DNA from: Candidatus Eiseniibacteriota bacterium
GTDB taxonomy: Bacteria > Eisenbacteria > RBG-16-71-46 > JABDJR01
Reading direction: 5' to 3'
NCBI GenBank assembly: GCA_963783375.1
Contig: CAWANH010000029.1
Location: 736,001-800,000 of the forward strand
Length of the DNA: 64,000 bases
Shown: piece by piece, positions 1 to 64,000 of the stretch
Position numbering within the stretch: the stretch's first letter is position 1
Layout of the letters: the number at the start of each line of letters is the position of its first letter
Position numbers and translations under genes: made by a program
Notes under the pieces: model-generated
The model's database searches: none
Told to the model about the DNA's origin: nothing
The model's input: only the letters and a program-made list of their open reading frames with translations

Positions 1-1
1 C

Positions 2-1189
2 GACCCCCTGTTCGAGCACCAGGTCGTCGGGGCCGGCCCGCCCGGCCAGCCAGGCCGCCGCGCCGCGGTAGTCCTCCCGCCCATAGCGATCGTCGAAGGT
101 CTGGTTCGTCCATCCCACCGCCATGGGAATCAGGAGCGCGGTCAGCGCCGCCGCTCCCCACCACCAGCGGCGCGTTCCGATCCGGCGAATTCCCTCGGCC
201 AGCACGAGCAGGAAAACCGGCTGGGATACCGCCAGGTAGCGGGGGTTGTAGGCCTTGAGTCCCAGGATGGCCACCGCGGCGACGGCCAGGGCGGGAAGGA
301 ACGCCCACCAGAAGAGGAGCCTCATTCGCGAATCGCCGAGGCCTCGGGCGGCGGCGAGCACCGCGGCCACCGACCCCGAGGCCCCCAGAAGGAGCCAGGG
401 AAGGTGAGGCAGAAAGAGTGACCAGCGAAGCCCATTGTGGAGGGCTCGAAGCGGCGGTCCCAGGCCGAAGCCTCCGAGAAAGGTGGCGTAGGTGAAGGGT
501 AGGGCCCCGGGATGGAAGGTCAGGGCGCCGCGAATGCCTCCGCCGCCCGCTCCCGACACATCCGCCCAGTCCAGGTGGCCGGTGAGCTCGACCAGGATCC
601 AGGGGGCGGCGACGGCCAACGCGGCCGCCGCCGCGGCCAGCCAAGGGAGGATCCGGTCACGACGGTCGAAGAGGAGATAGAGCCCTACCGCGGGCAGGAG
701 GACCCCCCCGCTCAGATTGCAGAGCAGGAGCGCGGCCAGGCTCGCGCCGTGGGCGATCCAGGCCCGGACGGTGGATCGATCGAGCGCCCGCGTCAGGGTC
801 CAGAGCACCGCCGCCGAGGCGGCGATGAGGAACACGTAGTTCCGAACCTCCTGGGAGTACCAGATATGGAAGGGGGAGAGGGCGAATAGCCAGGTCCCGA
901 TGGTCGCGGCGCGGGGAAGGATGGACCGAAAGGCCAAAGCCACCAGGGCCAGGCCGATCACGCCGGCAATCGCCGACCACAGGCGAAGCGAGAGGTCCCC
1001 ACTCCCCCCGACCGCGGTCCAGAGTCGAAGCAGGACGTGAGGCAGCGGGCCTTGAGGGTCGATGAGCACGTCCCGGAAGCGAAAGACTTCCCCCACCGAC
1101 GCGGCGTGCAGGGTCGCGAGCTCGTCCACCCAGAGCGATTGCCGGGTCAGGCCGATCAGGCGGAGCAGGCTTCCCACCGCGATGGGCAA
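2..1189 (-). CDS. GT-C fold glycosyltransferase (GT39/ArnT/PMT-like), runs off the window start
   Basis: Missing from the ORF track because it has no stop in the window. Manual translation gives LPIAVGSLLRLIGLTRQSLWVDELATL...QGPLPHVLLRLW...LRLWSA...LSPFHIWYSQEVRNY, with the SLWxDE and YSQExRxY motifs and many TM segments. Start is TTG 1189 or CTG 1273. Confidence 0.8.
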   Translation of the reverse strand, partial: MPIAVGSLLRLIGLTRQSLWVDELATLHAASVGEVFRFRDVLIDPQGPLPHVLLRLWTAVGGSGDLSLRLWSAIAGVIGLALVALAFRSILPRAATIGTWLFALSPFHIWYSQEVRNYVFLIAASAAVLWTLTRALDRSTVRAWIAHGASLAALLLCNLSGGVLLPAVGLYLLFDRRDRILPWLAAAAAALAVAAPWILVELTGHLDWADVSGAGGGGIRGALTFHPGALPFTYATFLGGFGLGPPLRALHNGLRWSLFLPHLPWLLLGASGSVAAVLAAARGLGDSRMRLLFWWAFLPALAVAAVAILGLKAYNPRYLAVSQPVFLLVLAEGIRRIGTRRWWWGAAALTALLIPMAVGWTNQTFDDRYGREDYRGAAAWLAGRAGPDDLVLEQGV

Positions 1190-1269
1190 CCAGAAGGAAA
1201 GCAGGCGGGAGGTCGGGCCGGGCTGCGGTTCGGGAGCCGGAACGCGGGGCCTGCCGGGGCGAAAGTGGA

Positions 1270-2058
1270 TCAGTAGGCGCCGTCTCGGGAGACGACGGCG
1301 GGCAGGGTGCGGAGCAGGATCTTCTGATCCAGAAGAAAGGACTGGTGCTGGATGTATTGGATGTCCAACCGCATCCACTCGTTGAACCCGAGCTTGCTCC
1401 GACCTGAAATCTGCCACAGGCACGTAATCCCCGGTTTTACGTCGAGCCGCCGCCTCTGCCAGGGTTCGTACTTCTCGACCTCTTCGGGGATGGGGGGCCT
1501 GGGCCCCACCAGCGACATGTCCCCCCGCAGCACATTGAGAAGTTGAGGCAGCTCGTCGATCGACGTGCGCCGCAGGAACCGACCGACCCGGGTCACACGA
1601 GGATCGTTGGCGATCTTGAACACGGGGCCCTCGGCCTCGTTCAGATGCTGGATGAAGTTCCGGGACTCGTGGGCCCCGTCCACCATGCTCCTGAACTTGA
1701 AGAATACGAAAGGCCGCCCCCCCCTGCCCAACCGAATGGACCGATACAGGATCGGCCCCGGAGAGGTGAGCTTGATGGCCAGCGCCACGAATGGCAAGAA
1801 GGGAACGAAGAGGAGGAGGGCCACCACGGAGCCGACGAAGTCCATGCCACGCTTCCCATAGCGCTTGTAGAACGTGTCCTCGGCGGCGAGAGAGGCGGTG
1901 CTCATGGCGACGGCGGGGGGCACATCCACCTTCACCCGGGCGGCGCTACGGGGACGGGATCCCTTCAGGGTCGTCGCCGCTTCCCCACCCTTGGAGGTCT
2001 GCAGAAACCCACTTTGAGCGTCTCTCTGGGCAGTTTTGTACATGGGATGCCTGCTCAA
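1270..2058 (-). CDS. Priming sugar-phosphate transferase (Bac_transf family, short form)
   Basis: KFRSM, DPRVTRVGRFLRRTSIDELPQLLNVLRGDMSLVGPRP, KPGITCLWQISGRS; one hydrophobic segment; start may be ATG 2043. Confidence 0.92.
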   Translation of the reverse strand: MSRHPMYKTAQRDAQSGFLQTSKGGEAATTLKGSRPRSAARVKVDVPPAVAMSTASLAAEDTFYKRYGKRGMDFVGSVVALLLFVPFLPFVALAIKLTSPGPILYRSIRLGRGGRPFVFFKFRSMVDGAHESRNFIQHLNEAEGPVFKIANDPRVTRVGRFLRRTSIDELPQLLNVLRGDMSLVGPRPPIPEEVEKYEPWQRRRLDVKPGITCLWQISGRSKLGFNEWMRLDIQYIQHQSFLLDQKILLRTLPAVVSRDGAY

Positions 2059-2560
2059 GATGGACTCAGGGCCGGATCGGCGGAAAGACGCGCGTCGATG
2101 TGGAGAGAGGTGGTATCAGGCAGCACTCGTGACGATTGCTCCATCCTCGAGGTCGACCGGGTTCTCGACTCCCGGCCCTCGAGATGTTTCGATCAACCCC
2201 CGGACTCCCGGCTTACCGCTCTATCTTCCCGTCCCCGCCGGGCTCGGACGGACGCCATTTGCGGAAGCGCGAACCGCTCCCGCGTCCGATCGTCCGTTCT
2301 CCGCCCCGGCACCCCGGCCTGAATCGTGTTGCGAGACCTTGTTCCGGATTGGACATATGCTGGGGGATCCCCAGCGAGTCAGAAAGGTAGCCAGTGGAGT
2401 CCTGCGGTCACCTCCCACGTTCGGCGTGAGCTACCCCCTTCGCCGCTTGGGAGGCGGCGGCAGGGGTAGATTGCAATCGTTCAACGCAAGCATTATATCA
2501 AGGTGATCCCCGGACGGTCAACGAGTTTTAAGAAGATGTTAACCCCCAACTTATCCCGCT

Positions 2561-5059
2561 TCAGGGAGATCCCTCGATTTCGGTTCCGGGCCCGAAAACA
2601 TTCACCGTGCCGAGACGCTCCCCCTGCCAGCGATCCTCCTCGCTCCATATGTCCCGCAACGAAATACGGGTGAACATGGCGCGGGGGCGGACACGCACCG
2701 AAACGTCGTAACGACCCGCGGGAAACGCCTCCGGGAGGCTCACCCATTGGGTGTCGGCCAGCCCCTTGCCCGGGGTCCAGAAGCCGGCGGGCCACGCCCC
2801 CTGGAAGGGAGCCAGGGGAAACCGGAGCCTCGCCGGCGCCGGGTGACGTCCGGGCAGGAACCGGGTCAGGAGCCTCCCCAGCTTGATCCCGGGCCGCTCC
2901 CCCGCCGGGATGAACCGGAGATGGGCCTCCACCGGCCACCCGGTGGGATCTCCGCCCCGACTCCAGCCCAGCACGACCGGCGCCCGGCTTCCCGCCTCGA
3001 TCCGGGAGGGAAGGTCCAGGGAATTGAGAACCACCCCTTCCGCCGTCCCATCGGCCGTGGGTACCGGCCACCCTTCCGGTGCCGGGCGCTTCGGGCGCAA
3101 GAGCGCCCGGAGCCCCGGTCCGTTGAGGCCGGCGCCCCCCACCTCGAAGAGGACCCATCCCGGCACCCGGCCGGCCACATGCAAGCCCTCGGGACAGGAC
3201 GTGAACTTCGCCACCCGCAGGCTGTCCAGGTCCCCTCCCCGGGCCGCTCCGAAGTCCACGGTGAGCGGGAGCCCGTGCGGTTCGGGAAGAAGCACGTAGG
3301 CCGCGTGATGGCGCTCCAGGAGGGATAGAGTCGGCCCGCGGGGAACCCAGGGAGAGAGAATGGCTCCGAGGTCGTTCAGGCGGTCGAGGCCCCGGGAATC
3401 GAGGGGATGCCCGTGCTGGTGGAGCACGGTGATCGGGGCATGGCCGGTCTCGGCCGCGATCAGCGAGGATACCCAGGGATCGGCGGCCACCGCGGCCTCG
3501 CCCGGGATCGCCCGCACCATGTCCAGGGCCGCATCCACCCCGGCCGGCCGCCAACCCGCGACCGAGGCGGGCGTGAATCGTGACAGGGCCCCGGGAAGGG
3601 CGAGAAGGAGGAGGGCGGCGACCGCCACCCGAAGGGGCAGGGCCTTCCCGCGCCATGGCATTGACAAAAACGCGGCGATCACCCAGAAAAACGGCATGCT
3701 ATAAAGCAGCTTCACCGGAAGCGAACTCAGATAGCCGGCGGCCAGATCGAAGAGCCCGGGGAGGAGCGCGGGGGCGAGAGCGGCGACGGCCGCCGCCACG
3801 ACGTACCGTCGTCCCCACCGGTCCCCCAGGAACCGCCGGACTCCAGGCAGCAGGATCAGGGAGAGAACTCCGGCCGGGCCAAGGATCCGAAGCGCGGCCG
3901 GTGGGTAGATGATGCTCCCCACCCCACCCAGGGTGAGTACCGGCATGCTCTGGATGTGGAGGGGGTTGACCGGGCCCCTCGACTCCAGGAACCGCCATGC
4001 CAGGACCGGGGCGGCCACCGCCACGCCGGCGGCCAGCGCCCCCAGGATCCTCCCCTCCCCCCCCCAGGAATCCCGCCGGGCGGCAAAGAGAAGCAGGACG
4101 GCGGGCAGGTACACGAAAACGGGGGCCAGGGGGTGGACCGCGGCGGCGGCGGCGATGAGGAGCGCGAAGAGGAGGACGTCCGAGACCTCGAAGCTCCGGA
4201 CCAGCCCGAGGAGAACCCAGGTGGCGGCCCAGGCCACCACGAGACCGGCGTGGGCGCCGTAGCCCAACCGCACCGCCCACGCTCCCCCGTAGCCGCCGGT
4301 GTAGATGAGGGCCAGGACCGCGGCCAGGAGCCCCCCTCGGTGGTCCAGGCCGAGACGGAGACCCATGATGTAGATCAGGGCGAGCCAGGGTCCGATCAGG
4401 ATCGCGGGAGCCGCCGTCCACACCGAGCGGGCGGGAACCGCGGCCAGGGCCGCGGCCAGGGCCAGCCCGACGTGGAAGACTCCCTTCCGGGGATCCGTTC
4501 GATCCAGTTCCCCGGCGGGCGTGAGGGAGTGGCCCGGAAACACCTCTCCCGAGGTGAGAATCTCGTTCACCGTGGCCTCGTGATCGGGACCGTCGGTGGT
4601 GGGGCCCACCGGGGCGCCCGCGCGCGCGGCCAGGAGCACCGCGGAGGCGAGCAGGAACCCGAGCAGCCATCCCGCGGTCCGCGGGGGATGCTCCCCCGGC
4701 TCCCGGCGCCAGGCCCGGACCAGCGCGATCAGGATCACCACGAAGGTGCCGAAGAGGTAGGCGGCGCCGAGGGGGAGGGCCGGCCAGTGAAGGGCCCAGC
4801 CCAGGGCGGAGGCGCCCAGGACGGGAAGCAGTGACAGCGGGAACGCGAGCGCAACCAGGGCCGGCCACCCGGCCCGGGGAAGTCCCGGCCAGAGAAGGGC
4901 CAGGGCCGACCCCGGCGCCAGGAACACCGCGGCCAGCGCCGCCCATGCCTTCACCTCCGGCGGGAGCGGCACGGATCGGGACAGCGCCAGCAGAAGGAGG
5001 GTGAAGACGACGAGAAGCCCCAGGGGTAGGCGTTCGCGGGGCGAGGAAACCGCGGTCAC
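2561..5059 (-). CDS. Large polytopic membrane protein, probable GT-C-type transferase with a soluble C-terminal domain
   Basis: Many TM helices, a DGPDH loop after the N-terminal TMs, and a C-terminal soluble region. GTG start at 5059 overlaps the upstream stop (GTGA). Confidence 0.6.
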   Translation of the reverse strand: MTAVSSPRERLPLGLLVVFTLLLLALSRSVPLPPEVKAWAALAAVFLAPGSALALLWPGLPRAGWPALVALAFPLSLLPVLGASALGWALHWPALPLGAAYLFGTFVVILIALVRAWRREPGEHPPRTAGWLLGFLLASAVLLAARAGAPVGPTTDGPDHEATVNEILTSGEVFPGHSLTPAGELDRTDPRKGVFHVGLALAAALAAVPARSVWTAAPAILIGPWLALIYIMGLRLGLDHRGGLLAAVLALIYTGGYGGAWAVRLGYGAHAGLVVAWAATWVLLGLVRSFEVSDVLLFALLIAAAAAVHPLAPVFVYLPAVLLLFAARRDSWGGEGRILGALAAGVAVAAPVLAWRFLESRGPVNPLHIQSMPVLTLGGVGSIIYPPAALRILGPAGVLSLILLPGVRRFLGDRWGRRYVVAAAVAALAPALLPGLFDLAAGYLSSLPVKLLYSMPFFWVIAAFLSMPWRGKALPLRVAVAALLLLALPGALSRFTPASVAGWRPAGVDAALDMVRAIPGEAAVAADPWVSSLIAAETGHAPITVLHQHGHPLDSRGLDRLNDLGAILSPWVPRGPTLSLLERHHAAYVLLPEPHGLPLTVDFGAARGGDLDSLRVAKFTSCPEGLHVAGRVPGWVLFEVGGAGLNGPGLRALLRPKRPAPEGWPVPTADGTAEGVVLNSLDLPSRIEAGSRAPVVLGWSRGGDPTGWPVEAHLRFIPAGERPGIKLGRLLTRFLPGRHPAPARLRFPLAPFQGAWPAGFWTPGKGLADTQWVSLPEAFPAGRYDVSVRVRPRAMFTRISLRDIWSEEDRWQGERLGTVNVFGPGTEIEGSP

Positions 5060-6048
5060 TTCGGGTCCTCTTCGTCCTCCTCCCCCACGGCCCGACGCAG
5101 GGAGAAGTTCTCCCGCCACAGATGATAGAGACCGAGCAGGGTGATGGGGACGAACTGGACCGCGTGATAGAAGAGGGCGTAGCTCAGGGCGACGCTTTCA
5201 CCGACCTTGAACAGCATGAGCCCGTACTTCGCCCCCACCTCGAAGGTGCCCACGAAACCGGGGCCCGAGGGGAGCATCACCGCCAGGGCGGTGAGCACCA
5301 CCATCACGATGCTGGCATGGAGAGGGATGTCCAGCCCGAAGGCCAGGAAAGACACGTAGTAACTGCCGGCCATGGCCAACCAGGTGGCCAGTGAGAGCAC
5401 GATGATCCATAACACGTGGCGGCCGCGGGAGAGAACCTCGAGGCCGTCCAGGAACCGGTGCATGAGGCCGTTGACCTTGATCTCAAGGGGATCGGGCAGG
5501 CGGGCGGTGAGGGAGTTGAACACCCGCATGGTGGCCGCGCGCTTCCAGCGCAGGAGGGCCATCACCGCGAACATGGCCACGCAGGCCACCAGGGCGACGT
5601 ATCCCGCCGCCTCGACCCACCGCGCGAAGGAGTACCGGAGCAGCATGACCCCCAGGAACAGGAGAATGGCCAGGAGATCGAATGCCCGCTCCACCACGAT
5701 GGTGGCGAACGCGCTGCTCTTGGAGACCCCGGAGTTCCGTCCCAGGGCGTAGGCCCGTACCAACTCGCCCAGGCGCATGGGAAGGATGTTGTTGGCCATG
5801 AAGCCGATCATGGTGGCGGAGTAGGCGTTGGCCAGCGTAACCCGCTTGACCGGCTCCAGCATGAGCTTCCACCGCAGGGCCCGGAGCCAGATCGAGAGCA
5901 GGGTAGCCAGGAACACCGGCACCGCCCACCAGAAGTTGGTCTTGCCCAGCACGTCCAGGACCTGGCGGGGGTGAATTCCCCGGAAGGCGATGTAGAGGCT
6001 GACCAGGGTGAAGATCGCCCCCACCGCGGTGATCCACCGTCGCTTCAT
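5056..6048 (-). CDS. UPF0104 / lysylphosphatidylglycerol synthase TM (flippase-like) protein
   Basis: RALRWKLML, GFMANNILPMRLGELVRAY, TIVVERAFD, PSGPGFVGTFE motifs. Confidence 0.88.
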   Translation of the reverse strand: MKRRWITAVGAIFTLVSLYIAFRGIHPRQVLDVLGKTNFWWAVPVFLATLLSIWLRALRWKLMLEPVKRVTLANAYSATMIGFMANNILPMRLGELVRAYALGRNSGVSKSSAFATIVVERAFDLLAILLFLGVMLLRYSFARWVEAAGYVALVACVAMFAVMALLRWKRAATMRVFNSLTARLPDPLEIKVNGLMHRFLDGLEVLSRGRHVLWIIVLSLATWLAMAGSYYVSFLAFGLDIPLHASIVMVVLTALAVMLPSGPGFVGTFEVGAKYGLMLFKVGESVALSYALFYHAVQFVPITLLGLYHLWRENFSLRRAVGEEDEEDPK

Positions 6049-6152
6049 CGCTCGCCCTCCGGGGCCTCGGCGGGGGGTGCGGGGGCGCCCGGACGGGGGC
6101 CGACCGCCGCGGTCCGGACGGTGCGCCCGGCGGTCATGAAGCCTTCGATCAT
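6045..6152 (-). CDS. Putative 35-aa linker micro-ORF (MIEGFMTAGRTVRTAAVGPRPGAPAPPAEAPEGER)
   Basis: AAAGGAG SD upstream; ATGA overlap with the wzx stop (6149-6152) and ATGA overlap with the next start (6045-6048). Confidence 0.45.
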   Translation of the reverse strand: MIEGFMTAGRTVRTAAVGPRPGAPAPPAEAPEGER

Positions 6153-7729
6153 CGGTCTCCTTTCGGGCCGCGGCCGACCAGGATCGGCCCCAGCCAACTC
6201 CAGGCCGGAGGATCGACCCGGCGAATCAACGATCGCTCCTCGGGTCCCAGGACCCGGAAGATCCGGAGTCCCACCACGAACACCCCGACCCCGAGCATCA
6301 CCAGGCCCAGGAACGCGACCGGACCCCCGATCCGGGAGCGGAGCGGCCATAACAAAAGCATGGAACCGGACGCCGCGTAAATCCGAAGCAGAAATCCCCA
6401 GGGAAGTCGGAGGCGGATCCCCAGTCGCCGGAGCGCCCAGAGGTAGGGCAGGGGCGAGAAGAGGATCACCACCGAGACCGGGATCACCGCGCCCCAGAGC
6501 CCGAATCGGGGGATAAGGGCCAGGTCCAGGCCCACGTTCACGGCGGCGTTCACCACGTAGATGACCAGGGCGATCCAGGGACGCTCCACCACGTAGAGCA
6601 CCATGCCCAAGGGGGCCGAGAAGAAGGAGATGCTGAAGATCACGAAGAAGACCTGGCAGATGATCCCCGAGGGTCCGAAGTCCGGGTAGAGAATGCGAAT
6701 GGCCAGGTCCCCCACCAGGAGCCCGCCCATCGAGAGCGGAGCCACCAGGAAGAACAACAGCTTGTAGTAGGCGATCGCGGTGCGCTGCAGGGCGTCCCGG
6801 TCGCGGGTATAGACCTCGGAGAATCCCGCCATCACCAGGGGCCAGATGGCTCCGGGCACGAATTCCAGGATCATCTGGGGGAACCGGTAGGCCAGGTCGA
6901 AGAAGCCGGCTTCCTCGGCCCCGCGGAAGTGACCCAGGAAGAGCACCTCGCTCTGCCGCCAGGTGATGAGGTTCAGGAGCCCGATGGCCAGGAAGGGAAT
7001 GGAGTACTTCACCACGATGGAGAATCCGGCCGGAGTCGAGGCGCCGCCGGGCTCCGCGCCGGTTTCGGGGCCGGGACCGCCCCGGGCCGCGGCCGCCGCC
7101 CCGGCCTCGGCGAGGTAGGCGGGGGTCCGCCGGAGGAGCCACATCGCGAGCACGGCGTTGGAGGCCGCCGCGGCCACCAGGACTCCGGCCACCCGGGCTC
7201 CGGCGTGGAGCAGCCAGGCCACCAGCCCCACGTACACCAGGGTGGAAATCACCACGGCAAGGCTCACGCTCCGGGAGTCGTAGTGGGTGTTGGCCACCTG
7301 GGTGGCGGTGTTCCCCAGCACCTCGGGGAGGAGGAGCGCCACCCCCAGGACCAGGAGCCCGGCCACCGCGGGGTTGGCGATGTCGCCGATCCAGGAACGG
7401 AAGAGAAAGAACAAACCGAGAAGCACCAGCCACAGGAACGTCTGGATGCCGAAGACCGCGAAGAGCATGCCTCGAAGCCGTCCGCGCTCCCCGGCCAGGC
7501 GCCAGGTGGGTACGTACCGGAGAAGCCCCTGGGTGAGGCCGGCTCCCACCACGATGGCCACGAAGGCGAGGCTGGTGCGGATGACGGCCAGAATGCCGTA
7601 TTCGTAGGCGCCGAGGCCTCGGACCACGAGCACGGAGCCGAAAAGGCCCAGCACCATGCGGGCGATCCGCGCCACCACCCCCCAGCCCAGGGCGCCGCCC
7701 AGCCTTCGAACGTGATCCCGTTCGCTCAC
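6149..7729 (-). CDS. wzx: Wzx-type oligosaccharide flippase (MOP superfamily)
   Basis: RGLGAYEYG, EEAGFFDLAYRF, VNVGLDLALIPRFGLWGA; 12-14 TM segments; GTG start coupled at 7726-7729. Confidence 0.85.
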   Translation of the reverse strand: MSERDHVRRLGGALGWGVVARIARMVLGLFGSVLVVRGLGAYEYGILAVIRTSLAFVAIVVGAGLTQGLLRYVPTWRLAGERGRLRGMLFAVFGIQTFLWLVLLGLFFLFRSWIGDIANPAVAGLLVLGVALLLPEVLGNTATQVANTHYDSRSVSLAVVISTLVYVGLVAWLLHAGARVAGVLVAAAASNAVLAMWLLRRTPAYLAEAGAAAAARGGPGPETGAEPGGASTPAGFSIVVKYSIPFLAIGLLNLITWRQSEVLFLGHFRGAEEAGFFDLAYRFPQMILEFVPGAIWPLVMAGFSEVYTRDRDALQRTAIAYYKLLFFLVAPLSMGGLLVGDLAIRILYPDFGPSGIICQVFFVIFSISFFSAPLGMVLYVVERPWIALVIYVVNAAVNVGLDLALIPRFGLWGAVIPVSVVILFSPLPYLWALRRLGIRLRLPWGFLLRIYAASGSMLLLWPLRSRIGGPVAFLGLVMLGVGVFVVGLRIFRVLGPEERSLIRRVDPPAWSWLGPILVGRGPKGDR

Positions 7730-8880
7730 TCCCCCTCCTCCAGCCGTCGGCGGAGCGCGGGGAGGACCGCGGTGATGTGGTCGCGTTCGAGGGGCACCTC
7801 GCGATCGGACAGGAAGCACGCGTCCGAGGTGGGATGTTCGGGGGTGTAGCCGTGCATGGCGGTGATCGGCTCCGAGCCCATGTCGCTGGGGAGGATCAAC
7901 ACCCCCGGATCGACGAGGAAGATCAGGTCGCCGTAGGCGCGGTCCGGAAACCCCACCCCCCAGCGATCGAGGGTCTCGGGGTCCAGCACCATCCCCCACT
8001 CCAGGCGGTTCAGCGCCGCGCGCAGCGTCGCGGGGTCCCCGACGTCCCAGAACCGGGCCACGGTGGAGTCGAAGAAACCCTCGAAGTCCCGGCCGCGGCG
8101 GAGGCCGGCCCCGGCCAGGTCGCCGAGGATGTCGCGGTGCTCGGTCACCCGGGTCATGCCGTGGTCGGAAAAGAGGCTGATACGCACCGGTCCCAGGGTC
8201 TCCATCCGCGCGATGAGATCCTCCACCCCCCCCGCGAGGGTGTCCAGGGTCCGGTCGAGCTCCGGGCTCTCCGGACCCGCCCGGTGCTGCACGGCGTCGA
8301 TCTCGGTGAGGTACAGGAGCACCGTCCGCGGGTCCCCGGCCTCCACCGCCTCCACCGCACGCGCCAGCTTCACTTTGTCCGGAACCCGCCAGTCCGAAAC
8401 GTGGTAAGGCTCCCCCCGTCGCTCCAGCTCGTCCACCAGGCTGGGGGTCCGGGGAAAGGCCCCGGGCGCCCAGGTATCGTGCACCTCCACCGGTTCCAGC
8501 CCGGGGAGCACCCGCATGGGAACGTTGTATAGGCTAAAATACCCTCTTATTTTAGCTTTTTTTCTCCAATACTCCTGCAGACGGACGCGCACCCGCCAGC
8601 TGTCCCGGATGCGGCCGGGGAGCCGGGCCACCAGCGCGGCTTCCCGGAAGGGCGAGGAGCCGGACGCCCGGCGGTAGAGAAACCAGTGTCCGTGCTCCAC
8701 CGGCATCGATCCGGTGAGGAGCGAGGGCACCGCGGTGCTGGAATAGCCGAAGACGGTGGTGAGCCGGCGGCGGAACGGGAGACGCCCGGCCATGAAGCCG
8801 GTCCGCTCCACGGTCAACCACCCCAGAGCGTCCACCAGAAGCACGAGGTTCCGGGCCGGTCCCGCCCCTAGGGATGCCAT
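7726..8880 (-). CDS. Alkaline phosphatase superfamily / nucleotide pyrophosphatase-phosphodiesterase-like protein
   Basis: LVDALG, YSSTAVPSLLTG, DAVQH, SDHGM, MHGY metal and nucleophile motifs; no signal peptide. Confidence 0.85.
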   Translation of the reverse strand: MASLGAGPARNLVLLVDALGWLTVERTGFMAGRLPFRRRLTTVFGYSSTAVPSLLTGSMPVEHGHWFLYRRASGSSPFREAALVARLPGRIRDSWRVRVRLQEYWRKKAKIRGYFSLYNVPMRVLPGLEPVEVHDTWAPGAFPRTPSLVDELERRGEPYHVSDWRVPDKVKLARAVEAVEAGDPRTVLLYLTEIDAVQHRAGPESPELDRTLDTLAGGVEDLIARMETLGPVRISLFSDHGMTRVTEHRDILGDLAGAGLRRGRDFEGFFDSTVARFWDVGDPATLRAALNRLEWGMVLDPETLDRWGVGFPDRAYGDLIFLVDPGVLILPSDMGSEPITAMHGYTPEHPTSDACFLSDREVPLERDHITAVLPALRRRLEEGE

Positions 8881-9962
8881 GCTCTTACCAGGTTCAGGGC
8901 TAGATCCCGCCAGGCGAGGGCGGCGGCCCGGTCGGCCGGACGCGGGGCGTAGAGATACCGGGGAAGACCCAGAAAGAACCGGTCCTCACGGGTGAGCCAG
9001 CTCCCCTCCCGGACCGAGCGCTTGAGCGCCCGAACCGCCTCGCGGGGACGCGCGGCCCGGCGACGGGCCCGGGCGCGGACCCGTCGTCGGTGTTCCCCCC
9101 AGTTCGGAAGCGCGGCGGCGAAGCGGACTTCCTCGGCGGCCCGAAAGCCCGCCCGATGATGGCTCTGGGCGGTTCGCCAGAGGAGCGCGGCCTCGCCCGG
9201 ACCGACCGGACGCGGGTCCCGGCGAAAGGCGGCCGCCCGCTCGTAGGCCTCTAGGAAACCGGGCTCGGCCCAGCTCCAGAGCTCCGGGCGGTCCCGGAGG
9301 GTGACCCGGCGAACCTGCTGGGAAAGATCGTAGGCGCGGGTCCTGAGCAACGCGGCGTCCCCCGCGGCCAGGACCGCCTTGTGGGCCGCGATGACCGAGA
9401 ACCGCACTTCCCCGGAGTCCGACGCGGTGGGGCCTTCTCCCGGCGTCCCCTCGGGCCAGAGCCGAAGGGCGGCCCAGAGAAGGGCCATGCCCCGGTTCAG
9501 GAGCAGGCGGGATCCCTCGTCGGGGTCCAGATCCTCCCGGCGGAACCGGGGAAGTTCGATTCGCGCCCCCTCGCGAACCCAGAGCCGGCGATGCCCCTCG
9601 CCGAGTTCATACCAGAAGAGGCTCGGCGGCGCATCGACCAGGTCGCGGGGAGTCGCCGTCCCGAGATCCACGAAGTCGATTTCCAGCTCGCGGGCCAGGC
9701 GGCGGGAAAGTTCGGCGTATCGCTCGGGCGAAGCGGGGGGCGAGGCGAAGACCAGGAGAAGATCGTAGTCGTTGAATCCCCGGAGGCCTCCGTCCTCGGC
9801 GCTCCGGACCGCACCCTCCCCCCGGGCGTATCCCCCCAGGAGGAAGATGCCTAGGAGCCGGTCGTCCGTCGCCGCGGCCCTCACCATCCCGGTGATCCGG
9901 TCGAGATCCCGGCTCACCCGCGCTTCGGCGGCGGGGCTGGCCAACGAGGTGAACGGTTTCAC
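8868..9962 (-). CDS. Pol-beta-superfamily nucleotidyltransferase domain protein with a helical C-terminal domain
   Basis: LLGGYARGEG...NDYDLLLV...VDLG motif; GTG start coupled to the GT2 stop (9959-9962). Confidence 0.75.
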   Translation of the reverse strand: MKPFTSLASPAAEARVSRDLDRITGMVRAAATDDRLLGIFLLGGYARGEGAVRSAEDGGLRGFNDYDLLLVFASPPASPERYAELSRRLARELEIDFVDLGTATPRDLVDAPPSLFWYELGEGHRRLWVREGARIELPRFRREDLDPDEGSRLLLNRGMALLWAALRLWPEGTPGEGPTASDSGEVRFSVIAAHKAVLAAGDAALLRTRAYDLSQQVRRVTLRDRPELWSWAEPGFLEAYERAAAFRRDPRPVGPGEAALLWRTAQSHHRAGFRAAEEVRFAAALPNWGEHRRRVRARARRRAARPREAVRALKRSVREGSWLTREDRFFLGLPRYLYAPRPADRAAALAWRDLALNLVRAWHP

Positions 9963-10774
9963 GGGCGCCCCCCGGCCACCACGCCGGCAAGCTGGGCCAG
10001 CCGATAGGCGGCGGCCCGCGGCCAGAGCTTCCCTCTCCCCTCGGCGGAGAGCCGGCGGGCGTCGCGCAGGGTCTGCTTGGGCCATCCCAGGAAAAGTGCC
10101 CCCCATCCCTCCTCGATCCCCTCCCGCTCCCGGCGCACCTGCGCCTCCTGCCGGCAGCGGCGGTAGACCGAACGGAGGGTGTAGGAGTGGGAATGAACTA
10201 CCGCGGCCCCGGGGACATAGACGATGTGCCGCCCTCGTCGCATCTGGGCCAACGCCCACAGCCGGTCCTCGGCGATGATCACCGATTCGTCGAAGGGCGT
10301 TTCCAGCCAGGCCGAGCGCCGGGCCGCGGAATTGACGTTGCTGTAGAGTGCGCCGGCCGCGCCTCGTTCCGGATAGCATCGTCCGAGTTCCCACGCCTCC
10401 AGGGCGAAGCACCCCGGGCGGGGGATCTGCCGGCCGAAGGCCGCGGCGACCCGCGGCTCGCCCAGGGGGCCGAGCATGGCGGAGAGCCATTCGGTTCCGA
10501 CGGGAAGGGCGTCCTGACTCAGCATGGCCACGATCTCCCCCTTGGCCTCGCGGAACCCCAGATTGGTGCTTCGGGCGTGAGTGAATGTACCGGGATCGAG
10601 ATGGATCACCCGGGCTCCGGCGCCTTGCGCCCGCTCCGCGGTGCCGTCGGTGGACCCGGAGTCCACCACCAGGATCTCCGCGGGAGAAACGCTTTGCCGC
10701 CCCAGTGTCTCCAGGAGGGGGTCCAGATACGAGCCCGCGTTCCGAGTGCGGAGGAGGACGGTGACCGAGGACAT
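9959..10774 (-). CDS. GT2 glycosyltransferase (rhamnosyltransferase-like)
   Basis: VVDSGSTDGT, SQDA, FGRQIP, AEDRLWA, VVHSH. Confidence 0.9.
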   Translation of the reverse strand: MSSVTVLLRTRNAGSYLDPLLETLGRQSVSPAEILVVDSGSTDGTAERAQGAGARVIHLDPGTFTHARSTNLGFREAKGEIVAMLSQDALPVGTEWLSAMLGPLGEPRVAAAFGRQIPRPGCFALEAWELGRCYPERGAAGALYSNVNSAARRSAWLETPFDESVIIAEDRLWALAQMRRGRHIVYVPGAAVVHSHSYTLRSVYRRCRQEAQVRREREGIEEGWGALFLGWPKQTLRDARRLSAEGRGKLWPRAAAYRLAQLAGVVAGGRP

Positions 10775-10784
10775 GACGCGTTCG

Positions 10785-11615
10785 CTAGAGCCGACGATAG
10801 ATGAACTCGGGAATCACGTACTGCTGGCGGTTCATCACCACCCCCAGGATCACCGCGCGGTAGGACCTCAAGCGGTCCAGGGAGCGTTGAATGACCTCTC
10901 GTTTGGTCTTTCCCGAGCGCACGACCAGGATCACCCCGTCCACCGAATCGGCCAGGAGCGCGGTTTCCGGGGCGCTCAGCACGGGGGCCGCGTCCAGAAT
11001 CGCGTAGTGGTATTGCCCCCTGAGGTAGTTGATGAACGGCTGGACCCGGTCCGGCGTACAGAGCGCGTAGGGATCGCTGGCCACCCCCTCGGAGGGAAGA
11101 ACGTCCAGATGTCCGAATTCGGTGGCGCGGACCGCATCCCGGGGCGGGACCCGGCCGGCCAGCACCGAAGCCAACCCGCTTCCCGGCTCCACCAACTCGA
11201 CCGGGCGCGCCTCGGCGTTCCGCATGTCCGCGTCCACCAGGGCCACCCGGAGACGGCCGTCCTCGCCCAGGAATTGGGCGAAGCGGGCGGCCACCGTGCT
11301 GGCTCCTTCACCCGGGACCGACCCGACGACCAGGAGCGTTCTCTGCGACGTATCGGGCAGGACCTGCTCGACGGATGCCCGGAGGCTCGAGAGCTCGCGG
11401 GCGAACTCCCCGCTCAGGATCGGGGGTTCGCCTCTCCCCGACGGCTGCGGGAAGTCCGCAGGGGGCGGCGGCGAGGGCGCCGCCCGGTCGCCCATCGGTT
11501 CCACCGGAGGCCCGGAAAGGGGGGCCGACCGGGTGCGCGGAGGTTCCTCGGTCCGTTCCGAACCCTCGGGACCGTCGTGGGCCGCCTTGCGAAGCGCGTC
11601 GTAGATCTTGCTCAT
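10785..11615 (-). CDS. CpsD/CapB family BY-kinase domain with a degenerate Walker A
   Basis: PGEGAST (Lys replaced by Ala), DADMR, ILDAAP, DGVILVV, LGVVMN, C-terminal YVIPEFIYRRL. Confidence 0.88.
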   Translation of the reverse strand: MSKIYDALRKAAHDGPEGSERTEEPPRTRSAPLSGPPVEPMGDRAAPSPPPPADFPQPSGRGEPPILSGEFARELSSLRASVEQVLPDTSQRTLLVVGSVPGEGASTVAARFAQFLGEDGRLRVALVDADMRNAEARPVELVEPGSGLASVLAGRVPPRDAVRATEFGHLDVLPSEGVASDPYALCTPDRVQPFINYLRGQYHYAILDAAPVLSAPETALLADSVDGVILVVRSGKTKREVIQRSLDRLRSYRAVILGVVMNRQQYVIPEFIYRRL

Positions 11616-11628
11616 GGGGGTCCTCGGG

Positions 11629-12987
11629 CTAGTGCCTCGACTCCGGCAGGGCGGCCAGCACCGGCAGCCCCAAGTGCTCCTCGACCTCGACCGGGCTTCG
11701 CAACGAGTGATCGAGGCTGTCCAGGAAGAAGGCCAGGAGGAGCCCCACCACCAGGCTCATGAGCGGGGCCAGGGCCATGCGGACGTAGTCGTTGGTCTTC
11801 TTGGCGTAGGGCGCGCTGGCCGGCGCGAGAAGCGTCACCGTGTAGTCCGGTGAGGTGGCCTGGTTCACCTGGGACAGGAGCTGCTTCGATTCCAGGTCCT
11901 GGAGTTCCTCCCGTTTGAGCTTGATCGAATTGTCCAGCCGGTCGAGCTGCAGCGTGTATTGGGGGATGTTCACGACCTCCTTCCGGTACTTCGCGCTCTG
12001 CGTCTCGAGCTCCCGGGCCTGGGTCTCCTTTTCCTTGAGTTGGCTTTCGATGAGGCTGACGGTGGCGAGCACCTCTTTCCGGAGCATGGACTCGGCGCTG
12101 GTCAGGGACTCTTCGGCGGCCAGGAGCCGGGGGTGCTCGGGAGTCAGGGTGGCCGCGAGCTGGTCGCGCTCCAGACGCGCCTCCATCACCTTCTGCCTCA
12201 TCGCGTTCAACGTGTACACGTTCTCGAACTTGAGCTCGGTGAAGTAGGTGGCGTCGTAGTTTCCGGCCGCCACCAGATGCTTCGCGGTGGCCAGCTGCTG
12301 GCGGAGCACGGTCTCCTCGCCCTGTACCTCCATGAGATCGTGCTCGGCGCCGGAGAGAAGACGCGCCACTTCATCCTCACGGCTGGCCGAGCCCCCCGTC
12401 CCCACCTTGGCCAGGTAGGCCTCCTTCTCGTTCTCCAGCACTGCCAGGTCCTTCTGGCTCCGGGTGATCCGCTCCTGGAAGAAACTGGTGGCCTCGGGGA
12501 TGGATAGGGACTGTCGGCGGAAGATGGTATAGGCCTCGGTTACCGCGTCCGCGACCGGCCGGCAGACCGAGGCATCCTGGCTGGTGTAGCTGACATTGAT
12601 GACGTTGGACTCCCCGATCACCTCCGCCGATGTCCCTCCGCGATTGACCCGGATGGGGCGGCTCACCTTGCCGTCCCGATACCACTCGTCCAGGAGCTCC
12701 TGGGCCTGACGGGCCACCGGGTAGCTGGTGATCGTCTCCAGCTCCGAGGAGATCTCCTCCGACCAGGGCAGGATCCGCAGGTTCGGCTCCAGGGTGGTTT
12801 CCTTCCGCCCGCGCTCCACCCGGACCTTGGAGGTGGACCCGTAGGTGGTGGGGGTGCGCAGATCCAGCAGGAAGACCGAGAGCGTGGTCACCGCCACCAC
12901 GGTGATGATCACCCACTTCTGGCGGAAGATCACCGCCATCAGGTCGCGGACCGATGCCTGACGAGGTGAACCTGGTTGAGTTTCCAA
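11629..12987 (-). CDS. Wzz/GumC-type polysaccharide co-polymerase (chain-length determinant)
   Basis: N- and C-terminal TM helices flanking a coiled coil; LDHSLRSPVEVEEHLGLPVLAALP tail; GGAGG upstream of TTG. Confidence 0.88.
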   Translation of the reverse strand: METQPGSPRQASVRDLMAVIFRQKWVIITVVAVTTLSVFLLDLRTPTTYGSTSKVRVERGRKETTLEPNLRILPWSEEISSELETITSYPVARQAQELLDEWYRDGKVSRPIRVNRGGTSAEVIGESNVINVSYTSQDASVCRPVADAVTEAYTIFRRQSLSIPEATSFFQERITRSQKDLAVLENEKEAYLAKVGTGGSASREDEVARLLSGAEHDLMEVQGEETVLRQQLATAKHLVAAGNYDATYFTELKFENVYTLNAMRQKVMEARLERDQLAATLTPEHPRLLAAEESLTSAESMLRKEVLATVSLIESQLKEKETQARELETQSAKYRKEVVNIPQYTLQLDRLDNSIKLKREELQDLESKQLLSQVNQATSPDYTVTLLAPASAPYAKKTNDYVRMALAPLMSLVVGLLLAFFLDSLDHSLRSPVEVEEHLGLPVLAALPESRH

Positions 12988-13002
12988 ATCGATTGCCTCC
13001 GA

Positions 13003-13773
13003 CTACTGGCTGACCGGGGTCCTCACGATCGTGCCGTAGATATCTCCCGCGTGAAAAGCCTGCCACCCGGCCAGATACAGGCTCGGGATCGGGCTCAGCT
13101 TGCCGAAGAACTGATCCACGAAGCGGTCCAGTTTGGTGATGAACGTGGGCGGCACATAGAGAATGTCATTGGGGGCCAGGATCACGTCCTGAGCTCCGCG
13201 TTTGCCCTTGAGCACGGCGGCCAGATCGAGGCGCTCCGCCATCGCCTTCCCGGGCCCCGTCCTCCGGAGGAGGATCACGCTGCCCAGGCTGGACCCCTCT
13301 TTTGCACCGGCGGCCATGGCCAGGGCCTGAAGCGCGGTCATCCCGGGGCGCAGAGTGATGTCGAGAGGTCGATGAACCTCGCCCAGGACGTAGACCGCGG
13401 GGGGAGCGAAGTCGATGACGTTGACCGTGATCTCCGGGGCCTTGTAGTAGGTTGCGTAGGCCTGGGTGAGCATGCTGTCCACCTCGGCGGGAGTCAGCCC
13501 GGCCACCACCACGTCCCCCATGATCGGCAGCGCCACCCCCCCGTCCGGCCGCACCTTGACCCGGGTGGAAAGCTGGGGTTCGAAGAGAAACGAGATGTCG
13601 AGCTGATCATTGGTCGTGATGACGTAGCCCCGCTTCTCGGGTTGCGCCGCAACGAACGAAAGGACTTCGTTCCGATCCACCAGCTCCACCGAGGGAACTT
13701 TGGGACGGGCATGGCCGCACCCCATCCCCGAAAGGGCAAGCAGGACGGCCAGAATCATGGAACTGGTTCTCAT
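13003..13773 (-). CDS. wza: Wza-like polysaccharide export lipoprotein (Poly_export + SLBB)
   Basis: Lipobox-like LSGMGC, VRPDGGVALPIMGDVVVAGLT, VYVLGEVHRP, LAPNDILYVP; likely start ATG 13773. Confidence 0.88.
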   Translation of the reverse strand: MRTSSMILAVLLALSGMGCGHARPKVPSVELVDRNEVLSFVAAQPEKRGYVITTNDQLDISFLFEPQLSTRVKVRPDGGVALPIMGDVVVAGLTPAEVDSMLTQAYATYYKAPEITVNVIDFAPPAVYVLGEVHRPLDITLRPGMTALQALAMAAGAKEGSSLGSVILLRRTGPGKAMAERLDLAAVLKGKRGAQDVILAPNDILYVPPTFITKLDRFVDQFFGKLSPIPSLYLAGWQAFHAGDIYGTIVRTPVSQ

Positions 13774-14159
13774 GGCACTGGTTATCGTCCCCTTTTTCCG
13801 GGGCTGTAGCGTCTGGTTCATTTCGCCCATCCCAAGTCCTCTCCCGGGCCGGGTCGACCGGCCCTCCCGGCGTCCCGAGGACGGTCGGGGGAATCCAAAG
13901 CTCGATAACTGCTTAAACACCAACATGTTGACAATCCGGAACCCCTGAAGAGCTTCGTCTCCGAGCCCGGGTTGCGACCGGAAATCAGGAACGGATCACG
14001 GTAGGCGGGAGCCCGGAACGTCTCCGCTGGCCTCCGTCGCAAGACCGCCCTCGTCCGAGGCGTAGTTCCCCCTCCTTCATTCTCGGGGGGATCCTCAGAA
14101 CTTAACCACGGCTCGCGGCAGTACCTCCTCCGGGCTGGTAAGGGTAGGAATTCGGATAA

Positions 14160-14188
14160 ATTTTAGAAGCTCGGAGGGGACGTGTCAA
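14160..14188 (-). promoter_or_regulatory. Sigma70 promoter of the polysaccharide operon
   Basis: Minus strand TTGACA-N17-TAAAAT, overlapping the end of the upstream CDS. Confidence 0.75.
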
Positions 14189-15146
14189 CGCCGGCGGCGC
14201 CGGGGGACCGCCGGGCGCGGAGGACGCCGGCGGTGAACAGCGGGAGCAGGATCTCGTGATGGCCGATCAGCTCCAATCCCTCTCCCCTTCCTCCCGCGGT
14301 CGGACGCTCCACCACGTTCACCCGGGGTCGATAATGACGGATGAAGTCGAAGTTGACGGTGGTGATCCCGGAGAGATCGGCGCCGAGATTCGCGGCCACC
14401 GAAAACGCCTTCAGGAAGACCTCGGGCAGAATCACCGCCGAACCGATATTGAGGGCCACTCCTCCCCGGAAATCCTCCAGCACCCCGCCCAGGATCCGGA
14501 AATCCCGCAGGGACGCGTCGCCGATGGCCGCTCCCTCCGCGGTCGGGTGCTGGTGGAGGATGTCGGTCCCGAGGGCCACGTGAACGGTGACCGGCCGCCC
14601 CAGTCGATGCGCGGCGGCGAGGACGCTCAATCCCCGTGCCGGGGCTTCGACCCGGTGAAGCGCCTCCCCCAGGGCCTCGCCCAGCCCCAACCCCTCCCGG
14701 GCCGCGCGACGGGTCACCTCGTTCATTTCCCGCGAGGTCTCGGCGGCCATGCCGAAGGTGGCCGAACCCAGCGCGGCCTCCACATCCTCGGAGGTGCGGC
14801 CGAAACGGGCCATCTCGTAGTCATGGATGGCCGCCGCCCCGTTCATCGCCACCGCGGTCAGGATCCCTTCGTCGAGGAGTTGGATCAGGAGCGGCCCGCA
14901 GCCGGTCTTGATCACATGCCCTCCGATCATGGCCAGCACGGGGCGACCCGCAGCGGCGGCCGCCGCGGTGGCATTCACCGCCCGGCGCAGGGTGCGCCCG
15001 GCGAGGATGTCGGGAAGCGCGTCGATGATCGAGGCCATCTCCGGGGTCACCGGCCGGGCGAAGTCCTCGGCGCGAACCTTGGAGGGGCGTTCGGAAACCG
15101 GTTGCGAACGAATGCCGGCCAGATCCGCCTCGCGAAAGCGGGTCAC
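14163..15146 (-). CDS. Deoxyhypusine-synthase-like (DHS-like NAD-binding fold) conserved protein
   Basis: GGHVIKTG, MNGAAAIHDYE, GTDILHQHP, GSAVILPEVFLKA, HYRPRVNVV, GHHEILLP; recalled as a GSU2086-like family. Confidence 0.65.
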   Translation of the reverse strand: MTRFREADLAGIRSQPVSERPSKVRAEDFARPVTPEMASIIDALPDILAGRTLRRAVNATAAAAAAGRPVLAMIGGHVIKTGCGPLLIQLLDEGILTAVAMNGAAAIHDYEMARFGRTSEDVEAALGSATFGMAAETSREMNEVTRRAAREGLGLGEALGEALHRVEAPARGLSVLAAAHRLGRPVTVHVALGTDILHQHPTAEGAAIGDASLRDFRILGGVLEDFRGGVALNIGSAVILPEVFLKAFSVAANLGADLSGITTVNFDFIRHYRPRVNVVERPTAGGRGEGLELIGHHEILLPLFTAGVLRARRSPGAAGVDTSPPSF

Positions 15147-16024
15147 GGCCGGTGAGCCTGCGCGTCGTCGGTACGCGCCCCTCCGAGGTTATCGGGGACG
15201 AGCCGTCCCATTCGGAAGGTTTCGAGTTCGGCGACGATGGAGCCCACGGCCACCTTGCTCTTCATCAGGACCGGCATGCGTCGGGCGTCGTCGGTAAGCC
15301 AGATGGTGAGGCTCCCCTCCTGCTTGAACAGGCCGGCGGACTTGAGAAGGGGCTCCACCACGATACAACGGAAGGTACCTGCCGGGACCTCCACCGTCTC
15401 CCGCCGGAGCACCCGTACCTGGAGCGGATGGTTCTTTCCGTCGGTGTGGTTGGGGATCCCCACGACGTCCCCCGGGTTCAGGGCGAGGGTGCGCACCAGA
15501 TAGAACGCGCTCAGGACATCCTGGGTCCCGGGTACGATCGGCACGCGCTTGCCGTCGGGATAGACCGCTTCCTCACGGGCGTGGTCGAAACGGACGATCT
15601 CGTCCTTGGCGTACTTCCCTTCCCGAATGTGCTTCTCGAATCTGAGGGGAATTCTCCGTCTCGCGGACCAGGTCGAAATCACGCGGTCGTTGACCGGAAA
15701 GAACGTGGAGAAGAACCGGCTGGACTCCGCGGTGGAAACCAGGCGATAGGCCATCTCGCCATCCACCATCTCGGACCCTTCCACCGCCAGCTCGGCATCC
15801 CCCGCCCGCACGAAGCCGAACTTCACTCCGAATCGGAACGCCTCGCCGGGGCCGAAGGGGATCACGCCGTCCCGGGCCTGGGCCCCGGATACGACCGGTT
15901 GCGAGGCCCCCTCCGGCATCGGGGGCGGGGCGGACATGGCGGGCTCCCACGCCGCCACGGCCAGAAGGGCGGCCAAGGCGATCGGGAAGATCCGTCGCGT
16001 AGGGGGCGCGTTGAGGAAGATCAC
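15143..16024 (-). CDS. DUF3108 domain exported protein
   Basis: Signal peptide; GEAFRFGVKFGFVRAG, QDVLSAFY, ETVEVPAGTFRC, IWLTDDARRMPV. Confidence 0.8.
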   Translation of the reverse strand: MIFLNAPPTRRIFPIALAALLAVAAWEPAMSAPPPMPEGASQPVVSGAQARDGVIPFGPGEAFRFGVKFGFVRAGDAELAVEGSEMVDGEMAYRLVSTAESSRFFSTFFPVNDRVISTWSARRRIPLRFEKHIREGKYAKDEIVRFDHAREEAVYPDGKRVPIVPGTQDVLSAFYLVRTLALNPGDVVGIPNHTDGKNHPLQVRVLRRETVEVPAGTFRCIVVEPLLKSAGLFKQEGSLTIWLTDDARRMPVLMKSKVAVGSIVAELETFRMGRLVPDNLGGARTDDAQAHRP

Positions 16025-16106
16025 GTCGTTGAACCGCCTTTCAGTGCGGGCGGCGAAGACCGGTCACCCGGTTGCCGACCCCGTTCCACGGCCCCCCTCC
16101 GGAGGC

Positions 16107-16562
16107 TCAGCTTCGCCCGGTGTGCCCGAACCCGCCCTCCCCCCGCTCGGTGGGCGGAAGTTCGCCCAGTTCCTCCAGGACCACTTCGGGGAGACGGGAG
16201 AACACGATCTGGGCGATCCGGTCGCCGTGCTCCACGGCGAACGCGGCGGAACCCAGGTTGCCCAGAATGACCCCGAGAGGCCCACGATAGTCGCTGTCGA
16301 TCGTGCCGGGGCCGTTCAGGACGGCGATCCCGTGCTTGAGCACCAGACCGGATCGTGCCCGAACCTGCCCCTCGAAGCCCTCAGGTATGGCCAAGGCCAG
16401 CCCGGTGGGCACGAGGACGATCCGCCCCGGCGGAATTTCGAGAGGATTGTCCAGGCAGGCCCTCAGATCGAATCCGGCCGATCCGACCGTGATCCGCTCC
16501 GGGGGCCTGGCCCGGGAGTGCACCCGAATATACCCGATCCTGGTCGGGTCGGATTCCATCAC
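16107..16562 (-). CDS. dut: dUTPase
   Basis: AGFDL, RSGL, GTIDSDYRG, RIAQ, RGEGGFGHTG. Confidence 0.96.
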   Translation of the reverse strand: MMESDPTRIGYIRVHSRARPPERITVGSAGFDLRACLDNPLEIPPGRIVLVPTGLALAIPEGFEGQVRARSGLVLKHGIAVLNGPGTIDSDYRGPLGVILGNLGSAAFAVEHGDRIAQIVFSRLPEVVLEELGELPPTERGEGGFGHTGRS

Positions 16563-17848
16563 GGGACCTCCAATTCCTCCACCCTGGAAAAAGGGTGGAA
16601 GGCGAAGTGCCCCCGGTTCACCGGCCCCAGCGCCACCAGGTTCTGGCGGGCGGGGTCCAGGAGGGTCTCCGCGGCGTCCATCACCTCGGATTCGCCGACC
16701 GCGTCGTACTCGGCCAGGACCTTCTCCACGTCCTCGGACTCCCCGGTTCGAAGCTCCACCCGGGCGAGCCGGGTCATGCGCTGGGTGAGGGATTCCATCC
16801 CCATGATGATCGAACCCCGGACCTGGGCCTTGGCCGCGTCCAGTTCACCCGCCCGGAGCCCCTCCCGGCGGAGGAGATCCATCTCCTCCAGAGTCCGCTC
16901 CAGGGCCTCGGTGCCCCGGGCCGGGGAAGTCCCCAGCGAGGTCCCGAAGAGGCCCACGTCGTCGAAATGCTCGGTGTAGGAATAGACGGAATAGGCCAGG
17001 CCCGCATCCTCGCGAATGGTCTGGAAGAGGCGGCTGGACATCCCTCCGCCGAAGAGTTCAGTCAGGAGATGCGCGGCCCGTCTCCGGGGGTCCACCTCCG
17101 AGGGAGCGGCGATGGCCAACGCAAGGTAGACCTGGGAAAGATCGCTGGGGTAGAGGGAGAGGGTGGACACCGCCGGTGACGGCGGCTGGCGCCGGCTCTC
17201 CGGATCCGTCCCGCCGAGCTCGAGGCGCTCGGCCAGCAGCGCGGCCAGCCGATCGGGGTCCACCGATCCGGCCGCGCTCACCACCACCCGGGAGGGTACG
17301 TATTCCTCCCGGTGGAAATTCCGCACCCGCTCCGCGTCGAGCGCGGACAGGGACTCCCGGGTCCCGAGGATCGGGGCCCCCAGGATGTCTCCCGGCCAGA
17401 GATGGGCGTGGGTCAGGTCTCCGATCAGATCTTCGGGGGCGTCCTCCACGCTTCGAAGCTCCTCCAGCACCACGTCCCGCTCCATCTCCACGTCCCCGGG
17501 GTCGAAGCGGGGTCGGGAGACCAGGTCGGTGAGCACGTCCACCGCCAGGTCCAGGTGCTCGTCGAGGACGCGGGCGTAGAAGCAGGTGGTTTCCTTGGTG
17601 GTGAACGCCTCCAGCGCCCCCCCCACCCGCTCCAGGCTGGCCGCGATCTCGCGGCCGGAACGGCGTTCGGTGCCCTTGAACACCAGGTGCTCGATGAAGT
17701 GGGCCATCCCCTCCCGGCCCGGGGTCTCGTCCCGGCTTCCCACCCGGAACCAGATTCCGAGCGCGGCGGAGCGGCGGCCGGGAACGATCTCCCCCACCAG
17801 TCGCGCCCCTCCGGGAAGGTCCCGCCGGAAGAAAGTCTCGCCGATCAT
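16559..17848 (-). CDS. M16 family zinc peptidase
   Basis: GMAHFIEHLVFKGT (HxxEH), GGGMSSRLFQTIREDAGLAYSV; usual position downstream of pnp. Confidence 0.92.
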   Translation of the reverse strand: MIGETFFRRDLPGGARLVGEIVPGRRSAALGIWFRVGSRDETPGREGMAHFIEHLVFKGTERRSGREIAASLERVGGALEAFTTKETTCFYARVLDEHLDLAVDVLTDLVSRPRFDPGDVEMERDVVLEELRSVEDAPEDLIGDLTHAHLWPGDILGAPILGTRESLSALDAERVRNFHREEYVPSRVVVSAAGSVDPDRLAALLAERLELGGTDPESRRQPPSPAVSTLSLYPSDLSQVYLALAIAAPSEVDPRRRAAHLLTELFGGGMSSRLFQTIREDAGLAYSVYSYTEHFDDVGLFGTSLGTSPARGTEALERTLEEMDLLRREGLRAGELDAAKAQVRGSIIMGMESLTQRMTRLARVELRTGESEDVEKVLAEYDAVGESEVMDAAETLLDPARQNLVALGPVNRGHFAFHPFSRVEELEVP

Positions 17849-17888
17849 GAAACTCCTTGTCTGATTGCCCGGGCGCCCCGATCCGGAG

Positions 17889-17915
17889 CAAAGGAAAACC
17901 CCGCCGAGCGGGGTT
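17889..17915 (-). terminator. Probable intrinsic terminator after pnp
   Basis: Minus strand AACCCCGC-TCG-GCGGGGTT followed by TTCCTTT. Confidence 0.5.
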
Positions 17916-18012
17916 CACCGGTGACGGACCGCGCCGGGGGACGCGGCGATCCGGCCCCCCGCGCGCGAACCGATGCAATGCGTTGGCGGGCGCCGGTCGC
18001 CCGCTCGCGCGG

Positions 18013-20100
18013 TTACTCCTTGCTGACCAGGAGCGCCTTCCGGCTGAGCCGGATCTTGCCCTCGGGATCGACCCCGATGACCTTGACCCGGATACGGTCG
18101 CCCTCCTTGCAGACGTCCTCCACCCGCTCCACCCGGTGCAGATCCAGCTCGGAGATGTGGACCAACCCGTCCCGATTGGGGAGGATCTCCACGAAGGCTC
18201 CGAAGTTGGCCACCCGGCGCACCGTGCCCTCGTAGATCGCCCCCACCTCCGGATCGGCGGTGAGCCCCTTGATGATCTCCACCGCCCTCTGGCCCCCCTC
18301 GGAATCGTAGGCCGCGACCTTCACCGTGCCGTCGTCGTCGATGTCGATCTTGGCGCCGGTCTCGTCCTGGATCTTCCGGATGATCTTGCCGCCGGGACCG
18401 ATGATGTCGCGGATCTTCTCGGGGTTGATGGTGATGAGGATGATCCGCGGAGCGTAGACGCTGAGCTCGCTCCGGGGTTCGGACATGGCGGAGTACATGA
18501 TGTCGAGGATGTGGAGCCGGGCCTTCTTGGCCTTGTCCAGAGCTTCCTTCATGATGGCGGAGTTCAGGCCGCGCTTGAGCTTGATGTCCATCTGGATGGC
18601 GGTGATTCCCTTGCGGGTTCCCGCAACCTTGAAGTCCATGTCGCCGAGATGGTCCTCGACCCCCAGGATGTCGGTGATCACCGCGGTCTTCTCGTCGCCT
18701 TCGATGAGTCCCATGGCGATGCCCGCCACGTGGGCCTGGATCGGCACCCCGGCGTCCATCAGGGCCAGGCTCCCGCCGCACACCGTGGCCATGGAGGAGG
18801 AGCCGTTCGACTCCAGGATGTCCGAGACCACCCGGATGGTGTAGGGGAATCCCTCCTCGGAGGGAATCACCGGCTCCAGGGCGCGTTCGGCCAGCTTGCC
18901 GTGACCGATCTCCCGCCGTCCCGGACCGCGGATGGGTCGAACCTCCCCCACCGAGAAGGAGGGAAAGTTGTAGTGGAGGAGGAAGCTCTTCCAGGTCTCA
19001 CCTTCCAGCTGATCGAGCTTCTGCTCGTCGGATCCGGTGCCCAGGGTGGTGACCACCAGGGCCTGGGTCTGGCCGCGGGTGAAGACCGAGGAGCCGTGGG
19101 TCCGGGGAAGGAATCCCACCTCACAGCTGATGGGGCGCACGTCGTCCAATCCGCGCCCGTCCGCCCGCGCTCCCTCGTCGAGAATGCGGCTCCGCATGTG
19201 TTCCTTCTTGATCTTCCCCAGCACCGTCTTGACGTCGCGCGGGTTGTCCGGCCAGGTCTCGGCCAGGGCCTCCAGGGCATCGGCGACCACCGCACCGTAG
19301 GCCTCCTCGCGCTCGCTCTTGTCGGCGATGAGATTGGTCTCCTGAACGCGCTTGGCGTAGTCCGCCGTGACCCGTTCGGCCAGTCCGTCGGGCATGACCG
19401 GCACGACGAGCTCCCGCTTGGCCTTCCCCCCCTTGCCCATGAGCTCGCGCTGCGCCGCGCAGATCTGCTTGATCCCCACATGGGCGAACTCGAGGGCCTC
19501 GAGCATCTCCTCTTCCGAAGCCTGGCGCCCCCCCCCCTCCACCATCACGATGGAGGTCTCGGTGCCCGCCACCACCAGGTTCAACGCGCACTCGTCCTGC
19601 TCGAAGATGGTGGGGTTCAAGACCAGCTTGCCCTCGATGCGGCCCACCCGCACCGCGGCCAGGGGCCCGGGGAAGTTCACGTCGGAGAGGTTCACCGCGG
19701 TCGCCGCGGCGACCAGGCCGGGAACATCCGAATCGTTCTCCGCGTCGTGGGAGAGGACGTTGATGTGAACCTGGATCTCGCAGTTGAACCCCTCGGGAAA
19801 GAGCGGGCGGAGCGAGCGATCGGTGAGGCGGGAGGAAAGGATCTCCTTCTCCGTCGGGCGCCCTTCCCGCTTGAAGAAGCCTCCGGGAATCTTTCCCGCC
19901 GCGTACATCTTCTCCCGGTAGTCCACGGTGAGAGGCAGGAAGTCACGGTCGGGCCGACCCGTCTTCTCGGCGACCACCGCGGCCATCACCACGGTGTCCC
20001 CGTACCGCACGACTACCGCGCCGTTCGCCTGCCGGGCAACGTGGCCGGTCTCCATGGTGAAGGTCCGTCCGCCCAGGTCTATACTTACAGTCTCAAGCAT
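18013..20100 (-). CDS. pnp: Polyribonucleotide nucleotidyltransferase
   Basis: DFLPLTVDYRE, RTHGSSVFTRGQTQ, ESNGSSSMA, DHLGDMDFKVAG, KH and S1 domains. Confidence 0.98.
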   Translation of the reverse strand: MLETVSIDLGGRTFTMETGHVARQANGAVVVRYGDTVVMAAVVAEKTGRPDRDFLPLTVDYREKMYAAGKIPGGFFKREGRPTEKEILSSRLTDRSLRPLFPEGFNCEIQVHINVLSHDAENDSDVPGLVAAATAVNLSDVNFPGPLAAVRVGRIEGKLVLNPTIFEQDECALNLVVAGTETSIVMVEGGGRQASEEEMLEALEFAHVGIKQICAAQRELMGKGGKAKRELVVPVMPDGLAERVTADYAKRVQETNLIADKSEREEAYGAVVADALEALAETWPDNPRDVKTVLGKIKKEHMRSRILDEGARADGRGLDDVRPISCEVGFLPRTHGSSVFTRGQTQALVVTTLGTGSDEQKLDQLEGETWKSFLLHYNFPSFSVGEVRPIRGPGRREIGHGKLAERALEPVIPSEEGFPYTIRVVSDILESNGSSSMATVCGGSLALMDAGVPIQAHVAGIAMGLIEGDEKTAVITDILGVEDHLGDMDFKVAGTRKGITAIQMDIKLKRGLNSAIMKEALDKAKKARLHILDIMYSAMSEPRSELSVYAPRIILITINPEKIRDIIGPGGKIIRKIQDETGAKIDIDDDGTVKVAAYDSEGGQRAVEIIKGLTADPEVGAIYEGTVRRVANFGAFVEILPNRDGLVHISELDLHRVERVEDVCKEGDRIRVKVIGVDPEGKIRLSRKALLVSKE

Positions 20101-20169
20101 CGAATTTCCTCCGCAATACGGGATATGGACCCCACTCGGGGCCCGGTCGTTTTCTCAGGATGAAAGCAA

Positions 20170-20439
20170 TTACTTGCGGAGACCCAGCTCCTTGACGATG
20201 GTGCGGTAGCGCTCGATCTGGTTGGCCTTCAGGTAATCGAGAAGGCGCCGGCGCTGTCCCACCAGCTTGAGCAGGCCTCGGCGAGAGTGATGGTCCTTCT
20301 TGTGAACCTGGAAATGATCGGTCAGGTACCGAATGCGTTCGGTGAGGAGCGCGATCTGGACCTCCGGGGACCCGGAGTCGTGATCGTGCAGGCGGTACTT
20401 GTCGATGATGTCCTTTTTTTGATCCTTGGTCAGAGACAT
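20170..20439 (-). CDS. rpsO: 30S ribosomal protein S15
   Basis: [38 protein letters not shown]. Confidence 0.98.
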
Positions 20440-20571
20440 GGCTTAACCTCCCAACGGTTCGGACCCACGCCACAACCCGGGTTGGGACCCAGCGAAGGGC
20501 GGATGGGACGTAGTCGTCCCGCGCAAATAAGACCAGCGGAAGACAGTAGCATCGGGCACAGCCCGCCTCAA
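20440..20571 (-). promoter_or_regulatory. rpsO promoter and structured 5' leader (candidate S15 autoregulatory RNA)
   Basis: TTGAGG-N17-TACTGT with extended TG (20543-20571); leader hairpin GGGACG-ACTA-CGTCCC; GGGAGG SD. Confidence 0.5.
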
Positions 20572-21491
20572 GGCACTTTATGGGAGGGACCAGCGGGGGT
20601 CAAAAGCGCCCGGGCCCGCTTCGCGTCCCGGTGGATCTGATCGGATAACTCATTGAAATTATTGAATTTACGTTCATCGCGTAGGCGAGCTACGAACTCC
20701 ACTTCCAGGATCTTGCCGACCAGATCCTCCCGGAAATCCAGGATGTGCGCCTCAATCGTCTCACCGCGCCCCCCGAAGGTGGGCCGGTGGCCGATGTTGA
20801 CCACTCCACCGGCGCCCTCGAGGCCCGGGCCGAAGACCCGGACCGCGTAGACCCCCCCGCCCGGGCGCTGTTTTCCCTCGGTCACGGCCAGGTTGGCGGT
20901 GGGAAATCCGAGGCCTCGGCCCCTCCCCTCCCCCCGCACCACGCCCCCGGCCAGTCGGTAGCTCCGCCCCAGAAGCCGGCCCGCCTCCTCCACGCCCCCT
21001 TCGGCCAGGAGGCCCCGGATGCGGGTGGTGGAGATGGGTCTATCCCCCTCGGTCCTGGCCGGCACCCCTTCCACCGCGAAGCCGAGGCTCCGGCCCAGTT
21101 CCGTGAGATGGTCGACGTCCCCCGTTCGGCCCTTCCCCATGGCGAAGTCGTAGCCCACCACCAGGACGGCCAGGCGGTGATGGGGAAAGACGTGCTCGGC
21201 CAGGAAGCGGCGGGGGATCTTGGCGGCGAGCCGCCGGTTGAAGCCGAGGACCCGGACCTCGTCCGCCCCCGCTCCCCGGAGAAGCCCCACGTTCTCGCCG
21301 AGCAGGGCCAGCCGGGGGGGGGCGGGACGCCCGGAAAGGACGGCCAGAGGGGGCTCGTCGAAGGTGAAGACCACCAGCCGGGCCGAGGCGGCGTCGGCGC
21401 GGGCCCGGGCCCGTCCCACCACCGCGGCGTGTCCCCGATGGAAACCGTCGAAAACGCCGATGGTCACGACCGCGGTCCGCGACACGCTCAT
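20568..21491 (-). CDS. ribF: Bifunctional riboflavin kinase / FAD synthetase
   Basis: IGVFDGFHRGH, VGYDF, ISTTRIR, GRGLGFPTAN, NIGHRPTF, EAHILDF; ATGA overlap with truB. Confidence 0.95.
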   Translation of the reverse strand: MSVSRTAVVTIGVFDGFHRGHAAVVGRARARADAASARLVVFTFDEPPLAVLSGRPAPPRLALLGENVGLLRGAGADEVRVLGFNRRLAAKIPRRFLAEHVFPHHRLAVLVVGYDFAMGKGRTGDVDHLTELGRSLGFAVEGVPARTEGDRPISTTRIRGLLAEGGVEEAGRLLGRSYRLAGGVVRGEGRGRGLGFPTANLAVTEGKQRPGGGVYAVRVFGPGLEGAGGVVNIGHRPTFGGRGETIEAHILDFREDLVGKILEVEFVARLRDERKFNNFNELSDQIHRDAKRARALLTPAGPSHKVP

Positions 21492-22381
21492 CCCTCCGCA
21501 AACACCCGGAGGAGCCGGGGGGAGGCGCCCCCTTCCGCCAGGGCCAGCAGGTTGCCCGCCGCGTCGAGGAGCCGGTAACGCCCCGCCTCCGCGGCGAGCC
21601 GGCGCGGATCGGGGAAGGCGCCGTGGACCACCCTCCGGGCCTCCTCCTCCGGAAGCGTGATCTCCGGCCAGTCGGAGAGGACATCGGCGGGAGCCACCGC
21701 GCGCTCCAGCAGCTCCTCCCGGGAGAGGTCTTCCAGCCGGTCCGGATCGAGGGCGTCGGCGAGACGGAACGGGCCGATGGCGGTTCGCGCCAGGGCGTCC
21801 AGGGAGGCTCCGGAGCCCAGGGCCCGCCCGAGATCGTGAGCCAGGGTGCGAATGTAGGTTCCGGTGGAGCAGGTCACCTCCAGCACGGCCACCGGAGTGC
21901 GCCACTCCAGGAGCTCCAGCCGGCTCACCCGGCGCTCCCGCGGCGGGCGGACCACCTCCTCCCCCCGGCGGGCGAACTCGTACAGCCGTTCTCCGTCCCG
22001 CTTCACCGCGGAGTACATGGGGGGAACCTGGTGAATGCGCCCGCGAAAGGGGCCGAGCCCCCCTTCCAGGGTTTCCCGATCGATCCCCGAGACCGGATTC
22101 TCCTCGAGAACCGTTCCGGTGCGATCCTGGGTATCGGTCACCCGGCCGAAGCGGACCTCGGCCCGGTAGCTCTTCTCGTACTCGTGGAGGTACGGAACCA
22201 GCCCGGTGGCCCGCCCCCAAACCACCAGCAGAAGTCCCGAAGCGAATGGATCGAGGGTGCCGGCATGGCCCACCCGGCGGGTCCGAAGGGATCGAACCAC
22301 CCGATCCACCACCCACCGCGAAGTGGGCCCGGAGGGTTTGGCCAGAAGCAGGAGACCGGGGGGGACGGACGCCGGATTCAC
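21488..22381 (-). CDS. truB: tRNA pseudouridine-55 synthase
   Basis: VGHAGTLDPFASG, QVPPMYSAVK, CSTGTYIRTLAHDLG. Confidence 0.97.
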   Translation of the reverse strand: MNPASVPPGLLLLAKPSGPTSRWVVDRVVRSLRTRRVGHAGTLDPFASGLLLVVWGRATGLVPYLHEYEKSYRAEVRFGRVTDTQDRTGTVLEENPVSGIDRETLEGGLGPFRGRIHQVPPMYSAVKRDGERLYEFARRGEEVVRPPRERRVSRLELLEWRTPVAVLEVTCSTGTYIRTLAHDLGRALGSGASLDALARTAIGPFRLADALDPDRLEDLSREELLERAVAPADVLSDWPEITLPEEEARRVVHGAFPDPRRLAAEAGRYRLLDAAGNLLALAEGGASPRLLRVFAEG

Positions 22382-22758
22382 TCCTCCTCCGTGGGCTCCT
22401 CATCTCCCAGTTCCCCTCGCTCGTGGAGCTCCCCCAGGATCTCGGATATCCGGATGGCATGCTCCGCGGAACGATCGGGCCGGAAGTGGAGTTCCGGCGT
22501 GTGCCGGAGACGGATCCGGCGGCTGAGCTCGGTCCGGATGAAGCCGCGGGCGTGCTCGAGGGTGGCGATTCCCTGGTCCAGATCGTCTTCGGTGAGCGCG
22601 GAGATGAAGATCCGGGCCGAACGGAGATCGTCGGTCAGCTCCACCCCGGTGACGGTGATGAACCCGCGACGGGGATCCTTCAACCGGCGCTGGATGATCT
22701 CCGACAGCTCCACCTGGATCCGGTCGGCGACCCGATGCACTCTGGGATTGCTTGGCAT
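22378..22758 (-). CDS. rbfA: Ribosome-binding factor A
   Basis: RVADRIQ, LKDPR, DLRSA, LRHTPELHF. Confidence 0.96.
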   Translation of the reverse strand: MPSNPRVHRVADRIQVELSEIIQRRLKDPRRGFITVTGVELTDDLRSARIFISALTEDDLDQGIATLEHARGFIRTELSRRIRLRHTPELHFRPDRSAEHAIRISEILGELHERGELGDEEPTEEE

Positions 22759-22792
22759 GAGCGTGCTTCCAGGATGAAAGAACCGAACCTCT

Positions 22793-23080
22793 TCAGATCG
22801 CGGGGCGCACGTCGCGCTCCACCCGGAGCAGGGTGGCCCGGGGGTCCCGAAGGACCGCCGACTCGATCTTTCCCACCAGATCCTCCAGGTAACCCCCGTC
22901 CGTCGAAACCGCCGCGGCCAGGAGCACGCCCCGCTGCCAGAGATCCTGTCCGTCCACTTCCGCCACCGAGAGGTTCATCTGACTCAACCGGGCTTTGAGC
23001 CCGTTCAGGACCGATCGCTTGGCTTTCAGGGAATGGGAGGCGGGCAGGAAGAGCTCGATCCGGTACACCCCCACGAACAT
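22793..23080 (-). CDS. DUF503 (YlxP-like) protein
   Basis: SHSLKAKRSVL, NLSVAEVDGQDLWQR; usual position between infB and rbfA. Confidence 0.9.
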   Translation of the reverse strand: MFVGVYRIELFLPASHSLKAKRSVLNGLKARLSQMNLSVAEVDGQDLWQRGVLLAAAVSTDGGYLEDLVGKIESAVLRDPRATLLRVERDVRPAI

Positions 23081-23175
23081 GAGACCGCCCCCCTCCGACC
23101 AGTCTTCGATCCGGCGCGTCGGTCGGAGCCGCCGGCGGGGCCCGGGGCGGACCGGCCGGCCTCCCGTTAGGGCGC

Positions 23176-25506
23176 TCAGATCCGGCGCGCCACCTCCTCG
23201 ATGGTGTAGGCCTCGATGATGTCCTTTTCGTGGACGTCGTCGTGGCCCTCGAGGCTGATGCCGCACTCGTAGCCCTGGGTGACCTCGCGCACGTCCTCCT
23301 TGAACCGCTTCAGGTTGGCGATGCGGCCGTCGTACACCGTTTCGTCGTCCCGCAGGAGCCGAACCCGATGGGATCGGGAAACGGTCCCGTTCAGGATGTA
23401 GCAGCCCGCCACCGTCCCCGCCTTGGTGACCCGGAAGGTCTGGCGCACCTCGGCCCGGCCGTGCACCTTCTCGACCTCTTCGGGCTTCAGGAGGCCGGAG
23501 AGGGCGCTCTTCACGTCCTCCACCGCCTCGTAGATGATGTTGTAGGCCCGCACGTCCACCTCGGCGCGCTGGGCCGCCAGCTGGGCCTTCGGATCGAACC
23601 GCACGTTGAATCCGATGATCACCGCGTTGGAGGCGTCGGCCAGGAGCACGTCGGACTCCGTGATCTGGCCCACTCCGGAGTGGAGCACCGTGCACCGGAC
23701 CTCGTCGGTTCCGAGGGTTCCCAACTGCTCGGCCAGAACCTCCACCGAGCCGGCCACGTCGGCCTTGATGATGAGCCGGAGTTCCCTGACCTCGCCCTTT
23801 TCCATGAGCTCGTGGAAGCCCTGGAGAGAAACCCTACGATCTCGCATCTGCTGCTCGGCCTCGCGGGCCAGAAGCTTCCGCTGCTGTCCCACTTCCTTGG
23901 CCTGGGCCTCGTTCTCGGTGGCGGCGAACACGTCGCCGGCCATCGGAGGGCCGGACCAGCCCATGACCTCCACCGGGACCGAGGGCCCCGCGGACTTCAC
24001 GCGCTTCCCGCGCTCGTTGGCCATGGCCCGCACCTTCCCGTACTCCTTCCCGCATACGAAGGGATCGCCGCTCTTGAGGGTCCCGTTCTGGACCAGCACC
24101 GTGGCCACGGTCCCACGCCCCTGCTCCACCCTGGACTCGATCACCACCCCTCTCGCGCGGCGGTTGGGATTGGCCTTGAGCTCCAGGACGTCGGCCTGGA
24201 GGAGCAGCAACTCCAGCAGGTTCTCCACGCCGATGCCCTTCTTGGCCGAGATCTCGGCGCAGGGGACCTGCCCCCCGAACTCCTCGATGAGCACCCCGCG
24301 GCTGGCGAGATCCTGTTTGACCATGGCGGGATTGGCCTCGGGCTTGTCGATCTTGTTGATCGCCACCACGACCGGAACCCCGGCCGCGCTGGCATGGTCG
24401 ATGGCCTCCACGGTCTGGGGCATTACCCGGTCATCCGCCGCCACCACCAGGATAACGATGTCGGTGGCCTGGGCCCCGCGCGCCCGCATGGCGGTGAAGG
24501 CCTGGTGACCCGGGGTGTCCAGGAAGGTCACGCTCCGGTTTCCGGGCAGCTCCACCTCGTAGGCGCCGATGTGCTGGGTGATCCCGCCCTTCTCCCCCGC
24601 CACCACGTTGGCCTTGCGTACGTAGTCCAGGAGCGAGGTCTTGCCGTGGTCCACGTGACCCATCACGGTGACCACCGGCGGCCGCGGCACGAGATCCTCG
24701 GGACGATCCTCCTCCACCGCTTCCTCGATCTTCTGCTCGCCGAACTCGGTCTCGAACTCGATCGTGTAGCCGAACTCGAGGGCCACCATTTCGATGGTGT
24801 CCTTGTCCAGGCGCTGGTTCTGGGTGGCCATGACCCCGAGGCCCATGAGCTTGCTGATGATCTCGGCGGGTTTCAGGTGCAGCTTTTCCGCAAGCTCGGC
24901 CACGCTGGCCAGCTCCGGGATCCGCACCAGATCCTGTTGCTCCTGGGTGGCCACGCTCCCGGTCGCGGCGGGGGCGGGACGAGCGGCGGGAGTGGAGGGA
25001 GCCGGCGTCGACGGGGGCGGGGTGACCGTCTTCTTCTTGAAACGCTTGACCTTCCCCCCGGACTCGAGGTCGGCCAGGGTCTTCTTGACGCTGTCCTGCA
25101 CCGTCTTGTGATCCACCGGTTTCCGGCGGACCCGTTCCACCTTGGGCTTGGGCTTTTCCACGGCTTCGGGAGCCGCGGGCGCTTCCGCGGCCGGGGGCTC
25201 GACCGGGGCCTCCGGCGCGGCGGCCTTGGGGGGAGCGGCCGGAGGCGTCGGGGGCGCGGCAGGCCGCTTGGGCTCGGTCGCCCCTCGCTCCAGCGCGGCC
25301 TTGGCCTCCTGCTTCCGGGCGTCCTCTTCCTGGACCGCCTTCTTCTCGTCCTGGAATCTCTGCCGAACCAGGTCCACCACCGACGGATCCAACGTGCTCA
25401 TGTGGCTCTTGGCGGGCGCACCTAGCCCATCGAGGATTCCCAACAGGGCCTCGCTGGACACGTTGAAGTCCTTGGCTACCTGGTAGACACGCAACTTATC
25501 GGTCAA
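23176..25506 (-). CDS. infB: Translation initiation factor IF-2
   Basis: MGHVDHGKTSLLD, GGITQHIGAY, DTPGH, NKID, LKRFKEDVREV. Confidence 0.98.
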   Translation of the reverse strand: MTDKLRVYQVAKDFNVSSEALLGILDGLGAPAKSHMSTLDPSVVDLVRQRFQDEKKAVQEEDARKQEAKAALERGATEPKRPAAPPTPPAAPPKAAAPEAPVEPPAAEAPAAPEAVEKPKPKVERVRRKPVDHKTVQDSVKKTLADLESGGKVKRFKKKTVTPPPSTPAPSTPAARPAPAATGSVATQEQQDLVRIPELASVAELAEKLHLKPAEIISKLMGLGVMATQNQRLDKDTIEMVALEFGYTIEFETEFGEQKIEEAVEEDRPEDLVPRPPVVTVMGHVDHGKTSLLDYVRKANVVAGEKGGITQHIGAYEVELPGNRSVTFLDTPGHQAFTAMRARGAQATDIVILVVAADDRVMPQTVEAIDHASAAGVPVVVAINKIDKPEANPAMVKQDLASRGVLIEEFGGQVPCAEISAKKGIGVENLLELLLLQADVLELKANPNRRARGVVIESRVEQGRGTVATVLVQNGTLKSGDPFVCGKEYGKVRAMANERGKRVKSAGPSVPVEVMGWSGPPMAGDVFAATENEAQAKEVGQQRKLLAREAEQQMRDRRVSLQGFHELMEKGEVRELRLIIKADVAGSVEVLAEQLGTLGTDEVRCTVLHSGVGQITESDVLLADASNAVIIGFNVRFDPKAQLAAQRAEVDVRAYNIIYEAVEDVKSALSGLLKPEEVEKVHGRAEVRQTFRVTKAGTVAGCYILNGTVSRSHRVRLLRDDETVYDGRIANLKRFKEDVREVTQGYECGISLEGHDDVHEKDIIEAYTIEEVARRI

Positions 25507-25592
25507 GACTACCCCTTTTCTCTCTTATCTCGGGCCGCCGGGAAACGCGGTCACGGTCCGCCGCGTTCGTTCATCCCGACCATCATTTCAAA

Positions 25593-27268
25593 CTAACTCC
25601 CGGTCGGACCTTCTTCAACCGCCACGCTGGCGCTTCCGTCGGGATGGGGGCGCTCGTCATCCTCGTCCTCGCCCTCGCCGTCCGGTTCCGCCACGCCCTC
25701 CGAGTCCCCTTCTTCCCCCGCTCCGACCACGATCCCGGATTCCTCGTTCCCGTTCTCATCGGAGGTCACGGTGTCCACCTCATCCGCGCCGCTCTCCGTC
25801 GCCACAGGATCGGCGGCGCCGGCATCCAGGCTCTCTTCGTCCTCTCCGACCACCGCCTCCGCCTCACCCTCTTCATCCGCCTCGCTGGTTTCCGTTTCAC
25901 TCGCCTTCGGTTGGGGCACCAGATCGGGGCCCTCCTCCTCCGGACGGGAACCGAACACGGGAGCCTCCTGGTCCTCGTCGTCCTCCGTCACCCCCGCCGC
26001 CGCCGCCTTGACCGCGGCCGCCGAGCGGGCGTTGGCCAGGGCGGCCAGGGCCACGCCGTAGAGACGTTCCGCGCTGTTCTCCCCCAACCCCTCCACTTCC
26101 ATGAGTCCGTCCAGGCCGCGGGTCTCGATGTCGAGGGCGGTGGTGATCCCCGCCGTTCGCAGCGTTTCCAGCACCCCCTCGTAGATGCCCTCCAGATCCT
26201 CGATAGCTACGTTGGCCTCGGCGGCGGCGGCCTTGGCCTGGAATTCGCTCTCGGAGTGGAGTTCGATCTTCCACCCGGTGAGCTTGGCCGCCAGCCTCAC
26301 GTTCTGACCCTGCTTGCCGATGGCCAGGGAGAGCTGATCGTCGGCGACCACCACCGTTACCTTGCGATCCTCCTCGTCCACCCGGGCGTCCATGGCCTTG
26401 GCCGGACCCAGGCTTCGGGAGACGAATGCCACCGCGTCGGAGGACCACGGCACGATGTCGATCCGCTCCCCCCCAATTCCTTCACGATCGACTGGACCCG
26501 CGAGCCCTTGATGCCCACACAGGCTCCCACCGCATCGATTCGACTGTCGTTGCTCAGCACCGCGATCTTGGAGCGGAACCCCGCTTCCCGGGCCACCGCC
26601 CGCACCTCGACCACCTTGTCCGCGATCTCCGGCACTTCGGCCGCGAACAGCTTCACCAGAAAATCGGGATGGGTGCGGCTCAGGATCACCTGGGGGCCGC
26701 GGGCCTCCTTGTCCACCTTGATCACCAGCGCCCGCACCATCTCGCGCTGGCGGAAGCGGTCCCGGTGCATGACCTCGCGGGCGGGAATGATGGCCTCGGC
26801 GGTGTCGAGCTTGAGCACGATGTTGCCCCGATCCACCTGCTGGACCACCCCGCGCACCACATCCCCCACTTTGTCCGCGAAATCCGAGTACACCCGCTCG
26901 CGTTCCGCTTCGCGGACCCCCTGAATGAGCATCTGCTTGGCGGCCTGGATGGCGTTCCGGCCGAACTCCGAGATATCGAGGGGAATCGTTATCTCGTCTC
27001 CGACCGAGGCGTCCGCCTTCAGCGCCCGGGCCTGGACGGAGGTCATCTCCAACCCCCGGTCCGAGACCTTCCCCACCACGGTCTTGGTCATCCACATCTC
27101 GATGCCGCCCCGCCCTTGATCGAAGTTGACCGTGATCTGGGCGTTGATCCCGTACTTCTTCTTCGCCGCGGACAGGAGGCTTGCCTCCAGGCGATCCACC
27201 AGGATCCGGAGATCGACCCCCTTCTCCCGGGCGATCTGGCTCAACGCTTCAATGATGTCGTAGTTCAT
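25593..27268 (-). CDS. nusA: Transcription factor NusA, with an apparent frameshift at G7 26468-26474 and a long acidic tail
   Basis: FGRNAIQAAKQ, AREAGFRSKIAV, GACVGIKGSRV in one frame continues as GGERIDIV...LSLAIGKQGQNVRLAAKLTGWKI in another; one added G joins them. Confidence 0.93.
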
Positions 27269-27316
27269 GCGCTTCCTCTTCGGGCGTCCGGTCGTCCGTC
27301 CAACCGCTCCCGCGCG

Positions 27317-27814
27317 CTATTCGGGCTTCGTCCGCTTTTCGGGACCCCGTTCCCACGGATCCCGCTTCAGGTGCGCCTTCTTGATGGCGCCGAGCGGAAC
27401 GGCCACTACATCCCCCGCCTCGGTCCGCAGGAGGACCTCCTGCCGGTCCTCGTCGTACCCCGCCAGCACCCCGAGATGGTTGTGCCGGCCATCGATCTTC
27501 TCGTAAGTGGAAACCTGCGCGGTCTCCCCTTCGAACCGCCGGTAGTCGGCTGGCCGCTTGAGCGGCCGGTCCACTCCGGGACTCGACACCTCCAGGACAT
27601 AGTGGCCGGTCAGGATCCCCTTCGCGTCGAAGTGATCCCCGACCGCCCGGCTCACCCGGGCGCAGTCCTCCAGGGAGACCCCCTCCCCGGCGTCCACGAA
27701 AATTCGCACCACCAGGCCGCGAGACGATCCCGTGCACTGCACGTCCACCACCTCGTACTCGCTCGCCGCCAGCAGCGATTCCACTTCCTCCTGGATCTTC
27801 GCGGTTCTGTCCAC
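27317..27814 (-). CDS. rimP: Ribosome maturation factor RimP
   Basis: GVSLEDCARVSR, YVLEVSSPGVDRPL. Confidence 0.96.
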   Translation of the reverse strand: MDRTAKIQEEVESLLAASEYEVVDVQCTGSSRGLVVRIFVDAGEGVSLEDCARVSRAVGDHFDAKGILTGHYVLEVSSPGVDRPLKRPADYRRFEGETAQVSTYEKIDGRHNHLGVLAGYDEDRQEVLLRTEAGDVVAVPLGAIKKAHLKRDPWERGPEKRTKPE

Positions 27815-27909
27815 CGACGAACCTCTACGGCAGCACGAGCAGCCAGCTTTTCAACTGGCTGCCCCACCGCGACTTACGTTCTCGAGGCATCGACCTGCGC
27901 TACGAAGCC

Positions 27910-27945
27910 CAAAACGAAACCGAGTGGACATAGTTTGCCCACTCG
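27910..27945 (-). promoter_or_regulatory. rimP leader hairpin (attenuator-like)
   Basis: Minus strand CGAGTGGGCA-AACTA-TGTCCACTCG followed by GTTTCGTTTT; candidate promoter TTGCGA-N18-TAAGGT at 27955-27984. Confidence 0.6.
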
Positions 27946-28067
27946 TAGCTCACGACCTTACACCCGACGCCCCGGACTTCGCAAGGGGGGTTGATTTTGA
28001 CCGGGGAGGATTCACCCATGGGTTCAACCCATGGACCGCAACCCATTGAAAATCAATTAGTTAAGAT

Positions 28068-29039
28068 TCAAGGGCGGGCGGCGAGGGAGAGCACCACCCG
28101 CCCCACCGAGCCCAGGGAGCGGGCGCTCACCGCCCCGAGGTCGTCCCGATGGGTGTGCCAGTACGGGTATTCGAAATCGATCACGTCCACCGCGGGGAGG
28201 CCGGCCTCGATGAGCGGCATGTGGTCGTCGTAGACGTAGATTCCCCCCTCGGTGGAAAAGACCTCGGGGGCCAGGGCCACTCCCCGCGACCACACCCAAT
28301 CCACGACCTGGGGGGCGCGTGAGTAGGAATAGCCCTCCACCGGAATCCGGAGATCGGCGTCCCCCACCATGTCCAGGACCACCGCGCGCCGGTAGGCTTC
28401 CAGACCCCGAGCGGCAAAACGGCGGGTCCCCCGGCAGTAACCCTCCGGATCCCCCTCCCGTCCAAGGTCCTCGCCGTCGGTGAAGAAGAGATCCACCCCC
28501 CGGGGAAGCTCCCGGCCCATCAGGTTCCGCGCCACCTCCAGAAGCACCGCGACCCCCGACGCGCCGTCGTTGGCCCCGGGAATGGGCCGGTTCCGCCGGG
28601 TGGAGTCGGGGTCCTCGTCGGCCCAGGGACGGCTGTCCCAATGCGCGACCAGGAGCAGCCGCCCGCCTCCCGGGGGTCCGAAGCGTCCCACGACGTTCAT
28701 CAGGGGCCAGCTCACGCCCTCCGAATCGGAATAGGTGAACTCGTCGCGCTCCACCCGGGCGCCGTAGCGACGCAGCTGGGCGACCAGCCACTCGCCGCAC
28801 TCCCGGTGGGCCCGCGTGCCCGGTACCCGGGGCCCGAACGCCACCTGCCGGGCCAACTTCACGAACGCGGAGTCGGCATCGAACGCGTATCCCGGATCGG
28901 GCGCGGGATCGGAGACGGTTCGGGGCGGCGCCGCGGTCGTCCCCGCCGCACCGCTCGCACCCGCCGATGCCCCGGCGCGCCCTCCGTCCCCGCCGCAGGC
29001 GGTAAGGGCCATCAGGAGCAGGAGCCATCGCGCGCGCAT
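28068..29039 (-). CDS. M28 family lipoprotein, glutaminyl cyclase-like
   Basis: Lipobox LTAC; AHWDSRP, GANDGASG, DGEDLG, LDMVG, DDH, WHT motifs of the animal-type QC/M28 fold. Confidence 0.82.
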   Translation of the reverse strand: MRARWLLLLMALTACGGDGGRAGASAGASGAAGTTAAPPRTVSDPAPDPGYAFDADSAFVKLARQVAFGPRVPGTRAHRECGEWLVAQLRRYGARVERDEFTYSDSEGVSWPLMNVVGRFGPPGGGRLLLVAHWDSRPWADEDPDSTRRNRPIPGANDGASGVAVLLEVARNLMGRELPRGVDLFFTDGEDLGREGDPEGYCRGTRRFAARGLEAYRRAVVLDMVGDADLRIPVEGYSYSRAPQVVDWVWSRGVALAPEVFSTEGGIYVYDDHMPLIEAGLPAVDVIDFEYPYWHTHRDDLGAVSARSLGSVGRVVLSLAARP

Positions 29040-32000
29040 CAGAAGTTGAATCCGGTGGTGAAGGAAATCCCCAGCGAACGCTGGGTCCAGTGCTTGGTGA
29101 GGTCGCGGTTCTGGGCGAAGTTGAGGCCGAATGTCCCGGACATGGTGCGGGTGAACTTGAGCGACGTGTTGAGGCGGAGCTGGAGGTTGTCGGTGGACCG
29201 GTCGTTGGGACTGATTCCCGAGGTGCTGCGCGTGGCGTTGGACTGCTTGCTGTAGGTCCCGTCCACGGTAAGGTCGATGTCCTTGCCGGACCCCGGCCCA
29301 CCCCGGGTGAAGCGCTTCCCGAGGGTCAGGTTGTAGCTCACCGTGGTCTGATCGCTGGTCAGTCCCGCGCTCCCCTCGCGTTGGCTCTCGGTGGTGGTGG
29401 AGCTCCGGTTGGCGGCGAAACTCGTTCGCCAGTTCCCCTTCAACGTGCCCTGGATGCTCACCAGGGGGCGCCAGTTCCGGGTGATGGAGATCGATTCGTT
29501 CGGGTTCAAGTCCGTCCCGCTCTTCCGGGTTTGCCGGCTGAAGGTGGTGGACACGGTGCGGAAATCGGTGAAGATGGTCCGGATCAGGGGCAGCCGCTTG
29601 TGAATGTCCCCCCAGTTGAACCGGATTTCCGGCCAGGTGGTGTTGTCCTCCACCCGCCCCACACCGTTGTTGGTGCGGTTCATGTCCTTCTGCTTCTGGA
29701 AGGAGAAGTCGAGCGTCACCTTGCTCAGGAGCTTGACGTTGCCGTTTCCCCGATAGGTCTGGGTCTCACCGAAGGTCTGGTTGAAGGGGGCGCGACCCAC
29801 CGGCTGGACGCTGGATCCCAACCCCACGTCCCGGGTGAGTCCAAGCCGGTAGGCCAGGGGGGCGTCTCCGTGGATCCCGGTGTACGAGCTGCGGCGGCCG
29901 AACGTGGCCGAGGTTTGGATGTCCGAGAGCACGATGTAGCGGGTGAACAGGGAGCGTAGGCGATCCCCGGTCCCCGGCCCCTTCGGCTTCTCCGGCTCTC
30001 CCCCGTGCGCGGTGTCGGCGGGGGCGGTAACCCCGCCCGGGGGCGGGGGTGCTCCGCGTCCCTGACGGTTCTGGCTCGCGGCCGGCGGGCGGGGGAGCGT
30101 TTGGGTCTCCGACGACGACCCCAGGAGCTTCTTCACCGCGTGCCCCAGGGGAAGGGTCAGGACGAGGTTCGCGTTGTTGCCGTTCGAGAGCTCGATCACC
30201 GTGCTGTCGAAGTCCGCCCGGGTCAGGTTCGGATCCGAATTCCGGTTGTAGTTGCTGCTCCACGCGAACCTCGGCCGCAACGCGCCCATCAGCGGGGGGG
30301 TGTAGTTGAAGTTCGTGCTCTGGGATTGGTGGGTCTCCCGTCCGGTGTTGAGCCCGAAGAAGGACCCCTGCGGTCGCTGCAGACGCACGATGGAACTGTC
30401 CGGTCCGAAATGGTCGTCGATCAGGTCCCGGGTGGAGTTCCAGCTCCACCCGAGGAGGCCGCCCAGTGGCTGGAAACCGGTGGAGAGGGTCAGAATCCCG
30501 GTCCGGCTCTTCGATTGGTTGGCCAAGCTGAGCATCTCTGGATTTCGTTCGTCCCGTGAGTAGTGGAACTGCTCGGACGTCCCCCCGGCCAGCCCCAGGT
30601 TGAAGCTGGTCGGCCAGGGGCGGACGCTCACCCGATTGAAAACCCGGAGGGGATGGATCTGGGAGATACCGGGGGAATAGCTGAAATTCCCGTTGACCCG
30701 CTTGGTGCTGTCTACCTGGGTCACCCCCAGGTTGTAGCTCGAGGAGGCCGACCCTCCCAGGTTCATGGCGTCCAGCGTGTAGTGCACGAGCGCCGGGCTG
30801 TAGCCCTGGGGGTCGCGGCCCAGGGTGAGCGATACGTCTTTCTGGCCCTGTTCGGTGATGTCCCGCCCGCTCCCCCCGCCCTTGAACTCCACGTCGCTGT
30901 TGGGAATGAACTTGGGAGTCTGGCGGTCCCGTTTGTAGTTGAAGCGGAGAGGCGCCCGGAGTCGCAGGGGATCGGCGAACTTGTTCAGATTCACCTGGGT
31001 TCCGAAGTTGTAGCTGAGCTGGGTGGTCCCCGAGCCGCGCGTCTGACCGAGGCGCAGGAAGTCGGCCGACGTGGTGGAGACCGTGGCCTGGAGGCTGGCC
31101 AGATCGGCCAGGGTCACGTTTACCGCGGCCCGACCGGCCACGCCCGCCTCCTTTCGCACCGCTCCCATCCGGAGCTCGTCGAACCACACCGTGCCCTTGG
31201 GGATCTCGTGGCCGGACTTGTTGCGTAGCCCGACGCTGAGTCGACGCACCCGGCTGAAGGAGGGCAGACCCCGGACGGTGACATAGAGCCCGTTCCCGAT
31301 GTCGGCGGGCGCGGAGTGGACGCTCTCCGACGCCCCGGTTCGAATGAACTTGTCGTGGCCACCGCCTCCGTAGCCTCCGGGAGGCGGTGGCGCGGAGGGC
31401 GGCCCGCCGACCAGGAACGAGTCGGCGGGAGTCCCCGGAGGCGCGTTCAGCTTGAGCCGGCTCAAATCGGTGAGCTTGAACCGGAGATCGAGCCAGTGGT
31501 CGGCGCGGAGACGGGGGTCGTCCCGGGTGAGGGTGGTGGAGATCTCGTAGTAGGACAGGGTGTCGGTGGCGGCGTTGCTGCCGAATCGGAGATAGAACTC
31601 GACGGAGTCGTCCGGCGACTCGAACTGGGGGCTCACGTAGTAGGCCACCACCTGGTAAAGGGTGTAGTCGGACGAGGTCTGGACCGGCCGGTAGGCCTGG
31701 AGCTCGTTGCCATCCCGGAAGTTCTCGTACTCCAGGGAGATGCTCTGTTCGCGTTCCTGCACGCTGTTCACCCGCTGGATCCCGAACGGCGGCTGGTAGT
31801 TCGAATTCTCCTTGTTGTTCACCACCGCGACGTTGAAGAGTTCGTCGGAGGCCAGCTCGGTGGAGGGGGCGACCTGCCAGCGGTTTCCCACCACTTCGAT
31901 GCCGGCGATCTGGATGTCCAGGGTATCCGGATCCCCCGAAGGTTGGTCGCCGACCCCCCGGAACCAGACCCTCATGTGCTGGACCGCGGTGAAGTCCACC

Positions 32001-35000
32001 GTGCCCACCTGGTTGTACACGTCGCTGAGAGGAATCCGGTAGAGCCGCCAGCCGTTGCCCGCCCGGGTGAACCTCGAATCGTCCTGGTAATCCCGGCCCA
32101 GATCCGTGAAGGCGGGGGCGGCGAGGTCGATCTGGTACTCCACATAGTTGTTGGTCTTCTGGAGAATGCCGTCCTTGTTCAGGTCCTCGGTGTCGGTCTG
32201 CTGGTTCCGCTCGGTCCCGTTGATGCCCAGGTACTTGGCCAGACGATCCTTGGTCGTGCGTTCGGGAAGGTTGGTGTTGATGGTGGTCGGGTAGCGGTCG
32301 TCCCCGGCCGGGTCCTGGGCCGGCGACGAGGCGGCAAAGCGCTGCTTCTCGGGCTGGGCCGTCTCCTTGTCGTCGGCCACCCCGTCCAAACCCAGGTCCT
32401 TGTCGTAATCCACCTGCCCGCCCAGGTTGTTCCGGTCCTCGGTGTCGAGCGTGCCGTTCGGCGGTTCGGGAGGGGTAAGGGGGTCCCACACCGCGTCCTC
32501 GCTCACCACCCCGAGATCGATCATGATCTCGCCCTTCCTCCGGTCCCGGGCATCCCGGTAGTTCTTGAAGTCGTTCACCCAGACGTCGACGTACTGGGCG
32601 GTCGAGAGATCGATCCCCCCCGTCCCGGCCAGAGACGTGACGAGCCCGCCCCAGGAACCGTTGGGACCGGGGTCCTTCTGCGGGATGTAGATCGTTTCCA
32701 GCACCGGAACCACGTCGTTCTTCTCGGTTTCAGTCTGCGCCCCCGGGGTGATGTCCCCGGCCAGCACCGTGGTGGGCGAGAACCAGAGCAGCCTTCCCCG
32801 GTCGGTGGCCAGGGGCGTGGCCTCGAAGGGAGTGGTGGACCCGGCCTGGTATCTCACCGCGGAGGCGGGGGGGCTGGAGTAGAACCAGTTGTACCGGTTC
32901 ACCCCGGCCGAGGTGACGACCTCCGCCCCCTCCATGTCGTCGATGTAGACCACGTTCCGGGTGTTGGGATCGGGGAAGGAGAGACCCAGGGCCCCGGTAA
33001 GGCTGACCTGGGAGGGGACGGTGGTGCTGACCAGCGGGAGCTTGTCCACCCACTCGGTCAGGGCCCAGGGGGTGAGGCGGAGCTGTCCCGAAAGATCCCC
33101 CACCGTGGTCTTGGTGGGCTCGTTTCCCAGCCGGGGCCGCTGCTCCGGAACTCCCCGGCTCTCGTGGAGCCAGGAGGTCGAGAAGTTGAATCTGCTGCTC
33201 GGGGTGACCTTGGTGCTCAGGCTGGCCCCCATCAGACTCCGGGATCCGGCGGTGAACGGGGAGTCGTAGTTGTAGGTGACCACCAGATCGGCCCCGGGTG
33301 CGGTCGCCCGATCGCTCTTCAGGGTGACCACTCCGGTGTCGTAGAAGATCGTATAGTCCGTGCCCCGCGTGAGCACCTCGCCGTTCAGACGGACCGTCTC
33401 CGAGTTCTCCAGGATCTGACCCAGCCCGGTGTTGAGCTGGATGGTGTTGACCGCGGTGCGGTAGCTGGTCTCGATGTTGTAGAGATGGCTCTGCTGCCAG
33501 TTGTCCCGGAGATAGTTGTAGCGGAGGTCGTAGATTCCCGGGGCCCGTTCGTCGCTCTTGAGCACGTAGGGCCGGTTCCGGCCGGGCGGGATGGGCCAGG
33601 ACCTTCCCCGGAAGCCCGACGAGCCGGAACCGTCGACGTCCACCGCGCTGGGATCGAAGGGGCGGAGGTCGGGGAAGAAGAGCACTCCGGCGGTGTAGTC
33701 GATGAACTCCGGGTCCACCTTGTTGTCCGGGGTGTAGTCCGTGGCGTCATCGTTGTTCCGCTGGTCCAGCCCGAAGATCTGGAGGTAGGGAATGGTCTTG
33801 CCGGTGGAGTCGACCAGGTCGGAGCGGTTGGTCCCGCCGATGTCCCTCACGATCTTGAGATCGAAGGTCTCGGGATCGAGGTTGGTGGCCCCCAGGCTGT
33901 AGGCGTTCCGAAGCTCCAGCCGGCGCACCGGACCCCAGACGCTCTCGTCCAGCTTCTCGGTGCCCCAGGTGCTGTTGGTGGGCCGGAGCATCTTGAGCTG
34001 GAGGGTGTCCAGCCCCGTCGTGTAGTAGGTCCCCACCTCCACGGTGTCCCCGTCCGACACCTGGAGGTAGGAGACGGCCAGGACCTGATTCTCGCTCAGC
34101 CCGTTCCTGAGTACCAGGACCGGTTCGGAGAAGTTCTGGTTGTTGAAGACGGTGTAGTCGTCCTCGGCCCGGAGGAGCTGGAAGGTGCCCTCGTAGGGAG
34201 CCTTGGTAGGGGTTTTCTGGGCGGGGTCCAGCCATACCTGGGCGGTCAGCGCTCCCTGCTCCGCGTCGTTCTGCACGACCTGGTCGTCGAGATAAACGTG
34301 GATGGCTCCCGAAGGGATCGAGGGGATTTCGGCGTAGTCCGGATCGCTCAGGAAGAAGTAGCGGGAGGGAAGGAACTCGTAGTCCTTGATCTCCTTGCTC
34401 TGTTCCTTGGCCCCGCCGGTGATCGTGGTCTGGCCGCTCTCGCCCTCCTGCCGGCTGGCGATGGCGGTCAACCCGATGTCCCCCACCTCGGCGGTGGCCT
34501 TGACCCCGAACAGGCCTTCCTGACGGGTGGAGAAGGAGACGAACTGGGTCGCCGGAAGGCTCAGGTTGGTGTTTCCCAGCTCCACCGACTTGACGATCTC
34601 GTCCTCCCCCCCTTGTAGCGGATCTTGATGGAGTTCTCCAGCGGGGTGAGGGCTTCGCTGTTCTGGGCCACGTCGATGAAGAGCTTGCTCCCGATCGTGC
34701 CCTGGAGATTGACGTTCAGGCGCTGCCGCATGTCGAGCTTCGGGAAGAGGGATCCGCCGCCTCGCTCCCCGGTCACCTGACCCACCACCCAGCTCGAGGT
34801 CCCGGAGAAGGTGATCTGCTCGCTTCCCGATACCCGGAGGTTGGGGGCCCCCTCGCCGAAGATCTTCGCGGTGAAGGGAAGCTCGAAGGGGAGGGACAGG
34901 TTCACCAGGCCCCGCTGCTGCTGGCTCAGGTTCTCCGACAATACCCGCCGGTTGCTCTCGATCCAGGCGCGCCGGAGCTGGGTCCGAAAGGTCTCGTCCG

Positions 35001-35346
35001 CGTATTCCCCGGGGGTCATGGCCAGGGGGAGGAGAATGTCGGTCCCCCCCGCCTGGTAGGTTATGAGAACGCGGTGGCGGTCGGTATCGTAGTCCACCCG
35101 GGGAGTGAGCCCGAGCCGGGCCGAACCGAGCCGGTTCCGCGGGGGGAGGGTGATCCCCAGGGTCCACTGGAGGCTCTGGAAGGGATCATCGGGGTCGAAC
35201 AGGGCGGTGGGGCCCCGATACGTGGGGGTGCGCGGAGGCGGGTCTCTGAACGACGTCCCCTGGGCCAATACGACAGGTGTCGTTTTCAGGGGGACGGCGG
35301 CGAGGGCCACCAAGAGCACAGCTGTCGCCGACAGAGCCTTAACCAC
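29039..35346 (-). CDS. sprA: SprA/Sov-like type IX secretion outer-membrane translocon (about 2100 aa), with an apparent frameshift at G7 34606-34612
   Basis: Signal peptide; QRLNVNLQGTIG...ENSIKIRYKG|GEDEIVKSVELGN...LFGVKA, YIDDME, IDLGVVSED, DTEDLNKDG, WRLYRIPL, VWFDELR; C-terminal beta-signal GFNF. Confidence 0.85.
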
Positions 35347-35542
35347 GTGCCGATCGGTCCTCCCAGGACGTGTCCGAAGCGGGTAATCCTATGAGAGGTA
35401 GAGAGTTGACGCCATCGCAAAACGCGGCCCGGGGCAGACGGCTCCCTTGTGGGTCGCGTGCGCATGACCTAGACTGCCGCATCCGGTGGGTGGATTCCGC
35501 CGCCCTCCCGGCCTCAAAGCCCTGTAACCCCAAGAAGGCGCA

Positions 35543-36912
35543 TTGAGTTTCAAGAGTCCGGTGCTCCGCCTGGAACGGTACGTTCTCCGGGAGTCGGTCC
35601 TGCCCTTCTTCCTGGGGCTGGGGTTGGTCACGTTCCTGTTCGTGATCGATTTCCTCTTCGACTACCTGGACCTCATCCTGTCCAAGGGGATCCCCCCCCT
35701 CGCGGTTCTGGAGCTGTTCCTCCTGGCCCTGGGGTGGATTTTCGCCCTCTCTTTCCCGTGCGGGGTGCTGGTGGCCGCCCTGATGACGTTCGGACGCCTG
35801 GCCCAGGACAACGAGATCACCGCCATGCGCGCCCTCGGGGTGAACCTCGGCCGGGTGCTCCGGGGCCCCCTCCTGGCCGCGGTCGTCCTGGCCGGATTCC
35901 TCACCCTGTTCAACAACTACATCCTGCCCGAGACCAATCATCGGTTCGCGAACCTGAGCCTGGCCATTCACCGCAAACGGCCGGCGGCGCGGATCGAGCC
36001 CGGCGTGTTCGTCAATGCCTTCAACAACTACAGTATCCTGGTCAAGAACATCGACGACCGGACCGGCGAGATGAGCGACATTACCATCTACGACTACAGC
36101 CAGGGGAGGATCCCCACCACCATTCTCGCCAAGTCGGGGACGATGAAGTACATCGATCGCGGGGCCACCTTGAGGCTCGATCTCCGGGACGGGGAGATCC
36201 ACGAGGTCCCGGGAGAAGCGGGCGAGGGCAAGTACCGGCTCGGGGAGTTCAAGGAGGACACCATCTTTCTCCACAACCCGGGGGTCGAGCTCCAGAAGCT
36301 CGACCGTCAGAGCCGGGGCGAGCGGGAGATGAACATCGCCATGATGGAGCGGGAGATAGGTCGTCTCCGGGCCCAGCGGGGGGAGCGGCTGGCCCGGCTG
36401 GACTCCAAGGCCCAGCAGGCGGGCTACCCGTCCTACGCGGCATTCGAGCGGAAGGCGGCCCCACCCCACGGCCTGGGCGCGCTCATCGGCGCGGCGGTCG
36501 GGGCCCTGCGCGGCGCCCATCCGTCCCCCCCGACACCAGCCGGGCCCTGACCGATGCCAAAGAGACTCTCATGGCCGACCGGCTCGACCTCCAGAGCCTC
36601 GACCGGCGGATCGACTCCTTGAAGGTGGAGATCAACAAGAAGTTCTCGATCCCGGTGGCCTGCGTGGTGTTCGTGCTGGTGGGCGGCCCCCTGGGTATCC
36701 GGACCCGCAAGGGAGGGTTCGCCAACATGGCCATCGCGGTGGCCTTCTTCATCACCTACTACCTCTTTCTCATCGCCGGCGAACAGCTCGCCGACCGGGG
36801 TTTCCTCTCCCCCTTCATGTCCATGTGGCTTCCCAACCTGATCTTCGGGATCCTCGGGGTCTACCTCGCGGTCTCGGTGGTGGGATGGGGAACCGCCCGG
36901 GGAATGCGCTGA
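35543..36912 (+). CDS. lptF: LPS export permease LptF (YjgP/YjgQ), with an apparent frameshift at C7 36525-36531
   Basis: LERYVLRE, FGRLAQDNEITAMRALG, PGVF; the C-terminus EINKKFSIPVAC...MWLPNLI lies in the next frame. Confidence 0.85.
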
Positions 36913-38022
36913 ATGAGCTCCACCGCCGCCCGGCGCCTCCATCCCCTCGGGGTGATCGATCGCTACGTCCTCCGGGAATTCGTGCGGTACTACCTCCTGG
37001 CCATGATCGGTTTCGTGGCCTTCGTGGTGCTCTTCGACGCCATGGAGAAGATCGACACCTTTCTCGACTACGATGCCAGCGTCGGTCAGATCCTCCGCTT
37101 CTACGCGTATTCGCTCCCCTACAAGGCGATCCTGGTGGGGCCGGTCGCCCCCCTCCTGGCCACCTTCCTCTGCCTGGGGTCCATGACCCGCTTCCAGGAG
37201 GTCACGGTGCTGAAGGCGGCGGGGATGTCCCTCTACCGCCTCCTTCTCCCCCTCTACGTCCTGGGGTTCCTCCTCTCGGCGGCCACCTTCGGGTTGGGCG
37301 AGGGCTTCATGCCCGAGGCGAACCGGCGGGCCTCCGAGATCATGGAGCACGAGATCAAGGGCAGGAGTCTCAAGAGCCTGGGGAGTCGCAACAACGTGAC
37401 CTACCTGGGACGGAACAACCGCCTGTTCGTGATCCGCCGCTACGATATCCCGCGAATGGCCATGGTCGACGCCACCGTCCAGGAATTCGACGGGGACCGC
37501 ATGACCCGCCGTATCGACGCCCGCTCCGCGATCTGGAGGAACGGGCACTGGGTGATGGTGGACGGGATGGAACGGACCTTCGACGCCGCGGGGCTGGAGC
37601 GGGCGGTCCCCTTCGACACCCTGAGGACCGATTTCCCGGAACTCCCGGGGGACTTCGCCAAGGAGGAGATGCGTCCGGAGCAGATGTCCTTCACCCAGCT
37701 CCGACGCTACGCCGAGAGGGTTCGCCAGAGCGGGAGCACGGTCGAGCGCTATGAGACCGAGATCCAGCTCCGGTTCGCCTTCCCCCTGGTGAGCCTGGTG
37801 GTGATCCTGATCGGCTCCAGCCTGGCCGTGCAGATCCGTCGGGGCGGGATCGCCCTGGGGTTCGGAATCTCCCTGGGCATCGCCTTCGCCTACTGGAGCC
37901 TCATCCGCGCCGGTCAGGTGCTGGGCAACAACGGCACGCTTCCCCCGCTGGTTGCCGCCTGGCTGGGAAACCTCGTGTTCATCGGGCTGGGGGTGTTCCT
38001 CCTGGTCCGGACCCCCAAGTGA
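36913..38022 (+). CDS. lptG: LPS export permease LptG (YjgP/YjgQ)
   Basis: IDRYVLREF, EVTVLKAAGMS, PEQMSFTQL, RFAFPL, LPPLVAAWLGN. Confidence 0.88.
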   Translation: MSSTAARRLHPLGVIDRYVLREFVRYYLLAMIGFVAFVVLFDAMEKIDTFLDYDASVGQILRFYAYSLPYKAILVGPVAPLLATFLCLGSMTRFQEVTVLKAAGMSLYRLLLPLYVLGFLLSAATFGLGEGFMPEANRRASEIMEHEIKGRSLKSLGSRNNVTYLGRNNRLFVIRRYDIPRMAMVDATVQEFDGDRMTRRIDARSAIWRNGHWVMVDGMERTFDAAGLERAVPFDTLRTDFPELPGDFAKEEMRPEQMSFTQLRRYAERVRQSGSTVERYETEIQLRFAFPLVSLVVILIGSSLAVQIRRGGIALGFGISLGIAFAYWSLIRAGQVLGNNGTLPPLVAAWLGNLVFIGLGVFLLVRTPK

Positions 38023-38654
38023 CGCGGCCGCTCGATCCGCGCGCCCTCCGGCTCATGGTGATCGCGGATCTGGGGGCGGAAGGAGCCCCTCCGGATCCGG
38101 AGCGGGCGCGCGCCGCCATCCGGGGCGGCGCCGGACTCATCCAGGTCCGGGGAAAGGGCGCGACGGCGAAGGCCCTGGTCGAAGCGGCGATCTCCCTCCT
38201 GGCGGTCTGCCGGGAGTCCGGGACCCCGCTCCTGGTCGACGACCGCCCCGACGTCGCCCGGGCCGCCGGGGCGGACGGGGCGCACGTGGGGCCCGACGAT
38301 CTCCCTCCCCTCGCCGCCCGGCGGGTGCTGGGGGATCTCCTCCTGGGGGTGTCCGCACGGACGGCGGACCGGGCGGAGGCGGCCGAGGCGGCGGGGGCGG
38401 ACTACCTGGGGACCGGAGCGCTACGCCCGAGCGGCACCAAGGTCGGGGCCCGGGTGATCGGGCTCGCGGGCATTCGGGCCATCGCGGCCGTGGCCAGGAT
38501 CCCGGTGGTGGCCATCGGGGGGGTGCGGCCCGGGGACGCGCCGGATCTCAAGCGGGCGGGGGCGGCGGGGATGGCGGTGGTGAGCGGGGTTCTCGGCGCG
38601 TCCGATCCCGAGGCCGCCGCGCGCGCCTACGTCGAGGCCTGGGAGCGCGGCTGA
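38019..38654 (+). CDS. thiE: Thiamine-phosphate synthase
   Basis: QVRGK, VDDRPDVA, GAHVGPDD, GADYLG, SGTK, PVVAIGG. Confidence 0.9.
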   Translation: MTRPLDPRALRLMVIADLGAEGAPPDPERARAAIRGGAGLIQVRGKGATAKALVEAAISLLAVCRESGTPLLVDDRPDVARAAGADGAHVGPDDLPPLAARRVLGDLLLGVSARTADRAEAAEAAGADYLGTGALRPSGTKVGARVIGLAGIRAIAAVARIPVVAIGGVRPGDAPDLKRAGAAGMAVVSGVLGASDPEAAARAYVEAWERG

Positions 38655-39403
38655 GCCGCGGCGCCAGGCTCCGGTTCGATCCTCCCGTCCTTGAGCACCG
38701 GCACCGCCCGCACGCTGTCCAGTCGGGCGCAGAACTCCAGGTCCGTCTCGAACCCCAGGGAGGCCAGGTAGGTCCCGTGGCTGGAGGCGGCGAGCATCCC
38801 GGGGATGTCCTCTTCCCAGCGTCGCCACAAGCCTCGCGCCATGAGCGCCCCGTCGTCGGCCACCAGATCCGGGACGCGGGTGAGAAGCCGGTCCACCAAC
38901 AACCCGCCCAGAACCGCGTCCTCGAGGGCGGACCGGCCGAGTTTCCCCGAGCAGACCACCAGGATGTCCCGCCCGGGCCGGAGAAGCCGCTCCACCGCCT
39001 GGGTGGCGTTCACGAAGGAGGCCAGGACCTGCTCCGGCGCCGCCTGACAGCGCAACATGGCCTGGGAACCGTTCGTGCTGGTGAAGATCAGGGTCTTCCC
39101 CTTCACCTCCTTGGGCACGTACTCCAGGGGGGAATTGCCGAGATGGAATCCGGGGATCTTCTTCCCCTCCCGCTCTCCGCAGAGCAGCGTGGTCTTTCGA
39201 TCCAGCGAGGCCAGGAGGCCGGTGGCGTACTCCACCGAGTCCGCGGGGATCACCCGGGCCGCCCCGGAGGCGAAGGCCTGGGGGATGACCGATGTGGCGC
39301 GGAGGACGTCGACCAGGGCCACCGTCGCCTCGCGCAGAAGCCCGTCCTGGACCTCCCCCGGGGTGAAGACGAAGCTCAGGCGGCGTTCACGATCGGCGCT
39401 CAA
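38627..39403 (-). CDS. comB: 2-phosphosulfolactate phosphatase (ComB) family protein
   Basis: [25 protein letters not shown]; TTG start overlaps the accC stop. Confidence 0.85.
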
Positions 39404-40773
39404 GAAACCTCCGCCGCTTCCACGGGCATCGACTCCTCGGCCATCCGTTCCACGAACCGTGTGTTGACGTCGCCCGCCTGGAACGCGGGGTGGTCCAGGA
39501 CCTTGAGGTGGAAGGGCGCGGTGGTGTGCAGCCCGTCCACCACCAGTTCCCCCAGCGCTCCCCGCATCCGGGCCAGGGCCTGGGGGCGGTCCTCCGCCCA
39601 TACGATCAGCTTCCCGATCATCGAGTCGTAGTAGCTGGGGACCCGGTACCCCTGGTAGAGATGGCTGTCCACCCTTACCCCGGGTCCACCGGGAAAGTGG
39701 AGGAACTCCACCCGGCCCGGGCTGGGGCGGAAGTTGTGGTCGGGGTCCTCCGCGTTCAGGCGGCACTCGATGGCGTGGCCCCGGAGCCGGACCTGGTCCT
39801 GGGTCACCGAGAGCGGCTCGCCGGCCGCGGCCCGGATCTGCTCCGCCACCAGATCGAGTCCGGTCACCCACTCGGTGACCGGGTGCTCCACCTGGAGCCG
39901 GGTGTTCATCTCCATGAAATAGAACTCACCCGTCTCGTCGAGCAGGAACTCGATGGTCCCCACCCCTTCGTAGTCGATGGCCCGGGCTCCGAGGAGCGCC
40001 GCCTCCCCCATCCGCCGCCGGAGATCGGGGGTGACCGCGGGCGAGGGGGATTCTTCGATGAGTTTCTGATGGCGGCGCTGGACCGAGCAGTCGCGCTCGC
40101 CCAGGTGAATGAGGTTGCCGTGGCGGTCCCCGAGAATCTGGATCTCCACGTGGCGGGGCCGGGCCAGATAACGCTCCACGTACACCGACCCGTTTCCGAA
40201 CGCGGCCTGAGCCTCGGAGCGGGCCATCTGGAACTGCTCCAGGAACTCCGCCGCCGAGCGGGCCACCCGCATGCCCTTCCCGCCGCCCCCGGCCACCGCC
40301 TTGATGATGACCGGGAAGCCGAAGCCCTCGGCCTGCTTCACCGCGACTTCTGGATCATCAACCGGGCCGTCGGTTCCCGGGACCACCGGCACCCCGGCCG
40401 CGCTCATCGCCGCGCGGGCGCTGGCCTTGTCTCCCATGGCCCGGATCTGGGCCCCGGTGGGGCCGATGAAGGAGATGCGGCAGGATGTGCAGACCTCGGC
40501 GAAATCGGCGTTCTCGGACAGGAACCCGTAGCCGGGGTGAATCGCGTCGGCCCCGGTGACCTCGGCCGCGCTGATGATCCGGGGGACGTTGAGGTAGCTT
40601 TCGGGCGCCGGGGGGGGGCCGATGCAGACCCCCTCGTCGGCCAACCGGACGTGCAGCGAGTCGGCGTCCGCCTCGCTGTACACGGCCACGCTTCGGATCC
40701 CCAGCTCCCGGCAGGCCCGAATGACCCGGACCGCGATCTCCCCGCGGTTCGCCACGAGAATCTTGCTGAACAT
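39400..40773 (-). CDS. accC: Acetyl-CoA carboxylase biotin carboxylase subunit
   Basis: [55 protein letters not shown]. Confidence 0.97.
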
Positions 40774-40794
40774 ACCCCCCCGCTCGCGACCCAG

Positions 40795-41910
40795 CTAGGC
40801 CGGCCGCTCCTGCTCGAAGGAATCCCAGGACGTATCCGAGGCGGAGTGGATCCCGCGGGCCCGGAGGTCGAACTCGGCGGGATTGGTGCAGTAGCGCAGG
40901 GCGTCTTCGTAGGTGATCTTGTCCTCGCGGTAGAGGCGCATCAGGTCCTGGTCGAAGGTCTGCATGCCGTACTGGTTCACGCCCTCCTGGATCGCCTTGT
41001 AGATCATGGGCGTCTTGTGGGAGTCGGTGATGTACTCCTTGATGGTCGCGGTGTTGATCATGACCTCGACCGCGGGCACCCGGCCGTGCCCGCTCTTGTG
41101 GGGGATCAGGCGCATCGAGCAGACCGCGGCCAGGTTCGAGGCGAGGAGGTATCGAACCTCCTCGTGTTCCTGCAGCGGGAAGAAGGAAATGATGCGGTTG
41201 ATGGTCTGCGCGGCGTCCGGCGTGTGCAGGGTCGAAAGGACCAGGTGACCGGTGTCGGCGGCCATGACCGCGACCTTCATCGTCACCTGATCGCGGATTT
41301 CACCGATCAGGATCACGTCGGGATCCTGGCGAAGAATGTACTTCAACCCGTCGTGGTAGGACTCGGTGTCGAGCCCGACTTCACGCTGGCTGATCATGCA
41401 GAGGTTGTCCCGGTGAAGGAACTCCACCGGGTCCTCCACCGTGATGACGTTTCGGGCAATGTTGTTGTTGAGATAGTCGATCATCGAGGCCAGGCTGGTG
41501 GATTTTCCGGTGCCCACCGTGCCGGTGACGAGGATGAGACCGCGCGGCTTCTGCACCAGGTCGGCGAGCACCATGGGAAGGTTCAGATCCTCGAGGCTCG
41601 GCACCCCGAACGGGACCTGCCGGAAGGCCATCGCCACCGTCCCCCGCTGCTTGTAGAAATTGGAGCGGAACCGGGAAAGTCCGGGAACGGAGAAGGCGAA
41701 GTCGATTTCGTGGGAGTTCTCGAACGCCTTCTGCTGGTTGGGCGTCAGGATCTGCTCCACGATGGACTCGATGTCCTTGCTGCTGGGCTCGGGCTCGTCC
41801 AGGGGGATGAGCTTGCCGTCCACGCGGATGGTCGGCGGGGTGCCTGCCTTGATATGGAGATCGGACGCGCCGGCCTGGCTCATGCGCTCGAGTGTGTGGC
41901 GGATGTTCAT
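40795..41910 (-). CDS. pilT: PilT/PilU family type IV pilus retraction ATPase
   Basis: ASDLHI, GTVGTGKST, TVEDPVE, QREVG, LRQDPDVILIGEIRD, TGHLVLSTLHT, GMQTFDQ. Confidence 0.9.
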   Translation of the reverse strand: MNIRHTLERMSQAGASDLHIKAGTPPTIRVDGKLIPLDEPEPSSKDIESIVEQILTPNQQKAFENSHEIDFAFSVPGLSRFRSNFYKQRGTVAMAFRQVPFGVPSLEDLNLPMVLADLVQKPRGLILVTGTVGTGKSTSLASMIDYLNNNIARNVITVEDPVEFLHRDNLCMISQREVGLDTESYHDGLKYILRQDPDVILIGEIRDQVTMKVAVMAADTGHLVLSTLHTPDAAQTINRIISFFPLQEHEEVRYLLASNLAAVCSMRLIPHKSGHGRVPAVEVMINTATIKEYITDSHKTPMIYKAIQEGVNQYGMQTFDQDLMRLYREDKITYEDALRYCTNPAEFDLRARGIHSASDTSWDSFEQERPA

Positions 41911-41938
41911 GATACCCGGACCTCCGAATCCCCCCGGA

Positions 41939-42421
41939 TCAAGTTTCTTGGACGAGGAACAGGGCCTGGCCGAACTCGACCGGTTTGGCGTTATCCACCA
42001 GGACCTGGACGATCTTTCCCCGCACCTCGGATTGGATCTCGTTCATCAGCTTCATGGCCTCGATGATGCAGACCGTCTGGCCCGGCTCCACCGAGGACCC
42101 CGGCTCCATGTAAGGCTCCGCGTCCGGGGCCGGCGCCCGGTAGAACGTCCCCACCATGGGGGATTTGATCGCGGTGAGCCCGGCCGCCGAGTCGATCTCC
42201 GGTTCGGAGACCGGGGTCGGGGCCGGCGTCGCCGGCTCCGCAGGGAGCGCGGCCGGCCGCGCCTCGGGCACCGAACCAGCCACGGCCACATGGACCGGAC
42301 CGCCGTTCTCCCCGCTTCCCTTCCGGATCCGGATTCGCCCCCACCACTTCCACACCTCGAGCTCGCCGATTTCACTCTCTTCCACCAGCCGGATCAGCCG
42401 TCGGACCTCTTCGATTCTCAT
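41939..42421 (-). CDS. accB: Biotin carboxyl carrier protein
   Basis: SPMVGTFYRAP, IEAMKLMNEI, PVEFGQ. Confidence 0.97.
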   Translation of the reverse strand: MRIEEVRRLIRLVEESEIGELEVWKWWGRIRIRKGSGENGGPVHVAVAGSVPEARPAALPAEPATPAPTPVSEPEIDSAAGLTAIKSPMVGTFYRAPAPDAEPYMEPGSSVEPGQTVCIIEAMKLMNEIQSEVRGKIVQVLVDNAKPVEFGQALFLVQET

Positions 42422-42605
42422 GGGACCTCTCGTCTCGGAGCTCGGAAAGCAAGAGGCGCCCAGCGCAAAGAGAGGTCGCGCAGACCCTCCGACGCGGCGG
42501 CGCCTGATTCCGGTGGTGAGCCGGAGGGTCCGGGTTCCAGAACCCGGCTCCGACCCCGGGAACGGGGCCCCGGATCGAGGTCGTCCCGGCCCGGGAGGAC
42601 CTCTA

Positions 42606-43691
42606 CTAGGACGTCACCAACTCGACGGCGTCCCTGAGAAGCCCATCCGGTACACGCGGCCAGACGCTAGCACCGCCCATCTGGAGTGTCAACACGAAGC
42701 GGGTTCTCGAGTCCCGCACCTTCTTGTCCAGCTTGAGCTTGCGCGCTATCGTCCTCTTATCGGCCTCCGGACGGGTGAGCTTGAGGCCCAGCCTGACCAA
42801 GAGATCGTTCTGGCGCTTGCGCACCCCCGGGGCGGTGACCCCCAGCGCCTCCCCCAACCAGGCGGCGCCGTTCATTCCCATGGCCACCGCCTCGCCGTGT
42901 CGGAGACGTCCCAGGGTCTCCGCCTCGAGGGCGTGGCCCAGGGTATGCCCGTAGTTGAGGACCGCTCGCACGTCCTCCTCGCGTTCGTCCCGCCCCACCA
43001 CCTCTCCCTTGGCTTCCACGCAGGCGGTGATCACCTCGATCAGGATCCCGGGGTCGCGGGCCAGGACGCGGCCGGCGCCCTCCTCCAGGGCGGCCATGAG
43101 GTCGGGCCGCAGGGTCACCCCGATCTTCACCGCCTCGGCCAGGCCCGCCCGGTAGTCGCGGGGGGTCAGGCTGGCCAGAAGCTCCGGATCCGCCGCCACC
43201 AGCGCCGGCTGATGGAAAGCCCCGATCAGGTTCTTCCCTCCCCCGAAGTTCACCCCGGTCTTTCCACCCACCGAGCTGTCCACCTGGGCGATGACCGTGG
43301 TGGGGACATGGACGAGGGGGAGACCTCGGTACAGGGTCGCGGCGGCGAAACCGGCCAGGTCGCCGGTCACCCCGCCCCCCAGAGCCACCACCGGGGTCCA
43401 TCGATCCACTCCGGCGGCGAGAAGCGCCTCGTACAGGACCCGGACCCGCGCCAGGGACTTGGCCCTTTCCCCCGGGGGCACCTCGATCCGCGCGATCACC
43501 TCGACCCCGGCTTCGGCGAACCCCTGCTCGAGCGCCTGCCCGTGGAGTTTCGCCACCTTCCGGTCGGCGACGACCGCCACCCGCCGGGCCTCGAGACGCT
43601 CGCGCACCAGGGCCCCGACCCGGGAAACCAGCCCGGCTTCGATGATCACCGGGTAGGCGGTCTCCCCCACCCGGACTCGCACCAAGGCCAT
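42606..43691 (-). CDS. aroB: 3-dehydroquinate synthase
   Basis: GGGVTGDLAGF, PTTVIAQVDSSVGGKT, KNLIGAFHQP, LNYGHTLGHALE, HGEAV. Confidence 0.96.
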   Translation of the reverse strand: MALVRVRVGETAYPVIIEAGLVSRVGALVRERLEARRVAVVADRKVAKLHGQALEQGFAEAGVEVIARIEVPPGERAKSLARVRVLYEALLAAGVDRWTPVVALGGGVTGDLAGFAAATLYRGLPLVHVPTTVIAQVDSSVGGKTGVNFGGGKNLIGAFHQPALVAADPELLASLTPRDYRAGLAEAVKIGVTLRPDLMAALEEGAGRVLARDPGILIEVITACVEAKGEVVGRDEREEDVRAVLNYGHTLGHALEAETLGRLRHGEAVAMGMNGAAWLGEALGVTAPGVRKRQNDLLVRLGLKLTRPEADKRTIARKLKLDKKVRDSRTRFVLTLQMGGASVWPRVPDGLLRDAVELVTS

Positions 43692-43748
43692 CTAGCCCCC
43701 GTCCCGCGCCGGGGTGCGCGGCGCCCGGGATCCGCCGGCCCGCCTCAT

Positions 43749-44795
43749 CTAGCGGACCACCTCGAAGGTGTGAAGGATGGAATCCACCTGCCGGAGGATG
43801 GGCACCTTGTCCTGCCCTGGGGCGAAGACCTGGCCGATCAGGAGATAGGAGCGATCCCCGCGCTGGAGGGCGTAGGCCACGAACGGACCTCCGATCACGT
43901 ACTTCTCGTTCTGCCAGATGCCGCCCCAGCGCACCGCCGGCCGTCCCTGGAACTGCACCGTCCGGCTCCGGGTGAGCGACGGCATGAAGAAATCGCCGTC
44001 GTTGTAGACCTCGAGAATGTCGGAGAGCACCGAGTCCCAGGCGGCGGGAACGAGCGGAACCTTTTCGTCGACCCAGTGGACGAGGACCAGACGCACCGGG
44101 TCGGCGGCGTTGAACTTGACGAAATCGCGCTTGGGGTCCTCGGCGGCGTAGAAGCCGTCGAGGAGGTGAAGGGTCCAGCCGTACTTTCGGGCCACCTCGG
44201 CGGTGAGTTCCGTTTCCTCCCCCAGACCGAACATGGTCTTGGTCAACCCCTCCACCACCGCATCCGAGTATTCGTACCGGAGCTCGGTGGAGTCCGCCCC
44301 GGTGAAGAGGTGCAGGAGGTCGGCATCCGACCACGCCACCGCGAAGAGGGTGGTCTGTCCGGTGGCCCACCGGTCCCGGGCCAGGAGCCGGAAGGGGGTC
44401 CGCGCCTTGATCTGGTCCCTTCCCGCCTTTCCCAGCATGCCCGGAAGATCGTGGGCCAGGGCGTCGTCCCGGGACAGATCCACGGCGACGATCTGGTTCT
44501 TCACGTACTTGTAGGTGACGAAGCGGTCGTAGGGCGGAAAGTCGAGACGGAAGGCGGGTTCGGTCCCGTTGGCCACGGTGGGGCCGGTCTGAACGGGGTA
44601 CTGATAGAGCTGCTCGATGGCGTCCGCCACCGGACCCCGGCGGGAGGTGTTCGTGAGCACCGAGACCTCGTCGTTGGCCCCCACCGCTCCCGGAGGAGTT
44701 CGTTGTCCGCATCCGGACAAGAGAACCAGAATAGTCAGGAAGAGCGCGCCGGTCCGCGGCGCGGTCGTCGCGCCGCCGCGGGTGATGATGTTCAT
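43749..44795 (-). CDS. DUF4837-like lipoprotein
   Basis: Lipobox LSGC; TEPAFRL, DRWATGQ, GIWQ...GGPF, FAPGQDK...DSILHTF pattern as recalled for this FCB family. Confidence 0.65.
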   Translation of the reverse strand: MNIITRGGATTAPRTGALFLTILVLLSGCGQRTPPGAVGANDEVSVLTNTSRRGPVADAIEQLYQYPVQTGPTVANGTEPAFRLDFPPYDRFVTYKYVKNQIVAVDLSRDDALAHDLPGMLGKAGRDQIKARTPFRLLARDRWATGQTTLFAVAWSDADLLHLFTGADSTELRYEYSDAVVEGLTKTMFGLGEETELTAEVARKYGWTLHLLDGFYAAEDPKRDFVKFNAADPVRLVLVHWVDEKVPLVPAAWDSVLSDILEVYNDGDFFMPSLTRSRTVQFQGRPAVRWGGIWQNEKYVIGGPFVAYALQRGDRSYLLIGQVFAPGQDKVPILRQVDSILHTFEVVR

Positions 44796-44810
44796 GGGGG
44801 GATTATAGGC

Positions 44811-45998
44811 TCAGCGAACGGCGGGGGCGACCCCGGCTCCGGCCCCGCCCCGGCTGCTCAGGGAGGCGTCCATCTCCGGGGTCCAGGGAACGTCGGGGGC
44901 CTGCTCCACGTCCGCATAGACCGTGGTCCGGGTGCCGCGGCGGAGGAAGCGGATGGGAATGTGCGATCCAGGGACGGTGGCCGCCACCAGGAATGAGAGG
45001 TCCTCGGGACTCTGCACGCGGGCTCCGGCATAGTCGAGGATCACGTCTCCGGGGAGAAGGCCCGCGCTGGCCGCCGGTCCCCCCTCCACCAGGCGATGGA
45101 CGATCACCCCGCGGAGCTCGCGACCCCGCGGGTGCGCCGACTCCCTCAGCTCGACCTGCACGCCGAGATAGCCGCGTTCCACGTAGCCGAGACGGATCAG
45201 CTCACGCGCGGTCTCCATGGCGTGGCCCGCGGGAAGGGCGACGGTGGCCGCGGCCGGAGAGGCGGTGGCGATTCGCCCCCGGTAGAGGAACCCGGCCACC
45301 ATGTCGGCGCCCGCGGGCACCATGGCCCGGCTCGGCTCCATCTCCACCCGACCGGAAATGAGACCCACCATCTCGCCCTCGCCGTTCAGGAGCGCGCCTC
45401 CGGTGATTCCGGGATAGACCGGGGCGGAGACCTGAACCATCTCCACGTCGCTATACCCCAGGTTGGGTCCCTGGACCAGGATCACCGACCCGAAGCTGGC
45501 GGTGGGGGCGCCCGGCGGACCCATCCCCAGCGCCACCACGAGGTCGCCGGGGAAGAGCAGGGCGTCCTCGGCCACCGGAATGGCGGGTAGGCTCAGACCC
45601 GGGCTCTCCAGGACCGCCAGATTGGTGCGTCGGTCCACGCCCAGGACCCTGGCCGGCAGGGTATCGCCGTCGGCCGCGGTGACCAGGACCTCCCGGGCCG
45701 GTCCCACCACCCCGGCACAGGTGAGGATGCGACCCCCGCCGAGGGATACTCCGGAGCCGATGATGCGGGGGCGGGTGCGTCCAATGGGGGCTCCGGAGGG
45801 ATCCTCGGTGGCACGGATCACCCGCACCAGGTAGGGCGAGGCCCCGTTCGCCACCCGGGTGACCCCGGCGGCGAGATCGGAGAAGCCCGTCCGCCCGCGG
45901 GACTCGCGCGGAACCCCGGAGCCGGCGGGACCGGCGTCGGCCACGCTCACCCGGATCGCGAGAACCGCGACCAGACCGAACCCTACCCAGCCGCGCAT
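44811..45998 (-). CDS. HtrA/DegS-like trypsin domain plus one PDZ domain, catalytic triad absent (pseudoprotease)
   Basis: Signal peptide; GSGV, LTCAGVV (His to Gly), TNLAVL (Asp to Asn), PGITGGAL (Ser to Thr); PDZ with RGYLGV and GPAASAGLLPGDVI. Confidence 0.85.
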   Translation of the reverse strand: MRGWVGFGLVAVLAIRVSVADAGPAGSGVPRESRGRTGFSDLAAGVTRVANGASPYLVRVIRATEDPSGAPIGRTRPRIIGSGVSLGGGRILTCAGVVGPAREVLVTAADGDTLPARVLGVDRRTNLAVLESPGLSLPAIPVAEDALLFPGDLVVALGMGPPGAPTASFGSVILVQGPNLGYSDVEMVQVSAPVYPGITGGALLNGEGEMVGLISGRVEMEPSRAMVPAGADMVAGFLYRGRIATASPAAATVALPAGHAMETARELIRLGYVERGYLGVQVELRESAHPRGRELRGVIVHRLVEGGPAASAGLLPGDVILDYAGARVQSPEDLSFLVAATVPGSHIPIRFLRRGTRTTVYADVEQAPDVPWTPEMDASLSSRGGAGAGVAPAVR

Positions 45999-46702
45999 CA
46001 GAACGTCACCACCACCTTGGCGGTGGGGTCGCTCCCCACGCGGGTGAGCACGGCGTCACCGCCCCCGGGGGGCTCCCGGAGGACCCAGTCCTCGAGGGCG
46101 TAGCTGTCTTGGGCCATCCCCAGCGACTGCTCCGGACCCTCGGCCTCGGTGTCGATGCCCGGATAGAGATCGGAAATGGTGGCCACCGGAGGGGTGGGCC
46201 CGAAGTCCACCGGTTGGGAGGCGGTCGCGCCGGGATTCCCGGCCGCGAGTTCGGGTGCGGGAGCCGCGGTCACGGCCCGATCGGCCCGGGTCGGACCGGT
46301 TCGAGGCTCCGGCGAACGGAACTGGGAGATCCCGAGGAAGGCCACGGCCAGGGCCGCGGCGGCGGCCAGGGGGACCCCCCACCACGCGGCGCGCCGGGAA
46401 GGCAGTGGCACCACCGGCACTTCGAGCCCGGCGGCGGGGAGGCCGTTCACCTCGGCGAGAACGCGCTGGGTGAAGTCCCCCGAGACCCGGGGGCCGGGAA
46501 CCCGGGAGAGCCGGACGAGGAGCGCCTCCATCCCGCTCACCTGGTCGCGGCAACGGGGGCAGACCGTGAGGTGGCCGTCGATGAAGCGGGTTTCAGCCGG
46601 GCTGGTTTCGGACTCGATATAGGCGGACAGGAGGGAATCGACGCGTTGGCAAGGTTTCATTCCGAGGCTCCTAGATCGTCCAGCGGCCCGCCGCCGGATC
46701 AC
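45998..46702 (-). CDS. Zinc-finger (zf-HC2/ZAS) transmembrane anti-sigma factor
   Basis: C...LSAYIE...HLTVCPRC (HxxxCxxC); one TM helix WWGVPLAAAAALAVAFLGI; C-terminus VVVTF. Start GTG 46702 (coupled) or ATG 46660. Confidence 0.88.
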   Translation of the reverse strand: MIRRRAAGRSRSLGMKPCQRVDSLLSAYIESETSPAETRFIDGHLTVCPRCRDQVSGMEALLVRLSRVPGPRVSGDFTQRVLAEVNGLPAAGLEVPVVPLPSRRAAWWGVPLAAAAALAVAFLGISQFRSPEPRTGPTRADRAVTAAPAPELAAGNPGATASQPVDFGPTPPVATISDLYPGIDTEAEGPEQSLGMAQDSYALEDWVLREPPGGGDAVLTRVGSDPTAKVVVTF

Positions 46703-47316
46703 AGCTCCGATTTCGCAATGGTCTTGAGCTTCTCCTTGAGCATGAGACGGGCCCGATTGATCCGGGAGCGCACCGTACCTCCCGGGATGTCCAGGATGTC
46801 TCCGATCTCCTCGTAGGAGAGACCTTCCAGGTCCCGGAGGATCAGCGCTTCCCGGTAGACGTCGGGCAGGCGCGCGATCGCCTTGCCCACCATCCGGCCC
46901 GTTTGATCCTGTTCCACCCGCCGATCGGTCCCGATCTGCTCGTCGTCCCGGAGCAGGGGCTCCACGGAGCCCATGACCTCGGTCAGATGGTCCAGGCTCA
47001 GAACGTTCCGCAGCCGCACCTTCCGGCGAATCTCGTTCTTGGCCAGATTCACCGCAATGGTGAAGATCCAGGTCGAGAACTTCCCGGTCTTCCGGTACCG
47101 CTCACGATGCAGATAGACCCGGACGAAGGCCTCCTGCGCGAGGTCCTCGGCCCGTTGGAAATCCCGGATGTACCGGTAGATCACGTTCTGCAGGCGGTTC
47201 TTGTAGCGATCGACGACGCAGGCGAAGGCCGTCTCGCTACCCGCCACCACGTGATCCATGAGGTCCTCATCCGAGAGGTCCTGGTAGAAGGCTCGGCTTT
47301 CCAGAGGCGCCTCCAT
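46699..47316 (-). CDS. ECF sigma factor (RpoE/SigW-like)
   Basis: AEDLAQEAFVRVY, KFSTWIFTIAVN, LSYEEIGDILDIPGGTVRSRINRAR; likely start ATG 47316. Confidence 0.95.
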   Translation of the reverse strand: MEAPLESRAFYQDLSDEDLMDHVVAGSETAFACVVDRYKNRLQNVIYRYIRDFQRAEDLAQEAFVRVYLHRERYRKTGKFSTWIFTIAVNLAKNEIRRKVRLRNVLSLDHLTEVMGSVEPLLRDDEQIGTDRRVEQDQTGRMVGKAIARLPDVYREALILRDLEGLSYEEIGDILDIPGGTVRSRINRARLMLKEKLKTIAKSEL

Positions 47317-47341
47317 CCAATCTCGCGGTACCTCGGGGCGT

Positions 47342-47368
47342 TCTACCCCGAGGGCCGGAAACGGTTCC
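47342..47368 (-). promoter_or_regulatory. Candidate ECF-dependent autoregulatory promoter
   Basis: Minus strand GGAACC-N16-GTAGA, about 25 nt upstream of ATG 47316. Confidence 0.5.
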
Positions 47369-47464
47369 CGGAGAGGGGAAAAGCGCATTTGAGGGGAACA
47401 CAAACCCCATGGGGGAGGTTATCATAGGCACGGGGTCGTCCGCCCACCCCCCCGGAGGTGTAAG

Positions 47465-48123
47465 TTGAAATTTTCCAGTCAGTTGACGTTAAGGCTCCCC
47501 GTGGCGGTCGCGGCCGCCGTGTTCCTGGCCGGGTGCTACACCGTGCTCAAGCACCCCACCACGGACCTCACCGCCGCTGACACCCACGGCGGCGACTACC
47601 GCTATTCGGATTGCGCCTCCTGCCATTCCGAGGGGTTCTCCCAGCCTCTCGTACCTGATCCCTACGGCTACACCAGTTCCTGGTATTTCCCCTACTACGG
47701 CCGACCGTGGTGGCTTCCCTACTACGATCCCGAGCCCGGCGCCCCCGGGGGCCGGTGGTCGGGGGGATCCGGCGGCGGATCCCGGACCGGGATCGCCACC
47801 GGGGACGACGAGCGGCACGTGGGAGGCCGGGGCGGCGTGCGCGCGGGCGGGGTTCCGAGCCGCCCGCCGGTCTACAATCCCGCCCCCGGAGGCGGCGGAT
47901 CCGCATCGCCCTCGGTGGGCCCGCAGACCCAGGGACTCGGGGAGCACGGACAGAGCCGGGCCGAGACGGGCCAGCAGCCCGGGCGGACCCTGAAGCCGCG
48001 CGCAATCCGCCGGCCCGACGCCACCGCAGCCGCCGCCCGCTCCCTCCACCGGCCAAGAACCAGGACGACGGCAAGAAGCAGGACACGACAAGGCCAAGCC
48101 GAAGGACGACAAACTCAAGGTAG
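47465..48123 (+). CDS. Lipoprotein with one CxxCH motif and a Tyr/Trp-rich then low-complexity tail (frameshifted)
   Basis: GGAGG before TTG; LAGC lipobox, YTVLKHP, CASCH, WYFPYYGRPWW; probable true stop TAG 48123 in another frame. Confidence 0.6.
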
Positions 48124-48130
48124 GAGAAAT

Positions 48131-49630
48131 ATGACGCGATCGAGTGACCGAGCTTCGCGGGACGAGGGCGGAAGGGCTGGGGTTCGCGCTGGCGCGCGTC
48201 CGGGGCTTTGGCCGTTGCGGGGTGCTCGGCGCTGGGGCTTTCCTGCGCCCGGGAACGGCGCAGGCCCAGGGGTCGGACACTCCGGTCGAGCTGCCGGAGA
48301 CCGACGATCTTCGGCATGGGCGCCCGGGCCATGGGCATGGGCATGGCCTACACCGCGGTGGCCGAGGACGTGACCGCGATGGCCTTCAACCCGGCCGGCC
48401 TCGCCCAGATCCGCAGGATCGAGTTCTCCGCCGGGCTGGCCTACGACGATCTCAGCAGCACCGTCACCCACTTCGCTCGCAACGACACCCCCGATCTCAC
48501 AGACCCGCCTCGACCACGCGGCCATGGCCTACCCGATCCCCACGTACCGGGGAAGCGTGGTCCTGGCGTTCGGTTTCAGCCGCGTGGCCGACTGGACACC
48601 AGCTATTTCCAGGAGGGGTTCGCCCTGCCGATGACCGCCAGGATCGCCGGGTCTCTTCCGAGTGGAGAGACTACCAACGCGAGGGGATGCGTGAACCAGT
48701 GGACGGCGGCCGGGGCCATGGACCTCTCCCCCAACCTGTCGGTCGGGCGCCACGGTGAGCTATCTCACCGGCTCCTCGCACCGAGGACTTCGCTTTGGCC
48801 CAGTACCGCGTCACGGGTACCTCCCTGGATCACTCGGACTCCCTGAGACCCGGAAGACTGGCCGTTCCTCAGACTCCAGGCAAGGCGGAACGAGGAATGA
48901 CTGGATACACAGGATCGTTCGGAATCCTCGGGCACTTCGGACCACGGCGCCGGGTCGGGGCAGCCGTCGGACTTCCCGAAAGCTGAACTACACGGGCACC
49001 GGAGCGACATACATGGAAAACAAGGAGTACGCCCGCGATCTCATTGACCGGGTCGCATTCAGCGACGACATCACGTTGCCTGCTTCCGTACGGGGCGGCG
49101 TCTCCTGGGGAACACACGGCCTGCTGCTGGCTGGCGGCCTCGGCTGGACCGACTACACCCAGATCGACTACGCGGGAAGATTCAGTTGGCTGCCCATGGT
49201 TCAGGACAGCCTTACCCTACAACGCCAAGCCTGTCTATCGTTCCGTAGCGGCCTTCAATCTCGGCGCCGAATACCAGTTCAGTTCAGCCCCGCTCCGGGT
49301 TCGAGCCGGGTTCTTCACCGAGCCCCTACCCTACAAGTTGATCGCCGCAGATCCAGACTACGTCTACCAGCAGGGCAGCCTGGATGAGTCGGTTGTCTAT
49401 CGCGATTACCCGCAAGCGAACATCGTCTCTGATCGGAAGTACTGGACTCTGGGGGCTGGCGTCCTGGTCGAGGGCGCGCTGACCTTGGACGTGGCTTACG
49501 TCCGTGGGAGTTGGGAGCGTGAAACGCCGTCGAACTACAAGAACACCACCGACTACTTTCCAACTGTCCCACTCGGGAGAAGGTGACTGAGGACAGGGTG
49601 TTCGCGACCACCACCTTCCACTTCGAGTAG
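48131..49630 (+). pseudogene. OmpP1/FadL/PorV-like outer-membrane beta-barrel with many frameshifts
   Basis: Fragments in different frames: GARAMGMGMAYTAVAEDVTAMAFNPAGL; AYPIPTYRGSVVLAFGF; WTDYTQIDY; GAEY...LRVRAGF; LDVAYV; C-terminal TFHFE stop. Confidence 0.75.
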
Positions 49631-49653
49631 CCGGCGAACGGCACCCCGAAAGA

Positions 49654-49681
49654 GCCGCGCCGGTCTCCGGCGCGGCCTTTT
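49654..49681 (+). terminator. Intrinsic terminator after the FadL-like gene
   Basis: GCCGCGCCGG-TCT-CCGGCGCGGC followed by CTTTT. Confidence 0.75.
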
Positions 49682-49796
49682 CGTAGTTCCCTGGGACCGA
49701 TCGAATCGGGCCTCGCTTGGGTAGAGTACCCGGGTACGCCAAGCGCGCGGTATGGCTCCGGGCGCGGGGGGCGGCCCGGAGGTCTCCGAAGATCGC

Positions 49797-50558
49797 CTAC
49801 AACAGCCCCAGCCGCTCCAGGGCGTTCTGGGCCGCCGCCTGCTCCGCCCGCTTCTTGTTGGTCCCCTTGCCCAGCCCGAGCTGGTCCCCGCGAACCGTGA
49901 CCTCCACCGTGAACACCTTGCGGTGGTCGGGGCCGGACTCGGACACGATGCGGTAGCGGGGGTAGGTCTTGAAGCGTTCCTGGATGTTCTCCTGCAGCAC
50001 GCTCTTGTAGTTGACGTGGCTCCGGTTTCCCAGGATGTGGTCCACCTCGTCCAGGAGATGGCGGAGGATGAACCGGCGGGAGCAGACCAAGCCGCCGTCC
50101 AGGTACATGGCCCCGATGACCGCCTCGAACCCGTCGGCCAGGATCGAGGCCCGGAAGGACCCCCCCGACTCGCGCTCGGCGTCGCTCAGGAACAGGTAAC
50201 GCCCCAGGTTCAGCCGCTTGGCCTGCTCGGCCAGGACTTCCCGGCTCACCAGGAGCGACTTCATCTTGGTGAGCTCCCCCTCCTGGAGGTCGGGGTAGCG
50301 GTGGTAGAGGAACTCGTTCACCGCGAGCTCGAGAACCGAGTCGCCGAGGAATTCCAGGCGCTCGTTGGACCCGGGAAGGTCGCCGCCGTTGCAGTTGAGG
50401 AAGGACCGGTGGGTCAGCGCCCAGCAGACGAGGTCGGGATCGTTGAAGCGATAGCCGACGTGTCGCTCGAACTCCTCCAGCCCGACCATGAGGGCCGGGT
50501 CGCTGAAGGCACGGGGACGACGACGCTTCAGCCGACGCAGAAGGTCGTGAAGGACCAT
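49797..50558 (-). CDS. rnc: Ribonuclease III
   Basis: ALTHRS, NERLEFLGDSVL, ADGFEAVIGA, NYKSVLQE dsRBD. Confidence 0.97.
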   Translation of the reverse strand: MVLHDLLRRLKRRRPRAFSDPALMVGLEEFERHVGYRFNDPDLVCWALTHRSFLNCNGGDLPGSNERLEFLGDSVLELAVNEFLYHRYPDLQEGELTKMKSLLVSREVLAEQAKRLNLGRYLFLSDAERESGGSFRASILADGFEAVIGAMYLDGGLVCSRRFILRHLLDEVDHILGNRSHVNYKSVLQENIQERFKTYPRYRIVSESGPDHRKVFTVEVTVRGDQLGLGKGTNKKRAEQAAAQNALERLGLL

Positions 50559-50600
50559 CTCGGGTTTCCAGGCGAAGCCGGACGCCCGGGCGCTAAAGGC

Positions 50601-51842
50601 CTAGTCGAACCGGCGCACCGCGAGGGTTACGTTGTGTCCGCCGAACCCGAGCGAATTGGAGAGGGCGGCGTGGACCGTGGCCTTGCGGGATTCGTTCGGG
50701 ACACAGTCCAGGTCGCACTCCGGATCCGGATGCTCGTAGTTGATGGTCGGGGGAAGGATCCCGTGCTTCAGAGCCAGCACGGAGGCCACGAACTCGATCC
50801 CGCCGGCGGCACCCAGGAGGTGGCCGGTCATCGATTTGGTGGACCCTAGGGCCAGGGATCGGGCGTGTTCCCCGAACACATTCTTGACGGCGGCGGTTTC
50901 CATCTTGTCGTTCAACGGGGTGGACGTGCCGTGGGCGTTGATGTACCCGACCTCGTCCAGCCCCAGCTTGGCGTCGTCGAGGGCCAGCTTCATGGCCCGC
51001 GCCGCTCCCTCCCCTCCCGGGGCGGGGGCAGTGATGTGATGGGCGTCGGCGGTGAGGCCATAGCCGGCGACGCGGGCGTGGATCGCGGCTCCCCGCTTCC
51101 TGGCCCGCTCTTCCTCCTCGAGGACGACGATCCCGGACCCCTCGCCCATCACGAATCCATCGCGTTCGGCGTCGAAAGGCCGGGAGGCTCGCTCCGGCTG
51201 ATCGTTGCGGGTGGACATCGCCTTCATGGAGCAGAACCCCGCATAGCAGAGTTCGGTCATGGTGGCTTCGGCCCCCCCGCAGATCATGACGTCCGCCTGG
51301 CCGGAGCGAATGGCCTGGAAGGCCTCGCCGATGGCGTGGGCCCCCGAGGCGCAGGCGGACACGGTGGTGAAATTGGGCCCCTTCAGGTTCCAGCGGATGG
51401 AAGCCTGACCCGAGGCCATGTTGGCGATCATCATGGGGATGAAGAATGGGCTGACCCGACCCGGTCCCTTCTCCATCATGATCCGGAGCTGGCTTTCGAA
51501 GGTGATGATGCCTCCGATCCCCGTACCGATGAGAGCGCCCGCGCGCTCCGGCTCCGGAGGGGCCGCATCCAGCCCCGCGTCGGTCATCGCCTGATGGACC
51601 GCGGCCATCGCGTACTGGACGAAGAGGTCCGTTCGCCGGGCTTCCTTGGCGTCCATGTACGGAGACACGTCGAAGTTCTTCACCTCCCCACCCATGCGGG
51701 TGCTCAGCTGGGAAGGATCGAACCGCTCGAGGGTTCTGATACCGTTACGGCCCGCGACGAGACCCTCCCAGAACTCGGCAGTGGTATTGCCGATGGGAGT
51801 GACCGTTCCCAGACCGGTGACTACGACGTTTCGTTCCATCAT
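50601..51842 (-). CDS. fabF: Beta-ketoacyl-ACP synthase II
   Basis: SACASG, INAHGTST, KSMTGHLLGAAG, SNSLGFGGHN. Confidence 0.97.
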   Translation of the reverse strand: MMERNVVVTGLGTVTPIGNTTAEFWEGLVAGRNGIRTLERFDPSQLSTRMGGEVKNFDVSPYMDAKEARRTDLFVQYAMAAVHQAMTDAGLDAAPPEPERAGALIGTGIGGIITFESQLRIMMEKGPGRVSPFFIPMMIANMASGQASIRWNLKGPNFTTVSACASGAHAIGEAFQAIRSGQADVMICGGAEATMTELCYAGFCSMKAMSTRNDQPERASRPFDAERDGFVMGEGSGIVVLEEEERARKRGAAIHARVAGYGLTADAHHITAPAPGGEGAARAMKLALDDAKLGLDEVGYINAHGTSTPLNDKMETAAVKNVFGEHARSLALGSTKSMTGHLLGAAGGIEFVASVLALKHGILPPTINYEHPDPECDLDCVPNESRKATVHAALSNSLGFGGHNVTLAVRRFD

Positions 51843-51908
51843 GACTTATCGGATGAATCGGTCGGGCCGCCGGAGGGGCCGGCGCGCCGAACCTTGGTCG
51901 GTTTGAAG

Positions 51909-52145
51909 CTACTTCACGTTTTCTTTGAGGTAGTTCATCGAATCCCCGACGGTGACCATCTTCTCAGCGTCCTCGTCCGGGATCTCGACGTTGAACTCCT
52001 CCTCCAGAGCCATGATCAGCTCGACCGTATCCAGGGAATCCGCGCCCAGATCGTCGATGAAACGGGCTTCGGGCTTCACCTGGTCGGCGGAGACCCCAAG
52101 CTGCTCGACGATGATTTCCCTGACGCGATCCTCATTGTAGGCCAT
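51909..52145 (-). CDS. acpP: Acyl carrier protein
   Basis: [14 protein letters not shown]. Confidence 0.98.
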
Positions 52146-52212
52146 TCCAGATCTCCTCCATCGTTGGATATTCCGGGGTTCAAATTCTCCCCCCGATCAG
52201 GGGACGGGAAGG

Positions 52213-52962
52213 TTATGCCATGACCATTCCGCCGTCAACATGGATCACCTGTCCGGTGATGTAGGCGGCGTCCTCCCCGGCCAGAAAAACCACCACGCCG
52301 GCCACGTCCTCCGGGGACCCAAGCCGGCCCACGGGGATGGACCCCATGAGAGCCTGTTTCGCGTTCTCGGGGAGAGCCTCGGTCATCGCGGTCTCGATGT
52401 AGCCCGGGGCCACCGCGTTCGCGGTCACTCCCCGGCCGGCCAGTTCCCGGGCCACCGAACGGGTGAATCCCAGGATCCCCGCCTTGGAGGCCGCGTAATT
52501 GGCCTGGCCCGCGTTGCCCAGCACGCCCACCACCGAGGAGATGTTGATGATCCTCCCCCACCGGGCCTTCATCATGTCACGGCAGAACACCTTGGTGCAG
52601 TGGAAGGTGCCGTCGAGGTTCACCCGGAGGACCTCGCTCCAGTCCTCGGGCTTCATCCGAAGCAAGAGCTGATCGCGGGTGATTCCGGCGTTGTTGACCA
52701 GGATCGAGACCTTCCCCAGGTCCCCGGCGATCCGGATCGCCGCTTCCTCCACCGCCGTGAAGTCCGACACGTCCAGCCCCAGGGCCATGGCCCTCCGCCC
52801 CAGACCCCGGATCTCCGCCGCCGCATCTTCAGCCGGAGCGGGGTTCCGGGCGGCCAGGGCCACGTCGGCGCCTCGATGGGCGAGCGCCAACGCGATGGCG
52901 CGACCGATGCCCCGTGAGGCTCCGGTGACCAGGGCCACCTTGCCCTGAAGATCCGCGGTCAC
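52213..52962 (-). CDS. fabG: 3-oxoacyl-ACP reductase
   Basis: TGASRGIG, NNAGITRD, YAASK; GTG start coupled to the fabD stop. Confidence 0.96.
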   Translation of the reverse strand: MTADLQGKVALVTGASRGIGRAIALALAHRGADVALAARNPAPAEDAAAEIRGLGRRAMALGLDVSDFTAVEEAAIRIAGDLGKVSILVNNAGITRDQLLLRMKPEDWSEVLRVNLDGTFHCTKVFCRDMMKARWGRIINISSVVGVLGNAGQANYAASKAGILGFTRSVARELAGRGVTANAVAPGYIETAMTEALPENAKQALMGSIPVGRLGSPEDVAGVVVFLAGEDAAYITGQVIHVDGGMVMA

Positions 52963-53879
52963 GGCGCCACCCGCTCCAGGTCGGCGGGCTCGGCCACGGT
53001 GTCGCAGGCCGCCTCGCGGTCCACGGCGCGCAGGAGCCCCTTCAGGACCTTGCCCGGCCCCACCTCCAGGAACGGCGGGCCCGGGTCGGCGACCAGGGCA
53101 CGCATGCTGGCCTCCCAGCGCACCGGGTTCAGGAGCTGGCGGGCCAGGGACTCCCTGATGGCCTCGGGCTCTCGCACCACCTCGGCGGAGGCGTTGGCCA
53201 CCACCGGGATCTCCGCGGGACGGATCTCCACCTCGGCCAGGGCGCGCCGGAGCCCCTGGAAGGCCGACTCCATGAGCGGGGAATGGAACGCCCCGCTCAC
53301 CTTCAGGGGAACCACCTTCCGGGCCCCCGCCGCCTTCGCCAGCTCCAGGGCCGCGGCCACCGCGGGAGGATCCCCGGACACCACGACCTGGCCCGGTGAA
53401 TTCAGGTTGGCCGCGCACACCACGCCCTCGGTGACCCCGGCGCAGAGCGCCTCCACCGCCGGCCCCTCGAGTCCCAGTACCGCGCCCATGGCCCCGGGTC
53501 GCTCGAGGCCGGCCTCGTACATGAGCTCCCCGCGCCGGCGGACCAGACGCGCCGCGTCGGCGAAGGACAGGGATCCCGCGGCCACGTAGGCGCTGTACTC
53601 GCCCAGGGAGTGGCCGGCCGCCGCAGTGGGCCGCACCCCGCGTGCCTGCAGTTCCCGCAGCACGGCCACCGAGTGGACCAGGATGGCCGGCTGGGTGTTC
53701 TTGGTCTTGACCAGCTCCTCCTCCGGACCTTCGAAGGAGATCGCCGCGAGATCGAAACCCAGGGCTTCGTTCGCTTCCCGGTAAGTCGTGCGCGCGGTCT
53801 CCGAGGCCTCGTGGAGGGTCCGGCCCATTCCCACGAACTGGGATCCCTGGCCGGGGAAGAGAAACACCGCCTCGGTCAC
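52959..53879 (-). CDS. fabD: Malonyl-CoA:ACP transacylase
   Basis: FPGQGSQ, TQPAI, GHSLGEY, VSGAFHS; GTG start coupled to the fabH stop. Confidence 0.96.
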   Translation of the reverse strand: MTEAVFLFPGQGSQFVGMGRTLHEASETARTTYREANEALGFDLAAISFEGPEEELVKTKNTQPAILVHSVAVLRELQARGVRPTAAAGHSLGEYSAYVAAGSLSFADAARLVRRRGELMYEAGLERPGAMGAVLGLEGPAVEALCAGVTEGVVCAANLNSPGQVVVSGDPPAVAAALELAKAAGARKVVPLKVSGAFHSPLMESAFQGLRRALAEVEIRPAEIPVVANASAEVVREPEAIRESLARQLLNPVRWEASMRALVADPGPPFLEVGPGKVLKGLLRAVDREAACDTVAEPADLERVAP

Positions 53880-54892
53880 TGGTTGCCTTCCCATCGCATC
53901 ACCGAGGCCCCCCAGGTGAGCCCGCCCCCGAACGCCACCATGCCGATGACGTTCCCCTTCTTCACCCGGCCGCTGGTCACCGCCTCGTCCAGGGCGAGGG
54001 GGATCGAGGAAGCCGAGGTGTTGCCGAAGCGTTCGATGGTCACCACCACCTTCTCGGGGGGAATTTCCAGCCGCTTGGCGGTGGCGTCGATGATCCGGAT
54101 GTTGGCCTGGTGCGGGATCAGGAGGTCCAGATCCCCGACGTTGATGTGGGCCGCCTCCACCGCCCGCCGGGCGATCGATTCCATGCCCCGCACCGCGATC
54201 TTGAACACCTCGTTCCCGGCCATCTTCATGTAATGGAGTCGTTGATCCACCGTTTCGTGGGAAGCGGGATGGCGCGAACCGCCCCCCGGCATGAAGAGCA
54301 GCTCTCCCTGATCGCCATCGGAGCCGATCACCACCGAGAGGAGTCCCCGGTCCGCTTCGGGATCGCCCTCGATGGCCACCGCCCCCGCCGCGTCGCCGAA
54401 CAGCACACAAGTGGACCGGTCGGTGTAGTCGGTGATGCGGCTCAGGGTCTCCACCCCGACCAGGAGGATGCGCCGGACCTGCTGGGAGAGAATGAGGGCG
54501 CGGGAGAGATAGAGCCCGTAGATGAACCCGGTGCAGGCGGCCCCGATGTCGAGGGCGGCGGCCTGACCGGCTCCCAGCTTGGCCTGCAGGGTGCAACCGC
54601 AGGACGGGAAGAGGTAGTCGGGGGTCACCGTGGCCACGATGATGAGGTCGAGATCGGCGGAGGTCCAACCCGCGGCCTTCAGCGCCTTGCGGGCGGCCAT
54701 GAGGGCCAGGTCGCTCGACGCCTGCTCGGGTTCCGCGATGTGGCGCTCCCGGATTCCGGTCCGGGTTCGGATCCACTCGTCCGAGGTGTCCACCATGCGT
54801 TCGAAGTCCTGGTTGGTGAGTATCCGCTCCGGATAGTAGGAGCCGGTGCCGCGGATAACCGCGCTCTTAGGAGTTGGCAACCTTGCCTCCAT
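53876..54892 (-). CDS. fabH: Beta-ketoacyl-ACP synthase III
   Basis: DTSDEWIRTRTGI, AACTGF, PHQAN, GNTSASS, GGGLTWG. Confidence 0.96.
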   Translation of the reverse strand: MEARLPTPKSAVIRGTGSYYPERILTNQDFERMVDTSDEWIRTRTGIRERHIAEPEQASSDLALMAARKALKAAGWTSADLDLIIVATVTPDYLFPSCGCTLQAKLGAGQAAALDIGAACTGFIYGLYLSRALILSQQVRRILLVGVETLSRITDYTDRSTCVLFGDAAGAVAIEGDPEADRGLLSVVIGSDGDQGELLFMPGGGSRHPASHETVDQRLHYMKMAGNEVFKIAVRGMESIARRAVEAAHINVGDLDLLIPHQANIRIIDATAKRLEIPPEKVVVTIERFGNTSASSIPLALDEAVTSGRVKKGNVIGMVAFGGGLTWGASVMRWEGNQ

Positions 54893-55925
54893 TGACCCGA
54901 TCCAGTTCCTGGCGGATCTCGTCGTTGATGCCTTGGGCAGACAGGTCCGCGCTCACGCGGACCGCGTTTCGGATGGCCTTGGGGCTGGATCGCCCATGCC
55001 CGATGATGGCCACCCCATTCACCCCCAGAAGGGGAGCGCCGCCCACCTCGGAATAGTCGAGCCGGTTCTTGAGCCGGCGGAGCGACGGTTTCAGCAGGTA
55101 CGCCCCCATCTTGGCCAGCACGTGGTCGCCGATCTCCCGTCGAACCGCGTGTACCACCCAGTCGAATACGCTCTCGGCGAACTTGAGAAGAACGTTCCCG
55201 GTGAACCCGTCGGTCACCACCACGTGGGTCCGTCCCTGGAGGATGTCCCGGCCCTCGACGTTCCCCACGAAATTGATGCCGCTCGAGGAGAGAAGCATGT
55301 GGGCCTCCTGGGCCAGCTCACTTCCCTTGCTCCCCTCCTCCCCGATGTTGAGGAGTCCGACGCGGGGCCGATCCACCTTCATCATGTGCCGATAGTAGAT
55401 CTCTCCCAGAATGGCGAACTGGAGCAGGTTGATCGGCTTGCAGTCCGCCGTGGCCCCCACGTCGAGGATGAGGGCCCAGGGAATTTCTCCCCCGGTGGGA
55501 ATGGGAGTGGCCAGGGCCGGTCGCACCACTCCCGGAATCCGCCCCATGTTGAGGAGCGCCGCCGCCACCATGGCCCCGGTGTTCCCCGCGCTCACCACCC
55601 CCTCGGCCGCCCCGTCCCTCACCAACCGGGTGGCCACGGACAGGGACGAGTCCGGCTTCTTGCGAAAGGAGTCCGCCGCGGCCTCGTCCATCGTCACCCG
55701 CTCGGCGGCATGGACCACGGTCAGTCCGGAATCCCCCGCCCCCAGCCGTACCAGCTCGGCCCGGATGGCCGCCTCGTCCCCCACCAGGATGGGGTCGACC
55801 CGGTCGCCGTAGAGACGCGAGGCCTCCACGACCCCCTCCACCACGAGGGCTGGGGCCTGGTCGCCACCCATGGCGTCCACCGCAATGCGGGTACGCACCG
55901 GTCGGGCTGATTCAGAGGAATTCAT
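54867..55925 (-). CDS. plsX: Phosphate acyltransferase PlsX
   Basis: IAVDAMGGD, SAGNTGA, NIGEEGSKG, DGFTGN, GGAPLLGV, HGRS. Confidence 0.97.
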   Translation of the reverse strand: MNSSESARPVRTRIAVDAMGGDQAPALVVEGVVEASRLYGDRVDPILVGDEAAIRAELVRLGAGDSGLTVVHAAERVTMDEAAADSFRKKPDSSLSVATRLVRDGAAEGVVSAGNTGAMVAAALLNMGRIPGVVRPALATPIPTGGEIPWALILDVGATADCKPINLLQFAILGEIYYRHMMKVDRPRVGLLNIGEEGSKGSELAQEAHMLLSSSGINFVGNVEGRDILQGRTHVVVTDGFTGNVLLKFAESVFDWVVHAVRREIGDHVLAKMGAYLLKPSLRRLKNRLDYSEVGGAPLLGVNGVAIIGHGRSSPKAIRNAVRVSADLSAQGINDEIRQELDRVNGGKVANS

Positions 55926-55952
55926 GACGCCTGCATGAGCACCGGTTCGAGG

Positions 55953-56135
55953 TTAGGCGATTTCCGGGGTCGTGATTTCCCGATCGGCGTAGTAGCCGCA
56001 GCTCGGGCAAACGCGGTGTGGCCGTTTGGGTTGACCGCAATGGGAGCAGGTGCCCACCGACGGCTTGGACAGCTTCCAGTGGGTTCTGCGTTTGGCCTGC
56101 CGGGCCCGGGAATGCCGGCGCTTGGGGAGAGCCAC
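55953..56135 (-). CDS. rpmF: 50S ribosomal protein L32 (zinc-binding form)
   Basis: MALPKRRHS...CSHCG...HRVCPSCGYY. Confidence 0.97.
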   Translation of the reverse strand: MALPKRRHSRARQAKRRTHWKLSKPSVGTCSHCGQPKRPHRVCPSCGYYADREITTPEIA

Positions 56136-56210
56136 TTCCGATTCCTCCTATGACGATGACTTCGGGACCTGGGCCCCGAACGGCGGAACGCCTGCGGGCG
56201 CCCACCGGGT

Positions 56211-56729
56211 CTACGATGTCTTGTCCTTCAAAGCCTTCAGCCCCTCCCACCGGGGATCTCCCGTGGGGGGCGTACACCCGCACGGCCCTTCGTTCAGGTC
56301 CTGGCCGCAGTGCGGACAGAGACCCCGACAATCGGGCCGGCAGAGCTGCACCACCGGGACCTCCAGGATCAGCGCCTCGCGAAGCGGCCCGTCCAGGTCC
56401 AGCTCGATGCCGTCATGATATAGGACGTCCCCCTCCTGTTCCAGAGCCACCTCATCCTCGGGGACGTCCGAGCCGCGGCGATCGGCGAACACCAGGACCT
56501 CTGCCTCGACCCTGAAGGTGAACTCCCGGGCGCACCGGGCGCAGTCCTGGTTCGCGTCGACCCCCACCCGGCCGCGGAGGGTGATCTGGTCCCCCCTCCG
56601 CTCCGCGTCGAGGTCGACCTCCACCGGTCCCCGGGGCCGAAGCCACTCCTCCAGGTCGAACGGACCGGCCGGTTCGAGGCGCTCCACCCGGGAGTGCCCC
56701 TGGGGAAGCTGGGGAATCTGGATCTTCAA
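56211..56729 (-). CDS. YceD/DUF177 protein
   Basis: CARC, LCRPDCRGLCPHCGQDLN, DPRW; directly upstream of rpmF. Confidence 0.92.
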   Translation of the reverse strand: MKIQIPQLPQGHSRVERLEPAGPFDLEEWLRPRGPVEVDLDAERRGDQITLRGRVGVDANQDCARCAREFTFRVEAEVLVFADRRGSDVPEDEVALEQEGDVLYHDGIELDLDGPLREALILEVPVVQLCRPDCRGLCPHCGQDLNEGPCGCTPPTGDPRWEGLKALKDKTS

Positions 56730-56790
56730 CTAAGCCTACTCCTCCCAGGCTCCCCGGTCGCGACCGAAGCCGTCGCCCCGCGGCCGGAAA

Positions 56791-57201
56791 TCAAGTCGTT
56801 TCGTCGGAAAAGAAGAACGGGATCTCGACGCCCGCGGACTCCGGCGAGTCCGAGCCGTGCACCGAGTTGGTCTGGATATCCACCCCGAACTCGGCCCGGA
56901 TGGTGCCCGGAGCGGCGTTCTTCGGATTGGTGGCCCCCATCAGCTCCCGGAGCCGGGGGATGGCGTTCTCCGCCTCCAGCATCACCGGGATGCATGGACC
57001 CGAGGTCATGTAGGCCACCAGATCGTCCAGAAAGGGCTTCCCTTCGTGGACCGCGTAGAACGCGCGCGCCCGCTCCGGCGTCAAGCGCACCAGCTCCATC
57101 CGGCGAATCTTGAAGCCGGTGGCCTCGATCATGGCCAGGATCTTTCCCACCAGGCCGCGATCCACCGAATCCGGCTTGAGAATCAAGAGCGTCTTGTTCA
57201 A
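56791..57201 (-). CDS. ndk: Nucleoside diphosphate kinase
   Basis: ILKPD, FYAVHEGKPF, PGTIR, NSVHGSDS. Confidence 0.97.
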   Translation of the reverse strand: MNKTLLILKPDSVDRGLVGKILAMIEATGFKIRRMELVRLTPERARAFYAVHEGKPFLDDLVAYMTSGPCIPVMLEAENAIPRLRELMGATNPKNAAPGTIRAEFGVDIQTNSVHGSDSPESAGVEIPFFFSDETT

Positions 57202-57372
57202 CCAGGCCTCCCTTATTTCACGTTCGGACCGATCCCCGAAGGACCGGTCCCGACGCGCATCCGCGCATCGTCAAACGGGGCGCCGGGGGTCGCCGATGGT
57301 GGTTGGCGCAGAGCGCGAACACCGACGCCGGGACGCGGACGTCCCTTCCCCCGACCACCCCGATCCCGGCCG

Positions 57373-58248
57373 CTAGGAACGTCCCAGGGCGCGGGAAACC
57401 AGACCCGGAATCTCCGAAGGGATCTTGGCCACCGGCACGCCGGCCTCGGCCAAGGCCTCCGTCTTTTCCTGGGCGGTCCCCCCTCCCCCGGATATGATCG
57501 CCCCGGCATGCCCCATGCGCTTGCCGGGCGGAGCGGTCCGACCGGCGATGAAACCCACCACCGGCTTCTTCATCGAACTCTTGATGAAGCGCGCGGCTTC
57601 CTGCTCGTCGGTGCCCCCGATCTCCCCGATCAGGACCACCACCTTGGTCTCGGGATCCGCCTCGAAGAGCTCCAGGGTGTCGAGGAAATTGGTCCCGATG
57701 ATGGGATCCCCCCCGATGCCGATGCAGGTGCTCTGTCCGATTTCCGCCCGGGTGAGATGATCCACCACCTGGTAGGTGAGGGTCCCGCTCCGGGAAACCA
57801 GCCCCACCGGGCCCTCCTGGTGGATGGGTCCGGGAAGGATCCCGACCTTGGACTTGCCCGGGGAAATGAGCCCGGGGCAGTTGGGTCCGATCAGGCGGCT
57901 GGAGGAGCGCTCCACCGTGGCGTAGAGCTCCACCATATCGTTGACCGGCACTCCCTCGGTGATGCACACCACCAGCTTGACGCCGGCGTCCACCGCCTCG
58001 TAGACCGCGTCGACGGCGAAGGGGGCGGGGACGTAGATGACCGAGACGTTCCCGCCGGTCGCGGCTCGGGCTTCGGCCACGGAGTCGAACACCGGCACCC
58101 CGTGTACGGTCTCGCCGCCCTTGCCGGGGGTGACCCCGGCCACCACCTTGGTTCCGTAATCGATCATGCCCTGGGTGTGGAACGAGCCGTCGCGGCCGGT
58201 GATTCCCTGAACGATGACCTTGCTGTTCTGGTCGATGAGTATGCTCAT
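57373..58248 (-). CDS. sucD: Succinyl-CoA synthetase alpha subunit
   Basis: [32 protein letters not shown]. Confidence 0.96.
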
Positions 58249-58257
58249 GTCGGCTCC

Positions 58258-59400
58258 CTAGATGCGCCGCGCGCCGTTCGCGCGCGCCAACGCCGTCTTC
58301 ACCACGTCGTCCATGGTCGTCGCGGGCTCCACCACTCCGGCCTGGGCGAGCATTTCCCGCGCGATCTCCTCGTTGGTCCCGGTGAGGCGGACCACCACCG
58401 GCACCCGGACGTCCAGGTTCTTGAGCGCGGCGAGGATGCCCTGGGCCACGTCATCGCAGCGGGTGATCCCGCCGAAGATATTGAAGAGCACCGCCTTGAC
58501 CTGGGGATCCTCGAGAATGATCCGCATGGCGGTGGTCACCTTGTCCGGGTTCGAACTCCCCCCGATGTCGAGGAAATTGGCCGGCTCCCCGCCGTAGTGC
58601 TTGATCAGGTCCATGGTGGCCATGGCCAGTCCGGCTCCGTTCACCACGCACCCCACGCTCCCCTCCAGGGGGACGAAGGACAACCCCATCTCCCGCGCGG
58701 CGGCGGCGTGCTCGCTCTCGTCCTCCCGGAAGGCGGCCAGCCGGGGCTGGCGGTAGAGCGCGTTGTCGTCGATCACCATCTTGGCGTCCAGGGCGATCAC
58801 CTTGTCGTCGGGGGTGGTGATCAGGGGATTGATCTCCACCAGGGTGGCGTCCGAGGCCCAGAATACCTCCACCAACCGCTCGAGGATCCGCGCCATCTTG
58901 AGCGCGATGTCCTTGCGGGGCTCGATCTTCAGGGTCACCGCCCGCGCCTCGTAGGCGCGGAAGGACCCCCGCCGGTCCAGATGATACCGGTGGATCTTCT
59001 CGGGGGTGGTTCGGGCCACCTCCTCGATGTCCACTCCCCCCGCGGCGCTGGCGATGATGACCGGGCGCTTGGCCCCCCGGTCCATGGTGACCCCCAGGTA
59101 GTACTCCTTGGCGATCTCCGCCGCGGGAACCACCAGGACCTTCCGCACCGGGTAGCCCTTGATCGAGAGCTGGAGGATGGCCTCGGCCTTTTCGCGGGCC
59201 TCGTCCGCGTTCTGGGCCAACTTGACCCCGCCGGCCTTGCCCCGGCCCCCGGCGTGCACCTGGGCCTTCACTACCACCGGCCCTCCCACCTCGGAGGCGA
59301 TCTTCGCCGCGTCCTCGGGGGTGGCAGCCACCTTGCCCGCCACGATGGGAATGCCGTAGCCGGCGAATACTTCCTTGGCCTGATACTCATGGATGTTCAC
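58258..59400 (-). CDS. sucC: Succinyl-CoA synthetase beta subunit
   Basis: HEYQAK, GGRGKAGGV, NGAGLAMATMD, ANFLDIGG, NIFGGITRCD. Confidence 0.96.
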   Translation of the reverse strand: MNIHEYQAKEVFAGYGIPIVAGKVAATPEDAAKIASEVGGPVVVKAQVHAGGRGKAGGVKLAQNADEAREKAEAILQLSIKGYPVRKVLVVPAAEIAKEYYLGVTMDRGAKRPVIIASAAGGVDIEEVARTTPEKIHRYHLDRRGSFRAYEARAVTLKIEPRKDIALKMARILERLVEVFWASDATLVEINPLITTPDDKVIALDAKMVIDDNALYRQPRLAAFREDESEHAAAAREMGLSFVPLEGSVGCVVNGAGLAMATMDLIKHYGGEPANFLDIGGSSNPDKVTTAMRIILEDPQVKAVLFNIFGGITRCDDVAQGILAALKNLDVRVPVVVRLTGTNEEIAREMLAQAGVVEPATTMDDVVKTALARANGARRI

Positions 59401-60764
59401 GACTGCTTCCCCCCCCGGGCGCGCCCCGCTGAACCGTGACGCTCGAGGAACTCGTCCAGGATGTCCGCCAGTTTGGGGCTCCCGATCTCCTCCAGCTCGT
59501 ACCGTACCCGCACCGCGGGCTTGTTGAGCTCGAGCAGGCGGCCCAGGTCGATGGGAGTGGCCACCAACACCACGTCCGCTTCCACCGCGTTGATGGTCTC
59601 CTCCAGGTCCTTCATCTGCTTCTCACCGTAGCCCATGGCCGGGAGCAGGGTCCCGATCCCGGGATACTTGGCGAAGGTCTCGGCGATCTCCCCGGTCACC
59701 CACGGCCGCGGATCGACGATGGCCGCGGCTCCGAACTGGCGGGCCGCGATCACCCCGGCTCCGTACTTCATCTCACCGTGGGTGAGGGTGGGTCCGTCCT
59801 CGACCACCAACACCTTCTTACCGCGAACCGCGCCTGGATCGTCCACGAAGATCGGCGAGGCCGCGTGGATGATCCGGGCCCGGGGATTCAGCCGGGCCAC
59901 GCTCTCCTGGACGGCCAGGATATTGTCGTAGTCGGCGGTGGTCTCCTTGTTGATCACCACGACGTCGGCCAGACGGATATTGGTTTCGCCGGGGTAGTAC
60001 CGGGTCTCGTGGCCGGCCCGATGCGGATCGGCCACCACGATGGTGAGGTCGGGGCGGTAGAACGAAAAGTCGTTGTTCCCCCCGTCCCATAGGATCACGT
60101 CCGCTTCCTTCTCCGCCGCCTCGAGGATCTTCCCGTAATCCACCCCCGCGTACACCACCGTGCCGGCCCGGATGTGGGGCTCGTACTCTTCCATCTCCTC
60201 GATGGTGCAGTGCTGGAGATCCATGTCCTCCACCGACCCGAACCGCTGAACCGTCTGCTCGGCCAGGTTCCCGTAGGGCATGGGATGGCGGATGGCCACC
60301 GTCTTCAGTCCCCGCTCGACCAGGAGCTTCGCCACCTTCCGGGTGGTCTGGCTCTTCCCGGAGCCGGTGCGAACCGCGGTCACCGCGATCACCGGCTTCT
60401 TCGATTCGATCATGGTCGCCGCGGTACCCATGAGGGTGAAATTGCATCCCAGGGCGTTGACCCGCGCCGACATGTGGCCCAGGTACTCGTAGCTAACGTC
60501 GCTGTAGGCGAAGATCGCCTCCAGGGGGCCGTGTTCGGCCACCAGGTTCTCGAGTTCCGACTCGGGAACGATCGGGATCCCCTCCGGATAGAGGGGCCCG
60601 GCCAGGGACGGCGGGTACCTTCGGGTATCGATGTGCGGAATCTGGGTGGCGGTGAACGCCACCACCTCCAGGTCTTCCCGGTCCCGAAGGGCGGTGTTGA
60701 AGTTATGGAAATCGCGCCCCCCGGCGCCCAGGATGACTGTCTTTCGACGTTTTCGTTCGCTCAC
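59397..60764 (-). CDS. COG2403 P-loop protein (cyclic 2,3-diphosphoglycerate synthetase-like / arginine synthetase ArcE-like)
   Basis: GAGGRDFHNFN, AFTATQIP, AVRTGSGKSQ, RHPMPYG, EEYEPH, WDGGNND, EDGPTLTHG, LPAMGY; GTGA overlap with sucC. Confidence 0.8.
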   Translation of the reverse strand: MSERKRRKTVILGAGGRDFHNFNTALRDREDLEVVAFTATQIPHIDTRRYPPSLAGPLYPEGIPIVPESELENLVAEHGPLEAIFAYSDVSYEYLGHMSARVNALGCNFTLMGTAATMIESKKPVIAVTAVRTGSGKSQTTRKVAKLLVERGLKTVAIRHPMPYGNLAEQTVQRFGSVEDMDLQHCTIEEMEEYEPHIRAGTVVYAGVDYGKILEAAEKEADVILWDGGNNDFSFYRPDLTIVVADPHRAGHETRYYPGETNIRLADVVVINKETTADYDNILAVQESVARLNPRARIIHAASPIFVDDPGAVRGKKVLVVEDGPTLTHGEMKYGAGVIAARQFGAAAIVDPRPWVTGEIAETFAKYPGIGTLLPAMGYGEKQMKDLEETINAVEADVVLVATPIDLGRLLELNKPAVRVRYELEEIGSPKLADILDEFLERHGSAGRARGGKQS

Positions 60765-60880
60765 CTCTTCACGTCCTCCCATGCCCGCCCCGGGGAGCCT
60801 CGCCCCCGGCTCCGAACCCCGGGGGGCGGGCGCATGACAAAAAAAAAGACAGGCCGCCGGGCGACGAGTCCGAACGCCCA

Positions 60881-60910
60881 AAGCTATCAGGGGCAAGGGA
60901 ATACTGTCAA
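60881..60910 (-). promoter_or_regulatory. Sigma70 promoter upstream of the COG2403-sucCD genes
   Basis: Minus strand TTGACA-N18-TAGCTT with extended TG. Confidence 0.6.
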
Positions 60911-60963
60911 CCGAAGCGTGCGCGGATAAGCGCATTCACCCGGGCCGGGGACCCCGGCCCGGC

Positions 60964-61440
60964 CTAGGCTCCCGGCTTCCGGAGCCGGTCCACCAGGGAG
61001 GTGGTCGAGCGCCCCTCGGTGAGCGGCACCAGCTCCACCCGGCCCCCCGCCGCCTCCACCACGTCCCGGCCCACCACCTCCTCGGGACGGTAATCCGCCC
61101 CCTTCACCAACACGTCGGGCACCAGCTCGCGGATGAGCCCGAGCGGAGTGTCCTCCTCGAACACCACCACCACGTCCACCGCGGCCAGGGCGGCCAGGAC
61201 CGCGGCGCGGTCCCCGTCCGGGACCAGGGGTCGCCCGGAACCCTTCAAGCGCCGCGTCGAAGCATCGGAGTTGAGCCCCACCACCAGGAAGTCCCCCTTG
61301 GCCCGGGCCGCGGCCAGGAGATCCACGTGTCCCCGGTGGAGGAGGTCGAAGCAGCCGTTGGTGAAGACCACGGTCTTCCCCTCCCCGCGCGCGGTTTCCC
61401 GGGCCGCCCGGGCTTCCTTCCACCCCAGCACGCGCCCCAT
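60964..61440 (-). CDS. rfaE2: D-glycero-beta-D-manno-heptose 1-phosphate adenylyltransferase (HldE domain II)
   Basis: [30 protein letters not shown]. Confidence 0.93.
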
Positions 61441-62444
61441 CAGCCCTCCTCCCGCCGGAAGGAATCCCGGAGCCGGACCAGGCCGGGAACCGCCGTCCCC
61501 AGCTCCCCCACCACGATCCCCGCGGCATGGTTGGCGATGATCGCCGCCTCCCGCGGATCGGCCCCCCCGACCAGGGCCGCGGAATAGGCGCTCACCACGG
61601 TGTCCCCCGCTCCGGTCACGTCGAACACCTCGCGGGCCACGGTGGGGAAATCGGTCCTGCGCCCCCGCTCGAACAGGCTCATTCCCTTGTCCCCCCGGGT
61701 GATGAGGGCGCACTCGGCGTCCAGCCGCTCGAGGATGGTTCGTCCCGCCCGCTCCACCGCCTCTTCGTCCCGGAGCTTGAACCCCAGCACCTCCGCCGCC
61801 TCATGCTGGTTGGGGGTGATCACCGACACCCCCCGGTAGGAAAAGAAGTGGTTGTCCTTGGGGTCCACGCAAACCGGGATCCTCCGGCGACGGGCTTCGG
61901 GGAGGAGCCGGTCGAGCAGGGCCCCGGTGACCACGCCCTTCCCGTAGTCGGAGATCACTACCGCCGAGGCCTCGGAGAGGGCGGACATCACGCTCTCGGT
62001 CAGGGCGTGGGATCGCGGAGGCTCCAATTCCGCCCGGTTCTCCTGATCCGCCCGCACCACGTGCTGGCTCCGGGCCACGATACGGGTCTTGAGCGTGGTC
62101 GGACGCCCCGGGTCGACCACCAACCCCTCCACCGGCACCCCACGCGCGGTCAATTCGGTCCGCAGGAGGTCCGCGCTGGAGTCATCCCCCACCACGCCGA
62201 TGAGCCGCACCCGGCCACCGAGACTCAGCAGGTTGTGAGCCACGTTGGCCGCGCCCCCCAGGCGCACCGATTCCCGATGGACTTCGACCACCGGCACCGG
62301 GGCCTCCGGGGAGATGCGGGTCACGTTCCCCCAGAGGTACCGGTCGAGCATGACGTCGCCCAGGACCAGGATCTCGAGCCCCTGCCAGGCGGTGATGAGC
62401 TGGTCCAGACGATCGGCGTCGAGGCGGGTCCAGGTTTCGGTCAT
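61440..62444 (-). CDS. rfaE1: D-glycero-beta-D-manno-heptose-7-phosphate kinase (HldE domain I)
   Basis: [40 protein letters not shown]. Confidence 0.93.
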
Positions 62445-62642
62445 GTCGAGGCGCTCCTCCCGGGGGTGGAGCCGGGCCCCCATCCCCTCAAAAACCGGCG
62501 AGTGTACCAGCTCTGGCGGGCGGCCGAGGCTCCCGGAACGACGGAGTCTCCGGGACGGGCGGTCACGGGCCCCCACGACCTCATGCGACAGATTGATGAA
62601 ATGCCCCAAGCCACTGTAATATTGACGGCTATACGGACTGCA

Positions 62643-63344
62643 TCAAAGGTGGCGTTCCTCCTTGAGGCTGGTGTAGCCGTCCCCCCCCACGATGACATGG
62701 TCGAGGAGGGCGATTCCCAGGATGTCCCCGGCCTCGCGGAGCCGGCGGGTGATTCCGAGATCGTCCTCCGAGGGATCGGTCTCCCCGGAAGGATGATTGT
62801 GGACCACGATGAGGCTCGCCGCGCCGTGGCGGATAGCCGGCTCGAAGACCTCGCGGGGGTGGACGATGGACGCGTTGAGGCTTCCCACCGAGATGGTCTC
62901 CCGGACCAGGAGCCGGTTCCGGGTGTTGAGGAAGAGGCCCACGAAGTGCTCGCGCCGCTCTCCGCGGAGGTCGGCGGTGGCCTCGTAGACCTCCCGCGGC
63001 GTCCGGAGGACCGGGCGAACCGATCCCTCGGGACCGGAAAGACGGCGGGCCAGTTCCAGCGCCGCGGCCAACCTCGAGGCCTGGGAACGTCCCAGCATCC
63101 CCCACCAGGACGGCTGTTCACCCCCCAGGGTGAGGGAGCCCCATCCCGCCTCCTCGAGTACCCGGCGGGCGGCCTCTCGAGCCGGTCGACCCCGTGAGGG
63201 ACCGAGAACGAGGGTCAGGAGGTCGAGGTCGGGGAGCGCACTCCCCCCGTCCAGATAGAGGGCGCGCTCCAGGCGGGCGCGGGGAACCGGAGTCGGCCGC
63301 CGCTCGGCCACGGAGAGACCGTAGTCAATGGATTGATGCGTCAC
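62643..63344 (-). CDS. radC: RadC/JAB domain protein
   Basis: REHFVGLFLNTRN, GSLNASIVHPREVF, HNHPSGETDPSEDD, LLDHVIV. Confidence 0.93.
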   Translation of the reverse strand: MTHQSIDYGLSVAERRPTPVPRARLERALYLDGGSALPDLDLLTLVLGPSRGRPAREAARRVLEEAGWGSLTLGGEQPSWWGMLGRSQASRLAAALELARRLSGPEGSVRPVLRTPREVYEATADLRGERREHFVGLFLNTRNRLLVRETISVGSLNASIVHPREVFEPAIRHGAASLIVVHNHPSGETDPSEDDLGITRRLREAGDILGIALLDHVIVGGDGYTSLKEERHL

Positions 63345-63458
63345 GGAATCCTCCCGATGCGGGACGGGTCCGGACGGGCCTGGGGGGCGGGGATGGAACC
63401 GGGGAACCAACGCCGGGGGCGATAAGAGCGCTCGCGCCGGATCGCTCCCGGGGCCGGG

Positions 63459-63569
63459 CTACTTCTTGCGGCCCTTGCGCTGGGCCTTCTCCTCCCGGAT
63501 TTGGGCTTTCTGGCGCTCCTTGCGGCGTTTGCGGCGGCGGCGGATTTCCCGCTTGCGTTCGGATATCAT
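63459..63569 (-). CDS. 36-aa highly basic small protein (MISERKREIRRRRKRRKERQKAQIREEKAQRKGRKK)
   Basis: Manual translation; AAGGAG/GGAG SD; GC3-rich codons; 20 of 36 residues are Lys or Arg. Confidence 0.65.
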   Translation of the reverse strand: MISERKREIRRRRKRRKERQKAQIREEKAQRKGRKK

Positions 63570-63731
63570 GGCTCCACACTCCTTGGATCAAGAGACGTCG
63601 GCCGGAGCCCGCTCCGTACCGCGGGACGTCGGCCGGACGATAAGGGCTCACCGGGCGGGGAAGCCCCATTCTACCCGCCGCCGGGGGCCGCGACAAGCCG
63701 TAGTCACGTCGCCGATCGGCCCAGAGCCGGA

Positions 63732-63760
63732 TTGACGGGGCCCCCGCCCTATGCAATAAT
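63732..63760 (+). promoter_or_regulatory. Sigma70 promoter for the plus-strand gene at the window end
   Basis: TTGACG-N17-AATAAT with extended TG. Confidence 0.65.
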
Positions 63761-63886
63761 TACGGTCATTCATGAACCTTGCTACTCTACTCGAGTCGGT
63801 CCCTCCTACCAGCCTCTGATTCGGCCGGGTCCGATCGTCCGGTCGGCCGTCACCATCGATATCTGCACACTGAGGTGCTCCACGCT

Positions 63887-64000
63887 ATGCTGAAACGTCT
63901 GGGCTCTGTCCTCACCCTCTCGTTCTTCCTGGCTCCCGCCGTCGCCGGCGCGGCCGCCAACACCGTGACCCGGGTCATCGAGGTCTCTCCCGCGGACGTC
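63887..64000 (+). CDS. N-terminus of a secreted protein (partial)
   Basis: GAGG SD; MLKRLGSVLTLSFFLAPAVAGAAANTVTRVIEV... is a Sec signal peptide; runs off the window end. Confidence 0.6.
   Translation, partial: MLKRLGSVLTLSFFLAPAVAGAAANTVTRVIEVSPADV

Follow-up and report, generated by a model that had tools for sequence, protein, structure and literature searches.

A long-dead HtrA-fold pseudoprotease in an ECF sigma factor operon is predicted to clamp the tail of its anti-sigma factor

In E. coli, sigma-E/RseA/RseB combines an ECF sigma factor, a single-pass anti-sigma factor, an exported third gene product and a GGAAC-type promoter, with AlgU/MucA/MucB/AlgW as its counterpart in P. aeruginosa, and RseB and MucB are described as binding the anti-sigma factor and blocking its cleavage (PMC8545111, PMC10202637). 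An autoregulated operon with the same gene order as ours is described as rpoE-rseA-mucD in Xanthomonas campestris and Stenotrophomonas maltophilia (PMC4229105), and the ECF14 sigE operons, also autoregulated, carry a trypsin-like peptidase at +2 (PMC7826278). In ECF273, which is limited to Xanthomonadales, and in ECF277, a PDZ protein encoded after a single-pass anti-sigma factor has been proposed as a sensor of unfolded outer-membrane proteins (OMPs) (PMC7826278), while MamO and LimO have a non-catalytic role on an HtrA scaffold whose active site is degenerate, with Thr where the nucleophile would be (PMC4794232). The locus described here lies in a window of 64,000 nucleotides (the whole stretch analysed; positions 736,001 to 800,000 of contig CAWANH010000029.1) from a Candidatus Eiseniibacteriota bacterium and has the layout of the E. 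coli system; its third protein has the fold of DegS and AlgW with one PDZ, and RseP is also encoded in the genome.

We followed the locus through 87 genomes from 18 families of the Ca. Eisenbacteria-type phylum (a single-protein query of genome contigs returned only 3 loci). The operon order is ECF sigma factor, zinc anti-sigma factor, HtrA-fold protein (Table 1), and judged by sequence the pseudoprotease operon is present in nearly all sampled families of this uncultured phylum. The sigma factor shows the ECF hallmarks of regions 2 and 4 only and a conserved −35/−10 pair upstream, its SigW/RpoE-like NCBIfam matches all fall under their cut-offs, and the start given in Table 1, downstream of the promoter, is the more likely one. 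The anti-sigma factor is of the ZAS type, with an HxxxCxxC zinc motif, one transmembrane helix and its gene at +1; C4, H30, C34 and C37 are invariant in 27 aligned rows. Its outer part of ~109 residues is of low-complexity composition, and AF2 pLDDT for the protein alone is 42–65 past residue 120, indicating an unstructured tail with no folded outer domain. Translational coupling of the sigma and anti-sigma genes through GTGA at 46699–46702 had also been proposed; these letters exist, yet such coupling is judged unlikely, since ATG 46660 is the more likely anti-sigma start given the TAGGAG before it, the aligned orthologue starts and the gaps of 34–80 nt to the sigma stop (7/7 same-family loci). 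The TGATG overlap of the anti-sigma and HtrA-homologue genes at 45996–46000 was seen as described. The DUF4837-like lipoprotein gene reported downstream was recovered too; it occurs in some families, while in others it is missing from the stretch between the pseudoprotease and aroB.

The promoter named in the original prediction was located at 47342–47368. Of 58 orthologous upstream regions, 57 carry the pattern GGAAC[CT]-N15-17-GT[AT] at a matching distance (mean over 200 shuffles 0.19), and the site at 47342–47368 has the top PWM score genome-wide, being itself part of the PWM training set. Scanning for a regulon with the PWM gave 11 sites of at least 20 bits against 2–5 at wrong spacings, which is modest evidence, and a loose promoter regex applied to the whole genome was uninformative. 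The genome-wide PWM scan placed no site scoring >12 near active HtrA, RseP or Prc genes.

Table 1. Features of the sigma/anti-sigma/pseudoprotease operon (positions within the window).
Feature	Position	Strand	Basis
Predicted autoregulated ECF promoter GGAACC-N16-GTAGA	47342..47368	(-)	Conserved pattern upstream of orthologous operons
ECF sigma factor, 205 aa, from ATG 47316	46699..47316	(-)	Pfam Sigma70_r2 + r4_2
ZAS anti-sigma factor, 220 aa, from ATG 46660	45998..46660	(-)	zf-HC2 E 8e-10
Anti-sigma zinc motif	46550-46573	(-)	zf-HC2
Anti-sigma hydrophobic segment (single)	46328-46384	(-)	Hydropathy; begins residue 96
Internal tail motif YALEDW (consensus Φ-Φ-L-[DE]-x-Φ)	46085..46102	(-)	Orthologue pattern + complex contacts
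C-terminal KVVVTF, predicted PDZ ligand	46001..46018	(-)	Conservation + complex contacts
HtrA-fold pseudoprotease, 395 aa	44811..45998	(-)	Pfam Trypsin_2 + PDZ; triad Gly/Asn/Thr
PDZ carboxylate-binding loop GYLGV	45159-45173	(-)	Conserved across family
DUF4837 lipoprotein, lipobox LSGC, accessory fourth gene	43749..44795	(-)	Pfam E 8e-18

The third protein consists of a signal-like N-terminus (a short hydrophobic stretch followed by A-D-A, which may be closer to a cleavable signal peptide than to the uncleaved membrane anchor of DegS), a dead trypsin-like domain at ~40–273 and one PDZ at ~274–365 (Pfam Trypsin_2 E 8e-20, PDZ_2 E 3e-11); it is modelled by AF2 at pLDDT 88 and matched by Foldseek to AlgW and DegS at TM 0.75–0.80. 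Alignment to solved HtrAs agrees with the earlier claim that the whole triad is replaced in an intact frame with its PDZ carboxylate loop in place: His corresponds to Gly96 (GGG, 45711–45713), Asp to Asn126 (AAT, 45621–45623) and Ser to Thr199 (ACC, 45402–45404). In 82 family members the carboxylate loop reads G (90%), F/Y (92%), L (87%), G (100%) and V (84%). A triad kept by orthologues would have pointed to recent decay only, and it is not kept. Among 83 orthologous loci with a protease domain, His is retained in none, a loss spanning 17 families, and it is absent from all 17 further orthologues; Asp is retained in 7/83 and is otherwise mostly Asn or Gly, and Ser is replaced by T, C, A, G, V, N or Q in 43/83. 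The activation network (L3 Arg, LD loop GNPFG, QTD, GNSGG; L3 and LD are the names we take to apply to these loops) is likewise not preserved in the pseudoprotease family, with the L3 Arg present in 98% of 144 active HtrAs versus 20% of 82 family members, and with QTD and GNPFG near-invariant in the former and eroded in the latter, while conservation of PDZ positions is similar in both. Pairwise dN/dS (0.13–0.35 in the protease domain, 0.15–0.25 in the PDZ) indicates purifying selection on intact frames. Residual or altered catalysis, in favour of which Ser is retained in 40/83 orthologues, is thus extremely improbable, and recent decay of an ordinary HtrA is rejected on the family-wide His loss and the purifying selection. 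By these alignments, the third gene encodes an HtrA-fold pseudoprotease that died long ago, and one origin for all His-less proteins is suggested (SH-aLRT 86, long branches). Databases name these proteins serine protease Do, so that a phylum-wide regulatory pseudoenzyme would be hidden under a wrong name.

The anti-sigma factor does end in KVVVTF, as first noted, and this end is conserved, where a variable tail would have spoken against the proposal. Terminal Phe occurs in 82/83 orthologous anti-sigma factors and in 18/18 additional orthologous tails, compared with 87 of 2938 coding-like ORFs of the genome (3%), and in 0/7 other zinc-finger-like paralogues of the same genome and 0/7 paralogues in relatives; position −2 is I, V, M or L in 79/83 orthologues. 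Neither the absence of His in 83/83 nor the frequency of the Phe end is due to chance. Protease-like domain and terminal Phe also disappeared together once: one family (three genomes, 90–98% complete) has neither, and keeps the promoter, the sigma and anti-sigma genes and the aroB-accB-pilT synteny, as well as triad-intact HtrAs and RseP. In one genome with a PDZ-only gene and an intact GYLGL loop, the terminal Phe was nevertheless lost. This joint loss represents one evolutionary event, and no second one was found among 28 genomes with low profile scores, which comprised 18 complete orthologous tails (all ending in Phe), 4 contig-end cuts, 3 genomes in which every match was a paralogue and 3 that gave no match. 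Since this family retains the sigma/anti-sigma pair without the pseudoprotease, any shield would be dispensable there.

At 24–37 residues upstream of the C-terminus, 64/87 orthologues carry a second motif, Φ-Φ-L-[DE]-x-Φ, compared with 2.7 in shuffled tails. The pattern was defined post hoc on data already seen, and it is absent from 23/87 tails. In families f14 and f15 it occurs in 0/13 tails and the His site is Asp or Glu in 13/13, a correlation that counts as one evolutionary event. The predicted complex of the pseudoprotease with the anti-sigma tail scored 0.64 (best control 0.01) and passed a mark reached by 116/157 solved complexes and 2/215 mismatched pairs, a calibration that holds only roughly here because we used our own alignments, with a 1:1 pair as the folded unit. 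Contact agreement between runs was at least 78% and partner pLDDT was 55–58. KVVVTF is predicted to contact residues 276–284 and 331–339 (the PDZ groove) and QDSYALEDWVL residues 94–97, 126, 194–200 and 215–219, so that in the model the PDZ receives the C-terminus, and the internal motif occupies the cleft of the dead active site, apparently running in reverse. The pass may reflect likeness to HtrA–peptide complexes already solved (DegS, AlgW, DegP). The original prediction, in which the PDZ holds the anti-sigma tail, is supported by the model as far as it goes. PDZ-only binding is judged incomplete, given the cleft anchor in the model, the conserved internal motif and the loss of Phe despite GYLGL. 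We predict from the model that the pseudoprotease clamps the tail at two points, PDZ and former active site, and model and conservation together point to the second anchor, which goes beyond the earlier idea; the bipartite DegP degron is reportedly comparable.

HtrA proteins are known to have chaperone activity without proteolysis, which would suit a reading of the dead HtrA as a stress-induced holdase of the regulon, with another PDZ protease reading the anti-sigma tail. Active HtrA genes do stand at +2 in rpoE-rseA-mucD (PMC4229105) and ECF14 (PMC7826278); against this, the predicted complex passes relative to controls, and the family lacking the pseudoprotease lost the terminal Phe along with it although active HtrAs remain, which makes an independent chaperone very unlikely.

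With the cutting residues lost and a two-point grip predicted, the pseudoprotease likely guards an envelope-stress switch without cutting. The best reading, to which we give a probability of about 0.55, is an RseB-like shield of the anti-sigma factor that is released by competing stress peptides. The clamp, holding the unstructured tail by its terminal Phe in the PDZ and by the internal motif in the former active site, would shield the anti-sigma factor from proteolysis, the RseB role of E. coli. The tail would be freed by unfolded envelope proteins or OMP C-termini competing for PDZ and cleft, after which an active HtrA or Prc-type protease, then RseP, would cut the anti-sigma factor and release sigma (the genome encodes RseP, a Prc-type protease and at least three triad-intact HtrA genes). 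Freed sigma would switch on envelope genes together with its own operon, and newly made pseudoprotease and anti-sigma factor would then end the response. Counting against the shield, the tail is of the type [IV]-T-F, unlike the DegS-type peptide motif YxF. SprA (29039–35185), which had been suggested as a competitor, indeed ends in GFNF, and nothing beyond this Phe end links it to the operon; it is a neighbour in the window, and Phe ends are found at the genome background given above.

An equally good account of the predicted binding, the two motifs and the joint loss would be that the pseudoprotease is a positive adaptor, which presents the tail to a real protease or activates one, for example in mixed oligomers with the active HtrAs of this genome, as the degenerate HtrA MamO is needed for MamE-dependent proteolysis (PMC4794232). 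We nevertheless consider an adaptor unlikely: the predicted clamp buries the motifs that a protease would read, co-induction from the sigma factor's own promoter fits negative feedback, as for rseB/mucB (PMC10202637), and the allosteric network for passing on activation has decayed. The missing folded outer domain, the RseP gene, the suggestion that RseP PDZ domains act as a size-exclusion filter (PMC10202637), and the lack of an active HtrA in the operon or with a promoter site >12 would fit a gate without any site-1 cut, where the bulk of the bound pseudoprotease excludes the anti-sigma factor from RseP and release alone triggers cleavage. Such a gate seems quite improbable, as efficient processing of RseA by E. 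coli RseP requires a prior site-1 cut (PMC10202637), ~109 tail residues would be left, and the family without a shield keeps its anti-sigma factor despite RseP. Broader still, and doubtful if possible, is an ancient multi-phylum switch in which a DegS ancestor turned into a pseudoenzyme receptor, with the tail as tethered reversed pseudo-substrate and PDZ ligand, which would sense unfolded outer-membrane proteins by competition, replace both DegS and RseB, and be triggered by release rather than by a site-1 cut.

A real clamp would show by what means a sigma-E-like switch is guarded in bacteria that have no RseB. It would also show that loss of the triad, with both peptide-binding sites retained, can turn a sensor protease into a sensor inhibitor. 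Two small recombinant parts, named residues and a defined promoter make the hypothesis testable. Our literature search found no description of a pseudoprotease/anti-sigma clamp system, and the known systems differ as follows. Compared with E. coli and P. aeruginosa, the third gene here encodes a dead DegS-like protein and the anti-sigma factor is ZAS-type; the pseudoprotease has no MucB/RseB Pfam match at E 0.1, its fold matches being HtrAs, and it does not reach the cut-off of the DegS family TIGR02038 (116.5 against 422.95 bits). The PDZ-type C-terminus belongs to the operon's own anti-sigma factor, whereas it is carried by OMPs in E. coli and by MucE in P. aeruginosa. In P. aeruginosa MucD, aligned through 8k2y, the triad of His, Asp and Ser is complete, whereas His is lost family-wide here, where the anti-sigma tail co-varies with the pseudoprotease; the Xanthomonas and ECF14 systems were compared by gene order. 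The ECF273 and ECF277 descriptions, in the passages cited, mention no protease-like domain, triad loss or anti-sigma tail motif (PMC7826278). MamO keeps His and Asp, has a TauE domain and binds metal (PMC4794232), whereas our protein scores 17 bits against MamO NF040961 (cut-off 800) with no TauE match, and the pseudoprotease family, unlike MamO and LimO, contains a PDZ and belongs to a sigma operon.

The operon's four genes are all encoded on the minus strand, in agreement with the original description, and the claimed replacement of the whole catalytic triad in the third gene also stands, the codons aligned with His, Asp and Ser of solved HtrAs being those of Gly96, Asn126 and Thr199. The start proposed for the anti-sigma, a GTG overlapping the sigma gene, is probably wrong: the ATG at 46660, behind TAGGAG, is likelier, with a sigma/anti-sigma gap of 34-80 nt in 7/7 same-family loci, although the genes do overlap in 2/2 sister-family loci. 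An AF2 model of the pseudoprotease (82 sequences) reached pLDDT 88, with AlgW and DegS as best fold matches.

Positions of the operon and other features (window coordinates unless a genome, G, and contig, C, are named; G000, source genome)
Feature	Position	Strand	Remark
Promoter site	47342-47368		GGAACC-N16-GTAGA
Sigma	46699-47316	-	
Anti-sigma	45998-46660	-	
Pseudoprotease	44811-45998	-	395 aa
DUF4837 lipoprotein	43749-44795	-	
FadL/OMPP1-like gene	47465-49586	+	divergent; broken across several frames, probably assembly frameshifts; homologue syntenic in relatives
SprA	29039-35185	-	
PorV-like gene	G000:C29:141176-142234		
Peptidase C25 gene	G000:C29:1325030-1329214		
HtrA with FGNSGG	G000:C28:1489935-1491674		protease and PDZ in separate frames; similar unsplit ORF on contig C6
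Repeat	G000:C28:1122553-1126771	-	period about 222 bases, visible as recurring motif matches
PDZ-only exported ORF	L100:777-1343 (G062:C161:21828-22394)	-	C-terminal helix; at usual pseudoprotease place

The operon was collected from 87 genomes in 18 families, a selection out of 201 searched that comprises the best matches and chosen diverse families, and leaves out duplicates, two loci with an ordinary DegP (L030, L066), a fragment (L110) and one unpublished genome. The orthologues do not retain the triad: where a protease domain is present (83 loci), His is kept in 0, Asp in 7 and Ser in 40; of the remaining four loci, three are from family f18 and one is truncated by the end of its contig. 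His was also missing from 17/17 neighbours in a further 28 low-scoring genomes. In a set of 40 close homologues, set apart by a drop in score from 316 to 126 bits, 39/39 sequences covering the site lack His, 7 of the 40 retain Asp and 8 Ser. The triad loss is old. Compared with 144 active HtrAs, 82 family members have lost activation-network positions, kept the loop and core of the PDZ, and acquired a Gly216 that is 90% conserved. Crude pairwise dN/dS for four pairs, rough owing to high GC, was 0.13-0.35 in the protease domain and 0.15-0.25 in the PDZ. When 93 proteins were placed in a tree built without the triad columns, one branch (SH-aLRT 86; branches are long) separated all 55 His-less rows from the 38 active rows, which is no more than suggestive of a single origin. 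That a protein keeping Ser in some loci and His in none has residual catalysis is hardly credible. The pseudoprotease profile matches one genome (G111) strongly at two places, on contigs C99 and C178 (locus L069), the locus data being from C178.

The outer C-terminal part of the anti-sigma, here called the tail, had been proposed as a PDZ ligand ending in KVVVTF, and its end is conserved: the terminal residue is Phe in 82/83 loci, against a background of 87/2938 coding-like ORFs, and in 0/7 other zinc-finger-like paralogues. At the sole exception (L003, genome G001) seven consecutive Gs immediately upstream of KVVVTF put the correct letters into another frame, likely a sequencing error. Position -1 is Thr in 58 of the 83 and position -2 is I/V/M/L in 79. 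In 64/87 tails (2.7 when shuffled) the end is preceded, at a distance of 24-37 residues, by an internal motif, Φ-Φ-L-[DE]-x-Φ, a pattern set after seeing the data. Elsewhere the outer part is rich in Pro, Ala and Gly and was modelled without a fold.

For complex prediction, pseudoprotease residues 40-372 were combined with the final 50 residues of the anti-sigma, using 82-row alignments for both. The pair scored 0.64 vs 0.01 for the best control; contacts agreed between runs by at least 78%, with a partner pLDDT of 55 or more. KVVVTF was placed, as anticipated, at the PDZ groove (predicted contacts 276-284 and 331-339). The 0.64 mark is reached by 116/157 solved complexes and 2/215 mismatched pairs, counts only roughly valid for author-built alignments, and the pass may partly reflect likeness to DegS, AlgW and DegP-peptide complexes that have been solved. 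Contacts of QDSYALEDWVL were predicted with the former catalytic sites (94-97, 126, 194-200), strand 75-82 and 215-219, tail Leu189 meeting 196-199 and Ala188 the vacated His site; what the model predicts is a two-point clamp on the tail. Within the cleft, earlier tail residues pair with 79-81 and later ones with 216-217. Set against the canonical substrate geometry of HtrAs, and judged from the contact list rather than coordinates, the tail would run in reverse of a substrate.

Family f18 (G061, G062 and G088; 90-98% complete) retains the promoter, sigma, anti-sigma and downstream aroB-accB-pilT; the third gene is absent from two genomes and PDZ-only, likely a remnant, in one, and all three tails lack both terminal Phe and internal motif. 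The best eight profile matches in these genomes are triad-intact HtrAs, and RseP is found. Because the f18 sigmas form a single clade among orthologues (tree of 43 rows, 4 skipped), the loss counts as one event. That a protein lost together with these tail motifs is an unrelated chaperone seems quite improbable. Families f14 and f15, sisters in the sigma tree, keep the Phe, with the internal motif in 0/13 and an acidic residue, Asp or Glu, in place of His in 13/13; motif loss and His-site change are one event. In the f15 loci (L087, L092, L094, L098, L103, L107, L108, L109) Cys stands both at the Ser site and two positions ahead of the His site (8/8); the pair may form a disulfide that closes off the dead cleft in this family, which has lost the internal motif.

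The promoter pattern GGAAC[CT]-N15-17-GT[AT] occurs in 57/58 upstream regions (0.19 shuffled), and genome-wide sites of at least 20 bits number 11 at the true spacing vs 2-5 at four wrong spacings. Twenty downstream ORFs were hand-picked out of the top 55 sites; 13 have Pfam matches, among them OmpA/Pal, YfiO/TPR, PorV, DUF4382, redoxin, a ClpC-like ATPase, PilZ and another sigma, but also a radical SAM enzyme, a set that agrees with an envelope response but is modest evidence for it. Genes for SprA, a PorV-like protein and a C25 peptidase point to a type IX secretion-like system in the source genome.

The operon, whose anatomy, conservation and co-loss are demonstrated, is a real, phylum-wide variation on ECF regulation through intramembrane proteolysis, its third gene coding for a pseudoprotease. 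At slightly better than even odds (about 0.55), we read the pseudoprotease as an RseB-like shield: it would protect the anti-sigma tail, the tail would be released by competition, downstream proteases would then act, and negative feedback may limit the sigma response. The predicted binding might also serve a positive adaptor, which we consider unlikely. A binding-only gate operating without a site-1 cut is distinctly unlikely. Genes for RseP, for a Prc-type protease and for at least three HtrAs with an intact triad lie at other places in the genome.

A profile search gave 147 new proteins, of which 83 keep His, 57 have another residue at that column and 7 are unaligned there. For one His-less protein outside the phylum, four of five contigs carry the His-less gene together with a sigma and a zinc anti-sigma whose last residue is Phe (…TDF or …GDF); the fifth begins inside the anti-sigma. 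These loci (L154-L158) represent a different lineage with the same module and another sigma type, and L157 and L158 have a further HtrA gene 2-3 kb upstream. A literature search of titles and abstract openings, with subscription journals mostly outside its scope, found no description of such a pseudoprotease/anti-sigma system, and the variant is apparently undescribed. By membership tests the pseudoprotease is none of active HtrA, DegS, RseB or MamO; its action is most likely like that of RseB.
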